From IMG/VR virus record IMGVR_UViG_3300042892_001971: a DNA stretch of 64,000 nt; one strand, written 5' to 3'. This document shows positions 1-64,000 of this stretch, piece after piece. Each line of letters starts with the position of its first letter. Position 1 is the first letter of the stretch. The translations under genes were made by a program, and so were the position numbers. The DNA comes from an uncultured virus (IMG/VR IMGVR_UViG_3300042892_001971). Lineage: Duplodnaviria > Heunggongvirae > Uroviricota > Caudoviricetes. The notes beneath the pieces are model-generated. The model worked only from the letters and a program-made list of their open reading frames with translations. It was not told the DNA's origin and made no database searches.

Positions 1-2
1 AC

Positions 3-1286
3 AAAACTTTTCCCGGGTTCCACAAGAACCAAATTAAAAATCCTAGGGATATTAATACCCACAGCGGCAACACCATAGGTAGCCACAATAATCTTATCAG
101 TGCTGTCTGCAACTTCATCATATTCATCTTGTCTATCTTTTGCTTTGGTTGCGCCTGACACAAATACTGCTCGCTCGCCCAGTCTCTCTACCAACTGTCG
201 ACCACATTCGGTGCGATCAACCAGTACCAGAGTGTTGCCTGTTTCATTTACATGGCGTATGAGTTCACTCATGGCATCCAGTCTGCCGGACTCTTCCAAC
301 AAGTATTTAAGCTCGCTTTGGTAGTTTGAGTATTCCACATGGTCCTGTAACTGCACAATGTTCACATGGCACTGCGCCAGCACCCCTTGCTGTTGTAGTT
401 CGTTGGCACTTAACTTGCTGATCACTGGACCTAGGCTTACTAGCAGAGCTTGGCTTTCAAACTTCTCTTTGGGCACAGTACCGGTCAATCCCCAACGAAT
501 TGGCACTCTAGCCATCACGCTGGTCAGCAGAGTTTTGAGTGCATCTGCTTTGGCCATGTGTACTTCGTCTACCATCACACATACCACATCTTCAATAAAG
601 TCCTGTATGGTCACATTGCCTATGCCTGCTTTGGTATTCTTTAACAACACATTCAAACTCTGCCAAGTGCAGATTGTATGTGTGCAACCGTGTTCTTTTC
701 TGTCGCCAAAGTAAACGCCCACGTCCAGGCCAAGATTGAGGTAGTCCTTTTCAGTTTGTGTGACTAGACTCTTGTTAGGCACAATCACAATTGACCGTCC
801 ATATGGCTCTATACTGGCACTCAAGGCTGCTGTCATGATTGTTTTGCCTGCACCTGTGGCCACTTCTTGTATGCATTGTGGATTGGTCAAAAAGTTGTTC
901 ACAATCTCCACTTGGTAGTCACGCAACAGGATAGGTTGCCCTTCTGCAGGATGTCCTTTGGGCCAAGTCTTGTGTGCAAATGTTTGTTCTGTAACTTGAG
1001 CAAACTCAAATGTGGTAGAGTATTCTCTTTGATCATCAAGCTCAATATCGTAGTTGTAGCGTTCCAGGATGGGCATGATTTCTGGCAAGAGATTGGTGTA
1101 TGTGCTACCGCCCAATTGGAAGTAGCTGACTTTGCCATCCCAACGACCCAGTCTTACTGCTGGTAGATATCTTGCGTAAGGTACATCGTACTTGAATGCA
1201 TTGACCAAGGCCTTGCGCACATCCAAGTCGATGCCCTCTAGCTTGATGTTTACTTCATCTCGAATTTGTATGGTGCATTGTTTCAT
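3..1286 (-). CDS. uvsW: UvsW-like SF2 DNA helicase (3' end runs off the window)
   Basis: Not in the ORF track; translated by hand from the ATG at 1286 (MKQCTIQIRDEVNIKLEG...RLGRWDGKVSYF). Contains Walker A VATGAGKT, VDEVH (DExH) and GLTGT. ATGA overlap with the upstream ORF. Confidence 0.9.
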   Translation of the reverse strand, partial: MKQCTIQIRDEVNIKLEGIDLDVRKALVNAFKYDVPYARYLPAVRLGRWDGKVSYFQLGGSTYTNLLPEIMPILERYNYDIELDDQREYSTTFEFAQVTEQTFAHKTWPKGHPAEGQPILLRDYQVEIVNNFLTNPQCIQEVATGAGKTIMTAALSASIEPYGRSIVIVPNKSLVTQTEKDYLNLGLDVGVYFGDRKEHGCTHTICTWQSLNVLLKNTKAGIGNVTIQDFIEDVVCVMVDEVHMAKADALKTLLTSVMARVPIRWGLTGTVPKEKFESQALLVSLGPVISKLSANELQQQGVLAQCHVNIVQLQDHVEYSNYQSELKYLLEESGRLDAMSELIRHVNETGNTLVLVDRTECGRQLVERLGERAVFVSGATKAKDRQDEYDEVADSTDKIIVATYGVAAVGINIPRIFNLVLVEPGKSF

Positions 1287-2140
1287 TGTATAGTAACTTT
1301 GAGCACCCTTTGTTGGCGTGCTATTTCTTGTATGAGTTGTTGTGGTTGTCCGGCATACTGCAAATCTGCCACGGGAAAACGTAAGGGTTGTGCTATTGCA
1401 TTATACACACTTGTGATGCCATGGGCAAGAAAAAAATCTTGGTGTTGATCAATGTACTGTTGCATGCCTGGCTCTTTGAAGCTTAAATCCTGATTGAAAA
1501 ATGCCACATGAAAATCGGCACTGTAGTGACCAAACGGTCGGAATGCATCCTCACCTATGTACTCATCATTGTCGTGTGCTAGGTCCTCAACTGTTTTTCC
1601 AATTTCACAATAATTGAGATACACAGTTCCAAATTGTATTTGCGGTTCACCCCATTGCGCCAACTGATCAGGATCAAGTTTCTTTGTTTTGGGCATACCA
1701 AACCAAGTGCAAACAAATCTTGGCTTCACACCTTCAAGCACAGTCTCACATCTATGCACTGCCAGGTTCAATTCTGACAGTGCCTGTCTCACAGCAACTG
1801 GTGCCTGTTGCCAGTATTCTGATGTCTGTTGATCTAGCAGTCCATGGTAGCGTTCAAAAATGTTGTGCAAGTAATTGAGACTGTTTTGGCTCCAATCAAA
1901 CCCACGTTCAATAATGGCTTCATGTTGGTTGATTGTTGTGATACATTGTTGGATCATAATTTCGGCACGAATGCGCTCTTCCAATTGAGAGCCAAAGCCG
2001 TAAAATCTATCTGGATGATCTAATGGATAACTGCCGCGGGCTTGCATACGCTCAACCCATAACTCAGCAAGAGGGGTTGCTCGTATTTTAAATTGTAATG
2101 TCAAGCCTTGGCTCAGATGTATCAGCAGGTGTTGCGGCAT
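1283..2140 (-). CDS. Hypothetical protein; distant paralog of 16783..17556
   Basis: 285-aa ORF with a promoter directly upstream. Motifs LNYLH, LNLAVHRCE and YCEIGK. Confidence 0.8.
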   Translation of the reverse strand: MPQHLLIHLSQGLTLQFKIRATPLAELWVERMQARGSYPLDHPDRFYGFGSQLEERIRAEIMIQQCITTINQHEAIIERGFDWSQNSLNYLHNIFERYHGLLDQQTSEYWQQAPVAVRQALSELNLAVHRCETVLEGVKPRFVCTWFGMPKTKKLDPDQLAQWGEPQIQFGTVYLNYCEIGKTVEDLAHDNDEYIGEDAFRPFGHYSADFHVAFFNQDLSFKEPGMQQYIDQHQDFFLAHGITSVYNAIAQPLRFPVADLQYAGQPQQLIQEIARQQRVLKVTIQ

Positions 2141-2146
2141 TGTAAC

Positions 2147-2175
2147 AGTATATACTTACCGCCGCAAGAAGTCAA
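2147..2175 (-). promoter_or_regulatory. Sigma70-type promoter, probably giving a leaderless mRNA
   Basis: TTGACT-N17-TATACT, then 6 nt, then the ATG at 2140. No Shine-Dalgarno. Confidence 0.75.
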
Positions 2176-2206
2176 AAAGACAGGTACCTTTTTAGGGGTA
2201 CCTGCC
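2174..2206 (-). terminator. Rho-independent terminator ending the early operon
   Basis: GGCAGGTACC/GGTACCTGTC stem followed by TTTTT on the minus strand. Confidence 0.8.
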
Positions 2207-2210
2207 ACAA

Positions 2211-2257
2211 AGCCCGGGCCGGAGCCAACCAATGCCCGGGTTAACCTTGGAGGGTTA
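2211..2257 (-). ncRNA. Candidate 3'-UTR regulatory RNA element (hairpin with an anti-RBS loop)
   Basis: CCCGGGC/GCCCGGG stem with the 14-nt loop AUUGGUUGGCUCCG, complementary to GGAGCCAACCA at 3618-3628. Confidence 0.45.
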
Positions 2258-2470
2258 ATCTTTTGAGTTGACTGTGGTCTTAAACAAGAAGCCACACAGG
2301 ATAGTGATACCCCAGGCTTGCAACCAAGTGACTTCTTTCACAGAAGGCACTGCATCAACCAAACAACCATTCCACAGCATGTACACTGGCCAGCTCAGTA
2401 AGAAACTCAGTAACAGAATTCCTACAATACCAATCACAACTGCACCAACAAAAACTGCAAATTTTTCCAT
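2255..2470 (-). CDS. Small membrane protein
   Basis: 71 aa with two hydrophobic segments; GGAG Shine-Dalgarno. Confidence 0.75.
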   Translation of the reverse strand: MEKFAVFVGAVVIGIVGILLLSFLLSWPVYMLWNGCLVDAVPSVKEVTWLQAWGITILCGFLFKTTVNSKD

Positions 2471-2471
2471 G

Positions 2472-2588
2472 TCACGCTCCGTAGTATTCCAGGCACTTCA
2501 CAGTAAAGCCTGCTTCGCGCTGTTCATCTGCTTCGTACTCGGTGTCCACCGAGTACAGGTACAGGTCGCCATCCCATATTTCATACAT
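2472..2588 (-). CDS. Small acidic hypothetical protein (38 aa)
   Basis: Hand-translated MYEIWDGDLYLYSVDTEYEADEQREAGFTVKCLEYYGA. AGGAG Shine-Dalgarno; exactly fills the gap between its neighbours. Confidence 0.65.
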   Translation of the reverse strand: MYEIWDGDLYLYSVDTEYEADEQREAGFTVKCLEYYGA

Positions 2589-2589
2589 G

Positions 2590-3618
2590 TTAGGCTCCTG
2601 CTGGTTTCATAACAGTGGTCTCTGCCAGGCGCTTCCAGTTCAACACTGACATCTTGCGCAAGTCTGCAATCTTGAGAGCCATACGCAAACTCATCTCACG
2701 CAGACGATTTTTATTCTCGTCCATGAAGGCGATAATCTCGTCTTGCACACACTCGTCAAAGTCGTAGTCTGCAAACAACACACCGTCCTTGGCAATCTGC
2801 TTGATACGCAGGACCTTGTCACGCATGGTGTCCAGGGTCAAGTCCAAGTAGTGGCATCGGCTTTGCAGTGCATCCAAGTGGTCCCGCAATTTTTGCGAAC
2901 GCATGGTGTCAAACTTCAAGTTGGTAATAAAAATTACCGAACCCTTGAACTCAAAACTGTCCGGAATGCCTTCGCTTCGCAGAATGCGACTGTCAGACAA
3001 CCAGGAAATCTTACGCTTCTTGCCTGAGTCCAAGGCACCCTTGAGCAGGTTAAGAGCAACGTCATCTAACAAGATGCTGTCACAGTCATCAAACACCAAC
3101 ACACAATTAGGATCTGAATACTTGTACAGGGTTTGGTACAGGCCAATGGGACTGGCTGAGCCTTTGACAACCTCGGCCTTAAGGCGTTTGCTGGCCAGTT
3201 TGTCGAACAAACAGGCCTTGTCAATTTCTTGCTCAACGCCGTAGCTCTTGCCCACGCCCGGGGGGCCACTCACAATCATAGCACGGATGTCGCCGCTCAC
3301 ACAGGCCTTGGTCATCTCATGCAGGATGTCAAAACGCTCACGGATACGATCCATGGCCTGTTCGTCTGTCTCTGCCACCACAGTGGGCTTGAATTTTACA
3401 GTGTTTTCTTGCACGGTTTCTCCTGAAGTATACTCAATGTCTGAAATGTTTTCTACCTTGACGCGAATGGCAGCAGGGCAGTTGGGAAAGGTACCATCAT
3501 TTTGCACGGTGACATAGCCACCTTTGGCACCAGTTTGGAATCCACTCACTAGAGTGAACACTTGGTTTTGAACAGTTTTGTTGCGGTAAACGCCGCGAAC
3601 GATACGAATTGCACTCAT
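2590..3618 (-). CDS. AAA+-type P-loop ATPase (early gene)
   Basis: Walker A GPPGVGKS and Walker B LVFDDCD. Start moved to MSAIRIV, after TAAGGAG and downstream of a promoter. Confidence 0.85.
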   Translation of the reverse strand: MSAIRIVRGVYRNKTVQNQVFTLVSGFQTGAKGGYVTVQNDGTFPNCPAAIRVKVENISDIEYTSGETVQENTVKFKPTVVAETDEQAMDRIRERFDILHEMTKACVSGDIRAMIVSGPPGVGKSYGVEQEIDKACLFDKLASKRLKAEVVKGSASPIGLYQTLYKYSDPNCVLVFDDCDSILLDDVALNLLKGALDSGKKRKISWLSDSRILRSEGIPDSFEFKGSVIFITNLKFDTMRSQKLRDHLDALQSRCHYLDLTLDTMRDKVLRIKQIAKDGVLFADYDFDECVQDEIIAFMDENKNRLREMSLRMALKIADLRKMSVLNWKRLAETTVMKPAGA

Positions 3619-3663
3619 GGTTGGCTCCTTAGTGTGCTGTTGAACTTTGCTGTCTATGTGTGT

Positions 3664-3692
3664 ATTATAGCAAATTGGCATTTATTCGTCAA
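3664..3692 (-). promoter_or_regulatory. Phage early promoter
   Basis: TTGACG-N17-TATAAT with extended -10 (TGC). Confidence 0.85.
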
Positions 3693-3864
3693 CCGGCGCA
3701 AACAATGCTTGGCCTTGTTGCATAAAAACAACAAATGCTTCCATTGTGCTTTCGCTGTATAGCATGCGACCGTGTTGTTTGATGTCTTGCAGAGTTTCCA
3801 ACAAGGGCATGCCTAGGAATTCTGCTTCTTTTTGTAGGTGTTTGATTGCTGTGGCTATTTGCAT
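3682..3864 (-). CDS. Small early hypothetical protein
   Basis: 60 aa, AAGGAG Shine-Dalgarno, own promoter. Confidence 0.75.
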   Translation of the reverse strand: MQIATAIKHLQKEAEFLGMPLLETLQDIKQHGRMLYSESTMEAFVVFMQQGQALFAPVDE

Positions 3865-3893
3865 TTGGGCTCCTTTTTGCTGTCTATGTGTGT

Positions 3894-3922
3894 ATTATAG
3901 CAGATCGGGATTTAATGGTCAA
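3894..3922 (-). promoter_or_regulatory. Phage early promoter
   Basis: TTGACC-N17-TATAAT; the -10/leader region 3876-3902 is identical over 27 bp to 3646-3672. Confidence 0.85.
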
Positions 3923-4143
3923 CCTTTGGAATTCATTTTATCTAAAATTTCTTGCGACTGCAATCGACCTAATACTATAGTATACATCAAATATACCAGA
4001 CCCCCAATAGCCAGTGTGGCCACGGTGTACTGAAGCAGTTCCACAGGTGCATACTTTAGCACTACCTGAATTGCCACTACCATTATGGCCATGTATCCTA
4101 AAATTCCCAGGGTTTTTACTGCGGCTCTAACACGAATATTCAT
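3919..4143 (-). CDS. Small two-helix membrane protein
   Basis: 74 aa with two hydrophobic stretches; own promoter. Confidence 0.75.
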   Translation of the reverse strand: MNIRVRAAVKTLGILGYMAIMVVAIQVVLKYAPVELLQYTVATLAIGGLVYLMYTIVLGRLQSQEILDKMNSKG

Positions 4144-4145
4144 AT

Positions 4146-4628
4146 CTACCTTTCTTTGTATGCCACTATTGTAGCAGATCGGGAATTATTGGTCAAGCCC
4201 CGCCAGTTTGGAGGGTTATTAGTACTAAAGTACACAGAATTGTGTAGCTGTTCTGTGGGCACACCATGCTCCTTGTAGCCCTCTAGCACCATGTCAAAGT
4301 ACCCATCTGAGGGCAGGCTGTCTAAGTGCCCAGGTTGCATAAAGTAAGTCATGGCGTTTACAACACGACCTTGATGTAGTACTTTTTTAGTACGACGATT
4401 GTAGTAGTGCGGAAATCCTTCAAGGAGGTCCAGTGCGTCAAGACACTTGGGTGTGATGGTCCATAGCACGCCATCAACATAGCTATCAGGGCACTTTACA
4501 ACATCCGCAGGACCTGCAAACCGAAACACATGGTCTAGCAAAACAGCACGACCGTGACTTACCGCGGCCGGGCATCGCTGAGACATGCCTTGCGAGTTGG
4601 TGTTCATACCATAAGCAAAGTATAACAA
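4146..4628 (-). CDS. Gamma-glutamylcyclotransferase (GGCT/AIG2-like) family protein
   Basis: N-terminal YFAYGMN, VDGVLW, LDLLEGFP..Y.R and PSDGY motifs. TTG start. Confidence 0.8.
   Translation of the reverse strand: MLYFAYGMNTNSQGMSQRCPAAVSHGRAVLLDHVFRFAGPADVVKCPDSYVDGVLWTITPKCLDALDLLEGFPHYYNRRTKKVLHQGRVVNAMTYFMQPGHLDSLPSDGYFDMVLEGYKEHGVPTEQLHNSVYFSTNNPPNWRGLTNNSRSATIVAYKER
4168..4196 (-). promoter_or_regulatory. Phage early promoter
   Basis: TTGACC-N17-TACAAT with the shared spacer AATAATTCCCGATCTGC. Confidence 0.8.
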
Positions 4629-4633
4629 AAGTA

Positions 4634-4840
4634 TTACCTTTTTAAGATTTCGTAAAATTGTTGATTGAGCGCATCCATTTCGCTCTGATCCACATAGAAG
4701 TCAGTACGGGGGTCATAGTAGGCGCCCTCTTTGTTGCAATAATACAACACTCTGCCTGAGAAGTTGAACGGGCCTTCCAGTCCAGCACGAGCACTGTATT
4801 TGTCGCGCATGTTGTCGACTTCAATAACCTTGTAACCCAT
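4634..4840 (-). CDS. Small early hypothetical protein
   Basis: 68 aa, CAGGAG Shine-Dalgarno, motif LYY..KEGAYYDPRTDFY. Confidence 0.75.
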   Translation of the reverse strand: MGYKVIEVDNMRDKYSARAGLEGPFNFSGRVLYYCNKEGAYYDPRTDFYVDQSEMDALNQQFYEILKR

Positions 4841-4870
4841 GCCAGACTCCTGTTTGCTGTTTAAGTGTTA

Positions 4871-4899
4871 ATTATAGCAGAATGGAAATTATTGGTCAA
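4871..4899 (-). promoter_or_regulatory. Phage early promoter
   Basis: TTGACC-N17-TATAAT. Confidence 0.85.
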
Positions 4900-4909
4900 C
4901 CAACCAAAA

Positions 4910-5650
4910 CTAAACCCAAAGTTGTACAATTTTGGGGTCGCGTACTTCGTGCGGTTTGGGCTGGCCGTGAAACACCATCACGCAGGTATCAGAGTCAATC
5001 ACAGCACCTGCTCCCGGCGAGCGAGGCACACGTATGGGAAAGTCGAACCCACCATCGGCAATTTGCCAGCGATAACTTTTGATTCGATTGACGTCAAAGT
5101 ATCTGCGATTGTTGTAGTCAATTGTGGCATTGAGATAGTCCTGGTCTCCGTGATACTGCCGTACAACTTTGGTCACGTCTTCAGATTTAAATTTTTCCCA
5201 TACATGTTGATAACGCTCTACATTCCACCACATGATACTGCTGTTGATTCCAGAAAATGTTTCTTTTTGCAAGTATCTGAAATCTTTAATGCACCAAAAC
5301 TTTTCTGTGTCAAGATGTGTGATCCACGTTATGTCTCCGTTGATCACAACATCCAAGTCAAAATACAACAAATCTCCTGAGTAATGTTCAGGATTAAACA
5401 ACTGCATTTTGTACCACCAGGATTTTTTAGGACCGCCTATACCTGGCCAATCTTCCAAACAATGTTTGATCATATGCGGTGGTACTGATCGATCATGTTC
5501 TGTGTAAACGTGCATTCTGCAGCCACCACTTAGATGTCGATTCAACATGTTGTACAGCCGTTCAACATATATCCAGTCATAACCAGTTCCGTGAATAACG
5601 CAGGCGCAGTCAATCATTTGGTCAGTGCGGGTTTGATTCTTTTTAGACAT
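4910..5650 (-). CDS. GT-A fold glycosyltransferase (GT8-like)
   Basis: WWYK, LYFDLDVVI (DxD), NSSIM, GDQDYL and FHGQPKP motifs. Confidence 0.8.
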   Translation of the reverse strand: MSKKNQTRTDQMIDCACVIHGTGYDWIYVERLYNMLNRHLSGGCRMHVYTEHDRSVPPHMIKHCLEDWPGIGGPKKSWWYKMQLFNPEHYSGDLLYFDLDVVINGDITWITHLDTEKFWCIKDFRYLQKETFSGINSSIMWWNVERYQHVWEKFKSEDVTKVVRQYHGDQDYLNATIDYNNRRYFDVNRIKSYRWQIADGGFDFPIRVPRSPGAGAVIDSDTCVMVFHGQPKPHEVRDPKIVQLWV

Positions 5651-6280
5651 TTAAAACTGCCAAACAATTTGGTACTCATCGTAGATTGGCAAATGATTTT
5701 TGCTCGCAAGATATTCTAATACTGCGCGACCTTTGCCTGTGCGTTGATAACTGTGGCACCAACGACTGTTGTCATCGATTGCAACCACAGTGCCTGGTCG
5801 TAAAACTGGTTCAATCTCTAAAAATTCTTTAAGGTGATGGTCGGCACTGGCCGTATCATCATGCCAATCTACATCATAACTGTCTAAATAAAATAAATCA
5901 ACTTGATCCAAATCTGTTTGCTGTTTTAACCATGCAACACTATCACCGCACGATACTTCAAATTGTGTGCTATTGACAAAATCTTTTGCTACTTCACAGG
6001 CTGCAGGATCTATATCTACACTACATACGTTTCCTCCGTGGTATTCAACAAAACGTGTGAACAATGCCGCGCTTTGTCCATCAGACCAATTGTTAGCAGT
6101 TCGTAGCGTGCCAGTTTCAATGATATTAAAGTTTTTGGATTTTTGATTTAGCAACAATCTCCACATGATGTCAAATCCGATTGCACGATTGTATAATCCA
6201 TGCGCCAATTGCCCGTGGCTATCAGCATTGATATTCAAAAGAGGATAGTAAGTTTTACGATAATGTTCAAGCCAGTTCAT
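5651..6280 (-). CDS. Class I SAM methyltransferase (Methyltransf_24-like)
   Basis: IIETGT, SVDID, GDSV, DLFYLDS and IDDN motifs. Start MNWLEHY, with ATGA overlap. Confidence 0.75.
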   Translation of the reverse strand: MNWLEHYRKTYYPLLNINADSHGQLAHGLYNRAIGFDIMWRLLLNQKSKNFNIIETGTLRTANNWSDGQSAALFTRFVEYHGGNVCSVDIDPAACEVAKDFVNSTQFEVSCGDSVAWLKQQTDLDQVDLFYLDSYDVDWHDDTASADHHLKEFLEIEPVLRPGTVVAIDDNSRWCHSYQRTGKGRAVLEYLASKNHLPIYDEYQIVWQF

Positions 6281-7131
6281 GTTGAGCTTTCTAATGCAGG
6301 AGCAATTCTTTTTAGCCATATTCCTGTGCGTATTTCAGTTAGGGTATATTCAGTGTGGCAGATCTCTACCAGCCACCGATCTCGATTGATATCGTAAGAC
6401 TTTTCTATGTTGGCCAGGCTCATGCCCACAGGTGCTGCCAAACTGCTCTCATGCACAATGGGCCTGCAACCTGCAATAGCGGCCTGCACACCAGGTCCCG
6501 AATTGTGGTTGACCACTGCATGATAGTTAAACCGCATGTCAAAGCTGTCGTAGGTGCCAGCAACCGGTCGAGGTTGTTCCACTGTGACATCAGGTGGTAA
6601 CTGACTCAAGTTCAGTCGATTGCGTGGATGCGGGCGTATACTGATGGGCCGATCAGTGTGCTGTCTTACCAACTTAATTTGATCCAATACCCATTGTGTC
6701 ATATCCATACCAGCAACTTGTAAACTGCGAGCATGTTGAGCAGCAATAACTACATTGGGACTGGAGTTAAAAGTTATGGCCTGGCTGACATTCAGTGTGC
6801 ATGGTCGATCCCAGTCTAAATTTTCTTCGTGTCCGTAGTATCCATCTCTTGTGATATTGTTTACTGCTACCTTCCAAGTCTGCCCACGATACAGCGCACC
6901 AATTTCCAAAACAATTACTGGTTTGTTTTGTGATCTATAGTGATCGTATACTGCTCGATTAGGTGCCATTCTCCCTGCCCACAGTACCGACCAAATTACA
7001 GCCGCATCAGATTCCATTGAATTTTCTTGTGTTTGTATACCGCGTGCCTGCAAGTAATCCAACACAGCTGACATTACAGGTCTGCTGTTTTGAGCACATT
7101 GAGAAGGAAAATAGGCTATGTTATTGATCAT
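6277..7131 (-). CDS. Capsule-synthesis-like (KpsS/KpsC-like GT-B) protein, paralog 1
   Basis: IRPHP and HAVVNHNSGPGVQAAIAG motifs. Confidence 0.65.
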   Translation of the reverse strand: MINNIAYFPSQCAQNSRPVMSAVLDYLQARGIQTQENSMESDAAVIWSVLWAGRMAPNRAVYDHYRSQNKPVIVLEIGALYRGQTWKVAVNNITRDGYYGHEENLDWDRPCTLNVSQAITFNSSPNVVIAAQHARSLQVAGMDMTQWVLDQIKLVRQHTDRPISIRPHPRNRLNLSQLPPDVTVEQPRPVAGTYDSFDMRFNYHAVVNHNSGPGVQAAIAGCRPIVHESSLAAPVGMSLANIEKSYDINRDRWLVEICHTEYTLTEIRTGIWLKRIAPALESST

Positions 7132-7142
7132 AAGTACGTGAG

Positions 7143-7937
7143 ATGAAACACACTGTAATTACCACTTTCAACGCGGATGGTTATGCAAAGTACGGCCAAC
7201 GCATGATTCAAACGTTTTTGCAAAACTGGCCAGTTGATCTGGTAGTGTATGCAGAAGGATGTGACGTGACTGAAACAGCACCCAATCTTCTAGTGCGTGA
7301 TATTGCTGTAGTCACCGAACTCACAGCATTCAAACAACAGTGGGCGGGTGTGCCCCGAGCCACAGGTGATGTCAGTGCTGATCCAATTAGATCGCAACGC
7401 AAGGATGCCGGCAAAGGATTCAAATGGGACGCTGTGAGATTTGCCCACAAGGTCTACAGTATTTTCCATTGTGCAAAAAATGCACAAACTGATTGGCTGA
7501 TTTGGATGGACGCAGACACTGTGTGCCATAGTCCTATCACTCAAATTGATTTAGCAAGACTGTGTCCAGATACCATGGATCTTTGTTTTTTAGGGCGGCG
7601 TGGCAAGTTCAGCGAATGTGGACTGTACGCTATGAATCTTCGTAGCCAGCGCACAAGAGATTTTCTAGCACAATTTCAAAGATATTATGATCAAGCCGAA
7701 CAAGGTATTTTTACTCTAGCCGAATGGCATGATTCGTTTGTGTTTGATGCAGTAAGAAAACATCATCCTCTAGCGGAGCTAGATTGGTCAAGTCATTTGA
7801 TCACAGGCGAAGGCCATCCCTTGATCAACTCAGACTGGGGTGCATATTTGGATCATCTCAAAGGCAAACGTAAAATCACAGGTCGCAGTCCGGCCACAGA
7901 CCTAAAGGTCCAACGAACAGAGGCATACTGGCAATGA
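7143..7937 (+). CDS. Nucleotide-diphospho-sugar (GT-A) glycosyltransferase
   Basis: VRFAHKVY, LIWMDADT (DxD), EWHDSFVF and DHLKG motifs. Confidence 0.75.
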   Translation: MKHTVITTFNADGYAKYGQRMIQTFLQNWPVDLVVYAEGCDVTETAPNLLVRDIAVVTELTAFKQQWAGVPRATGDVSADPIRSQRKDAGKGFKWDAVRFAHKVYSIFHCAKNAQTDWLIWMDADTVCHSPITQIDLARLCPDTMDLCFLGRRGKFSECGLYAMNLRSQRTRDFLAQFQRYYDQAEQGIFTLAEWHDSFVFDAVRKHHPLAELDWSSHLITGEGHPLINSDWGAYLDHLKGKRKITGRSPATDLKVQRTEAYWQ

Positions 7938-8734
7938 ACTGGATATTTCTCAACAAAAAAAACTCTGACGAGTACATAGAAATGTTTGCTCGAGGATCTG
8001 GTGTTGTGCCAACAGAATTAGAAACATGGCGTTACGAAGATAGTGATGCTCCGCTGGTGATCCGTGGCATCATGAAACACAAGATTATCAAACAGTGCTG
8101 GGAACACAAGAGACCGTTTTGGTACATGGATTCAGGATATGTTGGCAATAGGCCCAACCTTCAAAATCCACATGGATGGAAGCAATGGCATAGGCTAGTG
8201 GCCAACAACTTGCAGCACGGTGAGGTGGTGCCGCGGCCTGCTGATCGTTGGCAACGTCACGGTATTGCCATGCCTGTACGTCGATATGGCAGCAAAATAC
8301 TGCTGGCAGTGCCGGACGAAAAACCTTGTGTGTTTTACAATATCAATCTCTCAGAATGGATTGAACAAACAGTTGCCACAATCAAGCAGCACACTGACCG
8401 AGAGATTGTGATACGTGAACGCAATCCCAATCGCCAGGCACGAGTGGCCAGTGACTTGCAATCAGCACTAACTGATGTGCATGCTGTGGTTACGTATAAT
8501 TCAATTGCAGCCACAGAAAGTGTGCTGGCTGGTGTGCCAGCATTTGCATTGGCACCATCAAACGCTGCTATTCCAGTGGCCAATACTGATCTATCTAAAA
8601 TTCACAATCCGTGGTACCCCGAGCAAGATCAAATCTATGCGTGGGCATGCCACTTGGCTTATGGGCAGTTTCACAATTCAGAACTGCTGGATGGTACTGC
8701 ACAAAAAATATTACAGGAGACATATGATGCATGA
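7934..8734 (+). CDS. Capsule-synthesis-like GT-B protein, paralog 2
   Basis: YMDSGY, HAVVTYNSIAATESVLAGVP and WACHLAYGQF motifs. Confidence 0.65.
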   Translation: MNWIFLNKKNSDEYIEMFARGSGVVPTELETWRYEDSDAPLVIRGIMKHKIIKQCWEHKRPFWYMDSGYVGNRPNLQNPHGWKQWHRLVANNLQHGEVVPRPADRWQRHGIAMPVRRYGSKILLAVPDEKPCVFYNINLSEWIEQTVATIKQHTDREIVIRERNPNRQARVASDLQSALTDVHAVVTYNSIAATESVLAGVPAFALAPSNAAIPVANTDLSKIHNPWYPEQDQIYAWACHLAYGQFHNSELLDGTAQKILQETYDA

Positions 8735-9377
8735 ACATTATGGTTGGCACTTTCCCGACTTTGAAACACACTTTCCCAAAATGCTGAAAAAAAGCGTTGA
8801 CAAGGGACTTCCGCCTGAATACCAAATTGCTGTGCGCAACCGCAGTATTGGTCTGTGTTCCAAACGCAGAACTGCACTGGACATTGGTGCCAATGTGGGC
8901 TTATGGAGTCGAGACTTGGTAGATAATTTTGCCAAGGTTGTTGCGTTTGAACCTGTGGCTGTGTTTAGAGAGTGTTTGGAAAAGAATGTGAGTGGCCCTA
9001 ACTTTTTTATTAGTCCACTGGCACTAGGCGACCACGACACTCAAGCCACCATGATCATCACAGAAGGCAATAGTGGGCACAGTCACTTGGATCCTGATAC
9101 CCTGGGCACCGGCGATGTGCAAGTGGTAAAACTTGATAACTTAAACATGGAAGATGTAGACTATATAAAGATAGACTGCGAAGGCTATGAATATCGTGTG
9201 TTGCAAGGTGCAGAACAAACTGTGAAACGTTGTAGGCCTATCATGGTGATAGAACAAAAGCCACATGATGCCTACAGCAAAGACTATGGACAATTTGCTG
9301 CCATAGCACTGCTGGAATCATGGGGTATGATCAAACTAGATCAAATTAGAGATGACTGGATCATGGGATGGATGTAA
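8727..9377 (+). CDS. FkbM-family methyltransferase
   Basis: LDIGANVG, VAFEP and IKIDCEGYEYRVLQGA motifs. AGGAG Shine-Dalgarno supports a start near 8727. Confidence 0.9.
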   Translation: MHEHYGWHFPDFETHFPKMLKKSVDKGLPPEYQIAVRNRSIGLCSKRRTALDIGANVGLWSRDLVDNFAKVVAFEPVAVFRECLEKNVSGPNFFISPLALGDHDTQATMIITEGNSGHSHLDPDTLGTGDVQVVKLDNLNMEDVDYIKIDCEGYEYRVLQGAEQTVKRCRPIMVIEQKPHDAYSKDYGQFAAIALLESWGMIKLDQIRDDWIMGWM

Positions 9378-10003
9378 ACATGGTCGATGATCCAGATAAG
9401 AGTGCCAACGACTCTGTGCAATGGGATCGCAAATGGACTACCGAAAAGTATCAAGCTAAACGACGAGCAAATTTTGAAACTGTCGATGCATACCTAAATC
9501 AGCCTGTGGGTCGATTGCTAGACATCGGTTGTGGTTTTGCTTGGGAGTCAAGATGGTTCAATGAAAAGTATGGCACTGAACTTTGGTTACTGGATGGAGA
9601 TGCTAGTACTAATGCTACCAAATCTGAAACTGCCAGTTATGGTAACTGGAATACAGATTCCGACCAATTAAAATTTTATCACACATTTGATTTTTTAAAT
9701 TCGAAATTACAAGAATTAGGTACAAAAAATTACCGCCTAATAGATGCAAACAATATCAATATACCCGGCGATGTTAAGTTTGATGTTATTACATCATGGC
9801 TCAGTTGCGGACATCACTATCCTGTAAAAACCTACATAGACTTGATGAAAAAACATTCACATGAAAACACTAGAATAATTTTAGACATTAGATGCAAGGG
9901 CACAGCCACAAACTACATTGGTGTAGATGGATTTGAAGTTGTGAATGTTGTGAGTAACGCAGGTGGCAAGAAACGAGCTAGTGTGGAAATAAAGTTGTTA
10001 TGA
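9368..10003 (+). CDS. Class I SAM methyltransferase
   Basis: LLDIGCG motif I, LLDG, FDVITSWLSCGHHYP. Confidence 0.8.
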   Translation: MDVNMVDDPDKSANDSVQWDRKWTTEKYQAKRRANFETVDAYLNQPVGRLLDIGCGFAWESRWFNEKYGTELWLLDGDASTNATKSETASYGNWNTDSDQLKFYHTFDFLNSKLQELGTKNYRLIDANNINIPGDVKFDVITSWLSCGHHYPVKTYIDLMKKHSHENTRIILDIRCKGTATNYIGVDGFEVVNVVSNAGGKKRASVEIKLL

Positions 10004-10080
10004 ACCCCTATTACTTAGAATCCGTAATAACAAGGCACAGAGTTCCAAAAACAACATACGTAGAGGTAAATTACAAATGA
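10000..10080 (+). pseudogene. 26-codon mini-ORF or gene remnant bridging two methyltransferases
   Basis: MNPYYLESVITRHRVPKTTYVEVNYK with ATGA overlaps at both ends. Confidence 0.4.
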
Positions 10081-10640
10081 CCATAATCAATCCTGACTAT
10101 CAAAAACAACTGAACCGCATGCATGCCAAAGGCAAATTTAGAAACGGTCACAAAGCCTACAGAATTGTAGAGCAATTTCTTAAAGACTATCAACCCAGTA
10201 GTGTAATGGATTTTGGATGTGGCAAGGGTGCTTTAATTGCAGGCATTAAAGAACTGAACCCGGAAATTGTATCTGAAGGATATGATCCTGGCAATCCTGA
10301 ATTTGCAAAATTGCCCAAAAAAACATTTGACGCTGTTGTCAGCACTGACGCTTTGGAGCATGTTGAACCTGCTTACTTAGACGAAACATTGCGCATGATC
10401 AGCAGTAAAATGGGTCGCTGTGGATTTTTTAGAATTGCCTGCTATCCGGCCAAAAAGAAGTTACCCGACGGACGTAATGCACATTTGATTGTAGAATCAC
10501 CTGAATGGTGGCGCGAAAAACTAGAGACAGTTATGGGAGTTAGGATTGTCTGGGAAGAAATTAGCGTGTTTGACAAGTCCGATAAGTGGGACTGGGTCAC
10601 AGGCCATAACTATGATGTGATAGTGGAGATTGCAGATTGA
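10077..10640 (+). CDS. Class I SAM methyltransferase
   Basis: VMDFGCGKG, GYDPG and FDAVVSTDALEH motifs. Confidence 0.85.
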   Translation: MTIINPDYQKQLNRMHAKGKFRNGHKAYRIVEQFLKDYQPSSVMDFGCGKGALIAGIKELNPEIVSEGYDPGNPEFAKLPKKTFDAVVSTDALEHVEPAYLDETLRMISSKMGRCGFFRIACYPAKKKLPDGRNAHLIVESPEWWREKLETVMGVRIVWEEISVFDKSDKWDWVTGHNYDVIVEIAD

Positions 10641-11650
10641 TTAAGTTAATAGTGGTAGGCCGTCAAGGACCAAAAAGTGAAATTGACTCGTTTCGAACTT
10701 TGTCGTTTTCTTCTACTCCCCATCTTGTAGACATGCTCAAAGACTACATTGAGTTTGAAGATTTTGATGCAACTAAAACTTACGATCCAACTGATATTTT
10801 TTTAATAATGGCACAGTTATATCGTGATCCTGTTGTAAGAGAACAATTTAGTGACTGTAAAGTAATTGTTGATTTATGTAGAGAAGGCATGATGGCAGAC
10901 TGGGATCAAGTTTACTATTTGCTTGAACCTGGGCATGTGATCATGTACGGAAGTTATTCTGACGAGCCTGTGTCAAATGTTATATTTGTACCCAATTTTA
11001 TGTGGTATAATGAAAGCCTTGACAACATAATCAAAGGACGAGATAGCTATGTTCCGAATAGAAATTATTCCCGTAAGTTTCTCATGCCCATTGGCAGAAA
11101 AAATAAAATTCGTGATCAAGTGGTAGAATTTTTAGAATCTCAACTTGAAGATTCATATTGGAGTTATATACGACGTAACAAGGCCTTGCCCGGGGAGTCA
11201 GAATCTGTACCTGGTGCCAAACGATGGGATACTAGACATCAAAATCCCATGTGGTATGATGACACTTGTTTTAGTGTAGTAATTGAATCAGTGACTAGTT
11301 GGCAAGAAAAAATAGTGCCCATGCTGACTGAAAAAATATACAAGCCTATAGCATATCAACATCCTTTCATGGTCATTGGTGCAGCAGGCATTTTAAAATA
11401 TGCACGGTCCCAAGGATTTGAGACATTTGAAAATTTGTTTGATGAAAGTTACGACGAAGAAACTGTGCTTGAAGTAAAATTAGACATTATTTTGCGTAAC
11501 ATCAAAAACTTTGAAAAAATACCGTATAGCCAGTTGACCCAGCAAAAATTACAACACAACCACAAGTTGTTTTACAACAGATCAGTAATTCAACAAAGCA
11601 TGATAGATTCTATTGTGCGACCAATAGAAGAATTTATCAATTTGTCTTAG
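10637..11650 (+). CDS. Putative glycosyltransferase (GT10-like C-terminus)
   Basis: SVVIES...LTEKIYKPI...HPF...GFETF...DESYD. Resembles 18685..19689. Confidence 0.5.
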   Translation: MIKLIVVGRQGPKSEIDSFRTLSFSSTPHLVDMLKDYIEFEDFDATKTYDPTDIFLIMAQLYRDPVVREQFSDCKVIVDLCREGMMADWDQVYYLLEPGHVIMYGSYSDEPVSNVIFVPNFMWYNESLDNIIKGRDSYVPNRNYSRKFLMPIGRKNKIRDQVVEFLESQLEDSYWSYIRRNKALPGESESVPGAKRWDTRHQNPMWYDDTCFSVVIESVTSWQEKIVPMLTEKIYKPIAYQHPFMVIGAAGILKYARSQGFETFENLFDESYDEETVLEVKLDIILRNIKNFEKIPYSQLTQQKLQHNHKLFYNRSVIQQSMIDSIVRPIEEFINLS

Positions 11651-12566
11651 TAAGATAAGGCAAAAACTTCTGCCAGATTAGCCCAGCACGACCATCTGCG
11701 TCTGACCAGTGTGCGGCTGCTAGATCATTGATCCATTGTGATCTATCAAACGACTGAGGTGACTCAATGTTATCTAAGTTTTTGTTGGCCACTGCCCAAC
11801 TCACACAACTCTCATCATCAGCAAAAATTGGCACATTGGCCATGACCGCGGCCACGCTGGCTGAACTGTTGAAAAATACTGCGGCATGTGCATTTTGCAA
11901 ATTATCTACCAATTTGGATTGTGCTGGGTCTACTATGGTTATGTTCGGCAATGACTGAAATTTAGCAAAGTCTTCTAGCTTGTATGCACCTGGATGAGGC
12001 CTTACTAAAATATGTCTGCTAGAATGTACTCTAATGCGTTTTATCTTGATGCCTAACCAGTGTATGGGATCTAGCGTTTTCATAGCAAAGCCGCCATCAC
12101 GTTGCATGCATATCAATATATGTCCATTTGGGTGAACTGCTGGCGCATCATGTAATTTGATATTGAGTCTTGTGCTTATTTCCATCCACTTGTCATTGCT
12201 ACTATTGTGGTTGGCATATTCTGCTCGATCATAAAATGGACCACCAACACTATAACGCAAGTAGGTGCCATAATCATCTAGATATTTCCAGCAACTGGCA
12301 TCAATGCACATGGTGTGAAATTTACGGCGTTGTTGTTCAGCAATGATTTGTTTTCTTAACGCAATATTTCTACCACCTGTGTTGGTTGTGGCCCAGCCCA
12401 ACATTACTGCTAGCCTGCCTGGAACATAGTTGTAGTCATACTCTATTACCACGCTACCTCCACAGTGTTTGACTCCGGCAGCAAAACTTTCTAAACATTC
12501 AATTTTTCTAGAATGTTTTCGATAGTTAGCAACAGAGCTAACGTAGACTACTGCATCAATGGTCAT
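11637..12566 (-). CDS. Capsule-synthesis-like GT-B protein, paralog 3
   Basis: VRPHP and HAAVFFNSSASVAAVMANVP motifs. Confidence 0.65.
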   Translation of the reverse strand: MTIDAVVYVSSVANYRKHSRKIECLESFAAGVKHCGGSVVIEYDYNYVPGRLAVMLGWATTNTGGRNIALRKQIIAEQQRRKFHTMCIDASCWKYLDDYGTYLRYSVGGPFYDRAEYANHNSSNDKWMEISTRLNIKLHDAPAVHPNGHILICMQRDGGFAMKTLDPIHWLGIKIKRIRVHSSRHILVRPHPGAYKLEDFAKFQSLPNITIVDPAQSKLVDNLQNAHAAVFFNSSASVAAVMANVPIFADDESCVSWAVANKNLDNIESPQSFDRSQWINDLAAAHWSDADGRAGLIWQKFLPYLTKTN

Positions 12567-13581
12567 TTAGAATCCGCCAGGCAGTGCCGTCACGCATTTC
12601 TACTTCGGTAAACTGACAGTAGGCCATGTGCCTTGCCCAGTAAAGAACTTCATCTAGCGTGGGAATCTTTGGCGTTTCAATTTCACTAAGTGATTGGCTG
12701 CACAATGCGGCCGCGGCATTTGGTCCTAATGTGATAGCAGGCTTACCCAGCAACAATGCTTCGCCGGCTGCAATGCTAGAGAATGTGACTAAGCAATGCA
12801 CATCTTGTGCCAGAGCCATTTCCATAGTGTTGTCACTGAGTCTAGCTGCTCGTGTTGCTTTGAGTCGAGTCACTACAGGACGATCAGTATATTTTTTTAT
12901 TTCATCTTGTGTTTTTTCCAACCATTCTTCAAGGTTGATGTCGTACAAGTTTAAAAGTTTTTGACTAGGCGGTGCCAACAAGATATTGGTTCCAGGTTTA
13001 AATTTTGTCAATTGAACTTTAGTGCGAGCAAATCTATCACCGGGCCTCTCTATCATAGGACCAAAATTTTGCACATCGTTTTTGGTAATTCTGTGATACA
13101 GTTTGCGTTTGCCGTTGCCAAAGTACCCTGTATCCATGTAATAAAAATCTCTGCCGGCGGCACGACATCCATCCATTTGTTTGCGTTTGGTGATACCACG
13201 TATCACAGCCGGAGCCATGGTATCTTGTTGTTTTTCCCAAGTTGAAATTTGTCCGCCTGCGCCTTGAACAAAACTTTGCAGTAATGGATCGTACATATGC
13301 CCTTTTCTTTCGTATCTGTATTCACTGTCTAGTGCCACAACTTGATTGACAGGCACAGCAGCCAATTGTTCTTGTAACTTTTCCAACGTAATGCCGTAGT
13401 ACGCACCTTCGGGATCCACACGGTATTTCAATATGTTTTTAAACAGTTGTTGAATTTCTGGAACTGTTTGGTCCAACACATGTGGATCAGGTGGCGCAGG
13501 TGGTGCAGGAGGCGTGGGTGTAATATATGTTGTTTCGTCTTCGAGTTCCCAGTCTGTCATTCCGGCAACCTTTGTTGACAA
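12556..13581 (-). CDS. Capsule-synthesis-like GT-B protein, paralog 4 (Pro-rich N-terminus; start may be slightly downstream)
   Basis: YMDTGY, HCLVTFSSIAAGEALLLGKP and WARHMAYCQF motifs. Closest to 7934..8734. Confidence 0.65.
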   Translation of the reverse strand: MSTKVAGMTDWELEDETTYITPTPPAPPAPPDPHVLDQTVPEIQQLFKNILKYRVDPEGAYYGITLEKLQEQLAAVPVNQVVALDSEYRYERKGHMYDPLLQSFVQGAGGQISTWEKQQDTMAPAVIRGITKRKQMDGCRAAGRDFYYMDTGYFGNGKRKLYHRITKNDVQNFGPMIERPGDRFARTKVQLTKFKPGTNILLAPPSQKLLNLYDINLEEWLEKTQDEIKKYTDRPVVTRLKATRAARLSDNTMEMALAQDVHCLVTFSSIAAGEALLLGKPAITLGPNAAAALCSQSLSEIETPKIPTLDEVLYWARHMAYCQFTEVEMRDGTAWRILNDH

Positions 13582-14243
13582 TAATCAGTGAGCATGCGTT
13601 CCCGATGCCACTCGTTGCCTTGTGGCGTATCAGCAAACTCGTGAAAGCATGGAGTGCCCAAGGTATAGTGTAAGAGCTTGGCGTCGGGGTTTGGCCCGTA
13701 TTCATCAGGCAACCAATTCCATTCTGGCGGTAGTTCGCCTATGCGTTTGTCTTCTAGCCACGAGAAGCGATGTAGTTCAGCACCTGTGGCTTTTTGCACA
13801 AATTCAGATGTGAGTTTTCTATTGGGATGACTGTTACAATTCCACAGTATCACACTTGACCAGTTCTTGCGTGGATAGTCTTCGTTCTTTGCGCCAAGAT
13901 ATTTTTCAGTCATACGTGTTTTGTAATCGTGCTTGACTACCATAACATCTTTGTCATATTCTCGTAGGTTCCAAAGTTCCGCAATATCTCCGCGTACAAT
14001 CATGTCGCCGTCAATGAATATTGCCCAGCCTTCGTATTGCATGAGATGTGGCACAAGGAATCGTGTGTAGATAAAATGATTGCTGCCGTCTGTGTGTGTT
14101 TCGCTATAGTCTCGAAACAAGTTCAATGCCACTGGCACAATGGCCACTGGTTGACTGCTGTTGCGAATGATTGAATTTACACAGGTATGGTATGCAATTG
14201 CTTCTCGTGGGTCATACCCTACAAAAATTGGAATTGGTTTCAT
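13557..14243 (-). CDS. GT8/CDI-like glycosyltransferase
   Basis: IFVGYDPRE, FIYTRFLVP, FIDGD (DxD), YPRKNWSS, LHRFSWL and LHYTLGTP motifs. Confidence 0.8.
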   Translation of the reverse strand: MKPIPIFVGYDPREAIAYHTCVNSIIRNSSQPVAIVPVALNLFRDYSETHTDGSNHFIYTRFLVPHLMQYEGWAIFIDGDMIVRGDIAELWNLREYDKDVMVVKHDYKTRMTEKYLGAKNEDYPRKNWSSVILWNCNSHPNRKLTSEFVQKATGAELHRFSWLEDKRIGELPPEWNWLPDEYGPNPDAKLLHYTLGTPCFHEFADTPQGNEWHRERMLTDYCQQRLPE

Positions 14244-15001
14244 TTGCGTTCAATGTCCTCTTCCACACAATCTTCTCCAAACTGTATTTCAATCAGTTTG
14301 AGTGGACGGTCAGTTTCGTTACACAGTTGGTGCCATTCGTTACGATTGATCCAACATGACTCATGTATGGTCATGTGGTCTTTGACATCTCTATCTGTGC
14401 TGGAATCCAGTGTGTATACTGTGGCTTCGCCTTCGGCCACAAACCAAAACTCTGCTCGCTTGTCATGCCGTTGCATGCTCAAACAAGTTTTGGGAGTAAC
14501 AGTAAGTTCTTTTAGTTTGGTGTTGGCGCCAACTTCGTGTAACACACGATAGTATCCCCAAGCTCGATCTGTCTTGGGCTTTTTCCAGTCTTCGAGAATC
14601 CACGAACTGGAATTCTTTTTATCTTCGCCGCCTACGCCAAACACAAATTCTAAATTAGAATCTACCACATCCATCTCGGGAATGTTTTTGTCAGTGCGAT
14701 CACCGCCATTGGCAAATACCAACGTTGCGTCGGGATAGTGTGCTCTAACTTGACGTATGAACTCTTTGGCCGAGCCATCTGCATCGTCAAATGTATACAC
14801 TTCGTCTACCATGGCAAGATTGTTTATCACACACAATCTTTCCGTCCATGGCATGAATGGCCGACCTTTTTTACGTGTGAGCCATTCGTCTGAATTGAGT
14901 CCCACAATCAGCATGTCGCCTAGGGTACGGGCAGCTTTAAAATAAGCAACATGCCCAGAGTGTAGCGGATCAAACCCGCCTGTAACAAGTACGATTTTCA
15001 T
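14240..15001 (-). CDS. Cytidylyltransferase (HxGH) fused to a mannose-6-phosphate-isomerase-type cupin
   Basis: TGGFDPLHSGH, VGLNSD and FANGGDR, followed by RAWGYY and LSMQRH..RAEFW. Start MKIVLV after TAAATA. Confidence 0.85.
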   Translation of the reverse strand: MKIVLVTGGFDPLHSGHVAYFKAARTLGDMLIVGLNSDEWLTRKKGRPFMPWTERLCVINNLAMVDEVYTFDDADGSAKEFIRQVRAHYPDATLVFANGGDRTDKNIPEMDVVDSNLEFVFGVGGEDKKNSSSWILEDWKKPKTDRAWGYYRVLHEVGANTKLKELTVTPKTCLSMQRHDKRAEFWFVAEGEATVYTLDSSTDRDVKDHMTIHESCWINRNEWHQLCNETDRPLKLIEIQFGEDCVEEDIERK

Positions 15002-15009
15002 GCAGGTAT

Positions 15010-15462
15010 TTACACCTGGATGTCTTCCATGCCTGCAGTTCTTAGGCGTACAACGTGCCCCATTTGCCACTGTTTGGTATCTAGCCCCTTCATGATACCC
15101 AACCATCGATTGCGTAGATATGCCACTTCGTTGATTATGGTTTCGTAATCAATTACTTCATCTTCGCCATCCACATACTTTTCAGCATCTCGACTGGTAA
15201 GCGCACGAGCATAACCTTCTAGATACTTTTGAAAGTGTTTTCTACGGATTTTACGTAGTTGAATGTTGAGAAAGTTCAACACAGCTTCAATTTCTTGAAG
15301 CTGGTTGTACCTAAACTCAGTAATGCCCGGAAGTGCTGTTATGTTTTTTTCAACAATTCCAGCAATGCGGCAGTCTTTTTTGGCGTCAGTTATTTCACGC
15401 TCGTAGTGTGCTATAAAATCTGGAATAGCATCGAGATCGGCAACTACTCGACTATACCACAT
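15010..15462 (-). CDS. uvsY: UvsY-like recombination mediator
   Basis: FQKYLEGY.RALTSRDAEKYVDGEDEV motif; lies downstream of uvsX. Confidence 0.75.
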   Translation of the reverse strand: MWYSRVVADLDAIPDFIAHYEREITDAKKDCRIAGIVEKNITALPGITEFRYNQLQEIEAVLNFLNIQLRKIRRKHFQKYLEGYARALTSRDAEKYVDGEDEVIDYETIINEVAYLRNRWLGIMKGLDTKQWQMGHVVRLRTAGMEDIQV

Positions 15463-15728
15463 TAATTTTCCCAGTCGTCTTCGTTGTAATCCTCTTCTTC
15501 AGGATCCTCTTCTTCGTCGTCTTCTGTGTAGTCTTTGTCGTTGTCAAGATATGCTGTTAGTGCTCGTTTGATATCGGTGTCACCTTTGAATGCGGTCCGA
15601 ATATCCTCAACATCACTATCATTGTCCATTAAAACTTGTACCACAGTTTCTGCTGCCTCGTTGCGATCAACTGTGTTTACAAATCGCTTGAGCTCTCCCC
15701 AAATTTCTGCTGCAACTGTTTCACTCAT
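15462..15728 (-). CDS. Hypothetical protein with an acidic C-terminal tail
   Basis: 88 aa, translationally coupled between uvsX and uvsY. Confidence 0.75.
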   Translation of the reverse strand: MSETVAAEIWGELKRFVNTVDRNEAAETVVQVLMDNDSDVEDIRTAFKGDTDIKRALTAYLDNDKDYTEDDEEEDPEEEDYNEDDWEN

Positions 15729-16780
15729 TCTGCTTCCTCCTCGCCGGTACTTACCTCTTCCTTGATATTTCCAAAGTCTTTCATCACAGTGTCAAGACAG
15801 TTATCATCATTGCGTTCCCAACCTTTGCGGAACTTCTTGATGATTTCACCTTCGGTTGTGGTAAACACTAGACTGTTGCCTTCTTTCTTGAGCAGTCCTT
15901 TTTTCTCAATCAAATCAGTTAATCCTGAGTAAGGACTCATACCTGTTGTGTAAGGAATCTTGACTTGCACGCCTTCGAATGGTTTGGCATAGCGTGTTTT
16001 CATTACTTTGCAACCAGCACGGATGCCCATGACATCAGTAATCTTGTTGCCGTCCTCATCCTCTTTCAGTTTCATTTTCTTCATGGCCACAACAATTGAG
16101 CTGGCGTAAATGAAACCTTGACCGCCACTAATTTTGTCGTCTGGGTCAAACATATCCTGGCTTGCGTATGTGTGATTGGTACAAACCAAACCCACATTGT
16201 ATGAACCAAACATGTTCACACAGTTGCGCACCAAGGCGGTGAGAGCTTTGGGTTTACGTCCTAGATCACCCTTCATTTCGCCTGCATCAAACTGGTTCAC
16301 ATCAGTGGGCGTTAGCAACATACCCAATGAGTCAATCACAAACATGACCTTGGGACGCTCACCATCAGGCAAGGCCTTGTAGTCACTCATGAATGTGGAG
16401 ATAGTTTTAGCCACATCATCAATCATGGCCATACTCAGCTTGAGTAGTTTACTATCGCTTGTGTCAACTCCGAGTGCTTTGAGCCAATCTTCATCAAGAG
16501 CATTTTCACTGTCAATTAGCACCACAAAGATGCCTTGCTCTTGTGCGTTCTTCACAATGTTACCTGAACAGATATAACTTTTACCTGCACCCGAGTCGCC
16601 AGCAAACACAGTGACCTTGCCTAGTGGAATGCCACGGTTAAAGTCTCCTGAGATCAGGTAGTTCAAGGCATAGTTGCCTGTAGATATCCAGTCTGTAGGA
16701 TCGTTAAATCCAATACTAAGACCATCAATGCTCTTAGTGATTTCCTTGCGGAACTTGCTTACGTCAAATGGTTTTCCCAT
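15725..16780 (-). CDS. uvsX: UvsX RecA-like recombinase
   Basis: GDSGAGKS, IDSENA, VIDSLG, TNHTY and SGGQG motifs. Confidence 0.95.
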   Translation of the reverse strand: MGKPFDVSKFRKEITKSIDGLSIGFNDPTDWISTGNYALNYLISGDFNRGIPLGKVTVFAGDSGAGKSYICSGNIVKNAQEQGIFVVLIDSENALDEDWLKALGVDTSDSKLLKLSMAMIDDVAKTISTFMSDYKALPDGERPKVMFVIDSLGMLLTPTDVNQFDAGEMKGDLGRKPKALTALVRNCVNMFGSYNVGLVCTNHTYASQDMFDPDDKISGGQGFIYASSIVVAMKKMKLKEDEDGNKITDVMGIRAGCKVMKTRYAKPFEGVQVKIPYTTGMSPYSGLTDLIEKKGLLKKEGNSLVFTTTEGEIIKKFRKGWERNDDNCLDTVMKDFGNIKEEVSTGEEEAE

Positions 16781-16782
16781 GT

Positions 16783-17556
16783 TTATTCCTTTAGTATGCT
16801 TACTGTTTGTTTAACTTCTAAATTTCTTAACCAGATATTTTTAAGATCTAACACATTATCATAGTAGTTGTGAAAATTGCCAATTGGCAAACTATTACCC
16901 AGTGCAGGCAACTTACGCTGTTGACACCATGTTTGATATTCAGGTGGTGGTGTAACAGTATAAAATTTTTCTAACAAAATGTCAACCGCTCGTGTGGTTA
17001 CAATATTAAAATTATTTGTTTCACTATCTGGCTCACTGCCAACACACCATTGATTATAAGTATCACGTCCTAAATTATCATAGTGTATGCTTATTTGGTA
17101 CTTGTCTAGTGTCAGCATCTCTTCAACATCGTGTCTGCTAGGCACAAAAGTTTTGTACGTTTTGGACTCTAGTCGAACATATTTAAAATAAATTTCAACT
17201 TGATGAATCAGGTCATTGATCAAATTATAATCAATGCCGTTATGACTGCACAAATTTCCTAAATTAGGATGTTCGGAAATTTTTGAAACCCATTGTTTAT
17301 GTAACAAATTAAAGTATGACTGATCTATTGACTTTTGTACTGTAAACTTTACAATTTTAACACGGTCTAAAAATTGGTTAATGATATCCAACGCAGATAG
17401 TAGATTGTCCAGTACTTGATGAATCTTTGCATAATACATCGTTGCAGTGAACAAACTAGCATCCGTGGTTACTGAATCGATCCATGTTTGAACAATTTTG
17501 TTTTTACATGGATCGATTAGCAATGTGTCACCAGTTTGATTAAAAACCAGTTTCAT
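16783..17556 (-). CDS. Hypothetical protein between gp32 and uvsX; distant paralog of 1283..2140
   Basis: 257 aa, AT-rich. Motifs FNLLH, INDLIHQVE, YDNLGR and LPIGN. Confidence 0.75.
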   Translation of the reverse strand: MKLVFNQTGDTLLIDPCKNKIVQTWIDSVTTDASLFTATMYYAKIHQVLDNLLSALDIINQFLDRVKIVKFTVQKSIDQSYFNLLHKQWVSKISEHPNLGNLCSHNGIDYNLINDLIHQVEIYFKYVRLESKTYKTFVPSRHDVEEMLTLDKYQISIHYDNLGRDTYNQWCVGSEPDSETNNFNIVTTRAVDILLEKFYTVTPPPEYQTWCQQRKLPALGNSLPIGNFHNYYDNVLDLKNIWLRNLEVKQTVSILKE

Positions 17557-17563
17557 TCCTGGC

Positions 17564-18562
17564 TTATTGCTTGTTTTGACGAGCGCGGATCATGGCCAAG
17601 ATGTCTTGGGCATTACCACTAGGTTTGGCTGCTGTGACTGGCGCGGCAGCAGGTGCTGGTTCTTCATCAAATGCATCTTCGGCAACAGCCGCTGCTGGAG
17701 TAGCAACTTTGAGTACTGGCTTGGCAGCAGGTGCTGGTGTGTCTTCTGCATCACCGGCTGCGGCACCACCAGGTGCAGCCACGCCAGCTGGGCGGAAGTA
17801 TTGACCCCAACGCTCAGTGTCGTATGGTTGTCCATCTACTGATGCTTCAAACATCTCTTTGATGACCTTCAACTCAACATCGCCGGGACGCTTGGGCAGG
17901 AATGTGCTCAAGTCATACAAGCCGTGAGTTTCAATTGCAGCCTGTTCAGCTTCTGTGAGTGCTGATTCTTTTCTAGCCCACTTGGAACTGTTGTAGTCAG
18001 CAAAACCACCCTTTTGTGTTTTGGTGATACGGAAGTCCAAGCCACGCATCAAGTCAGTTGGCAATTCTTCCAACTCAGGATCCATCAACGCACCCTTGAT
18101 TAGAGTAAACAGCTGAGGTCCAATGATGAACTTACGGATGGGATTGTCCGGAGTTTTGTCTTCGGAGATGGGATTCTCACGCACAAAACCTTGGAACAGG
18201 TATGAACGTTTCTTCCAGTACTTACGACCCATGTCTTCAAGGCTCTTGTCCTTGAACCAAGTACGAACTTCTGCCAGTACCGGGCAGGCGTCTCCCCACA
18301 TTTCCACGCAGGGTACTTGTACAAATACTTGTTTTGATTCCATCTCTCCTTTGACGCCATTGAATGGCAGTCGGATCATTGCTCGTTCGACCCAGAAAAA
18401 TGTGTTTTTTGTGTTACCGTCAGGTAGGAAGCGTAGTGTGGCCGATTGACCTTCTTCCATGTTCCAGTGTGGATAAATTGCTCGATCGCCTCCACCTTGG
18501 TTTGAGTTGCCTTTTGTGTCAGCTGCCTGTAGTCTTGCTCGGATTTCTGCTAAAGATGCCAT
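17564..18562 (-). CDS. gp32: gp32-like single-stranded DNA-binding protein
   Basis: LRFLPDG, CPV, YWKKRSY and GFADY motifs; Ala/Pro/acidic tail; upstream of uvsX. Confidence 0.9.
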   Translation of the reverse strand: MASLAEIRARLQAADTKGNSNQGGGDRAIYPHWNMEEGQSATLRFLPDGNTKNTFFWVERAMIRLPFNGVKGEMESKQVFVQVPCVEMWGDACPVLAEVRTWFKDKSLEDMGRKYWKKRSYLFQGFVRENPISEDKTPDNPIRKFIIGPQLFTLIKGALMDPELEELPTDLMRGLDFRITKTQKGGFADYNSSKWARKESALTEAEQAAIETHGLYDLSTFLPKRPGDVELKVIKEMFEASVDGQPYDTERWGQYFRPAGVAAPGGAAAGDAEDTPAPAAKPVLKVATPAAAVAEDAFDEEPAPAAAPVTAAKPSGNAQDILAMIRARQNKQ

Positions 18563-18697
18563 AGTTTATTTCTCCTTAAAAAGTTGCCTATGTGTTGCCT
18601 ATCTAAAATTAGATCTTTGTTGCCTGTGACGCACAAACAATAAAGCGCATACACCATGTAGTATATGCGCTATTTGCCTTGGTGTCAAGAGTATTTA
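18563..18697 (-). promoter_or_regulatory. gp32 control region: TAAATA box, sigma70 promoter, terminator-like hairpin, AGGCAAC repeats
   Basis: TTGACA-N17-TATACT at 18688-18660; hairpin at 18644-18671; AGGCAAC at 18583, 18594 and 18619. Confidence 0.7.
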
Positions 18698-19689
18698 TGA
18701 GCAAGTTGTTCTAAACTAATAATATCATAAGGCTTTTGCCGAAGCTGTTGTTGATTATGAGCAAACACATCAACATTGGCTACAAACAGCTCGTGCAGTT
18801 GTTCTATGTTTGATGCCAACTCTACCAAACTTTTGATATAGGCCATAAATCTAGGTTCCGTGGCAACTATATGTGAATCAGCGTCGTGATCTTCTACGTC
18901 ATCCCAACTGTAATCTACTCCAATAGGTAGTTTCCATCCATCATTCACAAGAGTACGATAAAAATACCTTGGACCAAAATTCATCACAAATCTTCCCTGG
19001 ATTAGCTGATCATAAGTTTTTTCCGAATACAGCACAGTGGGCCCTTTACACAATGACTCAACTTGTGCTGATATGTATGTGTTGTCAAAATATTTTCTAG
19101 CAGGTGGTGCTGCCATCAATTTCTCAAGGTCTGTAACTCCAGTTTCACTTGGTAAACTTGCTGATGCAAGTTGTCCGCTATGGTAGCCAGAAAGATGTTT
19201 TACTTGATAGTATAAATGTTGTTTAATTGGCCAATTGTTTTTGCCGTACAAAGAAAGCAGTGCACCGGGCCGTCTAGCCAATTCTATAGGCCATTGATTG
19301 TAATTTTCGGGCGGCAATTGTTTCCATGTAGGCCGACGGTCAAGATACGCAGATTTAGTTCGATTCCAGTAGAAATCATAATGCAACAGATTTTTTATGC
19401 CAGGAATGGGTGTTTTACAAGCTGTTAATAATACAGTTGGTATGATTTTTTGATAATGCTCAACTAACGCAAGACATTCAGGGGGTGTTGCTGGGTGAGC
19501 GTGAAATACATCGTAGAAAACTAATTTTTTTACTAAGTGAGTTTTTATGTACTGCTTGAGTTTTTTTGAATCAACCCACCAAAAGTAAACCCATAGTTCG
19601 GTCGACTGTTGATTCTGAACTATGGGTAACCAGCTGGGATATTCAAAAATATTAGGATCGCTGCCGGGCAATAGTGCTACCTCATGCAT
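18685..19689 (-). CDS. Putative glycosyltransferase-like protein (GT10-like C-terminus)
   Basis: SAQVES...YSEKTY...DYSWD...HN pattern matching 10637..11650. Confidence 0.5.
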   Translation of the reverse strand: MHEVALLPGSDPNIFEYPSWLPIVQNQQSTELWVYFWWVDSKKLKQYIKTHLVKKLVFYDVFHAHPATPPECLALVEHYQKIIPTVLLTACKTPIPGIKNLLHYDFYWNRTKSAYLDRRPTWKQLPPENYNQWPIELARRPGALLSLYGKNNWPIKQHLYYQVKHLSGYHSGQLASASLPSETGVTDLEKLMAAPPARKYFDNTYISAQVESLCKGPTVLYSEKTYDQLIQGRFVMNFGPRYFYRTLVNDGWKLPIGVDYSWDDVEDHDADSHIVATEPRFMAYIKSLVELASNIEQLHELFVANVDVFAHNQQQLRQKPYDIISLEQLAHKYS

Positions 19690-19703
19690 GATTGCCTATT
19701 GTG

Positions 19704-22130
19704 TTATTTTAACAAAGCCAGTGATTTTATTCTTGCCAAAAGTGCGTTGTCAGCTTTGCTTTCATAGTAAGCCTCTTGCTGTTCTCCCATGACAGGAGCC
19801 ACTGAACCAGCCACTGTGCCCATTTCGTACATGCCACATTCGGTTAGGCCGTGTTCTGGACAGTATTCACCTTCCATGGTTGCATTGCATGAACCTTCTT
19901 TTATTTCTGTGTTTTTGTCTAGTTGGTCTGCAAAATGCGCAATTGCTGGACTCTTGCCTGCCATGTATGCATCAACGGCTGCGCCTTCGGGCATTATGCT
20001 AACATTGTCTTCGTCTAGTCCGGGATTGGATTGATAGTGGTTGTATGATGTTGCTACATCGCCTATAAAATCCTCGTCATACGAAATCAAATTGCGAGCA
20101 GATCTTGGTGTCATCCCAATAGCAATCAATTCATGATATACTGCATTATAAAAATCTTTGCTGGTTTTAAGTGTTGCCATTCCTGGTTTTTCGCGTGCCA
20201 ACGTCTTGGCAACTATTTCATGGGTGTACTCAGAATTTTCATGAATACGACTTTCAGATATAGGTACACCAGCATATTTCAGCATGTCATTGAGTTCTGT
20301 GTTTTCTGCCATTCTGCCTATAGCGCGACTGATACCAACTTTGCGATTGGCAATCTTAGGATCTTTTTCAAATCGTCCAGGTTCTTTGCTTCCACCTGCA
20401 AATGCCTGACTTGCAACTCTAGCCCCTTTACGAAATCCGGTACTATTGCTACGGTCGGCTACGTCATCAACTGCTTGGTTTACATAGTTGCTGAGTGTGC
20501 TGGGACTCAGCTCATCCAACTGATCTTCTGCCACGCCTCTTTTTCTCATGGCTGGATTGTTAGCGTCACCATAGCCGCCTTGTTTTGCCCAATCATACGG
20601 CTCTACGTTGCCCATGTTAACATTGGCTCCTTTGCCGACTGCTTGTTTTACACCGGCAGCTCGTTTTTGTTGGAACTTGGCATACTGGTCGCCTTCTGGT
20701 CCTTTAATTGCTGATGCTACGCCGTGTGCCCAACCTGCTTGGCCAGCTGCTTTTCTACCATAACTACTCAATGTTGCTGGACTCAATTCAGCCAACTGAT
20801 CTTCTGCCACGCCTTGTTCAGGAGTAGTGCCTGGTGCTTGTCGGCCAGCAGCAGGTGCCACTGGCTGTTGTTGTTCAGCATCAGGTGTGGTGTTCATTTG
20901 AATGCCAAGTTCTTGCAGTCTGGCTTGCACATCTGTGTCATCCCAAATGTTAGCACGAGGATCTTGTTCGGCCAAATCACCCAGGATATCAAACAATCGA
21001 TCATCGCCGATGACATCATACAGTTGTTGTGTGGCATTGGTAGCATCTGGACCAACAATGAGTTCTTGGCTCATGAGTTCGTTTAGTTTGGCTTGTGCTT
21101 CTGGTGTATCTGGCAAGGCCCATGTGCCTTCCATGATGTTGTTTATCCAGTTTTCAAAAATTTGTGCTTCTTTCATAGCGGTTCCTCGTTGTTGTATTTT
21201 GGCCAGTGTGGGCAATGCAGCCTCTATTCTGGCGTCTAATGTTTGTTCAATAAACATGGTCTTAAGATCTTCTACCAAGGCAGTTTCATCTCCAATGTCT
21301 GCTGGCGTCCAAGATTCAAAATATTGTGTGTATCCACGGCCTGTGGCCATGTGCTGTAGATTTCCGCGCAGTTCACTATAGTAGTGCTGTGCAGTTTCTA
21401 CCAGTTCTTGTGTTACGCCTTCAAACACTCGTTGTTGGCTGGCTCTATTGAATCTGCTCAACACAGCCATTTCGCTTACAATTTCGTTGATGTGTTGCCC
21501 GCGAATGTCGTAAGGTCTGCCACCTTGTTTCACGTGTTCCAGCATGGCTCGGCCACCTGACAGTTTCACAAATGGCAGTTTGAATCGTTCGCCTTCGGCT
21601 GTTTCAATGAACAAACTTTCCACATAGCGATAGCGTTTGTCATCTTCGCCAATCATTCGGTTGTGTTTAATCACCAGTCTGGCTTCTGTTTGCTCACCCA
21701 CATAGCTGATTTTGCGTGTGCCATAGTAGCCTTCGAATAGGCCTTCTTTGATAGCTGCCATACCTTGCATGGTATGTTTGAGTTGATTGATGTCTTTGGG
21801 ACTGAATGTGTATCTGTGCTGTGTGGCAAAGTTCTTGAGTTCGGGTAAAAAGCCTGTTTCACGTTCAGAGCCAAACCAGTCCAGTTTGTCCTGAGGATTT
21901 TCCATGGTCTTGCCTAGGTTGTCTCCAAAGAACAACTGTAGGTCGTTTTCGTCACCTAGTACAATTACTACTGTGCCGTAGTTTTTTCCGGATCCTGCAA
22001 CCCAGTCAAACGCAAACGTTTTGGCTTCGTCTGGTGAAGAGTCTTGCCCTTGTCCGTCTGTGTATTTGACGTCGTAGTCTTTGGTTGCCAGCAAGTCAGC
22101 AACGTCTTGAGAAATGTTTTCTATAGCCAT
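19704..22130 (-). CDS. Probable virion head protein with a modular, protease-site-rich C-terminal half
   Basis: 808 aa next to the terminase, TAAATA upstream, repeated GVAEDQLxELSP and many x-x-E sites. Confidence 0.65.
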   Translation of the reverse strand: MAIENISQDVADLLATKDYDVKYTDGQGQDSSPDEAKTFAFDWVAGSGKNYGTVVIVLGDENDLQLFFGDNLGKTMENPQDKLDWFGSERETGFLPELKNFATQHRYTFSPKDINQLKHTMQGMAAIKEGLFEGYYGTRKISYVGEQTEARLVIKHNRMIGEDDKRYRYVESLFIETAEGERFKLPFVKLSGGRAMLEHVKQGGRPYDIRGQHINEIVSEMAVLSRFNRASQQRVFEGVTQELVETAQHYYSELRGNLQHMATGRGYTQYFESWTPADIGDETALVEDLKTMFIEQTLDARIEAALPTLAKIQQRGTAMKEAQIFENWINNIMEGTWALPDTPEAQAKLNELMSQELIVGPDATNATQQLYDVIGDDRLFDILGDLAEQDPRANIWDDTDVQARLQELGIQMNTTPDAEQQQPVAPAAGRQAPGTTPEQGVAEDQLAELSPATLSSYGRKAAGQAGWAHGVASAIKGPEGDQYAKFQQKRAAGVKQAVGKGANVNMGNVEPYDWAKQGGYGDANNPAMRKRGVAEDQLDELSPSTLSNYVNQAVDDVADRSNSTGFRKGARVASQAFAGGSKEPGRFEKDPKIANRKVGISRAIGRMAENTELNDMLKYAGVPISESRIHENSEYTHEIVAKTLAREKPGMATLKTSKDFYNAVYHELIAIGMTPRSARNLISYDEDFIGDVATSYNHYQSNPGLDEDNVSIMPEGAAVDAYMAGKSPAIAHFADQLDKNTEIKEGSCNATMEGEYCPEHGLTECGMYEMGTVAGSVAPVMGEQQEAYYESKADNALLARIKSLALLK
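20516..20814 (-). repeat. 23-bp exact direct repeat bounding a 92-codon in-frame cassette
   Basis: ccaactgatcttctgccacgcct at 20516-20538 and 20792-20814. Confidence 0.9.
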
Positions 22131-22140
22131 AGTTTGTTAT

Positions 22141-23724
22141 TTAGCGCATCATTGATATGAATGGAAACGGCTCAACAATCATATCTCCGTGGTCTTTTAG
22201 GTGTGTGTCCAAGTCTGAGTGGTAGGTTTGCAACAACAACAGCATGCGCACCGCCAGCAAACTGGCCATGACCAAATCGTCAGTTTCGCCGGGTTTTGCG
22301 GCATAGCTAGTGCCCATGGCCACAAACGTTTTGAGTTCTGATACCAAGGGTCTTGAGTTAATTTTCATACGACCAGACTCTACCAAGATTTTGAACTTGT
22401 TACAGGCTGTGATTTTGCTTTTGTTTGTGGTGTTAAAGCCCTTGCGGAATCTGCGCCCTGTGGAGCCTGTAACTGAATTATCGCTGAGAAAGTATCCTGG
22501 AATGTTGTCTTCGCCATATTCTGCTATGCTGATCAAGGCAGCTTCACCAATGGTGTTGTTTTCCACTGAGAAATAAATGCTTTTTTCATCTTGAACTACC
22601 GCATGCAGTTCTTTAATGATATCTGCAAGAATTCGTATCTGTGTGGGAATGTCAGTTTTGTTGTGGCGCCATTCAGCAATTTGATCTGTAGTTCTAGCGT
22701 CAAAAACTTGTATGGCAGCAGGATCGCCACCTGTGCCCAAGCTGGGATCTAATGCCACAACATACATGCCATCTTTAGTGGGAGTCTTGTACCAGCGTAC
22801 TTGTCCAGTTCTGTGAATGGGTTCTGCACCTTCTAAATCCATCAGTTTGATAGGTGCTATTAGTGTTTCGTCATTGATAACAAATTCACAATCCATCTCT
22901 CTGCGAAAACGTTCTTCGCCCAGCTGAGCCAACTGTTCTGCACCCCACTCGTCCCCGCGGTCAGGATGCTCGCGCCAGTATGATCTAAATGCTCGGAATC
23001 CGTTGATGCCAAGTTCTGTGGTGTTGCCGTGCTCATCTTCTGTCTTGTTAGCACCTTTCCACAAGAACGCAAATTGATCCTCGTCTGAGTTGGGAGTACT
23101 TGTGATAATTGCTTTACCACCAGTGGCCAGTGTGGGCGAAATTGAAGTCCAAAACTCTTTGGCAATTGTGGGTCGCACAAACGCAAATTCGTCAGCGTAC
23201 AGCAAGGATATTGACATACCCCGACCTGTTGTTTCTGTTGTGGTCTGACTCACAATGCGTGAGCCGTTTTCAAACTCTACTGATCCTTTGTTATAGCTAG
23301 TAGCACCTGCTCGAATGTGGTTAGGGCACAGTTCATAAGCATATCTTATACGTTGCATGATTTCTTGTGCGCCTGTGTATTTGTGTGCGGCAATAAGAAT
23401 TGTGGAGTCTGGCACAAACATAGCATACCACAACAGGTAGCCAGCAGCAGATGTTGACTTGCCTGTTTGTCGAGGCATCAAGGATATCGAATATCTGTAA
23501 TTGTGATAGGTATGGATCAGTCGTTTTTGATAGTCAAAAGGATGATACAACATCTTGCCGCGTGTGGGGTGCTGAATAAAGAAAAAGTTATCCATGAAAT
23601 ACAGCGGTCCAGTCACAGGATCAGCACACATTGCAAACTCTGTTAGTTCTTGCTCAGTATATGTTTCAACCCTGTGCGGTGCTTTGACCAGCACTGTTTC
23701 TAAATTACTTTTTGGAGAAATCAT
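22141..23724 (-). CDS. gp17: Terminase large subunit
   Basis: PRQTGKST, YADEFAF, TSTPN, VALDPSLG, VENN and DDLVMA motifs. Start at the ATGA overlap. Confidence 0.95.
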   Translation of the reverse strand: MISPKSNLETVLVKAPHRVETYTEQELTEFAMCADPVTGPLYFMDNFFFIQHPTRGKMLYHPFDYQKRLIHTYHNYRYSISLMPRQTGKSTSAAGYLLWYAMFVPDSTILIAAHKYTGAQEIMQRIRYAYELCPNHIRAGATSYNKGSVEFENGSRIVSQTTTETTGRGMSISLLYADEFAFVRPTIAKEFWTSISPTLATGGKAIITSTPNSDEDQFAFLWKGANKTEDEHGNTTELGINGFRAFRSYWREHPDRGDEWGAEQLAQLGEERFRREMDCEFVINDETLIAPIKLMDLEGAEPIHRTGQVRWYKTPTKDGMYVVALDPSLGTGGDPAAIQVFDARTTDQIAEWRHNKTDIPTQIRILADIIKELHAVVQDEKSIYFSVENNTIGEAALISIAEYGEDNIPGYFLSDNSVTGSTGRRFRKGFNTTNKSKITACNKFKILVESGRMKINSRPLVSELKTFVAMGTSYAAKPGETDDLVMASLLAVRMLLLLQTYHSDLDTHLKDHGDMIVEPFPFISMMR

Positions 23725-24272
23725 ATTGTAGTTATCCAACTATAGCTGCTTACTCGGAATTGGTCAGCAGGAACTGGATTCAACATTGCATGCCATTGCA
23801 ATTTTCTATATCCATCAGTTGGACAATTAATCATAACATATCCTGTATTAGGCAGCACTTCAAACTGATGTCGCAGTGCATCTGGCTGTTTGTAATGATA
23901 AAATGCAGTACCTAAATTGACAGCGCCAATCCAAGTCATTTGCATGGCGCCGGGCATTTCGCCGTCAGTGTGCATGGAGCAAGTAAATCCTGGTTCATCA
24001 ACCCACCATGCAGTGCCTTGATAGTTCTGAACTTTGTGTCCGATAGCGTGTCCTATAATGGGCCAAAGCTGTTGACAAATTTGGTTCCATTCATGCTCCC
24101 AAGACAGTGCTGCATTATCTATGCGTCTGCGCGACCATAGTTCTTGTCCTTCTTGGCGTTGCCATGGTAGTGTCATCCAATCAGTAGAAATTATTTGATC
24201 CACCAACGGTTGTGGAAACACATCCGTGATTGCAAACAGATTGTTGTCTTGATCAACAGGTGTTACTTGCAT
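23721..24272 (-). CDS. 2OG-Fe(II) oxygenase
   Basis: HTD (HxD)...WH...RVS (RxS) arrangement. Confidence 0.75.
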   Translation of the reverse strand: MQVTPVDQDNNLFAITDVFPQPLVDQIISTDWMTLPWQRQEGQELWSRRRIDNAALSWEHEWNQICQQLWPIIGHAIGHKVQNYQGTAWWVDEPGFTCSMHTDGEMPGAMQMTWIGAVNLGTAFYHYKQPDALRHQFEVLPNTGYVMINCPTDGYRKLQWHAMLNPVPADQFRVSSYSWITTI

Positions 24273-25411
24273 AGGAATGCCAACTCCGGCCATAAGCGTT
24301 CAAACTCTCCAGCTTTGTCTGGATGATATCGAGTTTCATTATCGTGTATGTGTTTGAAAAATGCTGTGTCAATTTTGCTGACTTTGTTCTCACTCAATCT
24401 GTCACGATAGGTGGCCAATGCATTGTCAAAGAACTGTCGTTCAGCAGGGGTAGCAATGTTCATAGCATAGAAGCGTTCAATCTCTGCTATAGCTTCCCGT
24501 GCCACACCTGCACCATGCAAGAACGGATCAAGGTATTCAGGCTGAAACAAGTTTTGCCACAGCACTGTGGTTCCTGTATCTTCAGCAAACTGTCTTAACT
24601 CACAAATGCGTGTGGCATTGTATATGTTGTATACCGCATGTATACCACCCCATTGACCGTGTGTAGTCATTAGGTGTTTGATCTTACTCAAGTTTTCTTT
24701 GATTAACGCCCAGCTGGCACCGTGTCGCACATACTCCACTCGCTCACCTATATTGTCAAAGCTCATTGACCAACCTACTCGATTGCGTGTTGATAACTTT
24801 TGAAATATCTTGTTTGAATCCAAGTCCACATTCAAGTTTGTGATCAGCGTGACTATGGCATCCTTGGGTATGACATCTAACAATCGATTGTTTTCTGGCA
24901 GCAACAACGGTTCGCCACCCACAAGTGCTACTTCGTGTATGTGTTCATAGTGTTGTTCAATAAAATCGCATACTGAATCATAGTAAGGTCTTGCACCACT
25001 CTTGAATGGAATACCCTTAATGCTGGCCCATTTTGAACTGCATGACTCACCGCAATAGTTACAACTCAAATTGCATGTGGTGTTCCAACGCACATCCACA
25101 ATCACAGGATAGTGATACTGGTCTCCGGCTGTGGCATAATCAAAGTTGGGATTTACATTGTTGTGCCATTGACGTTCTGAATCAGCACCAAAGCGTTCGG
25201 CTCGCACACAGTTAGAACAGTATTCATGCGGCTTGCCTTGGGCCAAACTGGTGCGTATCTCTGACATGAGATTGGAATTTAATATTTGTTCAATTGTTTG
25301 GGTATTGAGGTTGCCCAGCATGTTGGGGTTGCCAGCACAGCAGGTTTTAACATCGCCACGGGGATTGATATGTAGGCCACGCCACGGAGCGGCACAATAG
25401 AAATTGCTCAT
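24263..25411 (-). CDS. Radical SAM protein with an N-terminal SPASM/twitch-like Cys cluster
   Basis: CAAPW...GDVKTCC...CSNC, then CNLSCNYC (CxxxCxxC) and GGEPLL. Start MSNFYC. Confidence 0.9.
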   Translation of the reverse strand: MSNFYCAAPWRGLHINPRGDVKTCCAGNPNMLGNLNTQTIEQILNSNLMSEIRTSLAQGKPHEYCSNCVRAERFGADSERQWHNNVNPNFDYATAGDQYHYPVIVDVRWNTTCNLSCNYCGESCSSKWASIKGIPFKSGARPYYDSVCDFIEQHYEHIHEVALVGGEPLLLPENNRLLDVIPKDAIVTLITNLNVDLDSNKIFQKLSTRNRVGWSMSFDNIGERVEYVRHGASWALIKENLSKIKHLMTTHGQWGGIHAVYNIYNATRICELRQFAEDTGTTVLWQNLFQPEYLDPFLHGAGVAREAIAEIERFYAMNIATPAERQFFDNALATYRDRLSENKVSKIDTAFFKHIHDNETRYHPDKAGEFERLWPELAFLCK

Positions 25412-25418
25412 CCTGTAT

Positions 25419-25610
25419 TTACAGGTGTATTTGGATGAGCTGTGCTTTTGTTGTCGGGGTTTCTGGAGGACAGCAAAATCTAGGATTGCACCATTCGTCT
25501 TGGGTGTTATGGTAGTCGTTTGCATAAGCCAAACTAATACCTGCGCAACACAATCCTGCAAACACTATCTTTAAGATATTTTGTATTGTCATTATTCTGA
25601 TTGTCTGCAT
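25419..25610 (-). CDS. Small Cys-rich peptide with a signal-peptide-like N-terminus
   Basis: Hydrophobic core ending SLAYA, followed by NDYHNTQDEWCNPRFCCPP. Fills the gap between genes. Confidence 0.5.
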   Translation of the reverse strand: MQTIRIMTIQNILKIVFAGLCCAGISLAYANDYHNTQDEWCNPRFCCPPETPTTKAQLIQIHL

Positions 25611-25625
25611 TTTGTTGTTTGGCGG

Positions 25626-26066
25626 TTAGTTACACCAAGATGTTTTGGCTTCGCCGTAGTATTCACGGGCAAAACCTTGTGCAATAAGCATTTGACGCAG
25701 GCTCTGTCCGTTTAACAAGACATCTCCTAGCACACGGCCACCATACTTGTCCCAGTCCATGAGTACAACCTGACGTTGTGAAGCCTGAGCAACGGCTGCT
25801 TTAGTGAATGCTGAAGCTGCTTCGCCGCGCTGTGCTTCACTAGCACACTGAGCACGATGTCCTTTTTCAGGGGTGTCCACACCAAACACTCTGATTGAAA
25901 GTTCTTTTTTGAGTGGAGCAGGCAAGAAGTCTGCTTGAAAAGCCACTGTGTCACCGTCTATGACTCTGGTGATTTGTGCGTCATAGGTCACACCGGGTTT
26001 TTGTCGGGGTTGTGCAATGGCCAGCACGGGTACGATGAGTAAGAGTAGGAAGAGTTTTTTTATCAT
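25626..26066 (-). CDS. Thermonuclease (SNase family) with signal peptide
   Basis: MIKKLFLLLLIVPVLAIA; VIDGDT, RVFGVDTPE and DKYGGRVLG motifs. Confidence 0.9.
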   Translation of the reverse strand: MIKKLFLLLLIVPVLAIAQPRQKPGVTYDAQITRVIDGDTVAFQADFLPAPLKKELSIRVFGVDTPEKGHRAQCASEAQRGEAASAFTKAAVAQASQRQVVLMDWDKYGGRVLGDVLLNGQSLRQMLIAQGFAREYYGEAKTSWCN

Positions 26067-26671
26067 GCTATTTGATATGTGCCAGAAAGATCAAAGTGTG
26101 CGCCTGATTGCCAGGCGCCTGTGGCCGGAGTGTTGAATTTCCAAACTAGATCAGTGGTGCTACCAGAATAGTATAGTTTCATGACTGTGGTGCTGTCAAT
26201 GACGTCTGTGATTCCAGCAATATGGTACAAGGCAGGAGAACCAGCACCGGCTGTTTGATGCAGACTGCCGCCGGCCAGTCTAAATGTGTTTAGTGCGGGT
26301 GTGGGCAGTGTAATCTGATATCCTGTGCTGCCAAAGTTGGTAACTCCTGCAAAATCCACATACACATGTATAAACATCAGCGGACCCATACGCACATAGG
26401 ATGCTGTGGCAGTGCCGCCAGCAAATGTGCCTGATCCGTCAGTAAACTGCGGGTTGAATGTTGTGGTGCTGGTAACGCCAGATCCGTATGCAACCAAATT
26501 TAGATTTCCATTGACGTTGCCTACATAGATATCTTGTGTGAGTTGGTTGACTACTAATTCACTAGGTCTAGCAACACCATTGTAATTGCCAATGGTTTCT
26601 TGTGCATTGTCTTTCATCACAGCACGGCTTATGCCTGTGATGTTGTCGTATGGTGGGGGTGGATTGGCCAT
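26063..26671 (-). CDS. Putative virion fibre or decoration protein
   Basis: TAAATA upstream; G/T-rich beta-type C-terminus ending LSGTYQIA. Confidence 0.55.
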   Translation of the reverse strand: MANPPPPYDNITGISRAVMKDNAQETIGNYNGVARPSELVVNQLTQDIYVGNVNGNLNLVAYGSGVTSTTTFNPQFTDGSGTFAGGTATASYVRMGPLMFIHVYVDFAGVTNFGSTGYQITLPTPALNTFRLAGGSLHQTAGAGSPALYHIAGITDVIDSTTVMKLYYSGSTTDLVWKFNTPATGAWQSGAHFDLSGTYQIA

Positions 26672-26708
26672 AATAATTCTAAGTTGAATTATTTAGCAAA
26701 AAAAACAA

Positions 26709-27098
26709 TTAGCGTGGGTAGCCAACAAATGCTTTTACGGGGCTTGTTTTATCAACAAAGTTGGGTTCTGTACTGTCGGGAGTTGACACCAATTTCTTGC
26801 CACCGGGCGTGTTGGTCATGGTCAATGCTTGATCAATAAGTTGTGCAATGTTTGGACTCATACCTGCTACCACGCCGTGTTCACCAAATGCTGTTTCGTC
26901 ATGCCAGGCTGGAATGCTATCAACAATGCCATCTGTTCCAGCATCACTTCGTGCTCGAGCAAGAGCCACACCAAATCTATAGTTGCGATAAGGGTCAGCA
27001 GCACTCAGCCCCGGAACTACATATGTGTAACGCATGGGATCTGCTTGCTCAGGTGGCAACATAGCAGCCTGTTCACGAAGAAATTCTCTTGCTCTCAT
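26709..27098 (-). CDS. Candidate internal head protein (capsid-targeting-like N-terminus)
   Basis: Starts MRAREFLRE and ends TSPVKAFVGYPR; paralog of 27095..27466. Confidence 0.6.
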   Translation of the reverse strand: MRAREFLREQAAMLPPEQADPMRYTYVVPGLSAADPYRNYRFGVALARARSDAGTDGIVDSIPAWHDETAFGEHGVVAGMSPNIAQLIDQALTMTNTPGGKKLVSTPDSTEPNFVDKTSPVKAFVGYPR

Positions 27099-27466
27099 CG
27101 TGGATAGCCTTTGAATGCTGTTACTGGGCTGGTGGCATTTACTCCTGGATGTTCTTGGCTGTGTAAATCGCCTTTGTTTAGATCTTTAAAATTGGATCCA
27201 GCGGCTCGGTATGCCATTAACAGCATGTTGTGTTCTTCTTTTGTGTAAGGCGCAGCAATGTCATATCGTCCAGCCCAACTTTCATTGTCTATTGTGGGAA
27301 CAAAAGTTCCATCAGTAGCTGCGGTTGCCATCATAATTCTATTAAGTTCATACACACGATCCGCAAGATTTTTGTCTCGAAATTTATGTAGACCTACAGT
27401 GGCATTTTGATTGCGTTTGCTAATCTTTCCAGCGCCATTTTCAGCAATGAACTCAAGTGCTCTCAT
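27095..27466 (-). CDS. Candidate internal head protein (capsid-targeting-like N-terminus)
   Basis: Starts MRALEFIAE and ends TSPVTAFKGYPR. Confidence 0.6.
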   Translation of the reverse strand: MRALEFIAENGAGKISKRNQNATVGLHKFRDKNLADRVYELNRIMMATAATDGTFVPTIDNESWAGRYDIAAPYTKEEHNMLLMAYRAAGSNFKDLNKGDLHSQEHPGVNATSPVTAFKGYPR

Positions 27467-27762
27467 CAGGCACTACCATAGCCAATCACACCTTCTTGTG
27501 CAGACGATGCTGTGCCAAGTTCTGCGGCAGTAAAGTTAGATCCAGTGACTGTTAATTTATTTCCAGCACCAACATAAATTTGTGCCGAGTTGTTTGCTGG
27601 TATTGATGGTGCTGCACTCCAGATATTACCCACTGGTGAAGCTGTGCCCAATGCAGTTGCATAAACATTATAAGTCACTGCGGTGTTGCCTGTTACAATT
27701 TCACATTTGTCTGTGTACCAGGTGGCATTGGCCACCGAAGTATAAACGTTTGCTTGACTCAT
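27466..27762 (-). CDS. Small putative structural protein
   Basis: 98 aa, A/T/G/S-rich, AAGGA Shine-Dalgarno. Confidence 0.65.
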   Translation of the reverse strand: MSQANVYTSVANATWYTDKCEIVTGNTAVTYNVYATALGTASPVGNIWSAAPSIPANNSAQIYVGAGNKLTVTGSNFTAAELGTASSAQEGVIGYGSA

Positions 27763-27935
27763 TTGTTGTCCTTGTTGGGTTGACTGACCACGGGTTGAAA
27801 TAGTTCACGACTTTGATACATCACTCCAGGAATTTCCACAGGTTGTTGTCTCACTGAAGGAATAACTGGAGGTACATATTCATTGGCTTTGCGTTGTGCC
27901 AATTCGGCTGCAAGTTCGCTGTATGGTCTCATCAT
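27759..27935 (-). CDS. Small hypothetical protein (58 aa)
   Basis: Hand-translated MMRPYSELAAELAQRKANEYVPPVIP...KDNK. ATGA overlap with the next gene. Confidence 0.6.
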   Translation of the reverse strand: MMRPYSELAAELAQRKANEYVPPVIPSVRQQPVEIPGVMYQSRELFQPVVSQPNKDNK

Positions 27936-27939
27936 TTTT

Positions 27940-30327
27940 TTACCCCTTGTAGGCTGTCCATTGGTTGGTCAAAGCAAAAATACTTTCTTCAACTTTTTTC
28001 TCTTTGTCTTTTGCAGCTTTTTTCATTGGCTCTTCTTTGTCGCCATCTTTGTCTATGTCTAAGAAGTCAGGCTTTTTGCCTTCTTTAATTCCTGCAATGC
28101 CACGCATGCGGTTTAAAGTTTGTTCAAAACTTTCTTCAAGTTCTTTTTCCTCGGCTTCTTCTTCAGTTTCTTCTTCTGCATCTTCTTTCATGGTGCGTTC
28201 CCATGGCTTGAGATTATCTTGTTGAATGCCAGACATTTCCATCATTCTACGAAGTTCTTGGTCATCTTCATATGTGTGTTGACGGTCTTCTTGGCTGGCC
28301 AATACTGGTACAGTTGATTGCCCAGTTGACTTAGGACCGTTCAACCCACCTGAATATTGTAGTGCATCGTCACTGGTTTCCTGGTCAGTTGGCCAATCTG
28401 GATTGTTTTCGTCCAGAGTTTCATGTACATCACCGCAACCGCAGCTACTCATACCGCAGTCTGCGCATGATTCTTCGCCTTGGTCCATTTCTTGTCCCAT
28501 GCCCTCACCACCACCTAGTCCTGCATTTTTAAGCAGTCCTGCTAGTTTGAGTGCATCATCATCTGTAGCAGTGATAGTCAAGCTCTTGCCGCCCTCAGTT
28601 GAGTCGCTCATGTTCACGCTCATTGATTCAGCAATCATCTTTTCCAGTTCGCGATTCATTGAATCGTAAATGCCTTTTCCATAGCTAAAGCCGCTTGATG
28701 CTGTTGGGGTGTCTGTGCCGCCTTGCTCTTTGACTTTTTTAGGCTTGTCCTCTTTGCTGTCTTTCTTTTCGTCGTACTCGATATCTTTGGCAACTTTCTT
28801 GCCGGCCTTTTCCGCCTTGGCATCTTCAGAGCCACGCTTCTTGCCGTGGATATCATCTTTCTTCTTCTCGTCGTACTCAATGTCTTTGGTAACTTTGCGG
28901 CCGGCCTTTTCAGCACGGTTGTCACGTTTGTTGGTTGACTCTTCGCCCATGGCCATTTCTTCGTCGTCACCTTCTTGATTCTGCATGTAGTCGTCCACAG
29001 CAGTCATCATGCTTTCAATCTTGGCCAACTTGGATTGTACCCATTCTGGCAAGTTGTCGTTGTCGCCTAGAATCTTTTCCAAGGCCTGAGCATGCCGCAC
29101 CACAGTCTTGATGCTGTCTTTGGCCATGTCGCCTTCTTGGTCGTATTCGCCTTTTTCCGCTGGATCAAGGTCGTTTTCTTTGGTCATTAGTTTAGACCGA
29201 CCTGATGGTCCTTTGGCACCCATTTTGCTGCCTGTGCCTGCTGGTCTACCACGACCACGCTTTTGTGGTTCAGTATCAGCAGCATCATCTGCACCTACTG
29301 AATTACCTTGGTCATCTACTCTGCGAGTTACTTTACGGCCTGTGGCAGTGTGTTCAATATCATGCTTGTGGCCACGTTCAATGGATCCAACACGAGGTTT
29401 TTCTGCACGTGGCTTTTTCCATGATGTAAACGGATTGTTATCATCTTCTTCGGTAGTTTCTTGTTTGTTGCCGCCTTTACGGAGCATAGCAAAGTCATTA
29501 GCATCAAGTTTGCCATTTTTGTTCATGTCAATTTTCTTTTGCTTGGGACTCAATGCTGATTTTATTGCTTCGGCAGCAACGTCACCTAGCATTTCGTCAA
29601 CTTCTTTTTTGGCGCCGGCAATCTTGTCAGCAAAAGTGATTTTGTCTTTGGGTTCAGCGAGTGCGGCAAATGATTTTTGCTTGGCAGTCATTGGAGAACT
29701 TCCTTCGCCAAATTGTACATTGTCGCCTGCTGAGAATTGTGTGTTGGCCAAACGCTTTGGTAACCGACCTTTGGCAATGATAAAATCTAATTCGCGATCA
29801 GTTGGTCCAGCCTGTGCAAGATCGTTAGCTAGATCCTGCATAGCATCATTTTCCCACATGTCATCACCATACAATGCGGCAATGGCGTTTAACACTTTGT
29901 CAAAATCAATTGGAGCAGTTACTTCTTTAACTTGCTTTGGATTAGGTTCAGCACCAGGCTTCATACCAGTTTGTGGCATGTCCATTTTGCGTTGCAGGTC
30001 ACGAATCATGTCTACATCGCTGCCGTGACCCAGTTTGTTTAACACCGCGCCGCCAACTTTCTTGGCCATGCTGCCAACTTTCTTGACTGCATCCCCCATG
30101 CCTTCGTCTACTTCTTTGTTGTCATACTTGTCATACTTGTTGCGAATAGGATCCAATGACTTGCCTTCACGACCGGCTTTGGCCAAGGCTTCCATGCCTT
30201 CTTTGCCGTATTTTTCGTAGCCCTTGGCAGCACGGCTCATGTCGCGTTCGTTCAACTGGCCGTGTGTTTTGCTAGGTGTGGCACGAATTTCGTCCAGTTT
30301 TTTGTTTAAGTCGTAAAAAAATGTCAT
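27940..30327 (-). CDS. Highly charged modular head protein (prohead core or internal polyprotein candidate)
   Basis: 795 aa, K/E/D-rich, with recurrent x-x-E boundaries, an AT-hook, DxDxDG loops and an internal repeat. Confidence 0.65.
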   Translation of the reverse strand: MTFFYDLNKKLDEIRATPSKTHGQLNERDMSRAAKGYEKYGKEGMEALAKAGREGKSLDPIRNKYDKYDNKEVDEGMGDAVKKVGSMAKKVGGAVLNKLGHGSDVDMIRDLQRKMDMPQTGMKPGAEPNPKQVKEVTAPIDFDKVLNAIAALYGDDMWENDAMQDLANDLAQAGPTDRELDFIIAKGRLPKRLANTQFSAGDNVQFGEGSSPMTAKQKSFAALAEPKDKITFADKIAGAKKEVDEMLGDVAAEAIKSALSPKQKKIDMNKNGKLDANDFAMLRKGGNKQETTEEDDNNPFTSWKKPRAEKPRVGSIERGHKHDIEHTATGRKVTRRVDDQGNSVGADDAADTEPQKRGRGRPAGTGSKMGAKGPSGRSKLMTKENDLDPAEKGEYDQEGDMAKDSIKTVVRHAQALEKILGDNDNLPEWVQSKLAKIESMMTAVDDYMQNQEGDDEEMAMGEESTNKRDNRAEKAGRKVTKDIEYDEKKKDDIHGKKRGSEDAKAEKAGKKVAKDIEYDEKKDSKEDKPKKVKEQGGTDTPTASSGFSYGKGIYDSMNRELEKMIAESMSVNMSDSTEGGKSLTITATDDDALKLAGLLKNAGLGGGEGMGQEMDQGEESCADCGMSSCGCGDVHETLDENNPDWPTDQETSDDALQYSGGLNGPKSTGQSTVPVLASQEDRQHTYEDDQELRRMMEMSGIQQDNLKPWERTMKEDAEEETEEEAEEKELEESFEQTLNRMRGIAGIKEGKKPDFLDIDKDGDKEEPMKKAAKDKEKKVEESIFALTNQWTAYKG

Positions 30328-30332
30328 TTCAA

Positions 30333-30941
30333 TTATCCTCGAGGTTGTGCGCCAGTAGCGGGCTTGGGTTGACGCTTGATATTGGTCATAGGGCTTGTGT
30401 TGCCCTGGGGAAGTTCATTAGTGGTCTTAGCAGGAGGTGTCTTACCACCGGCCACTGTGAAATCACTGCGGTAAGCATTTTTCAACACAGCATGATTGTA
30501 CGGACCAGTTGAATAGTCTTTCTTGAGTGCTCGTTGTTCAGCATCAGGTGCTGGATAGTCTGTGTTGGCTAACAGGTCTTTGTTTTCTGTTTCAACTCGA
30601 TCTGCTTCGTCAACAAGTCCATCTACATATGGCTGTGTTTGCATCACAATAAGATTGGGGTTGCCGCCAAGCATTTGAAACAACTGTTTGATCTGTGGTT
30701 CAATTGCAGGATACTTGAAACTCACATCAAACATTGTCACAGCATCATTCTGATTGTTCGGAAAGTCTGTAAGGATCTTTTGTATGGGAGTGGTCTTGGC
30801 ATCGCCCAATTTGGCTGGATCAAATTGATCCAGTTTTGATTTGAGTTGACGCACAAGATCGTCTGGAATGCGACCGCACATTTTGATACGATAATCGTAT
30901 GTACGTTCACTTTCTGCTAGATATTTGGCAAATGGTTTCAT
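30333..30941 (-). CDS. Putative head-associated protein
   Basis: Starts MKPFAKYLAE (capsid-targeting-like); TAAATA upstream. Confidence 0.6.
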   Translation of the reverse strand: MKPFAKYLAESERTYDYRIKMCGRIPDDLVRQLKSKLDQFDPAKLGDAKTTPIQKILTDFPNNQNDAVTMFDVSFKYPAIEPQIKQLFQMLGGNPNLIVMQTQPYVDGLVDEADRVETENKDLLANTDYPAPDAEQRALKKDYSTGPYNHAVLKNAYRSDFTVAGGKTPPAKTTNELPQGNTSPMTNIKRQPKPATGAQPRG

Positions 30942-30961
30942 GTCAGGTTCCTGTGATATAT

Positions 30962-31456
30962 TTATTCTTTTTGAGCATTTTGATTCTTGCCCAGAATTCT
31001 TTCCAGCAGTTCATTGCGGCTGAGCACATGGCCTTGACCTTGCTGTGCGGCTGCGCCGTCGGGGTCTTTGTCTGCTTGTTGCTGATCCAATCGCACCTTT
31101 TTCATTTGCAAGTCGATCATCTTGAGTTTTTTGTCCAGCTTGGCTGTTTTAGCTGTGATAGCATGGCCTAGCATGTTGCTGGCTACTGAAAATATTTCGC
31201 TGGCAAATCTTGAGTCAACTTGCATGCCAAGGTCCATTAAGTCCTTGTAGCTGCCTGTGGCTAGTCCTGCAAGTTCATCCATTTCTGTATCAGTAGATTC
31301 CAAACCGCGCACAGCCGGCAAGGCAGCATCTATCTTGTCGATAGCAGCATCTAAGTTTTGGATTATGGTGCGATTTTCTGCTATCGAAGGAACAGCAGTT
31401 TCCACTTCTTCGGTGGTAGGGGGTAAATCAAAAAGTTCTTCAAGTTTACGGGTCAT
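30962..31456 (-). CDS. Helical protein, candidate terminase small subunit
   Basis: 164 aa, coiled-coil-like, in the packaging region after TAAATA. Function inferred from size and context only. Confidence 0.4.
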   Translation of the reverse strand: MTRKLEELFDLPPTTEEVETAVPSIAENRTIIQNLDAAIDKIDAALPAVRGLESTDTEMDELAGLATGSYKDLMDLGMQVDSRFASEIFSVASNMLGHAITAKTAKLDKKLKMIDLQMKKVRLDQQQADKDPDGAAAQQGQGHVLSRNELLERILGKNQNAQKE

Positions 31457-31470
31457 GCCATATTTAGTGG

Positions 31471-31902
31471 CTATGCTTTACCGTTCTTAAACATATCGTC
31501 TTCAGTTATGACTCTAAAAGTCAGGCCTTGATTTCTGCACCATTTGGTTGCAGCGTCCCATTTGGCGTAATTCACCGCTACCACAGCACGGTCTCTGGGT
31601 TTTTGACCTTCTGTTATGGCACTCTGACCTTTGGGCTTGATTTCAATCAGCTCAGCTTTGAGGGTGTTGTTGCGAGTCTTGTAAGTGATCAAAAAGTCTG
31701 GCACATACGTGGTCATTTTGCCAGTCAAGGGATGAAGGTACGGTATGCGGATGCTTTCACTTGCCCATTGCATGATGTTGTCATTGGTGTCGCAAAAACG
31801 CATGAAAGAATGTTCCCATCCCGATCTGTATCTGGGCATGCCTTGGCCCACATATTTTTTAGTGTTAATAACTTGGTAGACGCCTTGTGCCCACTTGCTC
31901 AT
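31471..31902 (-). CDS. gp4: Head completion protein (T4 gp4-like, TnsA-type nuclease fold)
   Basis: YRSGWE, WASE..RIPY, YVPDF, IEIKP, N.AKW.AA and FRVITE motifs. Confidence 0.9.
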   Translation of the reverse strand: MSKWAQGVYQVINTKKYVGQGMPRYRSGWEHSFMRFCDTNDNIMQWASESIRIPYLHPLTGKMTTYVPDFLITYKTRNNTLKAELIEIKPKGQSAITEGQKPRDRAVVAVNYAKWDAATKWCRNQGLTFRVITEDDMFKNGKA

Positions 31903-32264
31903 TGCAACACTGTTCTAGCAGCATAATAGTTGGGCACTGGCTGTGCATTCACACCCAACAGTGTGGCTCTGCTACGAATGCTGTTTAGATAGTAAGCCAT
32001 ATTGAGAGTCAAAGTCATTGAGTCTACGCCTTGAAAAGTGTCCAACAGCGTTAGTGCAGGAATGTTAGTTTGCTCTGCTACCTGAAACAAACTCACTGTA
32101 AAGTTACCTGCTACCCTGGCATCGCCCATTTGTTGTTTGAAATAACTCAACACAATGTCATACTCGGCAGCAGGCACATTGGCATCATACTTGTAGAACT
32201 TGTCAAAAATTCTTACAGTTTGATCAATATTTTGATTGGGGTTATTAATTGAGCCAGTGTACAT
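31899..32264 (-). CDS. Hypothetical structural-region protein
   Basis: 121 aa, coupled to gp4 by an ATGA overlap. Confidence 0.7.
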   Translation of the reverse strand: MYTGSINNPNQNIDQTVRIFDKFYKYDANVPAAEYDIVLSYFKQQMGDARVAGNFTVSLFQVAEQTNIPALTLLDTFQGVDSMTLTLNMAYYLNSIRSRATLLGVNAQPVPNYYAARTVLQ

Positions 32265-32273
32265 TTGTTAATC

Positions 32274-33434
32274 TCAAGGATAAAATTGTGAGCCAGGTAA
32301 ACCAGCTCTGGTGGCTTGAGCATTAGGAAACACCCACCCATCAGCTTTGTTGATTACTGATCTAACAGCACCTGCACCTTGTTGGCTGATAACCTGTTTG
32401 CCCAGCGATACAGCTTCACTCTGAACAATTGATTTCAAATTTTTACCTTTAAATGTGTTGTAAGTGGCACCAGCTTTTTGTGCAGCACCAATGAGACCAG
32501 CCACTGACCCAGATTCTAAATCTGCCATGATACCTTCTCCAGTAGATAGCAGGCCGCCTTGACCAAAGATGCTGGCAGTGGATCCTGCACGAGCCAACGG
32601 GCTTGGAGTTTCGTCATAGTGTGCTGTATCTGGCCATGATATGTTTTTGTCTGGTTTACCAAGGCCACCATTGAGATATTTCACAGTTTCGTAACGGATA
32701 GTCATGCTGTGTTGCATGGTACCGCTGCCTTGTGAGTAATCGTAAGTGTCGTGATTCCATGCAGTAATCAGCGGATTGATCAAAATATATCTAGCATACT
32801 TGTGTTGATCAAACCCAATGATTTGTATGTCTTTGAAAAATGGTGGCTTACCTGATGCTGTGCTGGTGCCATCCATAAAGTTTTCGCCAATAAATCCCCA
32901 ATCACTAACACTGCCTATTCGATTTTGTGCGTAGATGTCTCTGTTGTTGTAACTGAATCCATTTTGTTTGGTAGCATTTTCGCCAACGGTGCCATAAGAA
33001 GTGGGTGCATTGCTGATGTATTGCTGTGCTGGATCTTTGTAGTAGTAAGAATAATACTGATACCACATCTCACGAATGTTGTCACCACCGTCATCATGGA
33101 ACGTGATGTTTACAGGTTCGTAGTTGATTTTTGTTTGCACAAGGCGTTTGCGATTGTACTGATTTAATGTAGCAACGTCAATGTTGTATTTGGGCAAGTC
33201 AACAGTTTTTACCGCCAAGCTCAGTGTTGAAATTTGTGTTGGACCAAATATTTTAGAATTTTTTAGTGCTTGTATTTCTTCCACGTTCAGGGTAAACTGA
33301 ACATGGAATAAAAATTTAAATCTGGGTTTTAGTTCGTAGGCATTAGTGCGAAAAGTTTTACTTGCGTGAGTGTAATCACGCAAGCTGTTTGTCGCAGTAA
33401 AACCTTTAAGAAAGTCTTGGCCGAAGCTAGACAT
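32274..33434 (-). CDS. Tail-tube-like baseplate protein (gp54/gp48-like)
   Basis: VKTVDLPK, QYNRKR, YEPVNITFHDD and MTIRYE give a tube-fold pattern; adjacent to gp19. Confidence 0.65.
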   Translation of the reverse strand: MSSFGQDFLKGFTATNSLRDYTHASKTFRTNAYELKPRFKFLFHVQFTLNVEEIQALKNSKIFGPTQISTLSLAVKTVDLPKYNIDVATLNQYNRKRLVQTKINYEPVNITFHDDGGDNIREMWYQYYSYYYKDPAQQYISNAPTSYGTVGENATKQNGFSYNNRDIYAQNRIGSVSDWGFIGENFMDGTSTASGKPPFFKDIQIIGFDQHKYARYILINPLITAWNHDTYDYSQGSGTMQHSMTIRYETVKYLNGGLGKPDKNISWPDTAHYDETPSPLARAGSTASIFGQGGLLSTGEGIMADLESGSVAGLIGAAQKAGATYNTFKGKNLKSIVQSEAVSLGKQVISQQGAGAVRSVINKADGWVFPNAQATRAGLPGSQFYP

Positions 33435-33444
33435 TGATTAGACC

Positions 33445-34080
33445 TTACGGTGCTGTGCCGATACCGGTAACAACATCGTTTATAGTGCGACCAATAACAC
33501 CGCCAATACCACCACCACCTTGATTGCCTTGGTTGGCGTTGTCATAAGAAATGTTCAGTGTAATTGACACTGCTTCGTTGGTGCCATATGCCATTGGGCC
33601 GTAGTCGGCGCTCACAATGTAGCAACCATACAGTTCCCATGATTCAAGCACTACTGGTTCGTTGGCGCCGTTGCCACCGTCAAGCATTTCTAATTTGGTC
33701 AAAAACTTGTAGTCAATACCAGATGCCGCTGAACTCATTTCTAAGAAGTCCATTTGTTTCTGGACTTGTTCACCAATCAACTTGGACACATTGCCTGATG
33801 CGTCATCGCGAATCTCAACAGCAACGTCTGCCCAACTGTGACGACCGGCCAACTTCAATGTTGAGTTATAAATTGGCAATGTAATTGCTTCGAACGTCAA
33901 GTTAGGACGAGCAAAGCTCACCACTTGCTTGGTTAATTCTGTAGTTGGTGTCGAAACTCCCAAATTCTCAAACATCACTCTAAAGCGATATCTAAGTTTT
34001 GGCATTAACAGACCTTGGGTGCTTGAGCTTTGATCGCTTGCAAGCGGTACTGTCATTTTATTTAATGATGAACTTGGCAT
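33445..34080 (-). CDS. gp19: Tail tube protein
   Basis: PKLRYRFRV, AGRHSW, WELYGC and ISYDNA motifs; directly downstream of the sheath gene. Confidence 0.85.
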   Translation of the reverse strand: MPSSSLNKMTVPLASDQSSSTQGLLMPKLRYRFRVMFENLGVSTPTTELTKQVVSFARPNLTFEAITLPIYNSTLKLAGRHSWADVAVEIRDDASGNVSKLIGEQVQKQMDFLEMSSAASGIDYKFLTKLEMLDGGNGANEPVVLESWELYGCYIVSADYGPMAYGTNEAVSITLNISYDNANQGNQGGGGIGGVIGRTINDVVTGIGTAP

Positions 34081-34121
34081 TGTGTATATCTCCTAGTTTT
34101 ATTTATCTTAGACTTGAGGTC

Positions 34122-34150
34122 AAAAAATAGGGTCCAAAGACCCTATTTTT
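34122..34150. terminator. Bidirectional-type terminator after the sheath gene
   Basis: AAAAATAGGGTC-CAAA-GACCCTATTTTT perfect inverted repeat. Confidence 0.85.
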
Positions 34151-37100
34151 ATAGTCCTGCTGCTATGTCTCCAGTGTTCTTGATACGCAATGGGATGTAG
34201 ATAAACTCCACAGCCTTCACTGGTTCAATGGCAATATCAACCCACAATTCGTTGCGGTCAATACGAGCTGGTGTGTTATTGCTCAAGTCGCAAACAACCA
34301 AGTAGTCATAGATAGCACGTTTGGCAATCAAATCAACCATCAAGCTGTTGCAGGTGTTGGTGATTTCATTACGTGTGATCTGATCGTTAGGTTCAAACAG
34401 ATACAACTTACCAATTTCTTCCAGGCGTCCACGCAAGAACGCAACCAAGCGTGCAACGTTGATACGATCCAGTGCTGTGGTAGTTGTGGTTGATGTTTTG
34501 TTACCAAAGTTGGTAATACCCACACCTGGAATGAATGTAATTGGGTTGACATTCAAACTGTACAGTACATCACGCAAGCCTTGGTTCACACCAATTGGTT
34601 GGAACTCACCTGTAGCAGCATCAATGTAACCAATTTGTGTGGCATTGTCTACCACACCACGACGTGTACCGGCTGGTGCCAACCATGGATAACTCACTTC
34701 GTCACTGCGGATGATTGTTCTAACCATCATGTGACTTGGTGCTGTTACCACAGTATTACCACTCAAGTCTGTGGTTGTACAGCTTGGGTAGAAAGTAGCG
34801 CAGTAGTTACTGGTACTAGATTGCCCGTCACCGGCTATAGTACCCAGTCCGTTGTTGTTGGTAGCCCAAGTTGTGATGTCAGTGCCTGTGGCTGGCAAAC
34901 GCATTGGAGTGTCGCCTACCACAAACAATGTGTTGTTGCGCTCATTGCTGAGTGCAATCATGTTGGGGATCAACTCTGGATAGCCAGGTGTTGCAATCAG
35001 TGTGTACTGGGCAGTATCTTCTCTAGCGCCTTGGCTAGTATCAACACCAGCTTTCAGTGCCTCCACAATCATTTGACGTTGTGCCAAGCGACCAGCATAC
35101 ATGCTGCCGTCTTGCTTGTTGCCCGATGCGGTGAGCCAGGTACTGGTCACTGCTGGTAGTGTGTCATCAGGGTAAGAAGTAGCATTAAAGTAATCATTTT
35201 GATAGCTCTTGACATTGTAACCTGAACGGCGTGTGTTCCACAACAACATACCTTGTGGATATAGTGCAGGATCTGGAGCATCTAAATCCAAGTAATTGCT
35301 GGTCAGCAAACTCACAATGGTCGGAATTGGGTCTGAAACAGGATTTGTTGTACCATTTGGCGCCCAACGAGCATCAGCAAACAACACACCATTCTGTGTG
35401 ACCTGATCAGTGGTGTTAACAGACACCCATTGATCTACTCCACTTACAAGTTCCCAACGATACAACTTGGGATAGTTTTCCAAGTCGCTGGTGTCAACCC
35501 ACAAGTCTCCATACACCAATGCACTTTGAGCCACATTATTTTGTGTAGTAGGTGCTGTGGCAGCGCAAATTGGACCCGATGCATTGGTTGCACTGAGGTC
35601 ATATCCACGCACATCATTAGAAACGTTTTGATAACCCAACCAAAGACCATTGTTCTGAATCATGATATCAACTTGTGTGGCAGTTGAATAATACCACAGT
35701 CTGCCATCAGCAGGATCTTGATAAGGTGCTGTGGCACTGGAGGTGTACTCAAACTCAGATGCTGTACAAAAATTGCTCAAAATCAACGTGGTTGGTATGG
35801 CTACTGCTGGTCGGCAAAGAGTAGTGCTACTGGTAAATCCAGCAGTAGTAATAGGAGTACCTTGTCCTGCCACTGGAGCCAAGGTCATAATACCACCTTG
35901 ACTGTGAGTGAACACAATGTTTCCTGCGCTGTTTACACTTGCTGAAACATACGGCACATTGGCTGCACTAACAGCAGTGATAAAACTAGAAATACTAGTT
36001 CCAGTTAGTGTTACTGTGGCAGTATTTGCACTTGTTGATCCTGGAATAGAACCTTGTAATACAAACTGATTTCCAGCAACAAACAAACTGTCACCATTTA
36101 CTCCAGGAGTAGTGTCCCCTGTGACTATAGTTTGGCCAAATACAACCTGTTCGTAAATTTCAAATCCAAACGAATTAAGTGGTGTTGTTTCGCCGGCATT
36201 AGCACCAGATTGTGCCCATAATGTTCCAACTGGAATATTTTTGCCGCCGCCTGCGGGATCTAATGTATAAATTGCATTAGTGCCTGTGGTGAATATAGGG
36301 CAACTTTGTAGGACCCATTCTCCTAATGCGGCACTGTATTTTTTTACTTGCAGTGCAACACCATTGTTTGCTGCGCTGATATTGTTCCACATTGATCCTG
36401 TTGGTCTTGGTGTGGTGTCTGTGGTTCTCCAACGCGGTGCTTGATAACTATATCCAGTAACAAAAACTGGAGCAAAGTATTCAATTGCTGAAATACCAAG
36501 AGCAGTACACAACGCAGTGCCACTGGCATTGGGAATAATACTGACAATACCACCATTGGCAGTACTGCCGTCATTGGTTGCTGTGTCATCTGCGTAGATA
36601 GTAAATTTACCGCTAACTGCGGCTGCGGTCACCCCTGTAATGGCTGCTGAATTCACCGCAGCCACAAATCCTGCCAAGTCGTTGTTGGGTGCAATAGGCA
36701 CAGCAACCGACGTGCCGTTGATGAAAATGCTTTGTCCTGCTGTGAGTGTGGGATTGGTTACATTGCCTTGAATTGTGGGCCAAGATGCTTGCCAAGCTGC
36801 GTCACCAACTGCTACCCAGGTATTACTGGCATTTTTGTACCAACCAACGTTGCGTAGATCATAGCTGTTGTTAGCACCATATGCTACCACGGCGTAATCA
36901 CCAATGCTGCCTATGGTAGAGACAGGAGTATAAATGTCAAAACCAGTTGTGCCGCTGACAGATGCTGTGACATCAGCTGCATCAGTAATTACCAATGGGG
37001 TGATCACAGTAAATTCACTAGTGCTTTGATTCCACTCTTGCATGCCCCATACTGAAGTCGAAGTATCCAACCAATAGGCGCCATCATTTGGCGTTCCAGT

Positions 37101-37478
37101 TGGACGAGTCAAGCTGGCAGTAAGGTCAGTTAAATCCACATCCACACGCTGAACATAAGCGCGGTTTGAAATGCCCAATGAACTGTAAGCAGCCAACAAA
37201 CCGTATTCATTGAGTTCGTAACCATTGATAGGTGTACCAGTGGTTGTGTTATAGAAGAATGGCACACCAAAAGTGGCTGTCAAATCACGCTGACTGGTGA
37301 TTAAATATGTTTTGTTAACGTTAGCTGCGGTGGTACCAGCTGCTACTCCAACGCCAGAGCCAGAAACTTTGTTCTGCGCTGTGGCAATCAAGAAGTATGG
37401 TACTGTGTTGACTGCTGATGGAATATATTGACTTTCGTCAATTACTGTTACTTGTACGCCGGGTGATATGAGAGCCAT
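34149..37478 (-). CDS. gp18: Contractile tail sheath protein with large inserted domains
   Basis: MALISPGVQV N-terminus; PWLAPAG.RRG, VNPI, DRINVARL, LFEPND and EFIYIP motifs. Confidence 0.95.
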   Translation of the reverse strand: MALISPGVQVTVIDESQYIPSAVNTVPYFLIATAQNKVSGSGVGVAAGTTAANVNKTYLITSQRDLTATFGVPFFYNTTTGTPINGYELNEYGLLAAYSSLGISNRAYVQRVDVDLTDLTASLTRPTGTPNDGAYWLDTSTSVWGMQEWNQSTSEFTVITPLVITDAADVTASVSGTTGFDIYTPVSTIGSIGDYAVVAYGANNSYDLRNVGWYKNASNTWVAVGDAAWQASWPTIQGNVTNPTLTAGQSIFINGTSVAVPIAPNNDLAGFVAAVNSAAITGVTAAAVSGKFTIYADDTATNDGSTANGGIVSIIPNASGTALCTALGISAIEYFAPVFVTGYSYQAPRWRTTDTTPRPTGSMWNNISAANNGVALQVKKYSAALGEWVLQSCPIFTTGTNAIYTLDPAGGGKNIPVGTLWAQSGANAGETTPLNSFGFEIYEQVVFGQTIVTGDTTPGVNGDSLFVAGNQFVLQGSIPGSTSANTATVTLTGTSISSFITAVSAANVPYVSASVNSAGNIVFTHSQGGIMTLAPVAGQGTPITTAGFTSSTTLCRPAVAIPTTLILSNFCTASEFEYTSSATAPYQDPADGRLWYYSTATQVDIMIQNNGLWLGYQNVSNDVRGYDLSATNASGPICAATAPTTQNNVAQSALVYGDLWVDTSDLENYPKLYRWELVSGVDQWVSVNTTDQVTQNGVLFADARWAPNGTTNPVSDPIPTIVSLLTSNYLDLDAPDPALYPQGMLLWNTRRSGYNVKSYQNDYFNATSYPDDTLPAVTSTWLTASGNKQDGSMYAGRLAQRQMIVEALKAGVDTSQGAREDTAQYTLIATPGYPELIPNMIALSNERNNTLFVVGDTPMRLPATGTDITTWATNNNGLGTIAGDGQSSTSNYCATFYPSCTTTDLSGNTVVTAPSHMMVRTIIRSDEVSYPWLAPAGTRRGVVDNATQIGYIDAATGEFQPIGVNQGLRDVLYSLNVNPITFIPGVGITNFGNKTSTTTTTALDRINVARLVAFLRGRLEEIGKLYLFEPNDQITRNEITNTCNSLMVDLIAKRAIYDYLVVCDLSNNTPARIDRNELWVDIAIEPVKAVEFIYIPLRIKNTGDIAAGL

Positions 37479-37502
37479 GGTTGAATCCTTTTCAAGTTCT
37501 AA

Positions 37503-37570
37503 TATTTATAGAGACCTTGAAAAAAACAGCCGTTTTGAATACCTTTGGCAAAGGTCCATGCCGCTAAATA
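37503..37570. promoter_or_regulatory. Divergent T4-type late promoters with a central palindrome
   Basis: TATAAATA on minus (37510-37503), TAAATA on plus (37565-37570), and ACCTTTG-G-CAAAGGT at 37541-37555. Confidence 0.65.
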
Positions 37571-37574
37571 CCGT

Positions 37575-37919
37575 ATGAGACCCATTTGTCAAGCCTGTCA
37601 CCAGCGACCTTGTGCTGTGAACTACAAACGTGATGACATCACACACTATCGATCAAGGTGTGAGACTTGTGCTAGGAAGGGACGTGGACTAAAACCTAGA
37701 GAGCCACGCTGGAAATCAGCTGGCTATAAGAAAAAGATGAGTTGCGATCGCTGTGGATTCAAAGCCAAATACGCTGGTCAGATCTTTGTGTATCACGTGG
37801 ATGGCAACTTGAACAATGCCGCACTTAAGAATCTCAAATCAGTTTGTAGAAACTGTGAAGTAGAGCTGTCTAAGAGCGATCTTGCGTGGCGGCAGGGCGA
37901 TCTTGAACCAGACTCTTGA
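37575..37919 (+). CDS. Zn-finger / degenerate HNH protein
   Basis: Four CxxC pairs; YHVDGNLNN...NL...CRNCE. Confidence 0.75.
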   Translation: MRPICQACHQRPCAVNYKRDDITHYRSRCETCARKGRGLKPREPRWKSAGYKKKMSCDRCGFKAKYAGQIFVYHVDGNLNNAALKNLKSVCRNCEVELSKSDLAWRQGDLEPDS

Positions 37920-38532
37920 CCTGCTGATACAAGTCATCCAAGGTACCGTTGTTGTCTAACACAGCGTCAAATTCAGTGCCCACCCATGCAGTTTCTGATG
38001 CATGAATCCCCAGCTTTTCTAGTTTTCGATGACTTAGTGCCCAAGTTGAATTGCCATTAGCGCCACGATTCACACTCACAGCTGAATTATACCATGTAGG
38101 CTCTGGTCCACGTATAACTCTAATCACACGCCCACCAGCATTTTTAATAGCTAGAATTTCGTTGGGAAAACGGCAATCTGAAATCACAACATCATCTTGG
38201 CTGTGACGCAGTTTGTTTTCTAAACTGGCAATCCAGATATCATCGTGAAATCCTGCTCTACACACTTCGGTGCCCCAGTACTGCAAGATCCAACGTGGCG
38301 TTAGGGTGGGCATGCCCAGGCGTTCTGCCCACCATGGATCCACACGCTCACGCCATTCACGAGCTTGTTTTGTGCGCCCTTCCAGCATGGTTCGGTCCCA
38401 ACCAAACACTTGTGCCACAGCATCTTTTAGTGTTGAAGCAAAACTTTCTCTGCGAAAGTGGTGTAAATTTACAAGGTAGTCAGCAATAGTGTCTTTGCCA
38501 GACCCAATGAATCCACAGATGCCAATGATCAT
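37870..38532 (-). CDS. gp1: Deoxynucleoside monophosphate kinase
   Basis: GFIGSGKDT, FASTLK, TPRWILQ.WGTE, ISDCRFPNE and HASE motifs. Confidence 0.9.
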   Translation of the reverse strand: MIIGICGFIGSGKDTIADYLVNLHHFRRESFASTLKDAVAQVFGWDRTMLEGRTKQAREWRERVDPWWAERLGMPTLTPRWILQYWGTEVCRAGFHDDIWIASLENKLRHSQDDVVISDCRFPNEILAIKNAGGRVIRVIRGPEPTWYNSAVSVNRGANGNSTWALSHRKLEKLGIHASETAWVGTEFDAVLDNNGTLDDLYQQVKSLVQDRPAATQDRS

Positions 38533-39050
38533 TTTAACTCCCGAACGTTGAGATATTTAAGTGTATTTTGTAGCATGCCAATTTGTCTGCGACAGTCTTC
38601 TAGTGCATGGTGTGTGGTAGGAGGCATGGGTTGTTCAGGCCATAACGAGAACACTGTGCGGCTATCACGTACCATATAGTATTGCCAGGGCAGGGGTTTG
38701 TTGTAACTCTTGTAGGCATGCTCTAGGATGTTCATGTCGTATGTTGGACCTTGTGCCCACACACGTTTGGCATGCCAAATCAGCCGGCCCAGGCCATCCA
38801 ATGCTTGATCTAAGGGTATACGGTCTTCTTCGGAGAATGCTTCGTCACGCACCACAGCAGGTTGTGTGGCCCACCATTCTATAGTGCCTTGCTGTATGCT
38901 ACGAGTTTCTTGGCTTTCCAAGGTAACTCTGGCATAGAATGATTGCTCATAATGGCCCGTGCCAAACGGATCAAATGCTTGGGCAGCAATGGTAAGAATA
39001 GTAGTGTCGGGGCCTGTTCCCAAGCCTTCAAGGTCAATCATCAAGTCCAT
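38529..39050 (-). CDS. DEDDh 3'-5' exonuclease (DexA/exonuclease VIII-like)
   Basis: MIDLE, WAQG..YD, RDSRT and HHALED motifs. Confidence 0.85.
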   Translation of the reverse strand: MDLMIDLEGLGTGPDTTILTIAAQAFDPFGTGHYEQSFYARVTLESQETRSIQQGTIEWWATQPAVVRDEAFSEEDRIPLDQALDGLGRLIWHAKRVWAQGPTYDMNILEHAYKSYNKPLPWQYYMVRDSRTVFSLWPEQPMPPTTHHALEDCRRQIGMLQNTLKYLNVRELK

Positions 39051-39056
39051 TTGATG

Positions 39057-39085
39057 ATTATAACAGATTTATGACTGTGTGTCTA
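39057..39085 (-). promoter_or_regulatory. Sigma70-type promoter, probably giving a leaderless mRNA
   Basis: TAGACA-N17-TATAAT with extended TG, then 6 nt, then the ATG at 39050. Confidence 0.7.
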
Positions 39086-39092
39086 GTGTGTG

Positions 39093-39860
39093 TTAACCAA
39101 TTACCCAAGTAAGAGGTTGCGAACCATCCACATACATTTTGAGTTGCTCAAGTAGTCCATCCATTTGGGTTTGAGCTTCGGCTTTCATGGCAGCGCCATT
39201 TAGACTACCACCGCCCTGCGGTCCGGCGATAGTGCCAAACTTTTCACGTGCTTCACCAATGATCATTTTACAGTTGGCCACCATGTAGTCACGGATCCAT
39301 TGTGATATTTGATAGTCACTCAGCAAGTTGATTTCAGGTTTTAGATTGTACGTCCAAATCAACACAGCTTCACCGGTGTTTTTAGGATCACGCATGAGTT
39401 GTAATTTTTTAGTAACCTGATTGAATGTGTAATTAAAAAAGCCGCCAAACATCTTGGCAGCCAACTCAACGTATTGACTGTAAAAGTCGTAGGTAGCAAG
39501 GCCGCCTGCCACGTTAAAGTTCATCAAGTAAACATTTAATGATGCTTGTGCAAACGGATCAAAATTTGACGCAAAGGGTCCGCTAGAATCACCAAAAGTT
39601 CTGCGAAAGCACTGGCGCACACTCACAACTTCTTGGGGTAGTGTGTAGATGTTTTCGTCTTTGACTAGTGTGAAAAAACTATAACTTTCTTCATACGCAT
39701 TGTTGGCTCGTTGACGGTAGGTGCCAATTGTTTTGGCATACGCGGCTTCGTAGTGTGCTGGATCCAATTCTAAATCAATGATTTGACTGCCCAGTTGAAG
39801 CTGTACATATTCAATGAGATTTTGTTTGAGCTGAGATAGTGTGTCTTGCTGTTCTGCCAT
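39093..39860 (-). CDS. gp13: Neck protein gp13-like
   Basis: LQLG...IDLEL, W.RDY..A..K..IG..R.KF..I.GP.GG.SLNG pattern. TATAAATA and GGAG upstream of MAEQQ. Confidence 0.85.
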   Translation of the reverse strand: MAEQQDTLSQLKQNLIEYVQLQLGSQIIDLELDPAHYEAAYAKTIGTYRQRANNAYEESYSFFTLVKDENIYTLPQEVVSVRQCFRRTFGDSSGPFASNFDPFAQASLNVYLMNFNVAGGLATYDFYSQYVELAAKMFGGFFNYTFNQVTKKLQLMRDPKNTGEAVLIWTYNLKPEINLLSDYQISQWIRDYMVANCKMIIGEAREKFGTIAGPQGGGSLNGAAMKAEAQTQMDGLLEQLKMYVDGSQPLTWVIG

Positions 39861-39879
39861 AGGAACTCCAGTGCTATAT

Positions 39880-40779
39880 TTATAGCTTGATGCTGCCTTT
39901 GCGTACCGGAGCAATCATTATATTTTTTCTATGTGTAGGACAAAACTTACACTGAGCAATAGGGTTGTTTAGACTTTCTAAAAACTCATCTTTATATTCA
40001 GCAAAATTATCCACTGTAAGCGGCTGGTAGGAGTTTAGTAGTTCTCGGTCGCTATCAGAAATATCAAATTTATGTTGAAGATCAAACTCAGGCAAGAGTG
40101 CCGCAGGGCCGCATTTGTACAGTTTGCCACGTATAAAATGATAGCTTTTAAATTTTACAAAAGTGCATGCGTCATGTGCTATTGCAGGGTCATTGTTGAA
40201 TAATGCATAACGCCCTTCTGGGTTAACTTGCACTGTAGATGTATCAAAACTGTTTTGAAAATAAACATTTATAAACACACCATTGCGGTCTGAATATTGA
40301 TAGTCAGCGTTCCACAAATCAGGACGGTGCGTGTTTTGTTTTACAGGACCTTCCAAAAATTCATGTATGTCTGCTTGTAATTGCTCCAAGTCTGCTAAAT
40401 TGTGCAAACTTATGGCAATACTGTTCTTGTTTCCGTTCCGTGGTTTGGCATGTGCAATAGCGTCATACAGGCCCCGTACTTGGGTAAGTCGGGTGCCATT
40501 TGTTAGCACTTGCACTTCAATCCCAAATGCATCGTTAAGGCCGTGTATCCATTCTACGATTGTGGGATTGAGCAAAGGCTCACCGCCCATTATGGTGATG
40601 GCCTTTAGATCAATTAACTCTGCCCACTGCTTGTATTGTTCAGCATGATCGCTCCATCGTTGCCAGCCCTTGAAATCAAAATTATTAAATCTATTACATT
40701 GTTCGCAAGTTAGATTGCAAACGTTGGTAATGTAAACTTCAATTTTGTTAAAAACAGTGCGGGCATTGTTAGGCGTCAT
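39880..40779 (-). CDS. Radical SAM protein
   Basis: ITNVCNLTCEQC, MGGEPLL and TNG motifs; C-terminal C...KC...CKFCP. Confidence 0.9.
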   Translation of the reverse strand: MTPNNARTVFNKIEVYITNVCNLTCEQCNRFNNFDFKGWQRWSDHAEQYKQWAELIDLKAITIMGGEPLLNPTIVEWIHGLNDAFGIEVQVLTNGTRLTQVRGLYDAIAHAKPRNGNKNSIAISLHNLADLEQLQADIHEFLEGPVKQNTHRPDLWNADYQYSDRNGVFINVYFQNSFDTSTVQVNPEGRYALFNNDPAIAHDACTFVKFKSYHFIRGKLYKCGPAALLPEFDLQHKFDISDSDRELLNSYQPLTVDNFAEYKDEFLESLNNPIAQCKFCPTHRKNIMIAPVRKGSIKL

Positions 40780-40788
40780 TGCTCCTAT

Positions 40789-41925
40789 TTACCAACTCTT
40801 TAGTATGATCAAGTTTTCTGTGCCACGGGCATTCCATGCAGTTTCTGTGGCTTTGATGTCCTTGAACGCTTTGCGGGCGGCTGGTTTGCCTGCACCTGTA
40901 ATGCCTTTCAGCTGTTCTGCTGGCTTGCGCAGAGTCTTTTGTACTGTATCCACAGTTGAGTAGCCAATGATTGAGTTGTTCTTTACAGTGAATGACTGTG
41001 TGTGGCTGTCTGCCACAAGGTGGATGAGCTTGCGTTTTTTGCTGTCATACAACCAGGCTTCTGTTTTGTCCACAAGACTTGCGGCTGGCAATGATTTGAG
41101 TTTGAGTTCTGCAAACTCTACCTGCATCTTAAACTTGGCGGCCCGCTTCTCCGGCGGCACTGCTTTGACCTTGCGCGGCTTGCGTTCCACTTTCTTGATC
41201 TGTACATAAGCACCGCAGTCGTTGACCACTGCTTCACAAAACTTGATCACATTACGCAATTGTATTTTGGAGAGATGACTGTAGCCTTCAACCAACTGGG
41301 GATCTTTGCCTTCTACCACATGCTCAAACTCTGTGAGCTTGCGTTTCCAATTGTCTGTAATTTGACTGATCATTTGCGGTGCAATGTTTAGGCCACGCAT
41401 GATTGTGACAGGCTTGAAGTCTGCTGTCATTTTGGCACCACTCAGCAAGAACTCGTCAAACAAGCCTTCCAATTCGCCGTTGCACTCTGCTGTCTTTTCG
41501 CGCAGTCGGTCTTGGATGGTAATTCGTGGTGTGGTATCTTCCACCACTACTTCGGGCACAACTTCGTTTTGTTTGCTGTCCAGTATTTCTCGCAGTTGGT
41601 TTTCTAATTTGAGCTGTTCTGTATCTAACAGTTCCAATCCAACCATGCTCATGCGACACAGCCAGCCTGTGGTCAGTCGAATTGCCGAATCCGGAATGCC
41701 CTTGAGCAACCGTACATCTGCCTTACGGTCATGTGTTTCCAGATAGTTTACAATCATGTCCCGGGCATCTTTTTTGCCATAAAAATAATTGTACCAGGAG
41801 AATGCTTCACTCAATTTGGTTTTTCTGTATTCAGTGGGCTGGATTTGCCAGGTGGGCTCTGTGCCCAGAATGTTGGTGTCGGAACTGCGGGGGTTTAGCA
41901 GTTTGATTTTGAATGTGGTGCTCAT
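40789..41925 (-). CDS. Hypothetical early protein (378 aa)
   Basis: Long ORF with AAGGA Shine-Dalgarno; no motif recognised with confidence. Confidence 0.8.
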   Translation of the reverse strand: MSTTFKIKLLNPRSSDTNILGTEPTWQIQPTEYRKTKLSEAFSWYNYFYGKKDARDMIVNYLETHDRKADVRLLKGIPDSAIRLTTGWLCRMSMVGLELLDTEQLKLENQLREILDSKQNEVVPEVVVEDTTPRITIQDRLREKTAECNGELEGLFDEFLLSGAKMTADFKPVTIMRGLNIAPQMISQITDNWKRKLTEFEHVVEGKDPQLVEGYSHLSKIQLRNVIKFCEAVVNDCGAYVQIKKVERKPRKVKAVPPEKRAAKFKMQVEFAELKLKSLPAASLVDKTEAWLYDSKKRKLIHLVADSHTQSFTVKNNSIIGYSTVDTVQKTLRKPAEQLKGITGAGKPAARKAFKDIKATETAWNARGTENLIILKSW

Positions 41926-41937
41926 GTGTGTCCTTAC

Positions 41938-42225
41938 TTATGTTACAGGTAAATCTCGGCAGAGTTCAAACAATTGCGTGGCACGTTTGAGTTTAAAGTT
42001 TTTGTGGTTGTACATGTACTTTCTCTTGCGCTCTGCAATGTCCAGGGCCTCCATCAGACGCCATTTGGTGTCAAAGTCTGACTGCATCAAAATACGATTC
42101 ATATCCACAATGTCCAGGCTGTACTCCACCCATTTTTCTGTGGCTTTTATTAGGTCATAGGGCACCACTGCTTTGGACTTGTTGGCAGTAGAGTACTTTG
42201 CAACAAAATTTGCTGCCTTTTGCAT
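41938..42225 (-). CDS. Small early hypothetical protein
   Basis: Start MQKAANF after CAGGAG and an early promoter. Confidence 0.75.
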   Translation of the reverse strand: MQKAANFVAKYSTANKSKAVVPYDLIKATEKWVEYSLDIVDMNRILMQSDFDTKWRLMEALDIAERKRKYMYNHKNFKLKRATQLFELCRDLPVT

Positions 42226-42252
42226 ACGGGCTCCTGTAGTGAACAAGTGTGT

Positions 42253-42281
42253 ATTATAGCAGATCGTGATTATTTGGTCAA
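42253..42281 (-). promoter_or_regulatory. Phage early promoter
   Basis: TTGACC-N17-TATAAT; same spacer and ACACAC leader as the promoters at 3.6-4.9 kb. Confidence 0.85.
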
Positions 42282-42539
42282 CTGGGCAGAAAGTAGTACT
42301 AAAGTAAGATCTGATTCCCTGCGGAAGGAGACCCAGAATGGGCGGTTGGCGCGGCCGTTGTTTTTGCCAAAGTAAGCATGCCAATCGTTGGTGGGCATGT
42401 AGCCTCGGCCTCCCAGTTTGGTCTTGCATATTTGTTCAAAAGATGTGCCTTCCCCCAGCCAACTATCACATCGCACAGCAATCACATGCCCGTGCTGTTT
42501 GTATTGGCGGAATCTGCGGTCCAGTTTAACTACTTTCAT
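42270..42539 (-). CDS. Small hypothetical protein
   Basis: 89 aa starting MKVVKLDRRF, 6 nt after a -10 box. Confidence 0.7.
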   Translation of the reverse strand: MKVVKLDRRFRQYKQHGHVIAVRCDSWLGEGTSFEQICKTKLGGRGYMPTNDWHAYFGKNNGRANRPFWVSFRRESDLTLVLLSAQLTK

Positions 42540-42545
42540 GCCCAA

Positions 42546-42588
42546 AGTATAACAGGTTGTGAATTATTGGTCAACCGGCCCATAAATA
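42546..42588. promoter_or_regulatory. Back-to-back early (minus) and late (plus) promoters
   Basis: TTGACC-N17-TATACT on minus (42574-42546); TAAATA on plus (42583-42588). Confidence 0.75.
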
Positions 42589-42594
42589 TATGTT

Positions 42595-43953
42595 ATGCCA
42601 CGTCTAAGTTTATACCGCCCAAATCGCACAAGAGACTACCAATTTTTTGACCGCACCATCAGTGAAATGTACACTGTGGGCGGATTAGATATCTATGTTC
42701 ACAAATATCTGGGCCCACAAACTGGGGGCGAGGACTCTGCGCTGTCGGGCAATGCTGATGCCACACAGCCCATTTATGATGAGCAAAGCCCCTTAAACAT
42801 TCAAGACTTGCTGTTGCTGGAAAACAGAGACAGAGTGTATGCTCCAGATATCTATGTCATGCGCGGTGTGTATCGTGTGCAGGATGTGGACTTTGATCTA
42901 ACACAATTTGGATTGTTTTTAAACTCAGATACCTTGTTTGTGACCTTTCACTACAACGATATGATAGATACGTTTGGTCGCAAACTCATGAACGGTGATG
43001 TTATTGAAGTGCCAAACCTGAAAGATTATAATCCCCTAAATGCTGCCTTGCCATTAGCCTTGCCCAGATACTATGTGATCCAGGATGCTAACTTTGCGTC
43101 AGAAGGTTTCAGTCAAACTTGGTTGCCGCACTTGTGGCGCATCAAGGCCACACCACTGACCAATGCACAAGAATACAACAGCATACTAGACAAGCCGTTT
43201 GTGTCTGAATACATTTGGGATCCGGGTGATTTCTATCCTGGCGGTAGCATTGTGAATTACGGTGATGTGTATTATCGAGCCACGAGAAATGTGCCTGCTG
43301 GCACAGAAATTACAGATACAACTTATTGGTCTGAGTATACTCCGCCCACAATCTCTGACATGCAAAGTACCCGACCCAAAGATCAACAGATCAATGACGA
43401 CATACTTGCACAGGCCAATGTGGAAGTTCCACTCAGTGGGTACGATGTTGAAAAGTTCTATGTTGTGGCCACACTGGACGATGGCCAACCTGCCAATCCG
43501 ACCAGCCTGAGCACAATTGACGGCACCACAGTGGATGGTACACAGGGTGGCATGAACATCACTCCACGAGCAGATGGTTATACAGCAGGCTATCTAACTG
43601 GTGATGGTTTTGCTCCTAACGGCTTGCCTGTGACTCCAGGTGTGAGCTTTCCAGCCAATGCTGTGAGTGGCGATTACTGTTTGAGACTGGACTACAAACC
43701 CAACAGACTGTTTCGCTACAACGGAAGATCATGGATCAAGATCGAGGAAAAAGTGCGAACACAACTAGACAATGCCGCAACCAATCAAACACAACGCTCA
43801 GGTTTTGTGAACAATACATACACTACCAATACCACGGACTTGGGTGCTGTACCACAGCGTCAGAGTTTGAGTCAAGCTCTCAAACCCAAGGCAGACAATG
43901 GTGACCAAGGCGGCTTCTTGCCACCTAACCCACCACCACCTTATTCAAGATAA
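42595..43953 (+). CDS. gp14: Neck / head-closure protein gp14-like, extended
   Basis: IQDLLLLENRDR, LTQFGLFL and R.LMNGDVIE motifs; precedes gp15. Confidence 0.7.
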   Translation: MPRLSLYRPNRTRDYQFFDRTISEMYTVGGLDIYVHKYLGPQTGGEDSALSGNADATQPIYDEQSPLNIQDLLLLENRDRVYAPDIYVMRGVYRVQDVDFDLTQFGLFLNSDTLFVTFHYNDMIDTFGRKLMNGDVIEVPNLKDYNPLNAALPLALPRYYVIQDANFASEGFSQTWLPHLWRIKATPLTNAQEYNSILDKPFVSEYIWDPGDFYPGGSIVNYGDVYYRATRNVPAGTEITDTTYWSEYTPPTISDMQSTRPKDQQINDDILAQANVEVPLSGYDVEKFYVVATLDDGQPANPTSLSTIDGTTVDGTQGGMNITPRADGYTAGYLTGDGFAPNGLPVTPGVSFPANAVSGDYCLRLDYKPNRLFRYNGRSWIKIEEKVRTQLDNAATNQTQRSGFVNNTYTTNTTDLGAVPQRQSLSQALKPKADNGDQGGFLPPNPPPPYSR

Positions 43954-43955
43954 AC

Positions 43956-45377
43956 ATGCAACAATTTTTTTACGACGCACAAATACGCAGGTTCCTACTG
44001 CAATTTACCAGAATCTTTTCAGGATTCCAAATTGAGTACGGCAACGAAACTGACGGCGTAAACAAAGCCACCCTGTTGCGTGTGCCTGTGCGCTATGGTG
44101 ATTCCAGTCGCAATGCACAGACCATCATTCAAGAAAACTCTGCCAGTGCATTGCCATCAACTCCCTTAATGACTTTTTACATCAACAATCTTGAATACGA
44201 TCGACCAAGAATACAAGATCCCACTTTTGTGGACAGATTCTCAGTGCGCCAACGCACATACGACACTGCTACAGAATCATACGACACCACACAAGGCAAT
44301 GCATTTACCATTGAACGACTGATGCCTGTGCCGTACAAGTTGAGTGTAACACTGGACATTTGGACATCAAACACCAATCAGAAATTGCAATTATTTGAAC
44401 AGATTTTGACCCTGTTTAATCCTTCGTTAGAACTACAAAGTACAGACAACTACATTGACTGGTCAAGTTTGAGTGTGATGTATTTGGATCAACTGAGTTG
44501 GAGTTCAAGAACTATTCCAATGGGCACAGAAAATCCCATTGATATTGCCAGCATCAAATTCTCCATGCCCATATGGATTTCATCTCCAGCCAAGATCAAG
44601 AAACTGGGTGTGGTGGAACGCATCATTGCCGGCATCTTTGACGCACAAGGTGACGCTGCTGATGCCATAACCAACAACGATCTGTTGCTGGGAACTCGTC
44701 CCATGTTCACACCGTGGGGTTACAAACTGGTTGTGATCAACAATCAGATTCAAGTGCTGCCGGCTCGTACTGTGGTGCCCAATGGTGCTTATGCGGACTT
44801 AGATCCCACTGCTATTGTGGCAGATTCGCCATTGTTATGGCCTGCTGTGATTTCAGCGTATGGCGTGTTGCGTCCGGGTATCAGTCAGATTAGATTGAAT
44901 CGTCCTGTTGAATCGCCGCCAGACAGTGACAGTCCACCCATTATTGGCACCATTGTGATCAACCCTGATGATGATCGATTGGTCATATTCACTCCTGATG
45001 CAGACACAGCACCACAAAATACGCTGAATCCAATTGACGCTATCATTGATCCGCTGATCAGTGGTCCAGGAGACGGATTGCCGTCACCTGTTACAGGTGT
45101 GCGTTACTTGTTGACCGAAAGCACTGGCAACTATGACAATGTGGCCAACCCTACTGCTTGGGCAGGCACAGCAGGACAGCCGTTGGTGGCGTCAGCCAAT
45201 GACATCATTGAGTGGGATGGCGCACGTTGGCGTGTGTCATTTGTGAGTGCGGGAGAAACTGCGGTGCAGTATGTGACCAACATAACTACTGGTACACAAT
45301 ATGAATGGACTGGAGCAGAATGGACCAAAAGTTATCAAGGGGAATACCCAGCAGGCACCTGGAGCCTAGTACTGTAA
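43956..45377 (+). CDS. gp15: Tail terminator / sheath stabiliser gp15-like with C-terminal extension
   Basis: FFYD.QIRR, VPVRYG, MPVPY and QLFEQILTLFNP motifs. Confidence 0.85.
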   Translation: MQQFFYDAQIRRFLLQFTRIFSGFQIEYGNETDGVNKATLLRVPVRYGDSSRNAQTIIQENSASALPSTPLMTFYINNLEYDRPRIQDPTFVDRFSVRQRTYDTATESYDTTQGNAFTIERLMPVPYKLSVTLDIWTSNTNQKLQLFEQILTLFNPSLELQSTDNYIDWSSLSVMYLDQLSWSSRTIPMGTENPIDIASIKFSMPIWISSPAKIKKLGVVERIIAGIFDAQGDAADAITNNDLLLGTRPMFTPWGYKLVVINNQIQVLPARTVVPNGAYADLDPTAIVADSPLLWPAVISAYGVLRPGISQIRLNRPVESPPDSDSPPIIGTIVINPDDDRLVIFTPDADTAPQNTLNPIDAIIDPLISGPGDGLPSPVTGVRYLLTESTGNYDNVANPTAWAGTAGQPLVASANDIIEWDGARWRVSFVSAGETAVQYVTNITTGTQYEWTGAEWTKSYQGEYPAGTWSLVL

Positions 45378-45799
45378 AAGCAGTGGGTGTATGGTTCCTG
45401 GCCCGTGACACTGGCCGTTATCTATATCTCTTAAGAAATGACGTCAAACATCCTGGCGCATGGGGATTACCTGGCGGCAAGGTAGAAGCAGGCGAAACGC
45501 TGTTGGGCGGAATGGAACGTGAATGCCAAGAGGAATTAGGCAGTTTTCCAGACTATCGTCGACTCATGCCACTAGAAAAATTCACATCAGCAGATGGTGT
45601 GTTTGAATATCACACCTGGGTTTGTGTGCTGGATCAAGAATTTCAGCCTGTGTTAAACGACGAACACATTGGCTATGCATGGATTGCTGTGGGCACATGG
45701 CCCAAGCCCATGCATCCTGGCTTGTGGAGCACACTAAACATTGATAGTGTTCAACAAAAACTGGCTGCTGTGGAACGAGTAGAGTTGGCCAGTTTGTGA
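45305..45799 (+). CDS. Nudix hydrolase (start codon uncertain)
   Basis: Nudix box GGKVEAGETLLGGMERECQEELG. Confidence 0.85.
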   Translation: MDWSRMDQKLSRGIPSRHLEPSTVKAVGVWFLARDTGRYLYLLRNDVKHPGAWGLPGGKVEAGETLLGGMERECQEELGSFPDYRRLMPLEKFTSADGVFEYHTWVCVLDQEFQPVLNDEHIGYAWIAVGTWPKPMHPGLWSTLNIDSVQQKLAAVERVELASL

Positions 45800-45800
45800 C

Positions 45801-46073
45801 TTATGCGTTTTCCAAAGCGGTTATACGAGCGGTTAGTTGGGTGATGAGTGCTTGTTGTTGTTCTAGTAAAGTTTGTAAACTAGAGACTTGGGGGTCAGTC
45901 TGATATACAGGGACGGGTGCTTCTAAAAAAGCAAGGTGATGGGCTACCAATTCGGGAATTTCAGTTTCACTGTTTGCACAAAAAACATTAAAGTTAATTT
46001 TTTCCCCCAAATGTTCCATTGAAATATTATATCCAAATGATTGGTCTTGAATCTTGTTGACAGTATATTCCAT
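45801..46073 (-). CDS. Putative tail-fibre chaperone with a coiled-coil C-terminus
   Basis: 90 aa directly after a fibre gene; ends EQQQALITQLTARITALENA. Confidence 0.55.
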   Translation of the reverse strand: MEYTVNKIQDQSFGYNISMEHLGEKINFNVFCANSETEIPELVAHHLAFLEAPVPVYQTDPQVSSLQTLLEQQQALITQLTARITALENA

Positions 46074-46081
46074 TTTTTTCC

Positions 46082-48040
46082 TTAAGCTGTATCCCTTGTT
46101 CGGACAAAGAAGAACCCAAATGTAGCAGTTCCACCATAATTATTAGTCCAAGTATACCCACCAATACCACTGTTATAAGCAAAAGATCCAGCTTGAGCAA
46201 TGACGTTTGAAACTACAGTTACTGCTCCGCCACCGCAAAGGTACAATGTTATAGCTCCATTAAACCAATTATTCACTACTAGCATTCCTGACGCACTAGG
46301 AAAATCAACTGTGCCGCCGTTAGCAATACTGGTAGCTCCTCCAGTTACGTCAACTGTGTATTTACCAGGTGTTTGAGTAATTTTAAAGTTACCGTCATAA
46401 GTAAGGCGCATCCGCTCACCCCAGCCGCCGTTGTAGGTTTGGAAAGCAATATTGCCAGAAGCAGTTCTTGAGCCAATAACTCCTGTATTTTGGTTGGTCA
46501 TTGAACCCAACCACAAGCCTGCCCCATTGCCTGAATCATCTTCAATTAGAGCAAAACCAAGTTTGGTGTTTGCGGTTCCTGCGCCTGTGCCAGATGCAAT
46601 AACTTGAAGTTTCCCATCAGGAGCAGAACCCCCTGTTCTCCCAACTTGAAGCACCCCGTCGGAGCTGATTCGCATATTTTCGGTAAATCCACCTACCCCG
46701 GTTATTGCTGACCATGCGCCGAATGTAAGCGCAGTGCCAGATTTAACGCCTACTGCTGAGTTTGCGCTTGAATGACCGCTCCATACGCCAACAAATTTTG
46801 AGTTATCAGAGTTGCTGGCAAAAATGTTTGTACCAGTGCTTGTACTTGCTGATTGAATTAAAAACGCATATGACGCATCACTAAATTTACCAGTAGAAGG
46901 TGATGTAGTCCCAACACCCAAGTTACCGCCTTCATCAAGGTACATCATGGTTTGAGCATTTTGTCTTTCATAAAATCCAAGACCACCTGCTGACGCAGAA
47001 TCAGCATAAATTTCCCAAGTGCCAGAGCCAGTTGTTGTTGAGCTAAGTCTTAATGCGGGTTTAAGTCCAGAAATCATCAAACCACCAGAGCCAGCGGTAA
47101 ATGATGGCGAACTCGTCCCAATACCCAAATTTGTACCATCAAAAACCAGCGCAGTACCACTTGTTGCTACCTTGGAGTCATTGAGATATACCACACCATT
47201 GGCTGTGCCATAAGACAAAGTTTGATTAGATGTGAAAGTGGCATTGTTTGCACTGATGTTGCCGGCTGCTGATATCAACCCACCTGTTAAGATATTGCCG
47301 CCGGTTACGTTGCCAGTTACGCTGGCTGCACCACTTACGTTGGCACCATTGCTAACTACCCAGATGTTGCCGGTGCTGTTGTAGGTGATACTTGCATACT
47401 GTGCGCCAGCTGGGCCAACTTCAATACCACCTCCATTAGCAGCGGCGGCAGTGGCTGCATTGTTGGCCATGTTAATGGTCAAGTCATTTGTGGTAACGTT
47501 GTTGGAGTTGATATATGTTACATTACCAGTAACACTCAAATTACCTTGAATGAAAACTGCGCCACTTGATCCTGCAGAAGCAGGATCAATTGTGATTATA
47601 CTATCAGTTGAGCTGATTGTGTTGCCGGTTAACGACAATGTACCAGCTGTTAATCCAGTAGTTGCAATTACGTTACCGCCAGCAATATTACCGGTTGCGG
47701 AGATCAATCCACCTGTTAGGATATTGCCACTGGTTGTGTTGGCTGTAACAGTTAAACTGCCTAATGTGCCAACACTTGTGATGTTTGTTTGTGCGGCTGT
47801 GGTCAATGTGCCCACAATGTTGGTACCTGACAAGTTGCCACCCAATACATTGCCAGTGGCACTAATCACGCCAGTGGCCAATACATTGCCACTGTTCACA
47901 TTGTCACTCACGTTGATACTCACAAACGTATTGCTGACAGATGTGCTCACCGTCCATGCTGTGGCCGCACTGCTGTAAGTATAAGTTATACCATTAATGT
48001 TGGCTTGCTGACCATTAGTTGGTGATGTTGGAAATGCCAT
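46082..48040 (-). CDS. Tail fibre / receptor-binding protein
   Basis: MAFPTSPTNGQ N-terminus, GNxxGGN repeats, GNLGVGTTSP and ERMR/ENMR fibre motifs. Confidence 0.8.
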   Translation of the reverse strand: MAFPTSPTNGQQANINGITYTYSSAATAWTVSTSVSNTFVSINVSDNVNSGNVLATGVISATGNVLGGNLSGTNIVGTLTTAAQTNITSVGTLGSLTVTANTTSGNILTGGLISATGNIAGGNVIATTGLTAGTLSLTGNTISSTDSIITIDPASAGSSGAVFIQGNLSVTGNVTYINSNNVTTNDLTINMANNAATAAAANGGGIEVGPAGAQYASITYNSTGNIWVVSNGANVSGAASVTGNVTGGNILTGGLISAAGNISANNATFTSNQTLSYGTANGVVYLNDSKVATSGTALVFDGTNLGIGTSSPSFTAGSGGLMISGLKPALRLSSTTTGSGTWEIYADSASAGGLGFYERQNAQTMMYLDEGGNLGVGTTSPSTGKFSDASYAFLIQSASTSTGTNIFASNSDNSKFVGVWSGHSSANSAVGVKSGTALTFGAWSAITGVGGFTENMRISSDGVLQVGRTGGSAPDGKLQVIASGTGAGTANTKLGFALIEDDSGNGAGLWLGSMTNQNTGVIGSRTASGNIAFQTYNGGWGERMRLTYDGNFKITQTPGKYTVDVTGGATSIANGGTVDFPSASGMLVVNNWFNGAITLYLCGGGAVTVVSNVIAQAGSFAYNSGIGGYTWTNNYGGTATFGFFFVRTRDTA

Positions 48041-51000
48041 TATAATCTTCCTACTGCAATTTCAATTGTGCCAGATGCGCCAACAAAGTCTTCAACTGCT
48101 TTGCCAATCACTGTGCCCATGGCCGGTGTGGCACATGCCTGTGCATGACCATTACCTGCTGACACCATCATATCGCCTTTGCGTACAGGTCCGATCACCA
48201 GGGTTGGAACTCGGCCAGACAGTGCCACGGCTGCTGTGTGCGTGGATTCCAAAGTGGAATTCATCAAGTGAGCCGGATTTGTAGATACCACACCGGCTAT
48301 TCTATTACTTCCGGATTCCACACTCAATGTTATTTCGCATGTGCCACCAAAATCTACCACTGTGCCTGGTGGATATTCGGCATCAGCGGAATACAATTCT
48401 GCCAAGTCAGCATATTTGGCTGTAGTTGATACACCACTAAAAGTAGCAGCATAAACAATACTACTATCTGAATCTAAGAAAATTCTTGAGACTCCAGCCG
48501 AAGCAACATACATTCCCCAACGATTTACTGGTACACCTGAACTACCGCCAACGTTGGCAGTTTGTCCTGAATATCCATAGCCTATGCCGTACATGTTATT
48601 GAGACTGGTGGCTAAAGGAACATAAGAGCCGCCAATAGAATAAATTGCTCCTGATGTACTAATTGTCTCAATGGAATTATAATTTCCATTGAGATATCCC
48701 GTTCCGGCTGCGGTACGAGTAATAGCCCCGCCTACACTGGTAACACCAGAAATTGTCACACTACTCAATGTACCAACTGATGTAATATTTGGTTGGGCTG
48801 CTGTGGTTACTGTACTAGCTGTGGTTGAGCTGCCTGCACTCGTTGCATAAGTTGCATTGGCCACAGTGCCTGACACATTGGCGCCTGGTATTGACGTTAA
48901 TCCAGCACCTGATCCATTGAATTGACTACCAGTTACTGTGCCAGTTGCCGAAATCAATCCGGCTGTTCGTAAGTTACCACCAGTTATATTGCCGGTAGCT
49001 GATATAATACCACCAGTTAAGATGTTACCACCAGTTATGTTGGCTGTTACAGTAACGGTATTGGCAGAAATTACATTGGCACCAGTTAAGTTACCACCCG
49101 ATCCTGCTCCTGTAATAATATTGCCGCCAGTGATGTTGCCACTAGCAGAAATCAATCCATTGACAAATACATTTGCATTTGAATAAACATTACCACTGCC
49201 ATTGGGTGTGAAATTGATGTTGGCATTTGCCGCAGAAGTTTGTAGATCTAAATTGCCTGTGTTGTCAACGATGCCGCCACTGAGAACAAGATTGCCACCG
49301 GTTATGTTACCAGTTGCAGATATCAATCCGCCGGTTAAGATGTTGCCGCCAGTTATGTTAGCTGTAACTGATACAGTTGTGCCAGTATGTGTTGTGGCAT
49401 TGACATTTGCACCACCCAAGATGTTACCGCCAGTGATGTTGCCAGTTGCAGATATCACACCACCTGTGAGTAAATTACCGCTAGTGGTATTGGCGGTGAC
49501 TGTTAATGAACCTAATGTACCAAGTGCGGTAATGTTTGTTTGTGAGGCTGTGGTCAGTGTACCCACAATGCTAGTGCCTGATAAATTACCACCTGTGATG
49601 TTGCCAGTAGAACTTATTAGTCCACCTGTTAGGACGTTACCACCTGTTACGTTACCTGTTACTAATAAACTACCCAATGTACCAACCGAAGTCACTTGTG
49701 TTTGACTTGCATTTACACTAAACGTGGTGCCAGTAAGTGTAAGGCCAGTCCCAGCACTATATGTGCCAGATCCTGAAAACTGTGTAAATGTTATGTTATT
49801 GCCAGCGAATCCAATATTTGATACAGTAGAAGTTTGAATCCATCCGGTGTTGCCGTATGTGGCACCATTGGTAACAAACATAAAGTCGCCAGCTTCAACT
49901 TCGGGCACAGTGTTGTAATCACTTGCACGAGTAATTGCTGTGGCATTGCTCCAAACATACACACCATTGGTCACTGCATTGGCTTCATTCAGCACTAGAA
50001 TTCTAGTGCCTGCTGTTTGCACATTCACTGTGTCAATCAAGTTGAATGTGCCGGTTGTGCTCAGTGTAGCACCAACGCCATTGGATCCTGGACCATTGTA
50101 ATAGGTAATTGTTCCGCTAGTGATAGTGGCCAGCGTGGTTGGAGTAGCAGCCGTTACAGCATCATGTACATTAAGTCCGGTAACAAAATTATCAACATAC
50201 AGTTTGTTTACAGCATCACCATCAGCTACCGGAGTAGGTACGTTGTTGATGTATTCGTTGTTGACATTGATGTTACCAGTTGCGCTGAGTGTTAGATCAC
50301 CAGTAGATACTAGTGTTAATCCGGTGCCAACCACTTGGTTGGTGTTGACATTGCCACCTGTGATATTGCCTGTGGCATTAATCAACCCACCAGTTAGTAA
50401 ATTACCACCTGTTACGTTTGCCGTTACTGATACAGTAGTACCTGTATGTGTAGTAGCATTAACATTGGCTCCACCCAATACGTTACCACCAGTGATATTA
50501 CCAGTTGCGGATATCACACCACCAGCTAAAATATTGTCGCCGGTAATGTTGCCCGATACGCTGACTGTGTTGCCAGTAATAGACGGTGTGGCACCTTGTA
50601 AAACAGTATTTCCACCTGCAGGATTGGTAATAGTTACAGCCGTGGCATTAGCACTAATCTGAGCATTTCCCAAATATATTGTGCTGTTACTCAGCCACAA
50701 GTCTTTCCAACGCTGTGTTGATGTTCCCAAATCATATGTGACGTTGGCGCTGGGCAACACATTGCCTTTTATAGTCACTGCATCAGTGCTGACCACAGCT
50801 ACGTTTGAAGTTCCGCCTACGCCTACAGAAATATTGCCGCCTGAACTCACAACAGTGACGTTTGATGTGCCGTTGTTGATGTTTGATACTGATGTGATCA
50901 CACCAGTCAACAATGCACCATTACCAAAAATGTAATTACCAGTAATATTACCAGTGGCCGATACCAGACCCGCAGTTAGTAAATTACCACTTGATGTATT

Positions 51001-51906
51001 TCCACTAACAGTTAAACTGGCAAATGTAGTAGGAGGACTTTGATCAACCCAAGCGTTGCCAGTTCCGTCATTGACATAGAGATATAATTTATCTGCGTAA
51101 GAGTCGTACCAGTTGTCACCGGGTACTGCACCAGATGGTGCTGTGTTTGCTACTGTGGTCCATTTGTAAACTCGGACACCACTAGAAATAACATTACCAC
51201 CAGTTATGTTGCCGCTTGCACTCAATTCACCTGTGATGTATCCACCAGTTGTGGAAAAAACAGCAACGTTTCCTGTGCCACCCACGCCAACTGTGACATT
51301 GCCCCCTGAACTAACAACTGTGACATTTGACGTGCCATTGTTTATATTTGACACTGATGTGATAACACCAGTTAGCAATGCGCCATTGCCAAAAATGTAA
51401 CTGCCGGTTACATTCCCGCTTGCACTGACATAGCCACCTGAAAATAAATTACCTACTGATGCTTCGCCTGTGCTGAGAAACCCACTGTTGACATTACCAG
51501 TGGTGCTGACAGTGGCAGCGTATACCGTGCCGGTTCCTGATACTACGCCAGTACCAAACAAAACATTGTTAGCAGTTATATTGCCAGTGGTCGTGACTGG
51601 GCCAGTTAGGCTGACCAAATTGCCAGTGTAGGTTGGCAAGTAGTTGGCTACATCAGTATTGCTATAACTAACTGGCAGGCCAGTTAAGAATGCGCCGTTG
51701 CCAATAAAGTAGTTGGCAGTTGCAATATTACCAGCGATGCTGAATGCCTGCACAACGTTTAGCACGTTGGCAGATATTACATTGGCCTGAATTATGTTGG
51801 CAATGCTTAGAACACGAGTCCAGCTGGTATTAGCAGACGCATATTCGTATGCTACATTGTTTACAACGGCAATTTGCCCGTTAGTCGGCGACGTAGGAAA
51901 GCTCAT
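48040..51906 (-). CDS. Tail fibre with C-terminal autocleaving intramolecular chaperone (Peptidase G2/IMC-like)
   Basis: MSFPTSPTNGQ, G/N/T repeats, DAVNKLYVD and C-terminal YADLAELY...PGTVV...GVVSTNPA...ALSGRVP. Confidence 0.8.
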   Translation of the reverse strand: MSFPTSPTNGQIAVVNNVAYEYASANTSWTRVLSIANIIQANVISANVLNVVQAFSIAGNIATANYFIGNGAFLTGLPVSYSNTDVANYLPTYTGNLVSLTGPVTTTGNITANNVLFGTGVVSGTGTVYAATVSTTGNVNSGFLSTGEASVGNLFSGGYVSASGNVTGSYIFGNGALLTGVITSVSNINNGTSNVTVVSSGGNVTVGVGGTGNVAVFSTTGGYITGELSASGNITGGNVISSGVRVYKWTTVANTAPSGAVPGDNWYDSYADKLYLYVNDGTGNAWVDQSPPTTFASLTVSGNTSSGNLLTAGLVSATGNITGNYIFGNGALLTGVITSVSNINNGTSNVTVVSSGGNISVGVGGTSNVAVVSTDAVTIKGNVLPSANVTYDLGTSTQRWKDLWLSNSTIYLGNAQISANATAVTITNPAGGNTVLQGATPSITGNTVSVSGNITGDNILAGGVISATGNITGGNVLGGANVNATTHTGTTVSVTANVTGGNLLTGGLINATGNITGGNVNTNQVVGTGLTLVSTGDLTLSATGNINVNNEYINNVPTPVADGDAVNKLYVDNFVTGLNVHDAVTAATPTTLATITSGTITYYNGPGSNGVGATLSTTGTFNLIDTVNVQTAGTRILVLNEANAVTNGVYVWSNATAITRASDYNTVPEVEAGDFMFVTNGATYGNTGWIQTSTVSNIGFAGNNITFTQFSGSGTYSAGTGLTLTGTTFSVNASQTQVTSVGTLGSLLVTGNVTGGNVLTGGLISSTGNITGGNLSGTSIVGTLTTASQTNITALGTLGSLTVTANTTSGNLLTGGVISATGNITGGNILGGANVNATTHTGTTVSVTANITGGNILTGGLISATGNITGGNLVLSGGIVDNTGNLDLQTSAANANINFTPNGSGNVYSNANVFVNGLISASGNITGGNIITGAGSGGNLTGANVISANTVTVTANITGGNILTGGIISATGNITGGNLRTAGLISATGTVTGSQFNGSGAGLTSIPGANVSGTVANATYATSAGSSTTASTVTTAAQPNITSVGTLSSVTISGVTSVGGAITRTAAGTGYLNGNYNSIETISTSGAIYSIGGSYVPLATSLNNMYGIGYGYSGQTANVGGSSGVPVNRWGMYVASAGVSRIFLDSDSSIVYAATFSGVSTTAKYADLAELYSADAEYPPGTVVDFGGTCEITLSVESGSNRIAGVVSTNPAHLMNSTLESTHTAAVALSGRVPTLVIGPVRKGDMMVSAGNGHAQACATPAMGTVIGKAVEDFVGASGTIEIAVGRL

Positions 51907-51915
51907 TTAGCATCC

Positions 51916-54900
51916 TTATTGTTTGCCGATCACGACTTCAATTGTGCCCTCGCCGCCTGTAAAGTTTTCCAATGATTTACCAAGTATAGTACCCACAACT
52001 GGAACTGCATCCATGCATGCTCTTGCCCGTCCATTTCCATTTGATACCATTAAATCTCCTTTAGCGACTGGTCCTTCAACTTTTACAGGTACTCGACCAG
52101 TCAGTGCCACAGCAGCAATATACATGCCGCCGAGCCCTGCGTTCATCAAATACGCTGGGTTAGTTGATACCACTCCAGCAACTCGTTTGCTGGAATCTGT
52201 GGTACTTATTGTAACTTCCTCATCGCCTCCAAATTCAAGTACAGTACCTGGTTCGTATGCAGCATCTGCGCGATAGTTTTCTGCCAAGTCAGCATATTGT
52301 GCTGATGTGGCTTTGGCAAATACTGTGTTAAAATACACACTTGAGCTACCAATATTACCAATGCCGTTACCGTTAGCGTTTACAATGTTGCCGCCAGTGA
52401 TTGTGCCAGTTGACACAGTCAAACTAGATCCTGTAATTGCAGCACCTGTGATTGCACCAGTTGCACTAATCAATCCACCTGTTCTCAAGTTACCAGCATC
52501 AACGTTACCAGTTACTGAAACTGTGGCACCTGTGTGTGTGGTAGCGTTAACGTTAGCACCACCTAGGATATTACCACCAGTAATGTTGCCAGCAGCAGAG
52601 ATCAATCCACCTGTAAGTATATTTCCACCTGTGACGTTGCCAACAGCACTAATACCAAGACTGCTTACCCAAACGTTGCTTGTACTGTTATAAAGCCAAG
52701 TAATAAACGCACCACCAATTGGACCAACTTCGATACCACCACCATTGGCTGCGGCGCTGTTGATTGCATTGTTGGCATAGTTGACTGTTAAGTCGTTTGT
52801 GCTGACCACATTGGAGTTAATGGTAGTTGTTGTACCATTAACTTGCAAGTTACCGTTGATGATCACATGGCCTGTGTTGCCTATGTTGTACGGATCAATA
52901 GTAATTGTGTCACCTAAACTGCTGATCAAATCACCAGTAATAGTGATATTGCCTGTTCGAATATTACCACCAGTTACATTACCAGTTGCTGAAATTAATC
53001 CACCAGTTAGGATATTGCCACCTGTTGCATTGCCTGTAACTGTCAAACTGCCCAATGTACCAACTGCGGTAATATTTGTTTGGCTTGCTGTGGTCAGTGT
53101 ACCTACAATATTAGTACCCGACAAGTTGCCACCGGTTACATTACCAGTTGCAGATATCAACCCGCCTGTTAAGATGTTACCACCTGTGATATTGCCTGTA
53201 GCACTCACTGTTGCACCAGTTATACCTGCAGTAGCACCAGCTAATACAGTTTCACCACCAGCTGGGTTTGTCAAAATTAGTGCTGTTGCGTTGGCACTCA
53301 ATTGAGCATTACCAATGTAGATTGTGCTATTGGCCAGCCACAAATCATTCCAACGTTGTGTAGAACTACCCAAGTTGTATGTGATGTTGGCACTAGGCAA
53401 TATATTGCCTTTCATGGTCAATGCACCTTCACTGAACACAGCAACGTTAGAATTCCCGTTGATGGTTATGTTGGCATTGCCATTGGCAGTTTGAATGTCA
53501 AATTGGCTCGTGCCATTTTGTACTCTATCTCCAATGATGTTGCCGCTGAGTGTGGCATTTCCTGTAACAGTCAAATTACCGTTAATGGTCACGTCAGTTG
53601 CACTAACAACCATCACATTGGATGTGCCACCAACTGACGTTACAACATTGCCACCTGAACTTACCACACGCACATTTGATGTGCCGTTTTGTATTGATGT
53701 AGCATCAATACCAGTCAGTTGACTGCCGTTACCAAAGTAATATTGAGCATACACGTTGGCAAATGTTTGACTGGCACTACCAATGTCGTATGTGGCGTTG
53801 GCATTGACCAACATGCTGCCAGAAATAGCAATGTTAGCAACCACACCAGCAGCAAACGCTGGACTTACAATGTCAACCCAATAGTTGGTTGTGCCATCAT
53901 ATGTGTATTCATACAAGATATCAGTGCTGGTATTGTACCATTGATCACCAATGCTTGGTCCTGGTGGAGGTGTTGTGGATGCGGTATAAGTGATACCAAA
54001 TGTTCTTGGTGCACCGTTGGCATAGTAGAAGTTGTCGCTAAGGAAACCACCTGCTGCCGCATTGCCAGCAGTTGACACGTTGCCAGCAGTAATGTTACCA
54101 CTTACGCTCAACAATCCAGTAATGTACTCGCCAGTTGTGGCAAATACAGCTACATTGCCAGTTCCGCCCACTCCAATTGAAACATTACCACCAGAGCTTA
54201 CAACACGAACATTTGAAGTTCCATTTTGTATTGATGTGGCATCAATGCCAGTAAGTTGGCTACCGTTACCCAGGATGTAGTTGCCGGTGACATTGCCAGT
54301 TGCTGATACTTGGCCAGCAGTTAGAATGTTGCCGCCTGTGATGTTACCTGCGGCACTTGCAGTACCACCTGTGGCCAAGTTGCCACCTGTGATTGTGGCA
54401 GCTGATGTAATTGTTGATGTGGCAGATATCAATCCACCTGTTAGAATATTGCCACCAGTTATGTTGGCTGCTGATGTAATTGTTGATGTGGCTGAGATCA
54501 ATCCACCAGTTAGGATATTGCCACCTGTAATGTTGGCAGTTGCAGAGATTAATCCACTTGTTAAGACATTACCACCTGTAATGTTGCCTGTGGCACTTGC
54601 AGTACCACCTGTGGCTAAGTTGCCACCAGTGATGTCGCCAGTTGCTGAAATCAATCCACCAGTTAGGACATTGCCGCCGGTAATGTTACCAGTTGCACTA
54701 ATCAATCCACCTGTTAGGACATTGCCACCTGTAACGTTGCCTACTGCTGTTACCACGCTGTTACTGCGTATATTTTGTGCCAGCACCCAGGTGTTTGCAT
54801 TTCCAATTTGAGTAATATTAGCACTTGAAAGTATTCCGTTGCCGTCAAGTATACCAGTTGTGAACAGGCCAAATACGCCCGGAGCAGCGGTACTTTCACC

Positions 54901-57900
54901 AATTTTAACAGTTACGCTATTAGCTATGTTTGCACCCACTTGAGTCAATACAATGCTGTCTGATTCAGCGTTACCAGCAACAAATGTTATTGTGCTATTT
55001 GCAGCGGCATTACGCACACCTGCTGCAACAATGTTACCAGTTGCGCTGACCAGGCCACCGGTTAAGATATTGCCGCCAGTAACATTGCCGCTTGCACTAA
55101 ATTCACCTGTGACATATTCACCTGTGGTTGCAAATACTGCCACGTTTGCTGTGCCGCCAATTCCAATGGCAACGTTGCCACCTGCGCTTACAACACGAAC
55201 GTTTGAGTTTCCATTTTGTATTGATGTAGCATCAATACCAGTCAGTTGACTGCCATTACCAAAGAAATAATTGCCAGTGATGTTGCCAGTTGCTGACACT
55301 TGGCCAGCAGTCAGAATGTTGCCGCCTGTAATATTGGCAGCTGATGTAATGGTTGATGTGGCAGATATCAATCCACCTGTTAGGACATTGCCACCAGTGA
55401 TGTTAGCTGTGGCACTGAGTGTGGTACTTGAAATTACGTTTGCACCAGAGATGTTGCCGCTTGCCCCACTTGTGCTAATGTTGCCAAATATACCATTGCC
55501 AGTGGCTGACACTAAACCACCAGTTAAGATGTTGCCACCTGTAATGTTGCCTGTGGCACTTGCTGTACCACCTGTGGCCAAGTTGCCACCAGTAATTGTG
55601 GCCACAGCAGAAATCAATCCGCCTGTCAATAAGTTTGCACCAGTAATATTGGCAGCTGATGTAACGGTTGATGTGGCAGATATCAATCCGCCTGTAATTA
55701 AATTGCCGCCAGTCACGTTGCCAGAAGCTGTTACTACTGAACCAATCAAACTTGAACCAGTTATGGTACCAGTTGAGCTAATCAATCCGCCGGTTAATAA
55801 GTTGCCGCCTTCAATATTGCCTGTGGTACTCAAACTGGTGCCAGTAGCCGCACCAATATTTGGTGTGGTTAAGTTTGCACTGGCCTTGACAACAATGTTG
55901 CCGTTGAGATCAAATGCAGTGCTTACATTGTCAACTTTGGCGTTGAACACTGTGCCAATGAGACTCAAACCAGCTGAGGTGTTGGCTGTGTAAACTTGGC
56001 TGGCAGCAAACTGGGTAAACTCTATATTGGTTGTACCAAATATAATTGTCCCAGTTGGGGCAGTTACAACATAACTTTCGCCTGCACCTGTATCACCAGA
56101 TTGCACAAAGAAATAATCGCCTATGTCCAATTGTGAAGTTGACTTTGGTCCATATGTATTGGTATCGGTGGAACGAGTCAACTCCCATCTGGCTGTAGCA
56201 TTACCAACCGCAGTAACAGTATAAACACCGTTTTCAAATGCACTAGTCTGTTGGTAAACCAACACACGTTGACTACTGGTTAGAGTCACACCGTCAATTT
56301 GAATAGCTGCATTTGCAGCAGCGTTGGTCAGTGTGGCACCTACACCTGAGTTAGCTCGTGAACCAATGGTCAATCCAGTACCGTTGGTCAACGTGGTTAT
56401 TTCCGTGCCATCATGACTGAGACTCAGTGTGATCTGATTGCTACCATTGGTACTGTAAACAAAATAAGCTGTACCGGCAGTAATACCATTGGTTGTACTG
56501 CTAAAAACAATTACATCATTTACCAACAGTGCTGGACTAGATCCAAATGTCAGTGTTTTGTTTCCTGAAATTGTAGTGACTGTTTGAGTGGTACCACCAT
56601 CTGCATAAGTTGCAACTAAGTTGACGGGACTTTCCACATACACTGGTGTGTGAATAGTCAGGCCAGCACTTACAGAATCATCCACATACTGTTTGGTTGC
56701 AGCATCTGTAGACTGGACAGGACTAGCTACAGAATTGATAAAAGTGGTAGCAAGAACAATGTTGCCAGTGCCATTAGGTTGCAGATAGATATTGGCATTG
56801 GCAGTAGTTGTGACTGCAATAGCAGAAGAGCCAATGATATTGCCAGTAACTACTGCTGTGGTTGCAATTAAGTTGCCACCTTGAATGTTGCCCGTAGCTG
56901 TTACTAATCCGCCAGTAGTTATGTTATTACCAGTTACATTGCCTGTGGCAGATACCAATCCTGCGGTACGCAAATTACCAGCATCAACGTTGCCTGTGGC
57001 AGTTATTAGCCCGCCTGTGCTGATGTTACCACCAATTACGTTAGCAGTGGCCACAACGTTGGCGCCTGTTAAAATGTTGCCTGTAGAACTAACTACTCCG
57101 CCTGTTAGGACATTACCACCCGACACATTGGCTGCTGAGGTAATGTTACCAGTTGCAGAAATCAATCCGCCAGTTAGAACATTTCCACCTGTTATATTTC
57201 CAGTTGCATTTGCTGTGCCACTCACTGACAAGCTGGTGAGTGTGCCAACTGTGGTCAAACTTGAGAACAATACATTTGAACTTAGAGTATTGCCAGTTAA
57301 ATTGTTTGCGTCAACACTGCTGGCTGTGACACCTGTTAGCTGTGAGCCGTTGCCAATAAAGAACGATCCTGTGTTGGCTGTGATATTGCCTACAGAACTT
57401 ACCTGTCCGGCAGTTGTTATGTTACCGCCAACTACGTTAGCAGTGGCACTGAGTGTGGTACTAGAAATTACGTTGGCACCAGAAATATTACCACCTGATC
57501 CAGTTGTGGAAATATTACCAAATGTACCATTACCAGTTGCCGAAATCAATCCGCCAGTTAGAACATTACCACCGGTGACATTGCCGCTTGCACTCAATTC
57601 ACCTGTGACATACTCGCCAGTTGTGGCAAATACAGCAACGTTTGACGTACCACCAATTCCAATGGCTACATTGCCGCCTGAACTTACCACACGCACATTA
57701 CTTGTGCCATTTTGTATTGATGTGGCATCAATGCCAGTAAGTTGGCTACCATTGCCCAGGATGTAATTGCCGGAAATGTTACCAGTTGTTGAAATATTAC
57801 CTGTACCAACTATACCCACAGTGTTTACATTACCTGTAGAACTCAATGTTGATCCAGTGATTGTTGTGCCGGTAATTGCACCACCTGCTGAAATCAATCC

Positions 57901-59253
57901 ACCTGTTAGAACATTACCACCTGTAATGTTGCCTGTGGCACTTGCTGTGCCACCTGTGGCTAAATTGCCACCAGTAATTGTGGCTGCTGATGTAATGGTT
58001 GATGTGGCAGAGATCAATCCACCGGTTAGAACATTGCCACCAGTGATGTTACCTGCGGCACTTGCTGTGCCGCCTGTGGCCAAGTTGCCACCTGTGATTG
58101 TAGCCACAGCAGATATCAATCCACCTGTTAGAACATTACCACCTGTGACGTTACCTGTAGCAGATACTGAGTTTCCAGCAGTTATGTCGTTGAATGCGTT
58201 TATACTGTTGGCAGAAAAAATGTTTGCTGTTGCAAGGCCAGTAGCATTAGAAGTTAAACTTTGAGAGCCAAGATAAAGAGTAGTTCCTGATAGATACAAA
58301 TCTTTCCAAAGTTGTCCAGGGCCACCTAAATTATATATTGTATTAGCACTTGGCAACAAATTACCAGTTACGTTACCGGTAATGCTGAAGTTATTTGTTT
58401 CAGTTAATCCATTAGTAATTAAATTACCAGCAGTTATGGTTTGAGCTGAGGTAATAGTTGAAGCAGCTGAAATCAATCCAGCAGTTAGAATGTTTCCACC
58501 AGTTACGTTAGCAGTTGCAGATATCAATCCACCAGTTAGGATGTTTCCACCAGTGACATTACCGCTTGCACTAACAACCGAACCTATTAAATTGTCACCA
58601 ATGATATTGCCAGTTGCGCTTAATAACCCAGTGATGTATTCACCAGTTGTTGCAAACACTGCTACATTACCAGTTCCGCCAATTCCAATGGATACATTAC
58701 CACCTGAGCTGACTACCCGTACATTTGATGTGCCGTTTTGTATGGAAGTGGCATCAATGCCAGTAAGTTGGCTACCATTACCTAAAATGTAGTTTCCGCT
58801 AACATTACCAGTTGCAGAGATCAATCCACCTGTTAGAACATTACCACCTGTAATATTGCCTGACGCACTCACAACACCTGTAACATATTCGCCTGTAGAA
58901 GCCCACTGTATTACGTTACTAGTTCCACCAATGCCTACTGTGATATTGCCATTGGCCACACCAGCATTGATGTTTGATGTACCATTTGAAATATTAGTAA
59001 TGTTTAAATTAGCAGTATTGATACCGGTCAAATAATAACCGTTACCAATGAAAAAGTTAGCACTAGTAATATTACCTGTCACACTGGCAGTAGTGCCTAC
59101 AGTTATAGCACCATTCACAGCAATTGTGTTGGCTGTGATGATATTTGCGGTGGAAAGAATTCTTGTCCAACTGTTTGTAGCAGTGCTGTACTGATACGAT
59201 ACTTGATTAACTACTGTTACTTGTCCATTAGTGGGTGATATTGGAAAGGCCAT
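51916..59253 (-). CDS. Giant repetitive tail fibre (2445 aa) with C-terminal IMC-like domain
   Basis: MAFPISPTNGQ, dozens of ~17-aa GNITGGNILTGGLISAT repeats, DAATKQYVD and YADLAENY...ALTGRVPVKV. Confidence 0.8.
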   Translation of the reverse strand: MAFPISPTNGQVTVVNQVSYQYSTATNSWTRILSTANIITANTIAVNGAITVGTTASVTGNITSANFFIGNGYYLTGINTANLNITNISNGTSNINAGVANGNITVGIGGTSNVIQWASTGEYVTGVVSASGNITGGNVLTGGLISATGNVSGNYILGNGSQLTGIDATSIQNGTSNVRVVSSGGNVSIGIGGTGNVAVFATTGEYITGLLSATGNIIGDNLIGSVVSASGNVTGGNILTGGLISATANVTGGNILTAGLISAASTITSAQTITAGNLITNGLTETNNFSITGNVTGNLLPSANTIYNLGGPGQLWKDLYLSGTTLYLGSQSLTSNATGLATANIFSANSINAFNDITAGNSVSATGNVTGGNVLTGGLISAVATITGGNLATGGTASAAGNITGGNVLTGGLISATSTITSAATITGGNLATGGTASATGNITGGNVLTGGLISAGGAITGTTITGSTLSSTGNVNTVGIVGTGNISTTGNISGNYILGNGSQLTGIDATSIQNGTSNVRVVSSGGNVAIGIGGTSNVAVFATTGEYVTGELSASGNVTGGNVLTGGLISATGNGTFGNISTTGSGGNISGANVISSTTLSATANVVGGNITTAGQVSSVGNITANTGSFFIGNGSQLTGVTASSVDANNLTGNTLSSNVLFSSLTTVGTLTSLSVSGTANATGNITGGNVLTGGLISATGNITSAANVSGGNVLTGGVVSSTGNILTGANVVATANVIGGNISTGGLITATGNVDAGNLRTAGLVSATGNVTGNNITTGGLVTATGNIQGGNLIATTAVVTGNIIGSSAIAVTTTANANIYLQPNGTGNIVLATTFINSVASPVQSTDAATKQYVDDSVSAGLTIHTPVYVESPVNLVATYADGGTTQTVTTISGNKTLTFGSSPALLVNDVIVFSSTTNGITAGTAYFVYSTNGSNQITLSLSHDGTEITTLTNGTGLTIGSRANSGVGATLTNAAANAAIQIDGVTLTSSQRVLVYQQTSAFENGVYTVTAVGNATARWELTRSTDTNTYGPKSTSQLDIGDYFFVQSGDTGAGESYVVTAPTGTIIFGTTNIEFTQFAASQVYTANTSAGLSLIGTVFNAKVDNVSTAFDLNGNIVVKASANLTTPNIGAATGTSLSTTGNIEGGNLLTGGLISSTGTITGSSLIGSVVTASGNVTGGNLITGGLISATSTVTSAANITGANLLTGGLISAVATITGGNLATGGTASATGNITGGNILTGGLVSATGNGIFGNISTSGASGNISGANVISSTTLSATANITGGNVLTGGLISATSTITSAANITGGNILTAGQVSATGNITGNYFFGNGSQLTGIDATSIQNGNSNVRVVSAGGNVAIGIGGTANVAVFATTGEYVTGEFSASGNVTGGNILTGGLVSATGNIVAAGVRNAAANSTITFVAGNAESDSIVLTQVGANIANSVTVKIGESTAAPGVFGLFTTGILDGNGILSSANITQIGNANTWVLAQNIRSNSVVTAVGNVTGGNVLTGGLISATGNITGGNVLTGGLISATGDITGGNLATGGTASATGNITGGNVLTSGLISATANITGGNILTGGLISATSTITSAANITGGNILTGGLISATSTITSAATITGGNLATGGTASAAGNITGGNILTAGQVSATGNVTGNYILGNGSQLTGIDATSIQNGTSNVRVVSSGGNVSIGVGGTGNVAVFATTGEYITGLLSVSGNITAGNVSTAGNAAAGGFLSDNFYYANGAPRTFGITYTASTTPPPGPSIGDQWYNTSTDILYEYTYDGTTNYWVDIVSPAFAAGVVANIAISGSMLVNANATYDIGSASQTFANVYAQYYFGNGSQLTGIDATSIQNGTSNVRVVSSGGNVVTSVGGTSNVMVVSATDVTINGNLTVTGNATLSGNIIGDRVQNGTSQFDIQTANGNANITINGNSNVAVFSEGALTMKGNILPSANITYNLGSSTQRWNDLWLANSTIYIGNAQLSANATALILTNPAGGETVLAGATAGITGATVSATGNITGGNILTGGLISATGNVTGGNLSGTNIVGTLTTASQTNITAVGTLGSLTVTGNATGGNILTGGLISATGNVTGGNIRTGNITITGDLISSLGDTITIDPYNIGNTGHVIINGNLQVNGTTTTINSNVVSTNDLTVNYANNAINSAAANGGGIEVGPIGGAFITWLYNSTSNVWVSSLGISAVGNVTGGNILTGGLISAAGNITGGNILGGANVNATTHTGATVSVTGNVDAGNLRTGGLISATGAITGAAITGSSLTVSTGTITGGNIVNANGNGIGNIGSSSVYFNTVFAKATSAQYADLAENYRADAAYEPGTVLEFGGDEEVTISTTDSSKRVAGVVSTNPAYLMNAGLGGMYIAAVALTGRVPVKVEGPVAKGDLMVSNGNGRARACMDAVPVVGTILGKSLENFTGGEGTIEVVIGKQ

Positions 59254-59306
59254 TCTTTACTCCTGATTAGTACTACTTATGACAGCATAAACAATTTTTT
59301 GCTGCG

Positions 59307-59981
59307 TCATAATGATTTTTGCCATGCCAACCACTCTTCACGAGTCATTGTTTGCGGCACCGTTATTGCTGGTTTTGGTGTTGCGAACACCATTCTTAAC
59401 TGGCTTTCTAGCCATTCTTCACGTGTCATCTTTTGCGGTGCAGCTACCACTGTTTCGGCACCGGGCAATGTTATTTTTAACTGGCTTTCTAGCCATTCTT
59501 CACGTGTCATCGGTGTGTTAGACACCTGTTGCTGTGCTACCCAATGTTGCTGTTCTTTTTCAAAATCCAGCACAGCTCCCTGACGTGCCTGTTCTTCAAA
59601 CCACTGTTCCACTGACAATTTTTCTGGTTCTTCTGTAGGTTGCTGTTGTTTGTTAAACTCGGCCAACTGCTCCGGAGTCATTGTGGGTGCTGGGTATTTT
59701 TCTTTTACAGCACGAATTCTTGCAGACATTTCTGGGGGGAAAACTCCAGCATGATACAGTGCATCCAGCTGTTCTTGAATGGTAGGATACTCTGTAGCAC
59801 GATTTCTGCGGTACTCGTGCCAATCATGTATCATCTGCAGGCGTTGTTGTTCGGCAGCAATTTGCTCGTTAGTTATGGGTGGATTTTCTGGGTTGATCCA
59901 GGTCACTGAATCATCATGCACTGCCACAGATACTTCTGCCCCAGGCACTAGACTTTGTATGGCTTGAATTTTACTGATCAT
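59307..59981 (-). CDS. Tail-fibre assembly/chaperone-like protein with TREEWL repeats
   Basis: YRRNRATEYPTIQEQLDALYH...VKEKYP followed by three MTREEWL repeats. Start MISKIQ at an ATGA overlap. Confidence 0.65.
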   Translation of the reverse strand: MISKIQAIQSLVPGAEVSVAVHDDSVTWINPENPPITNEQIAAEQQRLQMIHDWHEYRRNRATEYPTIQEQLDALYHAGVFPPEMSARIRAVKEKYPAPTMTPEQLAEFNKQQQPTEEPEKLSVEQWFEEQARQGAVLDFEKEQQHWVAQQQVSNTPMTREEWLESQLKITLPGAETVVAAPQKMTREEWLESQLRMVFATPKPAITVPQTMTREEWLAWQKSL

Positions 59982-62065
59982 GGTACGGCAATCTCCATGG
60001 CAATTATCCACATGTTGGAACTGGTCAATGTGCTGGAAGAATTGGATATTTTCTGTTGCATTTTGTAAGTAACAGGTGAAGTGGTACCTGGACTGTCCAA
60101 GTAACTGAATGCCACTGCAGATGATCCACCCACTCCGCCGCCAGCAATGTTAGCACTGTAGTCTTGTATTTGTAACGACGCGGCGGTACGCACCAATTGT
60201 GTACTGGCAGTTAGATTTGCCGCAGCCAATGGAGTAAAACTACTAGTTCCGGTAGCAATAATCAATACCTTGCTGTTGGCACTAGACGGCTGAATAACCA
60301 CGTTGGCCAGTGCAATATCGCTATAACTGGTACCTGTAGTAGCACTACCACCTAGGCTTGTGCTCATTATGGTCTGTACCACAGCACCAGACGGCATGTT
60401 GGATGCAGTCAATCTGTTGTTGGTATAGAGATTTTGTGTGTAAGTGTTGCGGAAATACACAGTGTTGGTGCCAATGTCGTATGTGACATTGGCAACTGGT
60501 ACCAGTGTACCACTAATTGCCACGTTGGCTACCACACCGCCAGCAAATGCAGGGCTTGTAGTATCTACCCAGTATGTGCTGGTTCCGTCATTTATGTATT
60601 CATACAGCACATCGCTGGCAGTGTCGTACCATTGATCTGTAACTTTAGGTGCCGGGCTTGTGGGAGGTGCTGTGTTGGCAGTGTAAATTATGCCTGGTGG
60701 AACTGGAGTTCCGTTGGCATAGTAATAGTAATCTGACAGTATTGCATTGCCGTACACATTGCCTGATGTAGATACTATACCAACAGTTAATATATTGCCG
60801 CCAGTGATGTTACCTGTAGCACTGACTTGACCGCTTGTAGTGATGTTGCCAGTTACACTTTGAGCGCCAGCAACACTTAACAGTTGAGTTGAGTCGTTAA
60901 ACGTAAAGTTGGCGCTGGCACCAAATCCACCAGACCCATCATTGTATTGAATTTGAGTATTAGAGCCAGCTGGTTGTTGGAAATCCCACGCCACACCATT
61001 AGCATGGTACAAGCCATCAGTCAACAAATTGCCAATGGCTGCATTGGCAGTTGTGGTAATATTACTTGTAGAATTGATTACACTAAGCACATTGCCACTT
61101 AGACTCAACCCAGCTGCATTTAAGTTATTGCCAGTTATGTTTCCAGTTGCACTAATCAATCCACCAGTAAGTACATTGCCACCAATAACATTACCAGAGA
61201 CTGATACATTAGATAGTGTACCAACGGATGTTAGACTTGAATATAGTACATTTGAGCTTAAGGTATTGCCAGTCAATGCATTGGCATCTACACTTGATGC
61301 TGTAACCCCAGTTAACTGACTGCCGTTACCAATAAAGTAATTGCCAGTTACGTTGCCTGTTACACTTATCAATCCTGTTGCAGTAATATTTCCTGTTACT
61401 GATGTATTTGCAAGTATTATTACACTGCCGCTGCCATTGGGATCAAATACCAAATCACCATTGGTGTTTAGCGTTGCAATGGTATTACCGGTGATCTGTA
61501 TGTTGCCAATGTTGGCACTGGGTAAATTGGTTACACCAAGTTGCCCTACATATCTGTAACCTGTGATAAAAATACTCTTGCCAGCAGTGAGTGTACTGGG
61601 AATTGTTTCGCCAATGAAGTTTAATACACCTGCTTGAGTATCAAAGAAAAACTCACCAACTCCGCTGATACCCGGAGCAAAGATTTGTGTGCCAGTTACT
61701 GTGGGATCTGCAGCACCAGCGGTATCAACCCAGACTTTGACTGGCCAAGTTGATCCGAATTCTTGAGGTATCCAATATTGTAAATTGGTCAGCCAAGTTG
61801 GGTAGATGCCACCAATGGTAGGAACAGTGTTATCTGCTGTACACTCAATTCTGCTGGTGGTAAGATACCCCTGAGTTACATTTGCTACTACTTGGGCTGT
61901 GCCCGGAATCTGATCAGCTTGAGTCCAAACAATGTCGCCACGCAATAGTGCCGGACTGGCAATACTTTCGTTTGACGCACTCTTCTGCGTGGCAGTGGCT
62001 GTTTTGGCCACGCCTTGTAATTTTTTAAACAGCAGGTCAATATATTGTGCAGTAGAAATTGACAT
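59978..62065 (-). CDS. Tail fibre / baseplate-associated fibre protein
   Basis: G/N/T repeats, GSNTQIQYN, DQWYDT..YWVD module, and a C-terminal DSPGTTSPVTYK...IAMEIA tip domain. Confidence 0.75.
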   Translation of the reverse strand: MSISTAQYIDLLFKKLQGVAKTATATQKSASNESIASPALLRGDIVWTQADQIPGTAQVVANVTQGYLTTSRIECTADNTVPTIGGIYPTWLTNLQYWIPQEFGSTWPVKVWVDTAGAADPTVTGTQIFAPGISGVGEFFFDTQAGVLNFIGETIPSTLTAGKSIFITGYRYVGQLGVTNLPSANIGNIQITGNTIATLNTNGDLVFDPNGSGSVIILANTSVTGNITATGLISVTGNVTGNYFIGNGSQLTGVTASSVDANALTGNTLSSNVLYSSLTSVGTLSNVSVSGNVIGGNVLTGGLISATGNITGNNLNAAGLSLSGNVLSVINSTSNITTTANAAIGNLLTDGLYHANGVAWDFQQPAGSNTQIQYNDGSGGFGASANFTFNDSTQLLSVAGAQSVTGNITTSGQVSATGNITGGNILTVGIVSTSGNVYGNAILSDYYYYANGTPVPPGIIYTANTAPPTSPAPKVTDQWYDTASDVLYEYINDGTSTYWVDTTSPAFAGGVVANVAISGTLVPVANVTYDIGTNTVYFRNTYTQNLYTNNRLTASNMPSGAVVQTIMSTSLGGSATTGTSYSDIALANVVIQPSSANSKVLIIATGTSSFTPLAAANLTASTQLVRTAASLQIQDYSANIAGGGVGGSSAVAFSYLDSPGTTSPVTYKMQQKISNSSSTLTSSNMWIIAMEIAVP

Positions 62066-64000
62066 TTAGTTGCTCGCTGTTTCTAGTGTGAGTGCAGTCA
62101 CACTTTGACCTGATGTAAGAGCTATTCTCACATAAATTTCATTGGTTGCGGTGCTGGAACTGCTGACTGTTCCAAAGGTACATGTTCTACTACTGTTGGT
62201 CACAGATGTATTTACGCTTACTATACCGCCCACTGCACATCCGTCACTGCCATTGCCCGGAGAATTCACACCAGGGTATCCTGCACCACCATAGGCCACT
62301 GCCATATTGATCCAACCATTGGCACCGGAACTGGAATCTATAACTGATCCAGGTAACGCCACCCACATGCCAGCAATTGTTCCTGTGTACTTGATGTCAA
62401 ACTTAGACACCGCAGTACGCACAAATTTCATTGTGAAGTACTGTGTTCCTGAGCGTCCTGCACTCAAGTTTGGACCTGCTGGCAAATAGCCACTGGCGTA
62501 GTTGGTTTGATCGTGTTTGAGTACGCCACTTGATCCTGACCCAACCACCGTGGCGTCATAAGTTTGTAGAGTGCTAGATTGGCTGTTAAATGCTGCTTCA
62601 GAGCCTGTGTAGGCAGGAGTGTTTCCTGTGCCAGGATTTACAATTCGATAAGCATTACCTGATCCTGTGCCAATTGTGGTGTTGATCACCACGTTGCTTT
62701 CTTCTATGGCTGTGGCTGTTCCGGATTTCCACAACACAGTGTTGCCCAAAGCAGCGGTCAGTGTCAGTGTACCAGTTGAATAACTGTTGTTTACCGTCAT
62801 GCTTGGACCAGTTGAGCTGCCACCAAATCCTGTTGTGACACTGGATGTGGTGTTAGCACTGGCGCTTGCAAAAGAATTCAGTACGTTGCTGCCAATGTTT
62901 GATCCGCTATAGGTAATTGCTGTAGGTGCCGCAAATGCACCGCCTGATGATCCAGATGCCAATGTGTTAGAAGTAGGATAAGTGTTGCCACTTATGTTGG
63001 CCACATTAAACGCAATGGTAAAGTTGTTGTTATTGGTATAGTGAGGAATAGTGCTACTATACAACAAGTTGGCTGACCCCGGAGGTGTCATTGTGGTTGA
63101 ACTAAAACTTGGTGCAGACGGACTTGAATTGTCATAGTACCACACTGTGGTATTGGTGTTGCCTGTACTGCTATCAGCAATGTACAATTCATTCCAGCCC
63201 GCTGGAGCAGATGCCCCACTTACTCTTGAAGAAAACACATACCAGAATCCTGCTGTGATATTGGCGTTGGCTGAATTATAATCAAAGTTGTTGCTAATTA
63301 CCAAGTTACTGCCATAGGTACCATTGGCCGACGGACTAGCGTTGGTGTTAAGAGTTACATTTCCTACGTTACTACCATTACGAACTGCGGTGATTGTGCC
63401 TGAATCGCCAGGGCCAACGTTGGCTATGGTGTTGGTTGCGTAGGTCGCTACTCTTAACACATTGGCTACTGAAGTACCAGCAGCTACTGATCGGTTGGCC
63501 CCAGGTGTGTTGTCCACCTGTGTGATGTTGGCCATGCGGTAAGTTGTGATACCAGACAATGAAAGTGTGTTAGCACCTGGAAAGTTAGGCGGAGACGGTG
63601 GAACTAATTTTCCTAAAACTTGATTGAGCAATGCTAATCCATTCGTTACTGTTGTTGCGGTAGTCAATGTCACGGCGTTGCTTACCAATGCACCAGCTGT
63701 GTTAGTGCCCATGTTGACATTGTTGCCAAGTATGCCAGTCAATTGCAGGCCGTTGCCCAAAATGTAATCACCGGTGATATTACCAGTTGCACTTACTATA
63801 CCAGCAGTAAGTATATTTCCACCAGTAATGTTAGCAGCAGAAGTAATAGTCGACGTGGCACTAATCAATCCACCGGTAGTTAAATTACCACCAATCACAT
63901 TGGCAGTAGCACTAACTTCACCAACAGTAGTAATGTTACCACCAATCACATTGGCAGTGGCACTAATGGTTGTTCCGGAGATCACGTTGGCACCAGAAAT
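62066..64000 (-). CDS. Large virion structural or fibre protein (5' end outside the window)
   Basis: Frame is open to the window edge; same GNxxGGN repeats followed by S/T/G/N-rich beta domains. Confidence 0.75.
   Translation of the reverse strand: MSGANVISGTTISATANVIGGNITTVGEVSATANVIGGNLTTGGLISATSTITSAANITGGNILTAGIVSATGNITGDYILGNGLQLTGILGNNVNMGTNTAGALVSNAVTLTTATTVTNGLALLNQVLGKLVPPSPPNFPGANTLSLSGITTYRMANITQVDNTPGANRSVAAGTSVANVLRVATYATNTIANVGPGDSGTITAVRNGSNVGNVTLNTNASPSANGTYGSNLVISNNFDYNSANANITAGFWYVFSSRVSGASAPAGWNELYIADSSTGNTNTTVWYYDNSSPSAPSFSSTTMTPPGSANLLYSSTIPHYTNNNNFTIAFNVANISGNTYPTSNTLASGSSGGAFAAPTAITYSGSNIGSNVLNSFASASANTTSSVTTGFGGSSTGPSMTVNNSYSTGTLTLTAALGNTVLWKSGTATAIEESNVVINTTIGTGSGNAYRIVNPGTGNTPAYTGSEAAFNSQSSTLQTYDATVVGSGSSGVLKHDQTNYASGYLPAGPNLSAGRSGTQYFTMKFVRTAVSKFDIKYTGTIAGMWVALPGSVIDSSSGANGWINMAVAYGGAGYPGVNSPGNGSDGCAVGGIVSVNTSVTNSSRTCTFGTVSSSSTATNEIYVRIALTSGQSVTALTLETASN

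Follow-up and report, generated by a model that had tools for sequence, protein, structure and literature searches.

A putative 3′-terminal anti-RBS RNA in an early phage operon and its predicted pairing with the RBS of an NrdC.10-like AAA-ATPase gene

The ATPase transcription unit and its 3′ end

The window (the whole 64-kb stretch of DNA that was analysed) carries on its minus strand a predicted transcription unit, all features of which are given here in that strand. The unit starts at a sigma-70-type promoter (3664–3692), which shows 11 of 12 matches in the promoter scan and consists of TTGACG, a 17-nt spacer and TATAAT with a TG before the −10 hexamer; this predicted promoter would place the RNA start near position 3657. 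The first gene (2590–3618) encodes a 342-residue AAA-ATPase (phrog_1250, E = 3e-84; Pfam AAA), a homologue of T4 NrdC.10 with 34% identity to it over 97% of the length. Its ATG occupies 3618–3616, and its ribosome binding site (RBS) lies in GGAGCCAACCA (3618–3628), which comprises the Shine-Dalgarno (SD) sequence GGAG, the spacer CCAACC and the first base (A) of the start codon. Two small ORFs follow. The first (2472–2588, 38 residues beginning MYEIWDGDL, with the RBS GGAGCC) is variable cargo that separates the ATPase gene from the 3′ element, and has homologous small ORFs in the relatives L063, L078 and L079. The second (2255–2470, stop codon TAA at 2257–2255) is the last cistron and encodes a predicted membrane protein of 71 residues (phrog_2169 membrane protein, E = 4e-6).

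Downstream of this stop codon, the minus-strand RNA is predicted to form a hairpin (2213–2240) with a 7-bp GC stem, CCCGGGC (2240–2234) and GCCCGGG (2219–2213), and a 14-nt loop, AUUGGUUGGCUCCG (2233–2220). A U-rich linker, CUUUGU (2207–2212), with TTT columns at least 90% conserved in the alignment of relatives, connects the hairpin to a terminator, GGCAGGTACC-CCTAAAAA-GGTACCTGTC plus TTTTT (2174–2206), which has a 10-bp stem and an 8-nt loop followed by UUUUU. Its GC-rich stem-loop (2206–2179) and U-run fit the definition of an intrinsic (Rho-independent) terminator. The −35 element of the next promoter (TTGACT, 17-nt spacer, TATACT; 2147–2175) overlaps the T-run of the terminator and marks the end of the unit, and the sequence 'TTTTTGAC' is kept downstream of the terminator in relatives. 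According to the promoter and terminator scans, the ATPase RBS and the 3′ element fall in one predicted unit. The whole window holds three convincing intrinsic terminators, so that the element is a single one here and not a repeated design.

Eleven bases towards the 3′ end of the loop (2231–2221), UGGUUGGCUCC, are the exact complement of 3628–3618 and are referred to below as the anti-RBS. The stem, the loop, this complement and the terminator behind it had been pointed out in an earlier sequence-only reading of the window and are reproduced here in both position and sequence. The exact sequence GGAGCCAACCA occurs twice in the 64-kb window, at 3628–3618 (minus strand) and as the loop complement at 2221–2231 (plus strand). 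With at most one mismatch there are four sites against 1.06 expected, a number reached in 4 of 100 shuffles. The ATPase site is the sole one in the window at which at least nine bases complementary to the loop include an SD. The GGAGCC hexamer as such is not enriched (13 found, 14.4 expected). It is the relatives, and not the window by itself, that decide whether the match arose by chance.

Both the hairpin and the terminator appear in the predicted fold of the RNA from 2260 to 2165 (−39.2 kcal/mol, z = −3.0; 1 of 200 shuffles equal). The computed energy of the loop:RBS duplex is −20.5 kcal/mol, for an opening cost of +2.2 kcal/mol in the 5′ UTR and +3.4 kcal/mol in the loop; a generic SD:anti-SD duplex comes to −8.3 kcal/mol. 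RNA folding, which the sequence-only reading had recommended, thus returns the local structures, while the minimum free energy (MFE) fold of the 1486-nt transcript lacks the long-range pairing, because pairing of the loop makes a pseudoknot, which is beyond a nested-structure algorithm. An 11-bp helix within a 14-nt loop is sterically strained, and conserved pairing spans mainly nine positions. A search of Rfam 15 returned no match at gathering score for the whole window and none at E up to 1 for 2100–2330.

RBS and anti-RBS in related phages

Complements of at least 9 nt to the locus's own ATPase RBS, counted in the 85 nt that precede a T-run downstream of the ATPase gene, are present in 127 of 162 non-redundant relatives' loci, and complements of at least 8 nt in 139. 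On the other strand, which served as a control, the numbers are 3 and 19 of 162, respectively. The sequence-only reading had suggested that the loop functions as an antisense to the ATPase RBS, to be tested by co-variation of the two in related phages; these counts support its core idea. Matched RBS/anti-RBS pairs include GGAGCCAACC/GGTTGGCTCC, GGGCTAGAAA/TTTCTAGCCC, GGGCTAGTAA/TTACTAGCCC, CAGGAGCTAAC/GTTAGCTCCTG and TGGAGCAACA/TGTTGCTCCA, and further CAGGAGTTAAA/TTTAACTCCTG, GGAGTTGGC/GCCAACTCC, GGAGCGAAA/TTTCGCTCC, AAGGAGCTAG/CTAGCTCCTT and AGGAGCTAGA/TCTAGCTCCT. The 161 ATPase proteins are preceded by 31 RBS cores, and 12 of these 31 distinct SD+5 cores, which are natural variants and not laboratory exchanges, have a matching complement of at least 9 nt. 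In the 31-core analysis each class is represented by its best member, a choice that biases the own-pair mean upwards. The permutation test on 32 RBS classes is free of this effect: the mean match is 8.66 for own pairs and 6.32 for crossed pairs, and none of 10,000 permutations reaches the observed sum.

Positions 5–9 of the duplex are paired in 92–99% of loci, each by several pair types (positions 1–4 served as anchors and are hence paired by construction), and the flanking positions −1 to −3 are paired in 7–24%. Pairing that extends over the AUG with one bulge, another element of the sequence-only reading, exists in the window if the closing pair of the stem opens, but is not conserved: 25% of loci pair at position 12 and 15% at position 13.

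Sequence and structure of the 3′ module are maintained in the relatives. The hairpin, U-rich linker and terminator (2240–2174) form a module that is conserved in 95 aligned relatives, in which all seven stem pairs show compensatory changes on both sides (0 of 500 shuffles as good); judged by these changes, the hairpin stem is under structural selection. The terminator is 99% paired across the same 95 relatives, with both-side changes in four of eight pairs, and the loop core GGTTGGCTCC is near-invariant within its own type. In other lineages, the anti-RBS forms part of a single-stranded stretch upstream of a small hairpin and not of a large loop.

The two ends of the operon can change together. 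In L216, both the 5′ UTR and the 3′ hairpin differ from those of relatives with a near-identical ATPase gene (L019, L118 and L119), so that near-identical genes are framed by wholly different, internally matched ends; the new pair in L216 is complementary over 9 nt. On an ATPase tree built by a quick method, with 62 of 158 inner branches open, the RBS core has to change 36 times, for a possible minimum of 30; these 36 changes are not a count of independent compensatory events, because UTR modules can recombine. An SD-length match at most was found in L079, L163, L276, L116, L122/L128, L155, L164, L078 and L198. A first-terminator pipeline missed the element in L006, L038, L063, L067, L073, L081 and L121, all of which were recovered by a search of the whole downstream region.

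No perfect-stem terminator intervenes between the ATPase gene and the element in 124 of 126 loci. In the other two (L063 and L067), a perfect-stem terminator and a promoter separate the two, and the match is kept. The element of these two loci is probably on another transcript than the ATPase gene, which counts against a purely cis mechanism. Each of five genomes of 252–349 kb contains one element; six other 10-mer sites retrieved from these genomes are without a surrounding hairpin or terminator and look like ordinary coding sequence.

Among 50,697 phage records, blastn found nothing that matches 1500–5500. By ATPase protein, the nearest cultured relatives are the PA5oct group (42.6% identity) and T4 (NrdC.10, 34%). 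The element is absent downstream of T4 nrdC.10, where no complement of at least 7 nt that includes the SD is found. PA5oct has an 8-nt complement to the RBS spacer, ATGCTACT, in a small hairpin 20 nt past the stop codon, which was not counted because an 8-nt chance match is likely there (about 0.3 per locus by a rough estimate). In environmental data, 14 lake-water DNA runs contain at least 0.81 of the words sought and six metatranscriptome runs contain parts of them. Four data sets were aligned; all consist of assembled contigs from relatives, mostly 90–99% alike, which cover the region, with one contig spanning 2025–2237 across the terminator. The metatranscriptome material, being contigs, carries no information on starts, ends, strand or level.

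Proposed mechanism and alternatives

Sequence, predicted folding and co-variation, both of the RBS with the anti-RBS and within the stem, are what the analysis shows; that the two sites share one RNA, pair with each other in vivo and act by repression and not by stabilisation is inferred. The reading we prefer, with a probability of roughly 0.72, is that the 3′ end of this early operon carries an anti-RBS RNA element that represses translation of the ATPase. Starting from the promoter at 3692–3664, the transcript would cover the ATPase gene and the small genes behind it, which vary in number, and its last ~85 nt would comprise an accessible anti-RBS, the U-rich linker and the intrinsic terminator. 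The anti-RBS would pair with the SD and spacer of the first cistron, that of the NrdC.10-like AAA-ATPase, occlude the 30S binding site and thereby repress translation. Because the repressor sequence is transcribed last, the ATPase would be translated from nascent or young mRNA and then shut down, which amounts to delayed negative autoregulation. The pairing may be intramolecular at first and later involve nuclease-resistant 3′ fragments produced during mRNA decay. Action on the operon's own mRNA is favoured, at cis:trans odds of roughly 55:45.

The module could instead be chiefly a trans-acting sRNA, a 3′UTR-derived fragment of ~60–90 nt that serves as a general shut-off of GGAGCC-type early genes, with the ATPase merely its best target. 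A seed followed by a hairpin, a U-rich linker and a terminator is the layout of Hfq-type sRNAs, and it recurs in the module. The cited parts of the CarZ/OppZ work (PMC7398697) describe the same layout for these two sRNAs. The matches kept in L063 and L067 across a terminator and a promoter also fit action in trans. GGAGCC precedes the starts at 2588, 3864 and 42225, as the sequence-only reading had stated, and in GGAGCCAAC-type phages GGAGCCA is a common RBS of neighbouring early genes, many of which match the loop over 7–9 nt. To this extent the proposal that the three other GGAGCC genes of the window are targets holds within that lineage. It fails beyond it: these three genes show no co-variation with the loop, and in all other RBS types inspected the RBSs of neighbouring genes are unrelated and that of the ATPase alone follows the 3′ element. 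Since, moreover, the ATPase site is alone in the window in having a complement of at least 9 nt with the SD, and no conserved promoter precedes the hairpin, a chiefly trans-acting sRNA appears unlikely.

A more speculative and distinctly unlikely view is that the RBS and anti-RBS together serve as an address code on which diversifying selection acts, and that the 3′ module is both a co-transcriptional timer for its own mRNA and a surviving fragment that works in trans. In lakes in which the same hosts are co-infected by many close relatives, a fragment that matches the ATPase RBS of a rival would silence that rival, and lineages would keep switching to new orthogonal pairs. Such a code would explain both the switched ends of L216 relative to L019, L118 and L119 and the presence of 31 RBS cores among 161 proteins.

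Contacts between 5′ and 3′ UTRs can be stabilising, as in the hbs mRNA of B. subtilis, and the phage element adjoins a protective terminator hairpin. The pairing might then have a positive or neutral role, shielding the mRNA ends from RNases or aiding ribosome recycling. The conserved duplex (positions 1–9) always covers the SD, so it must compete with 30S binding, and long-range anti-SD sequences reduce expression in a large screen, as described in the cited parts of that study (PMC12697547). This explanation is highly improbable.

Remoter still is a function at the level of DNA. The two sites form an inverted repeat that flanks the operon, and could be bound by one protein or serve as recombinase sites that invert the operon; inverted repeats of invertible segments also co-vary. 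An inverted-state signature is found in none of 126 loci, and in 125 of these 126 element-carrying relatives a −10-like element lies upstream of the ATPase RBS. The repeat is just 8–11 bp long and always includes the SD, the stem around it co-varies as RNA or single-strand structure does, the anti-RBS of other lineages occupies the single-stranded stretch noted above, and no recombinase gene was seen among the ORFs scanned around the operon.

A chance resemblance coupled with common descent of a generic anti-SD-like terminator hairpin, which would fit the ordinary frequency of GGAGCC in the window, the commonness of 7–8 nt complements in 2.6 kb and the 19 of 162 loci with at least 8 nt on the other strand, is strongly disfavoured by the 127 to 3 ratio of loci with at least 9 nt on the two strands, by the twelve distinct cores that each have their own complement, and by the permutation test.

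Relation to known systems

No description of the element was found in searches of the literature. Autoregulation by the 3′ end of an mRNA is already known as a kind, and the phage element resembles icaR or CarZ in this respect; the pairing of the icaR 5′ and 3′ UTRs, CarZ/OppZ and long-range anti-SD pairing in cis are precedents for the proposed mechanism. To our knowledge, such autoregulation has been described for a handful of bacterial genes and demonstrated solely by laboratory mutagenesis. Here, the compensatory-mutation experiment appears to have been run by nature about a dozen times, in an abundant group of uncultured ~340-kb freshwater (lake) phages. The presumed target, the gene for the NrdC.10-like ATPase, is conserved across the T4-like phages, and we know of no function for it; its repression would hint that the dose or timing of the ATPase matters to the phage. 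The natural variants would provide ready-made orthogonal RBS/anti-RBS pairs usable in E. coli reporters, and the element is an example of how sequence alone can lead to regulatory RNAs within viral dark matter.

Intramolecular pairing gates translation in the hok mRNA (fbi/tac fold-back), in T4 early transcripts and in MS2 RNA, depending on how far the RNA has been made or processed, and the proposed phage element would share this "timer" logic. The hok mRNA folds its 3′ end back onto the very 5′ end and must be trimmed at the 3′ end to become active, and the complements in T4 (e, soc) and MS2 are situated close to the RBS or upstream of it. We know of none among them with a terminator-proximal loop 1–3 kb downstream. 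A fold-back of the hok/sok type was considered for the phage element and rejected: the target is the ATPase RBS and not a 5′-terminal tac, and neither a toxin gene nor an antisense gene turned up among the ORFs examined.

According to the cited parts of a 2025 preprint by Gill et al. (PMC12697547), anti-SD-like sequences several hundred nucleotides downstream pair in cis with the RBS, inhibit initiation and promote decay. As described there, these are generic mimics that are selected against in genes, whereas the phage sequence appears to be selected for, is gene-specific and resides in a dedicated structured module.

The icaR mRNA of Staphylococcus aureus is also close. In the cited parts of that work (PMC3868564), the 3′ UTR contains a short motif, rich in pyrimidines, that pairs with the mRNA's own SD region and blocks the initiation complex, and the pairing of the two UTRs creates an RNase III substrate. 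The phage 3′ element is likewise complementary to the SD region of its own operon's gene (11 nt in the window, at least 9 nt in 127 of 162 loci). As far as those parts extend, the two have no sequence relation, and they differ in three further respects. The phage complement runs past the SD into the gene-specific spacer over 9–11 nt, which makes it specific to one gene; it lies in a hairpin loop immediately ahead of the terminator of a polycistronic early unit, 1.0–3 kb from the RBS; and support for the phage element comes from natural co-variation and not from experiment.

The arrangement of the operon can be set beside that of CarZ and OppZ of Vibrio cholerae, which the cited parts of their description (PMC7398697) present as autoregulatory 3′UTR-derived sRNAs that comprise the operon 3′ end including the terminator. 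They pair with a translation initiation region in their own operon (for CarZ, that of the first gene, carA), and their synthesis at 1:1 with the target results in negative feedback; release by RNase E and Hfq are needed, and OppZ triggers Rho termination (PMC7398697). The phage module also sits at the operon 3′ end and shares the Rho-independent terminator, and the compensatory variants that speak for pairing with the initiation region are here natural ones, with 12 cores matched over at least 9 nt. Compared with CarZ and OppZ as described in those parts, the phage element belongs to a giant phage of lytic type and exists in many orthogonal RBS/anti-RBS variants among close relatives.

Layout of the predicted ATPase transcription unit and its 3′ module

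On the minus strand of the window, the motifs of the ATPase region outline a single early transcription unit. It opens with a near-consensus promoter of the sigma-70 type (3692–3664; TTGACG and TATAAT 17 nt apart, the -10 being preceded by TG), followed by a ~39-nt leader ending in AAGGAGCCAACCAUG and by the first cistron (3618–2590), a 342-residue AAA-ATPase with phrog_1250 and Pfam AAA matches. Identity of this protein to T4 NrdC.10 is 34%, and to a PA5oct-group protein 42.6%. A 38-residue ORF (2588–2472) comes second, followed by a 71-residue membrane-protein ORF (2470–2255). In the predicted fold of the last ~85 nt, a hairpin (2240–2213; CCCGGGC, 14-nt loop, GCCCGGG) is joined by a CUUUGU linker to a strong intrinsic terminator (2206–2174, stem-loop and T-run). 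The hairpin is present as described in a sequence-only reading, which regarded its loop as antisense to the ribosome binding site (RBS) of the ATPase gene: loop nucleotides 2231–2221 are the exact complement of 3628–3618. The promoter and terminator motifs suggest that both sites are co-transcribed. The 11-bp duplex has a predicted energy of -20.5 kcal/mol, and opening costs of +2.2 (RBS) and +3.4 (loop) leave a net of about -15, compared to -8.3 kcal/mol for the ATPase RBS paired with the generic 16S 3′-end motif.

The surroundings have several features of their own. The terminator T-run shares bases with the -35 of the next promoter. Past the terminator, a 285-residue gene with no family match starts at an ATG (2140) only 6 nt past the -10 hexamer (2152–2147) of TTGACT-17-TATACT, with no Shine-Dalgarno sequence (SD) in 2138–2175 (minus strand); its mRNA looks like a leaderless message, and this type of layout is also found in relatives (e.g. 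locus L073). Another hairpin, UUAACC-CUCCAA-GGUUAA (2241–2258, minus strand), overlaps the stop codon of the 71-residue ORF, carries the generic anti-SD core CCUCC in its loop and is restricted to relatives possessing this ORF. Upstream early-region genes (4146–7131, minus strand) encode gamma-glutamyl cyclotransferase-like, glycosyltransferase-like (phrog_1962) and methyltransferase-domain proteins. A perfect hairpin at 34128–34145 (TAGGGTC-CAAA-GACCCTA), bordered by A- and T-runs on either strand, resembles a bidirectional terminator between convergent units.

Co-variation of the RBS, the anti-RBS and the hairpin

The window is insufficient to judge chance, and the loci of relatives were therefore tested. 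Five IMG/VR scans started from the window ATPase and from four divergent relatives; 599/600, 242/256, 460/465, 393/402 and 462/474 candidate stretches were judged relatives, and 80 loci were kept per scan. Many of the 299 loci collected repeated the same contig; removal of duplicates left 162 that include the ATPase start and 150 nt or more of downstream sequence. With contigs of up to 349 kb, four of them 97–100% complete (CheckV), these are giant phages; the window sequence is present in lake-water metagenomes. In each locus, the query was the ATG with the 20 nt preceding it; its longest exact complement was sought further downstream on that strand, at most 85 nt 5′ of a T-run. Complements of at least 9 nt were found in 127/162 loci and of at least 8 nt in 139/162, compared to 3/162 and 19/162 on the other strand.

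The majority RBS GGAGCCAAC(C) is matched by GGTTGGCTCC. Other matched pairs of RBS and anti-RBS are GGGCTAGAAA and TTTCTAGCCC, GGGCTAGTAA and TTACTAGCCC, (CA)GGAGCTAA(C) and (G)TTAGCTCC(TG), TGGAGCAACA and TGTTGCTCCA, GGAGCAAG and CTTGCTCC, (CA)GGAGTTAAA and TTTAACTCC(TG), GGAGTTGGC and GCCAACTCC, GGAGCGAAA and TTTCGCTCC, AAGGAGCTAG and CTAGCTCCTT, and AGGAGCTAGA and TCTAGCTCCT. The co-variation of loop and ATPase RBS that the sequence-only reading had proposed to look for exists, and this joint change is the decisive point against chance. Among 31 distinct cores (SD plus five bases), 12 have a complement of at least 9 nt and 17 of at least 8 nt. With one unselected representative for each of 32 RBS classes (first set, 135 rows, 127 with a terminator), own pairs average 8.66 nt and crossed pairs 6.32 nt, and 0/10000 permutations reach the observed sum. 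A 46-class test gave 8.39 versus 6.98 nt (again 0/10000) with class-best loci, which favour the own-pair value.

Position-wise pairing was scored in 122/127 loci (five, in which no anchor was found, were skipped). Duplex positions 1–4 served as anchors, so their pairing is by construction; position 5 is paired in 99% of loci, positions 6, 7 and 8 in 96% each, position 9 in 92%, position 10 in 73%, position 11 in 51%, position 12 in 25%, position 13 in 15% and flanks -1 to -3 in 7–24%. Positions 3–9 each display two to five standard pair types. The conserved duplex is thus ~9 bp long and comprises the SD and five spacer bases; the 11-bp pairing is a trait of the window's clade, and the extension over the AUG noticed there (positions 12 and 13) is not conserved. 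A full 11-bp helix is sterically strained within a 14-nt loop, which fits the conservation of ~9 pairs.

The hairpin-to-terminator alignment contains 95 of 104 distinct sequences, the nine omitted having a second architecture. In the hairpin stem, both sides change in 7/7 pairs and 89.9% of cells are paired, the remainder being mostly alignment slips in divergent types; in the terminator, 99.1% are paired and both sides change in 4/8 pairs. None of 500 shuffles matches any of these measures, and sliding the partner columns by 1–3 lowers pairing to 21–50%. In folded representatives of the first architecture (GGAGCCAAC, GGGCTAG and GGAGCAAG types), the anti-RBS is the 3′ half of a large loop; in the second (GGAGCTAA and GGAGTTAAA types and locus L078), it is single-stranded and immediately precedes a small hairpin. 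Both continue into a U-rich linker and the terminator. What the predicted folds have in common is that the anti-RBS is accessible and no more than about 50 nt from the RNA 3′ end.

Specificity and probable mode of action

We infer that the two sites pair in vivo and that the effect on translation is negative; the general statement that the 3′ module represses ATPase translation via anti-RBS pairing is given a probability of roughly 0.7. By pairing with the ATPase mRNA at its SD and spacer, the anti-RBS would exclude 30S subunits. Because the anti-RBS is transcribed last in the unit, nascent RNA could be translated first and curbed later, the net effect being delayed negative autoregulation of an early protein.

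Within the window, the ATPase RBS is the only site that the loop complements over at least 9 nt including an SD. GGAGCC does precede the starts at 2588, 3864 and 42225, as noted previously, and is not enriched (13 found, 14.4 expected). It recurs as an RBS because an early promoter-leader cassette (GCTATAATACACAC..., ...AGACAGCAAA...GGAGCC) is repeated in front of at least three genes (3894–3922, 3664–3692 and about 42225–42262, minus strand). The idea that the loop also addresses such genes holds in part: GGAGCCA is a common RBS of neighbouring early genes in GGAGCCAAC-type phages, hence partial loop matches of 7–9 nt, and an sRNA for general early shut-off is conceivable in this majority lineage. 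It would leave the other lineages unexplained, where neighbour RBSs are unrelated and the ATPase RBS alone tracks the 3′ element (e.g. L139: neighbour GGAGCCACTG, ATPase CAGGAGCTAACA, element GTTAGCTCCTG). In five genomes of 252–349 kb, the 10-mer occurs 2–5 times per genome, both strands taken together. Five of the 13 sites are loops, two are exact ATPase RBSs, and six are others that resemble ordinary coding sequence with no hairpin or terminator around them. The element is thus single-copy and addressed to one gene.

An inverted repeat acting at the DNA level, as a protein or inversion site, would likewise co-vary, but the inverted arrangement occurs in 0/126 loci, the stem co-variation indicates a folded single strand, and the SD is always part of the repeat. 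A stabilising role is difficult to reconcile with the SD being covered by the duplex in every case. Chance resemblance is excluded by the strand comparison at 9 nt and the permutations.

Repression by the 3′ module could work in cis, as a timer, or in trans, as a 3′ fragment, both proposed earlier; the balance tips slightly to cis. In 124/126 element-bearing loci no perfect-stem terminator separates the ATPase gene from the element. Two reports agree with cis action: long-range anti-SD pairing inside one mRNA is effective over hundreds of nt (PMC12697547), and icaR acts through pairing on one mRNA (PMC3868564). In favour of trans, a terminator, a promoter and a 152-residue gene have been inserted immediately behind the ATPase gene in two loci (L063 and L067), where the element, ~950 nt beyond, continues to fit the ATPase RBS, not that of the inserted gene. 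Furthermore, seed, hairpin, U-rich linker and terminator are arranged as in 3′UTR-derived sRNAs such as CarZ, a repressor of its operon's first gene (PMC7398697). The insert leader (L063 4020–4125, same place in L067) repeats the ATPase leader cttagtaacacacaaaagg as far as the SD. The stop codon lies 3 to 1731 nt from the element (126 loci), so a fixed delay is not conserved.

Exceptions, evolution and relation to known systems

The hairpin is absent or the match is of SD length only in L079, L163, L276, L198, L116, L122/L128, L155, L164 and L078. Neither the GGAGCC-type RBS nor the hairpin survives in L079. In L079 (2985–3000 and 4505–4560) and L163 (4410–4470), the RBSs (AGGACACACA and GGAGTAATAG, respectively) are not GGAGCC-type and no hairpin precedes the terminator; RBS type and hairpin seem to have been lost jointly in these two. 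The T4 nrdC.10 locus contains nothing comparable to the 3′ element. In Pseudomonas phage PA5oct (L197, 1460–1490 and 2655–2685), a small hairpin located 20 nt past the ATPase stop, AGTAGCA-AGGA-TGCTACT, holds an 8-nt complement to the RBS spacer AGTAGCAT in its 3′ arm; the match may be due to chance. The RBS GGAGTAGCA of this phage is shared with L078.

In a quick ATPase tree (161 proteins, 62/158 inner branches unresolved), GGAGCCAAC is spread across most clades with the other types nested inside it, and the two GGGCTAG types fall in separate clades. L216 shares an almost identical ATPase with L019, L118 and L119, yet differs from them in promoter-leader and 3′ hairpin; its new ends (2920–3000 and 5060–5170) are mutually complementary (GGAGTTGGC/GCCAACTCC). 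Matched ends can thus be replaced together around a conserved gene. The L216 stem GATCGC is similar to the GGGCTAGTAA-type stem. Changes on the tree are not equated with independent compensatory events, since modules may move by recombination.

No Rfam family matches the element in the window, and full-text literature, supplements aside, yielded no description of it. The only paper found to name nrdC.10 is a T4-like comparative genomics study (PMC1524935); for virulent Pseudomonas phages, another lists UTR-derived ncRNA candidates without functional characterisation (PMC10914365). The class of mechanism is already represented by icaR, CarZ/OppZ and long-range anti-SD pairing. The element shares homology with none of these systems; it is gene-specific, terminator-adjacent and phage-encoded, and offers a natural set of orthogonal variants.
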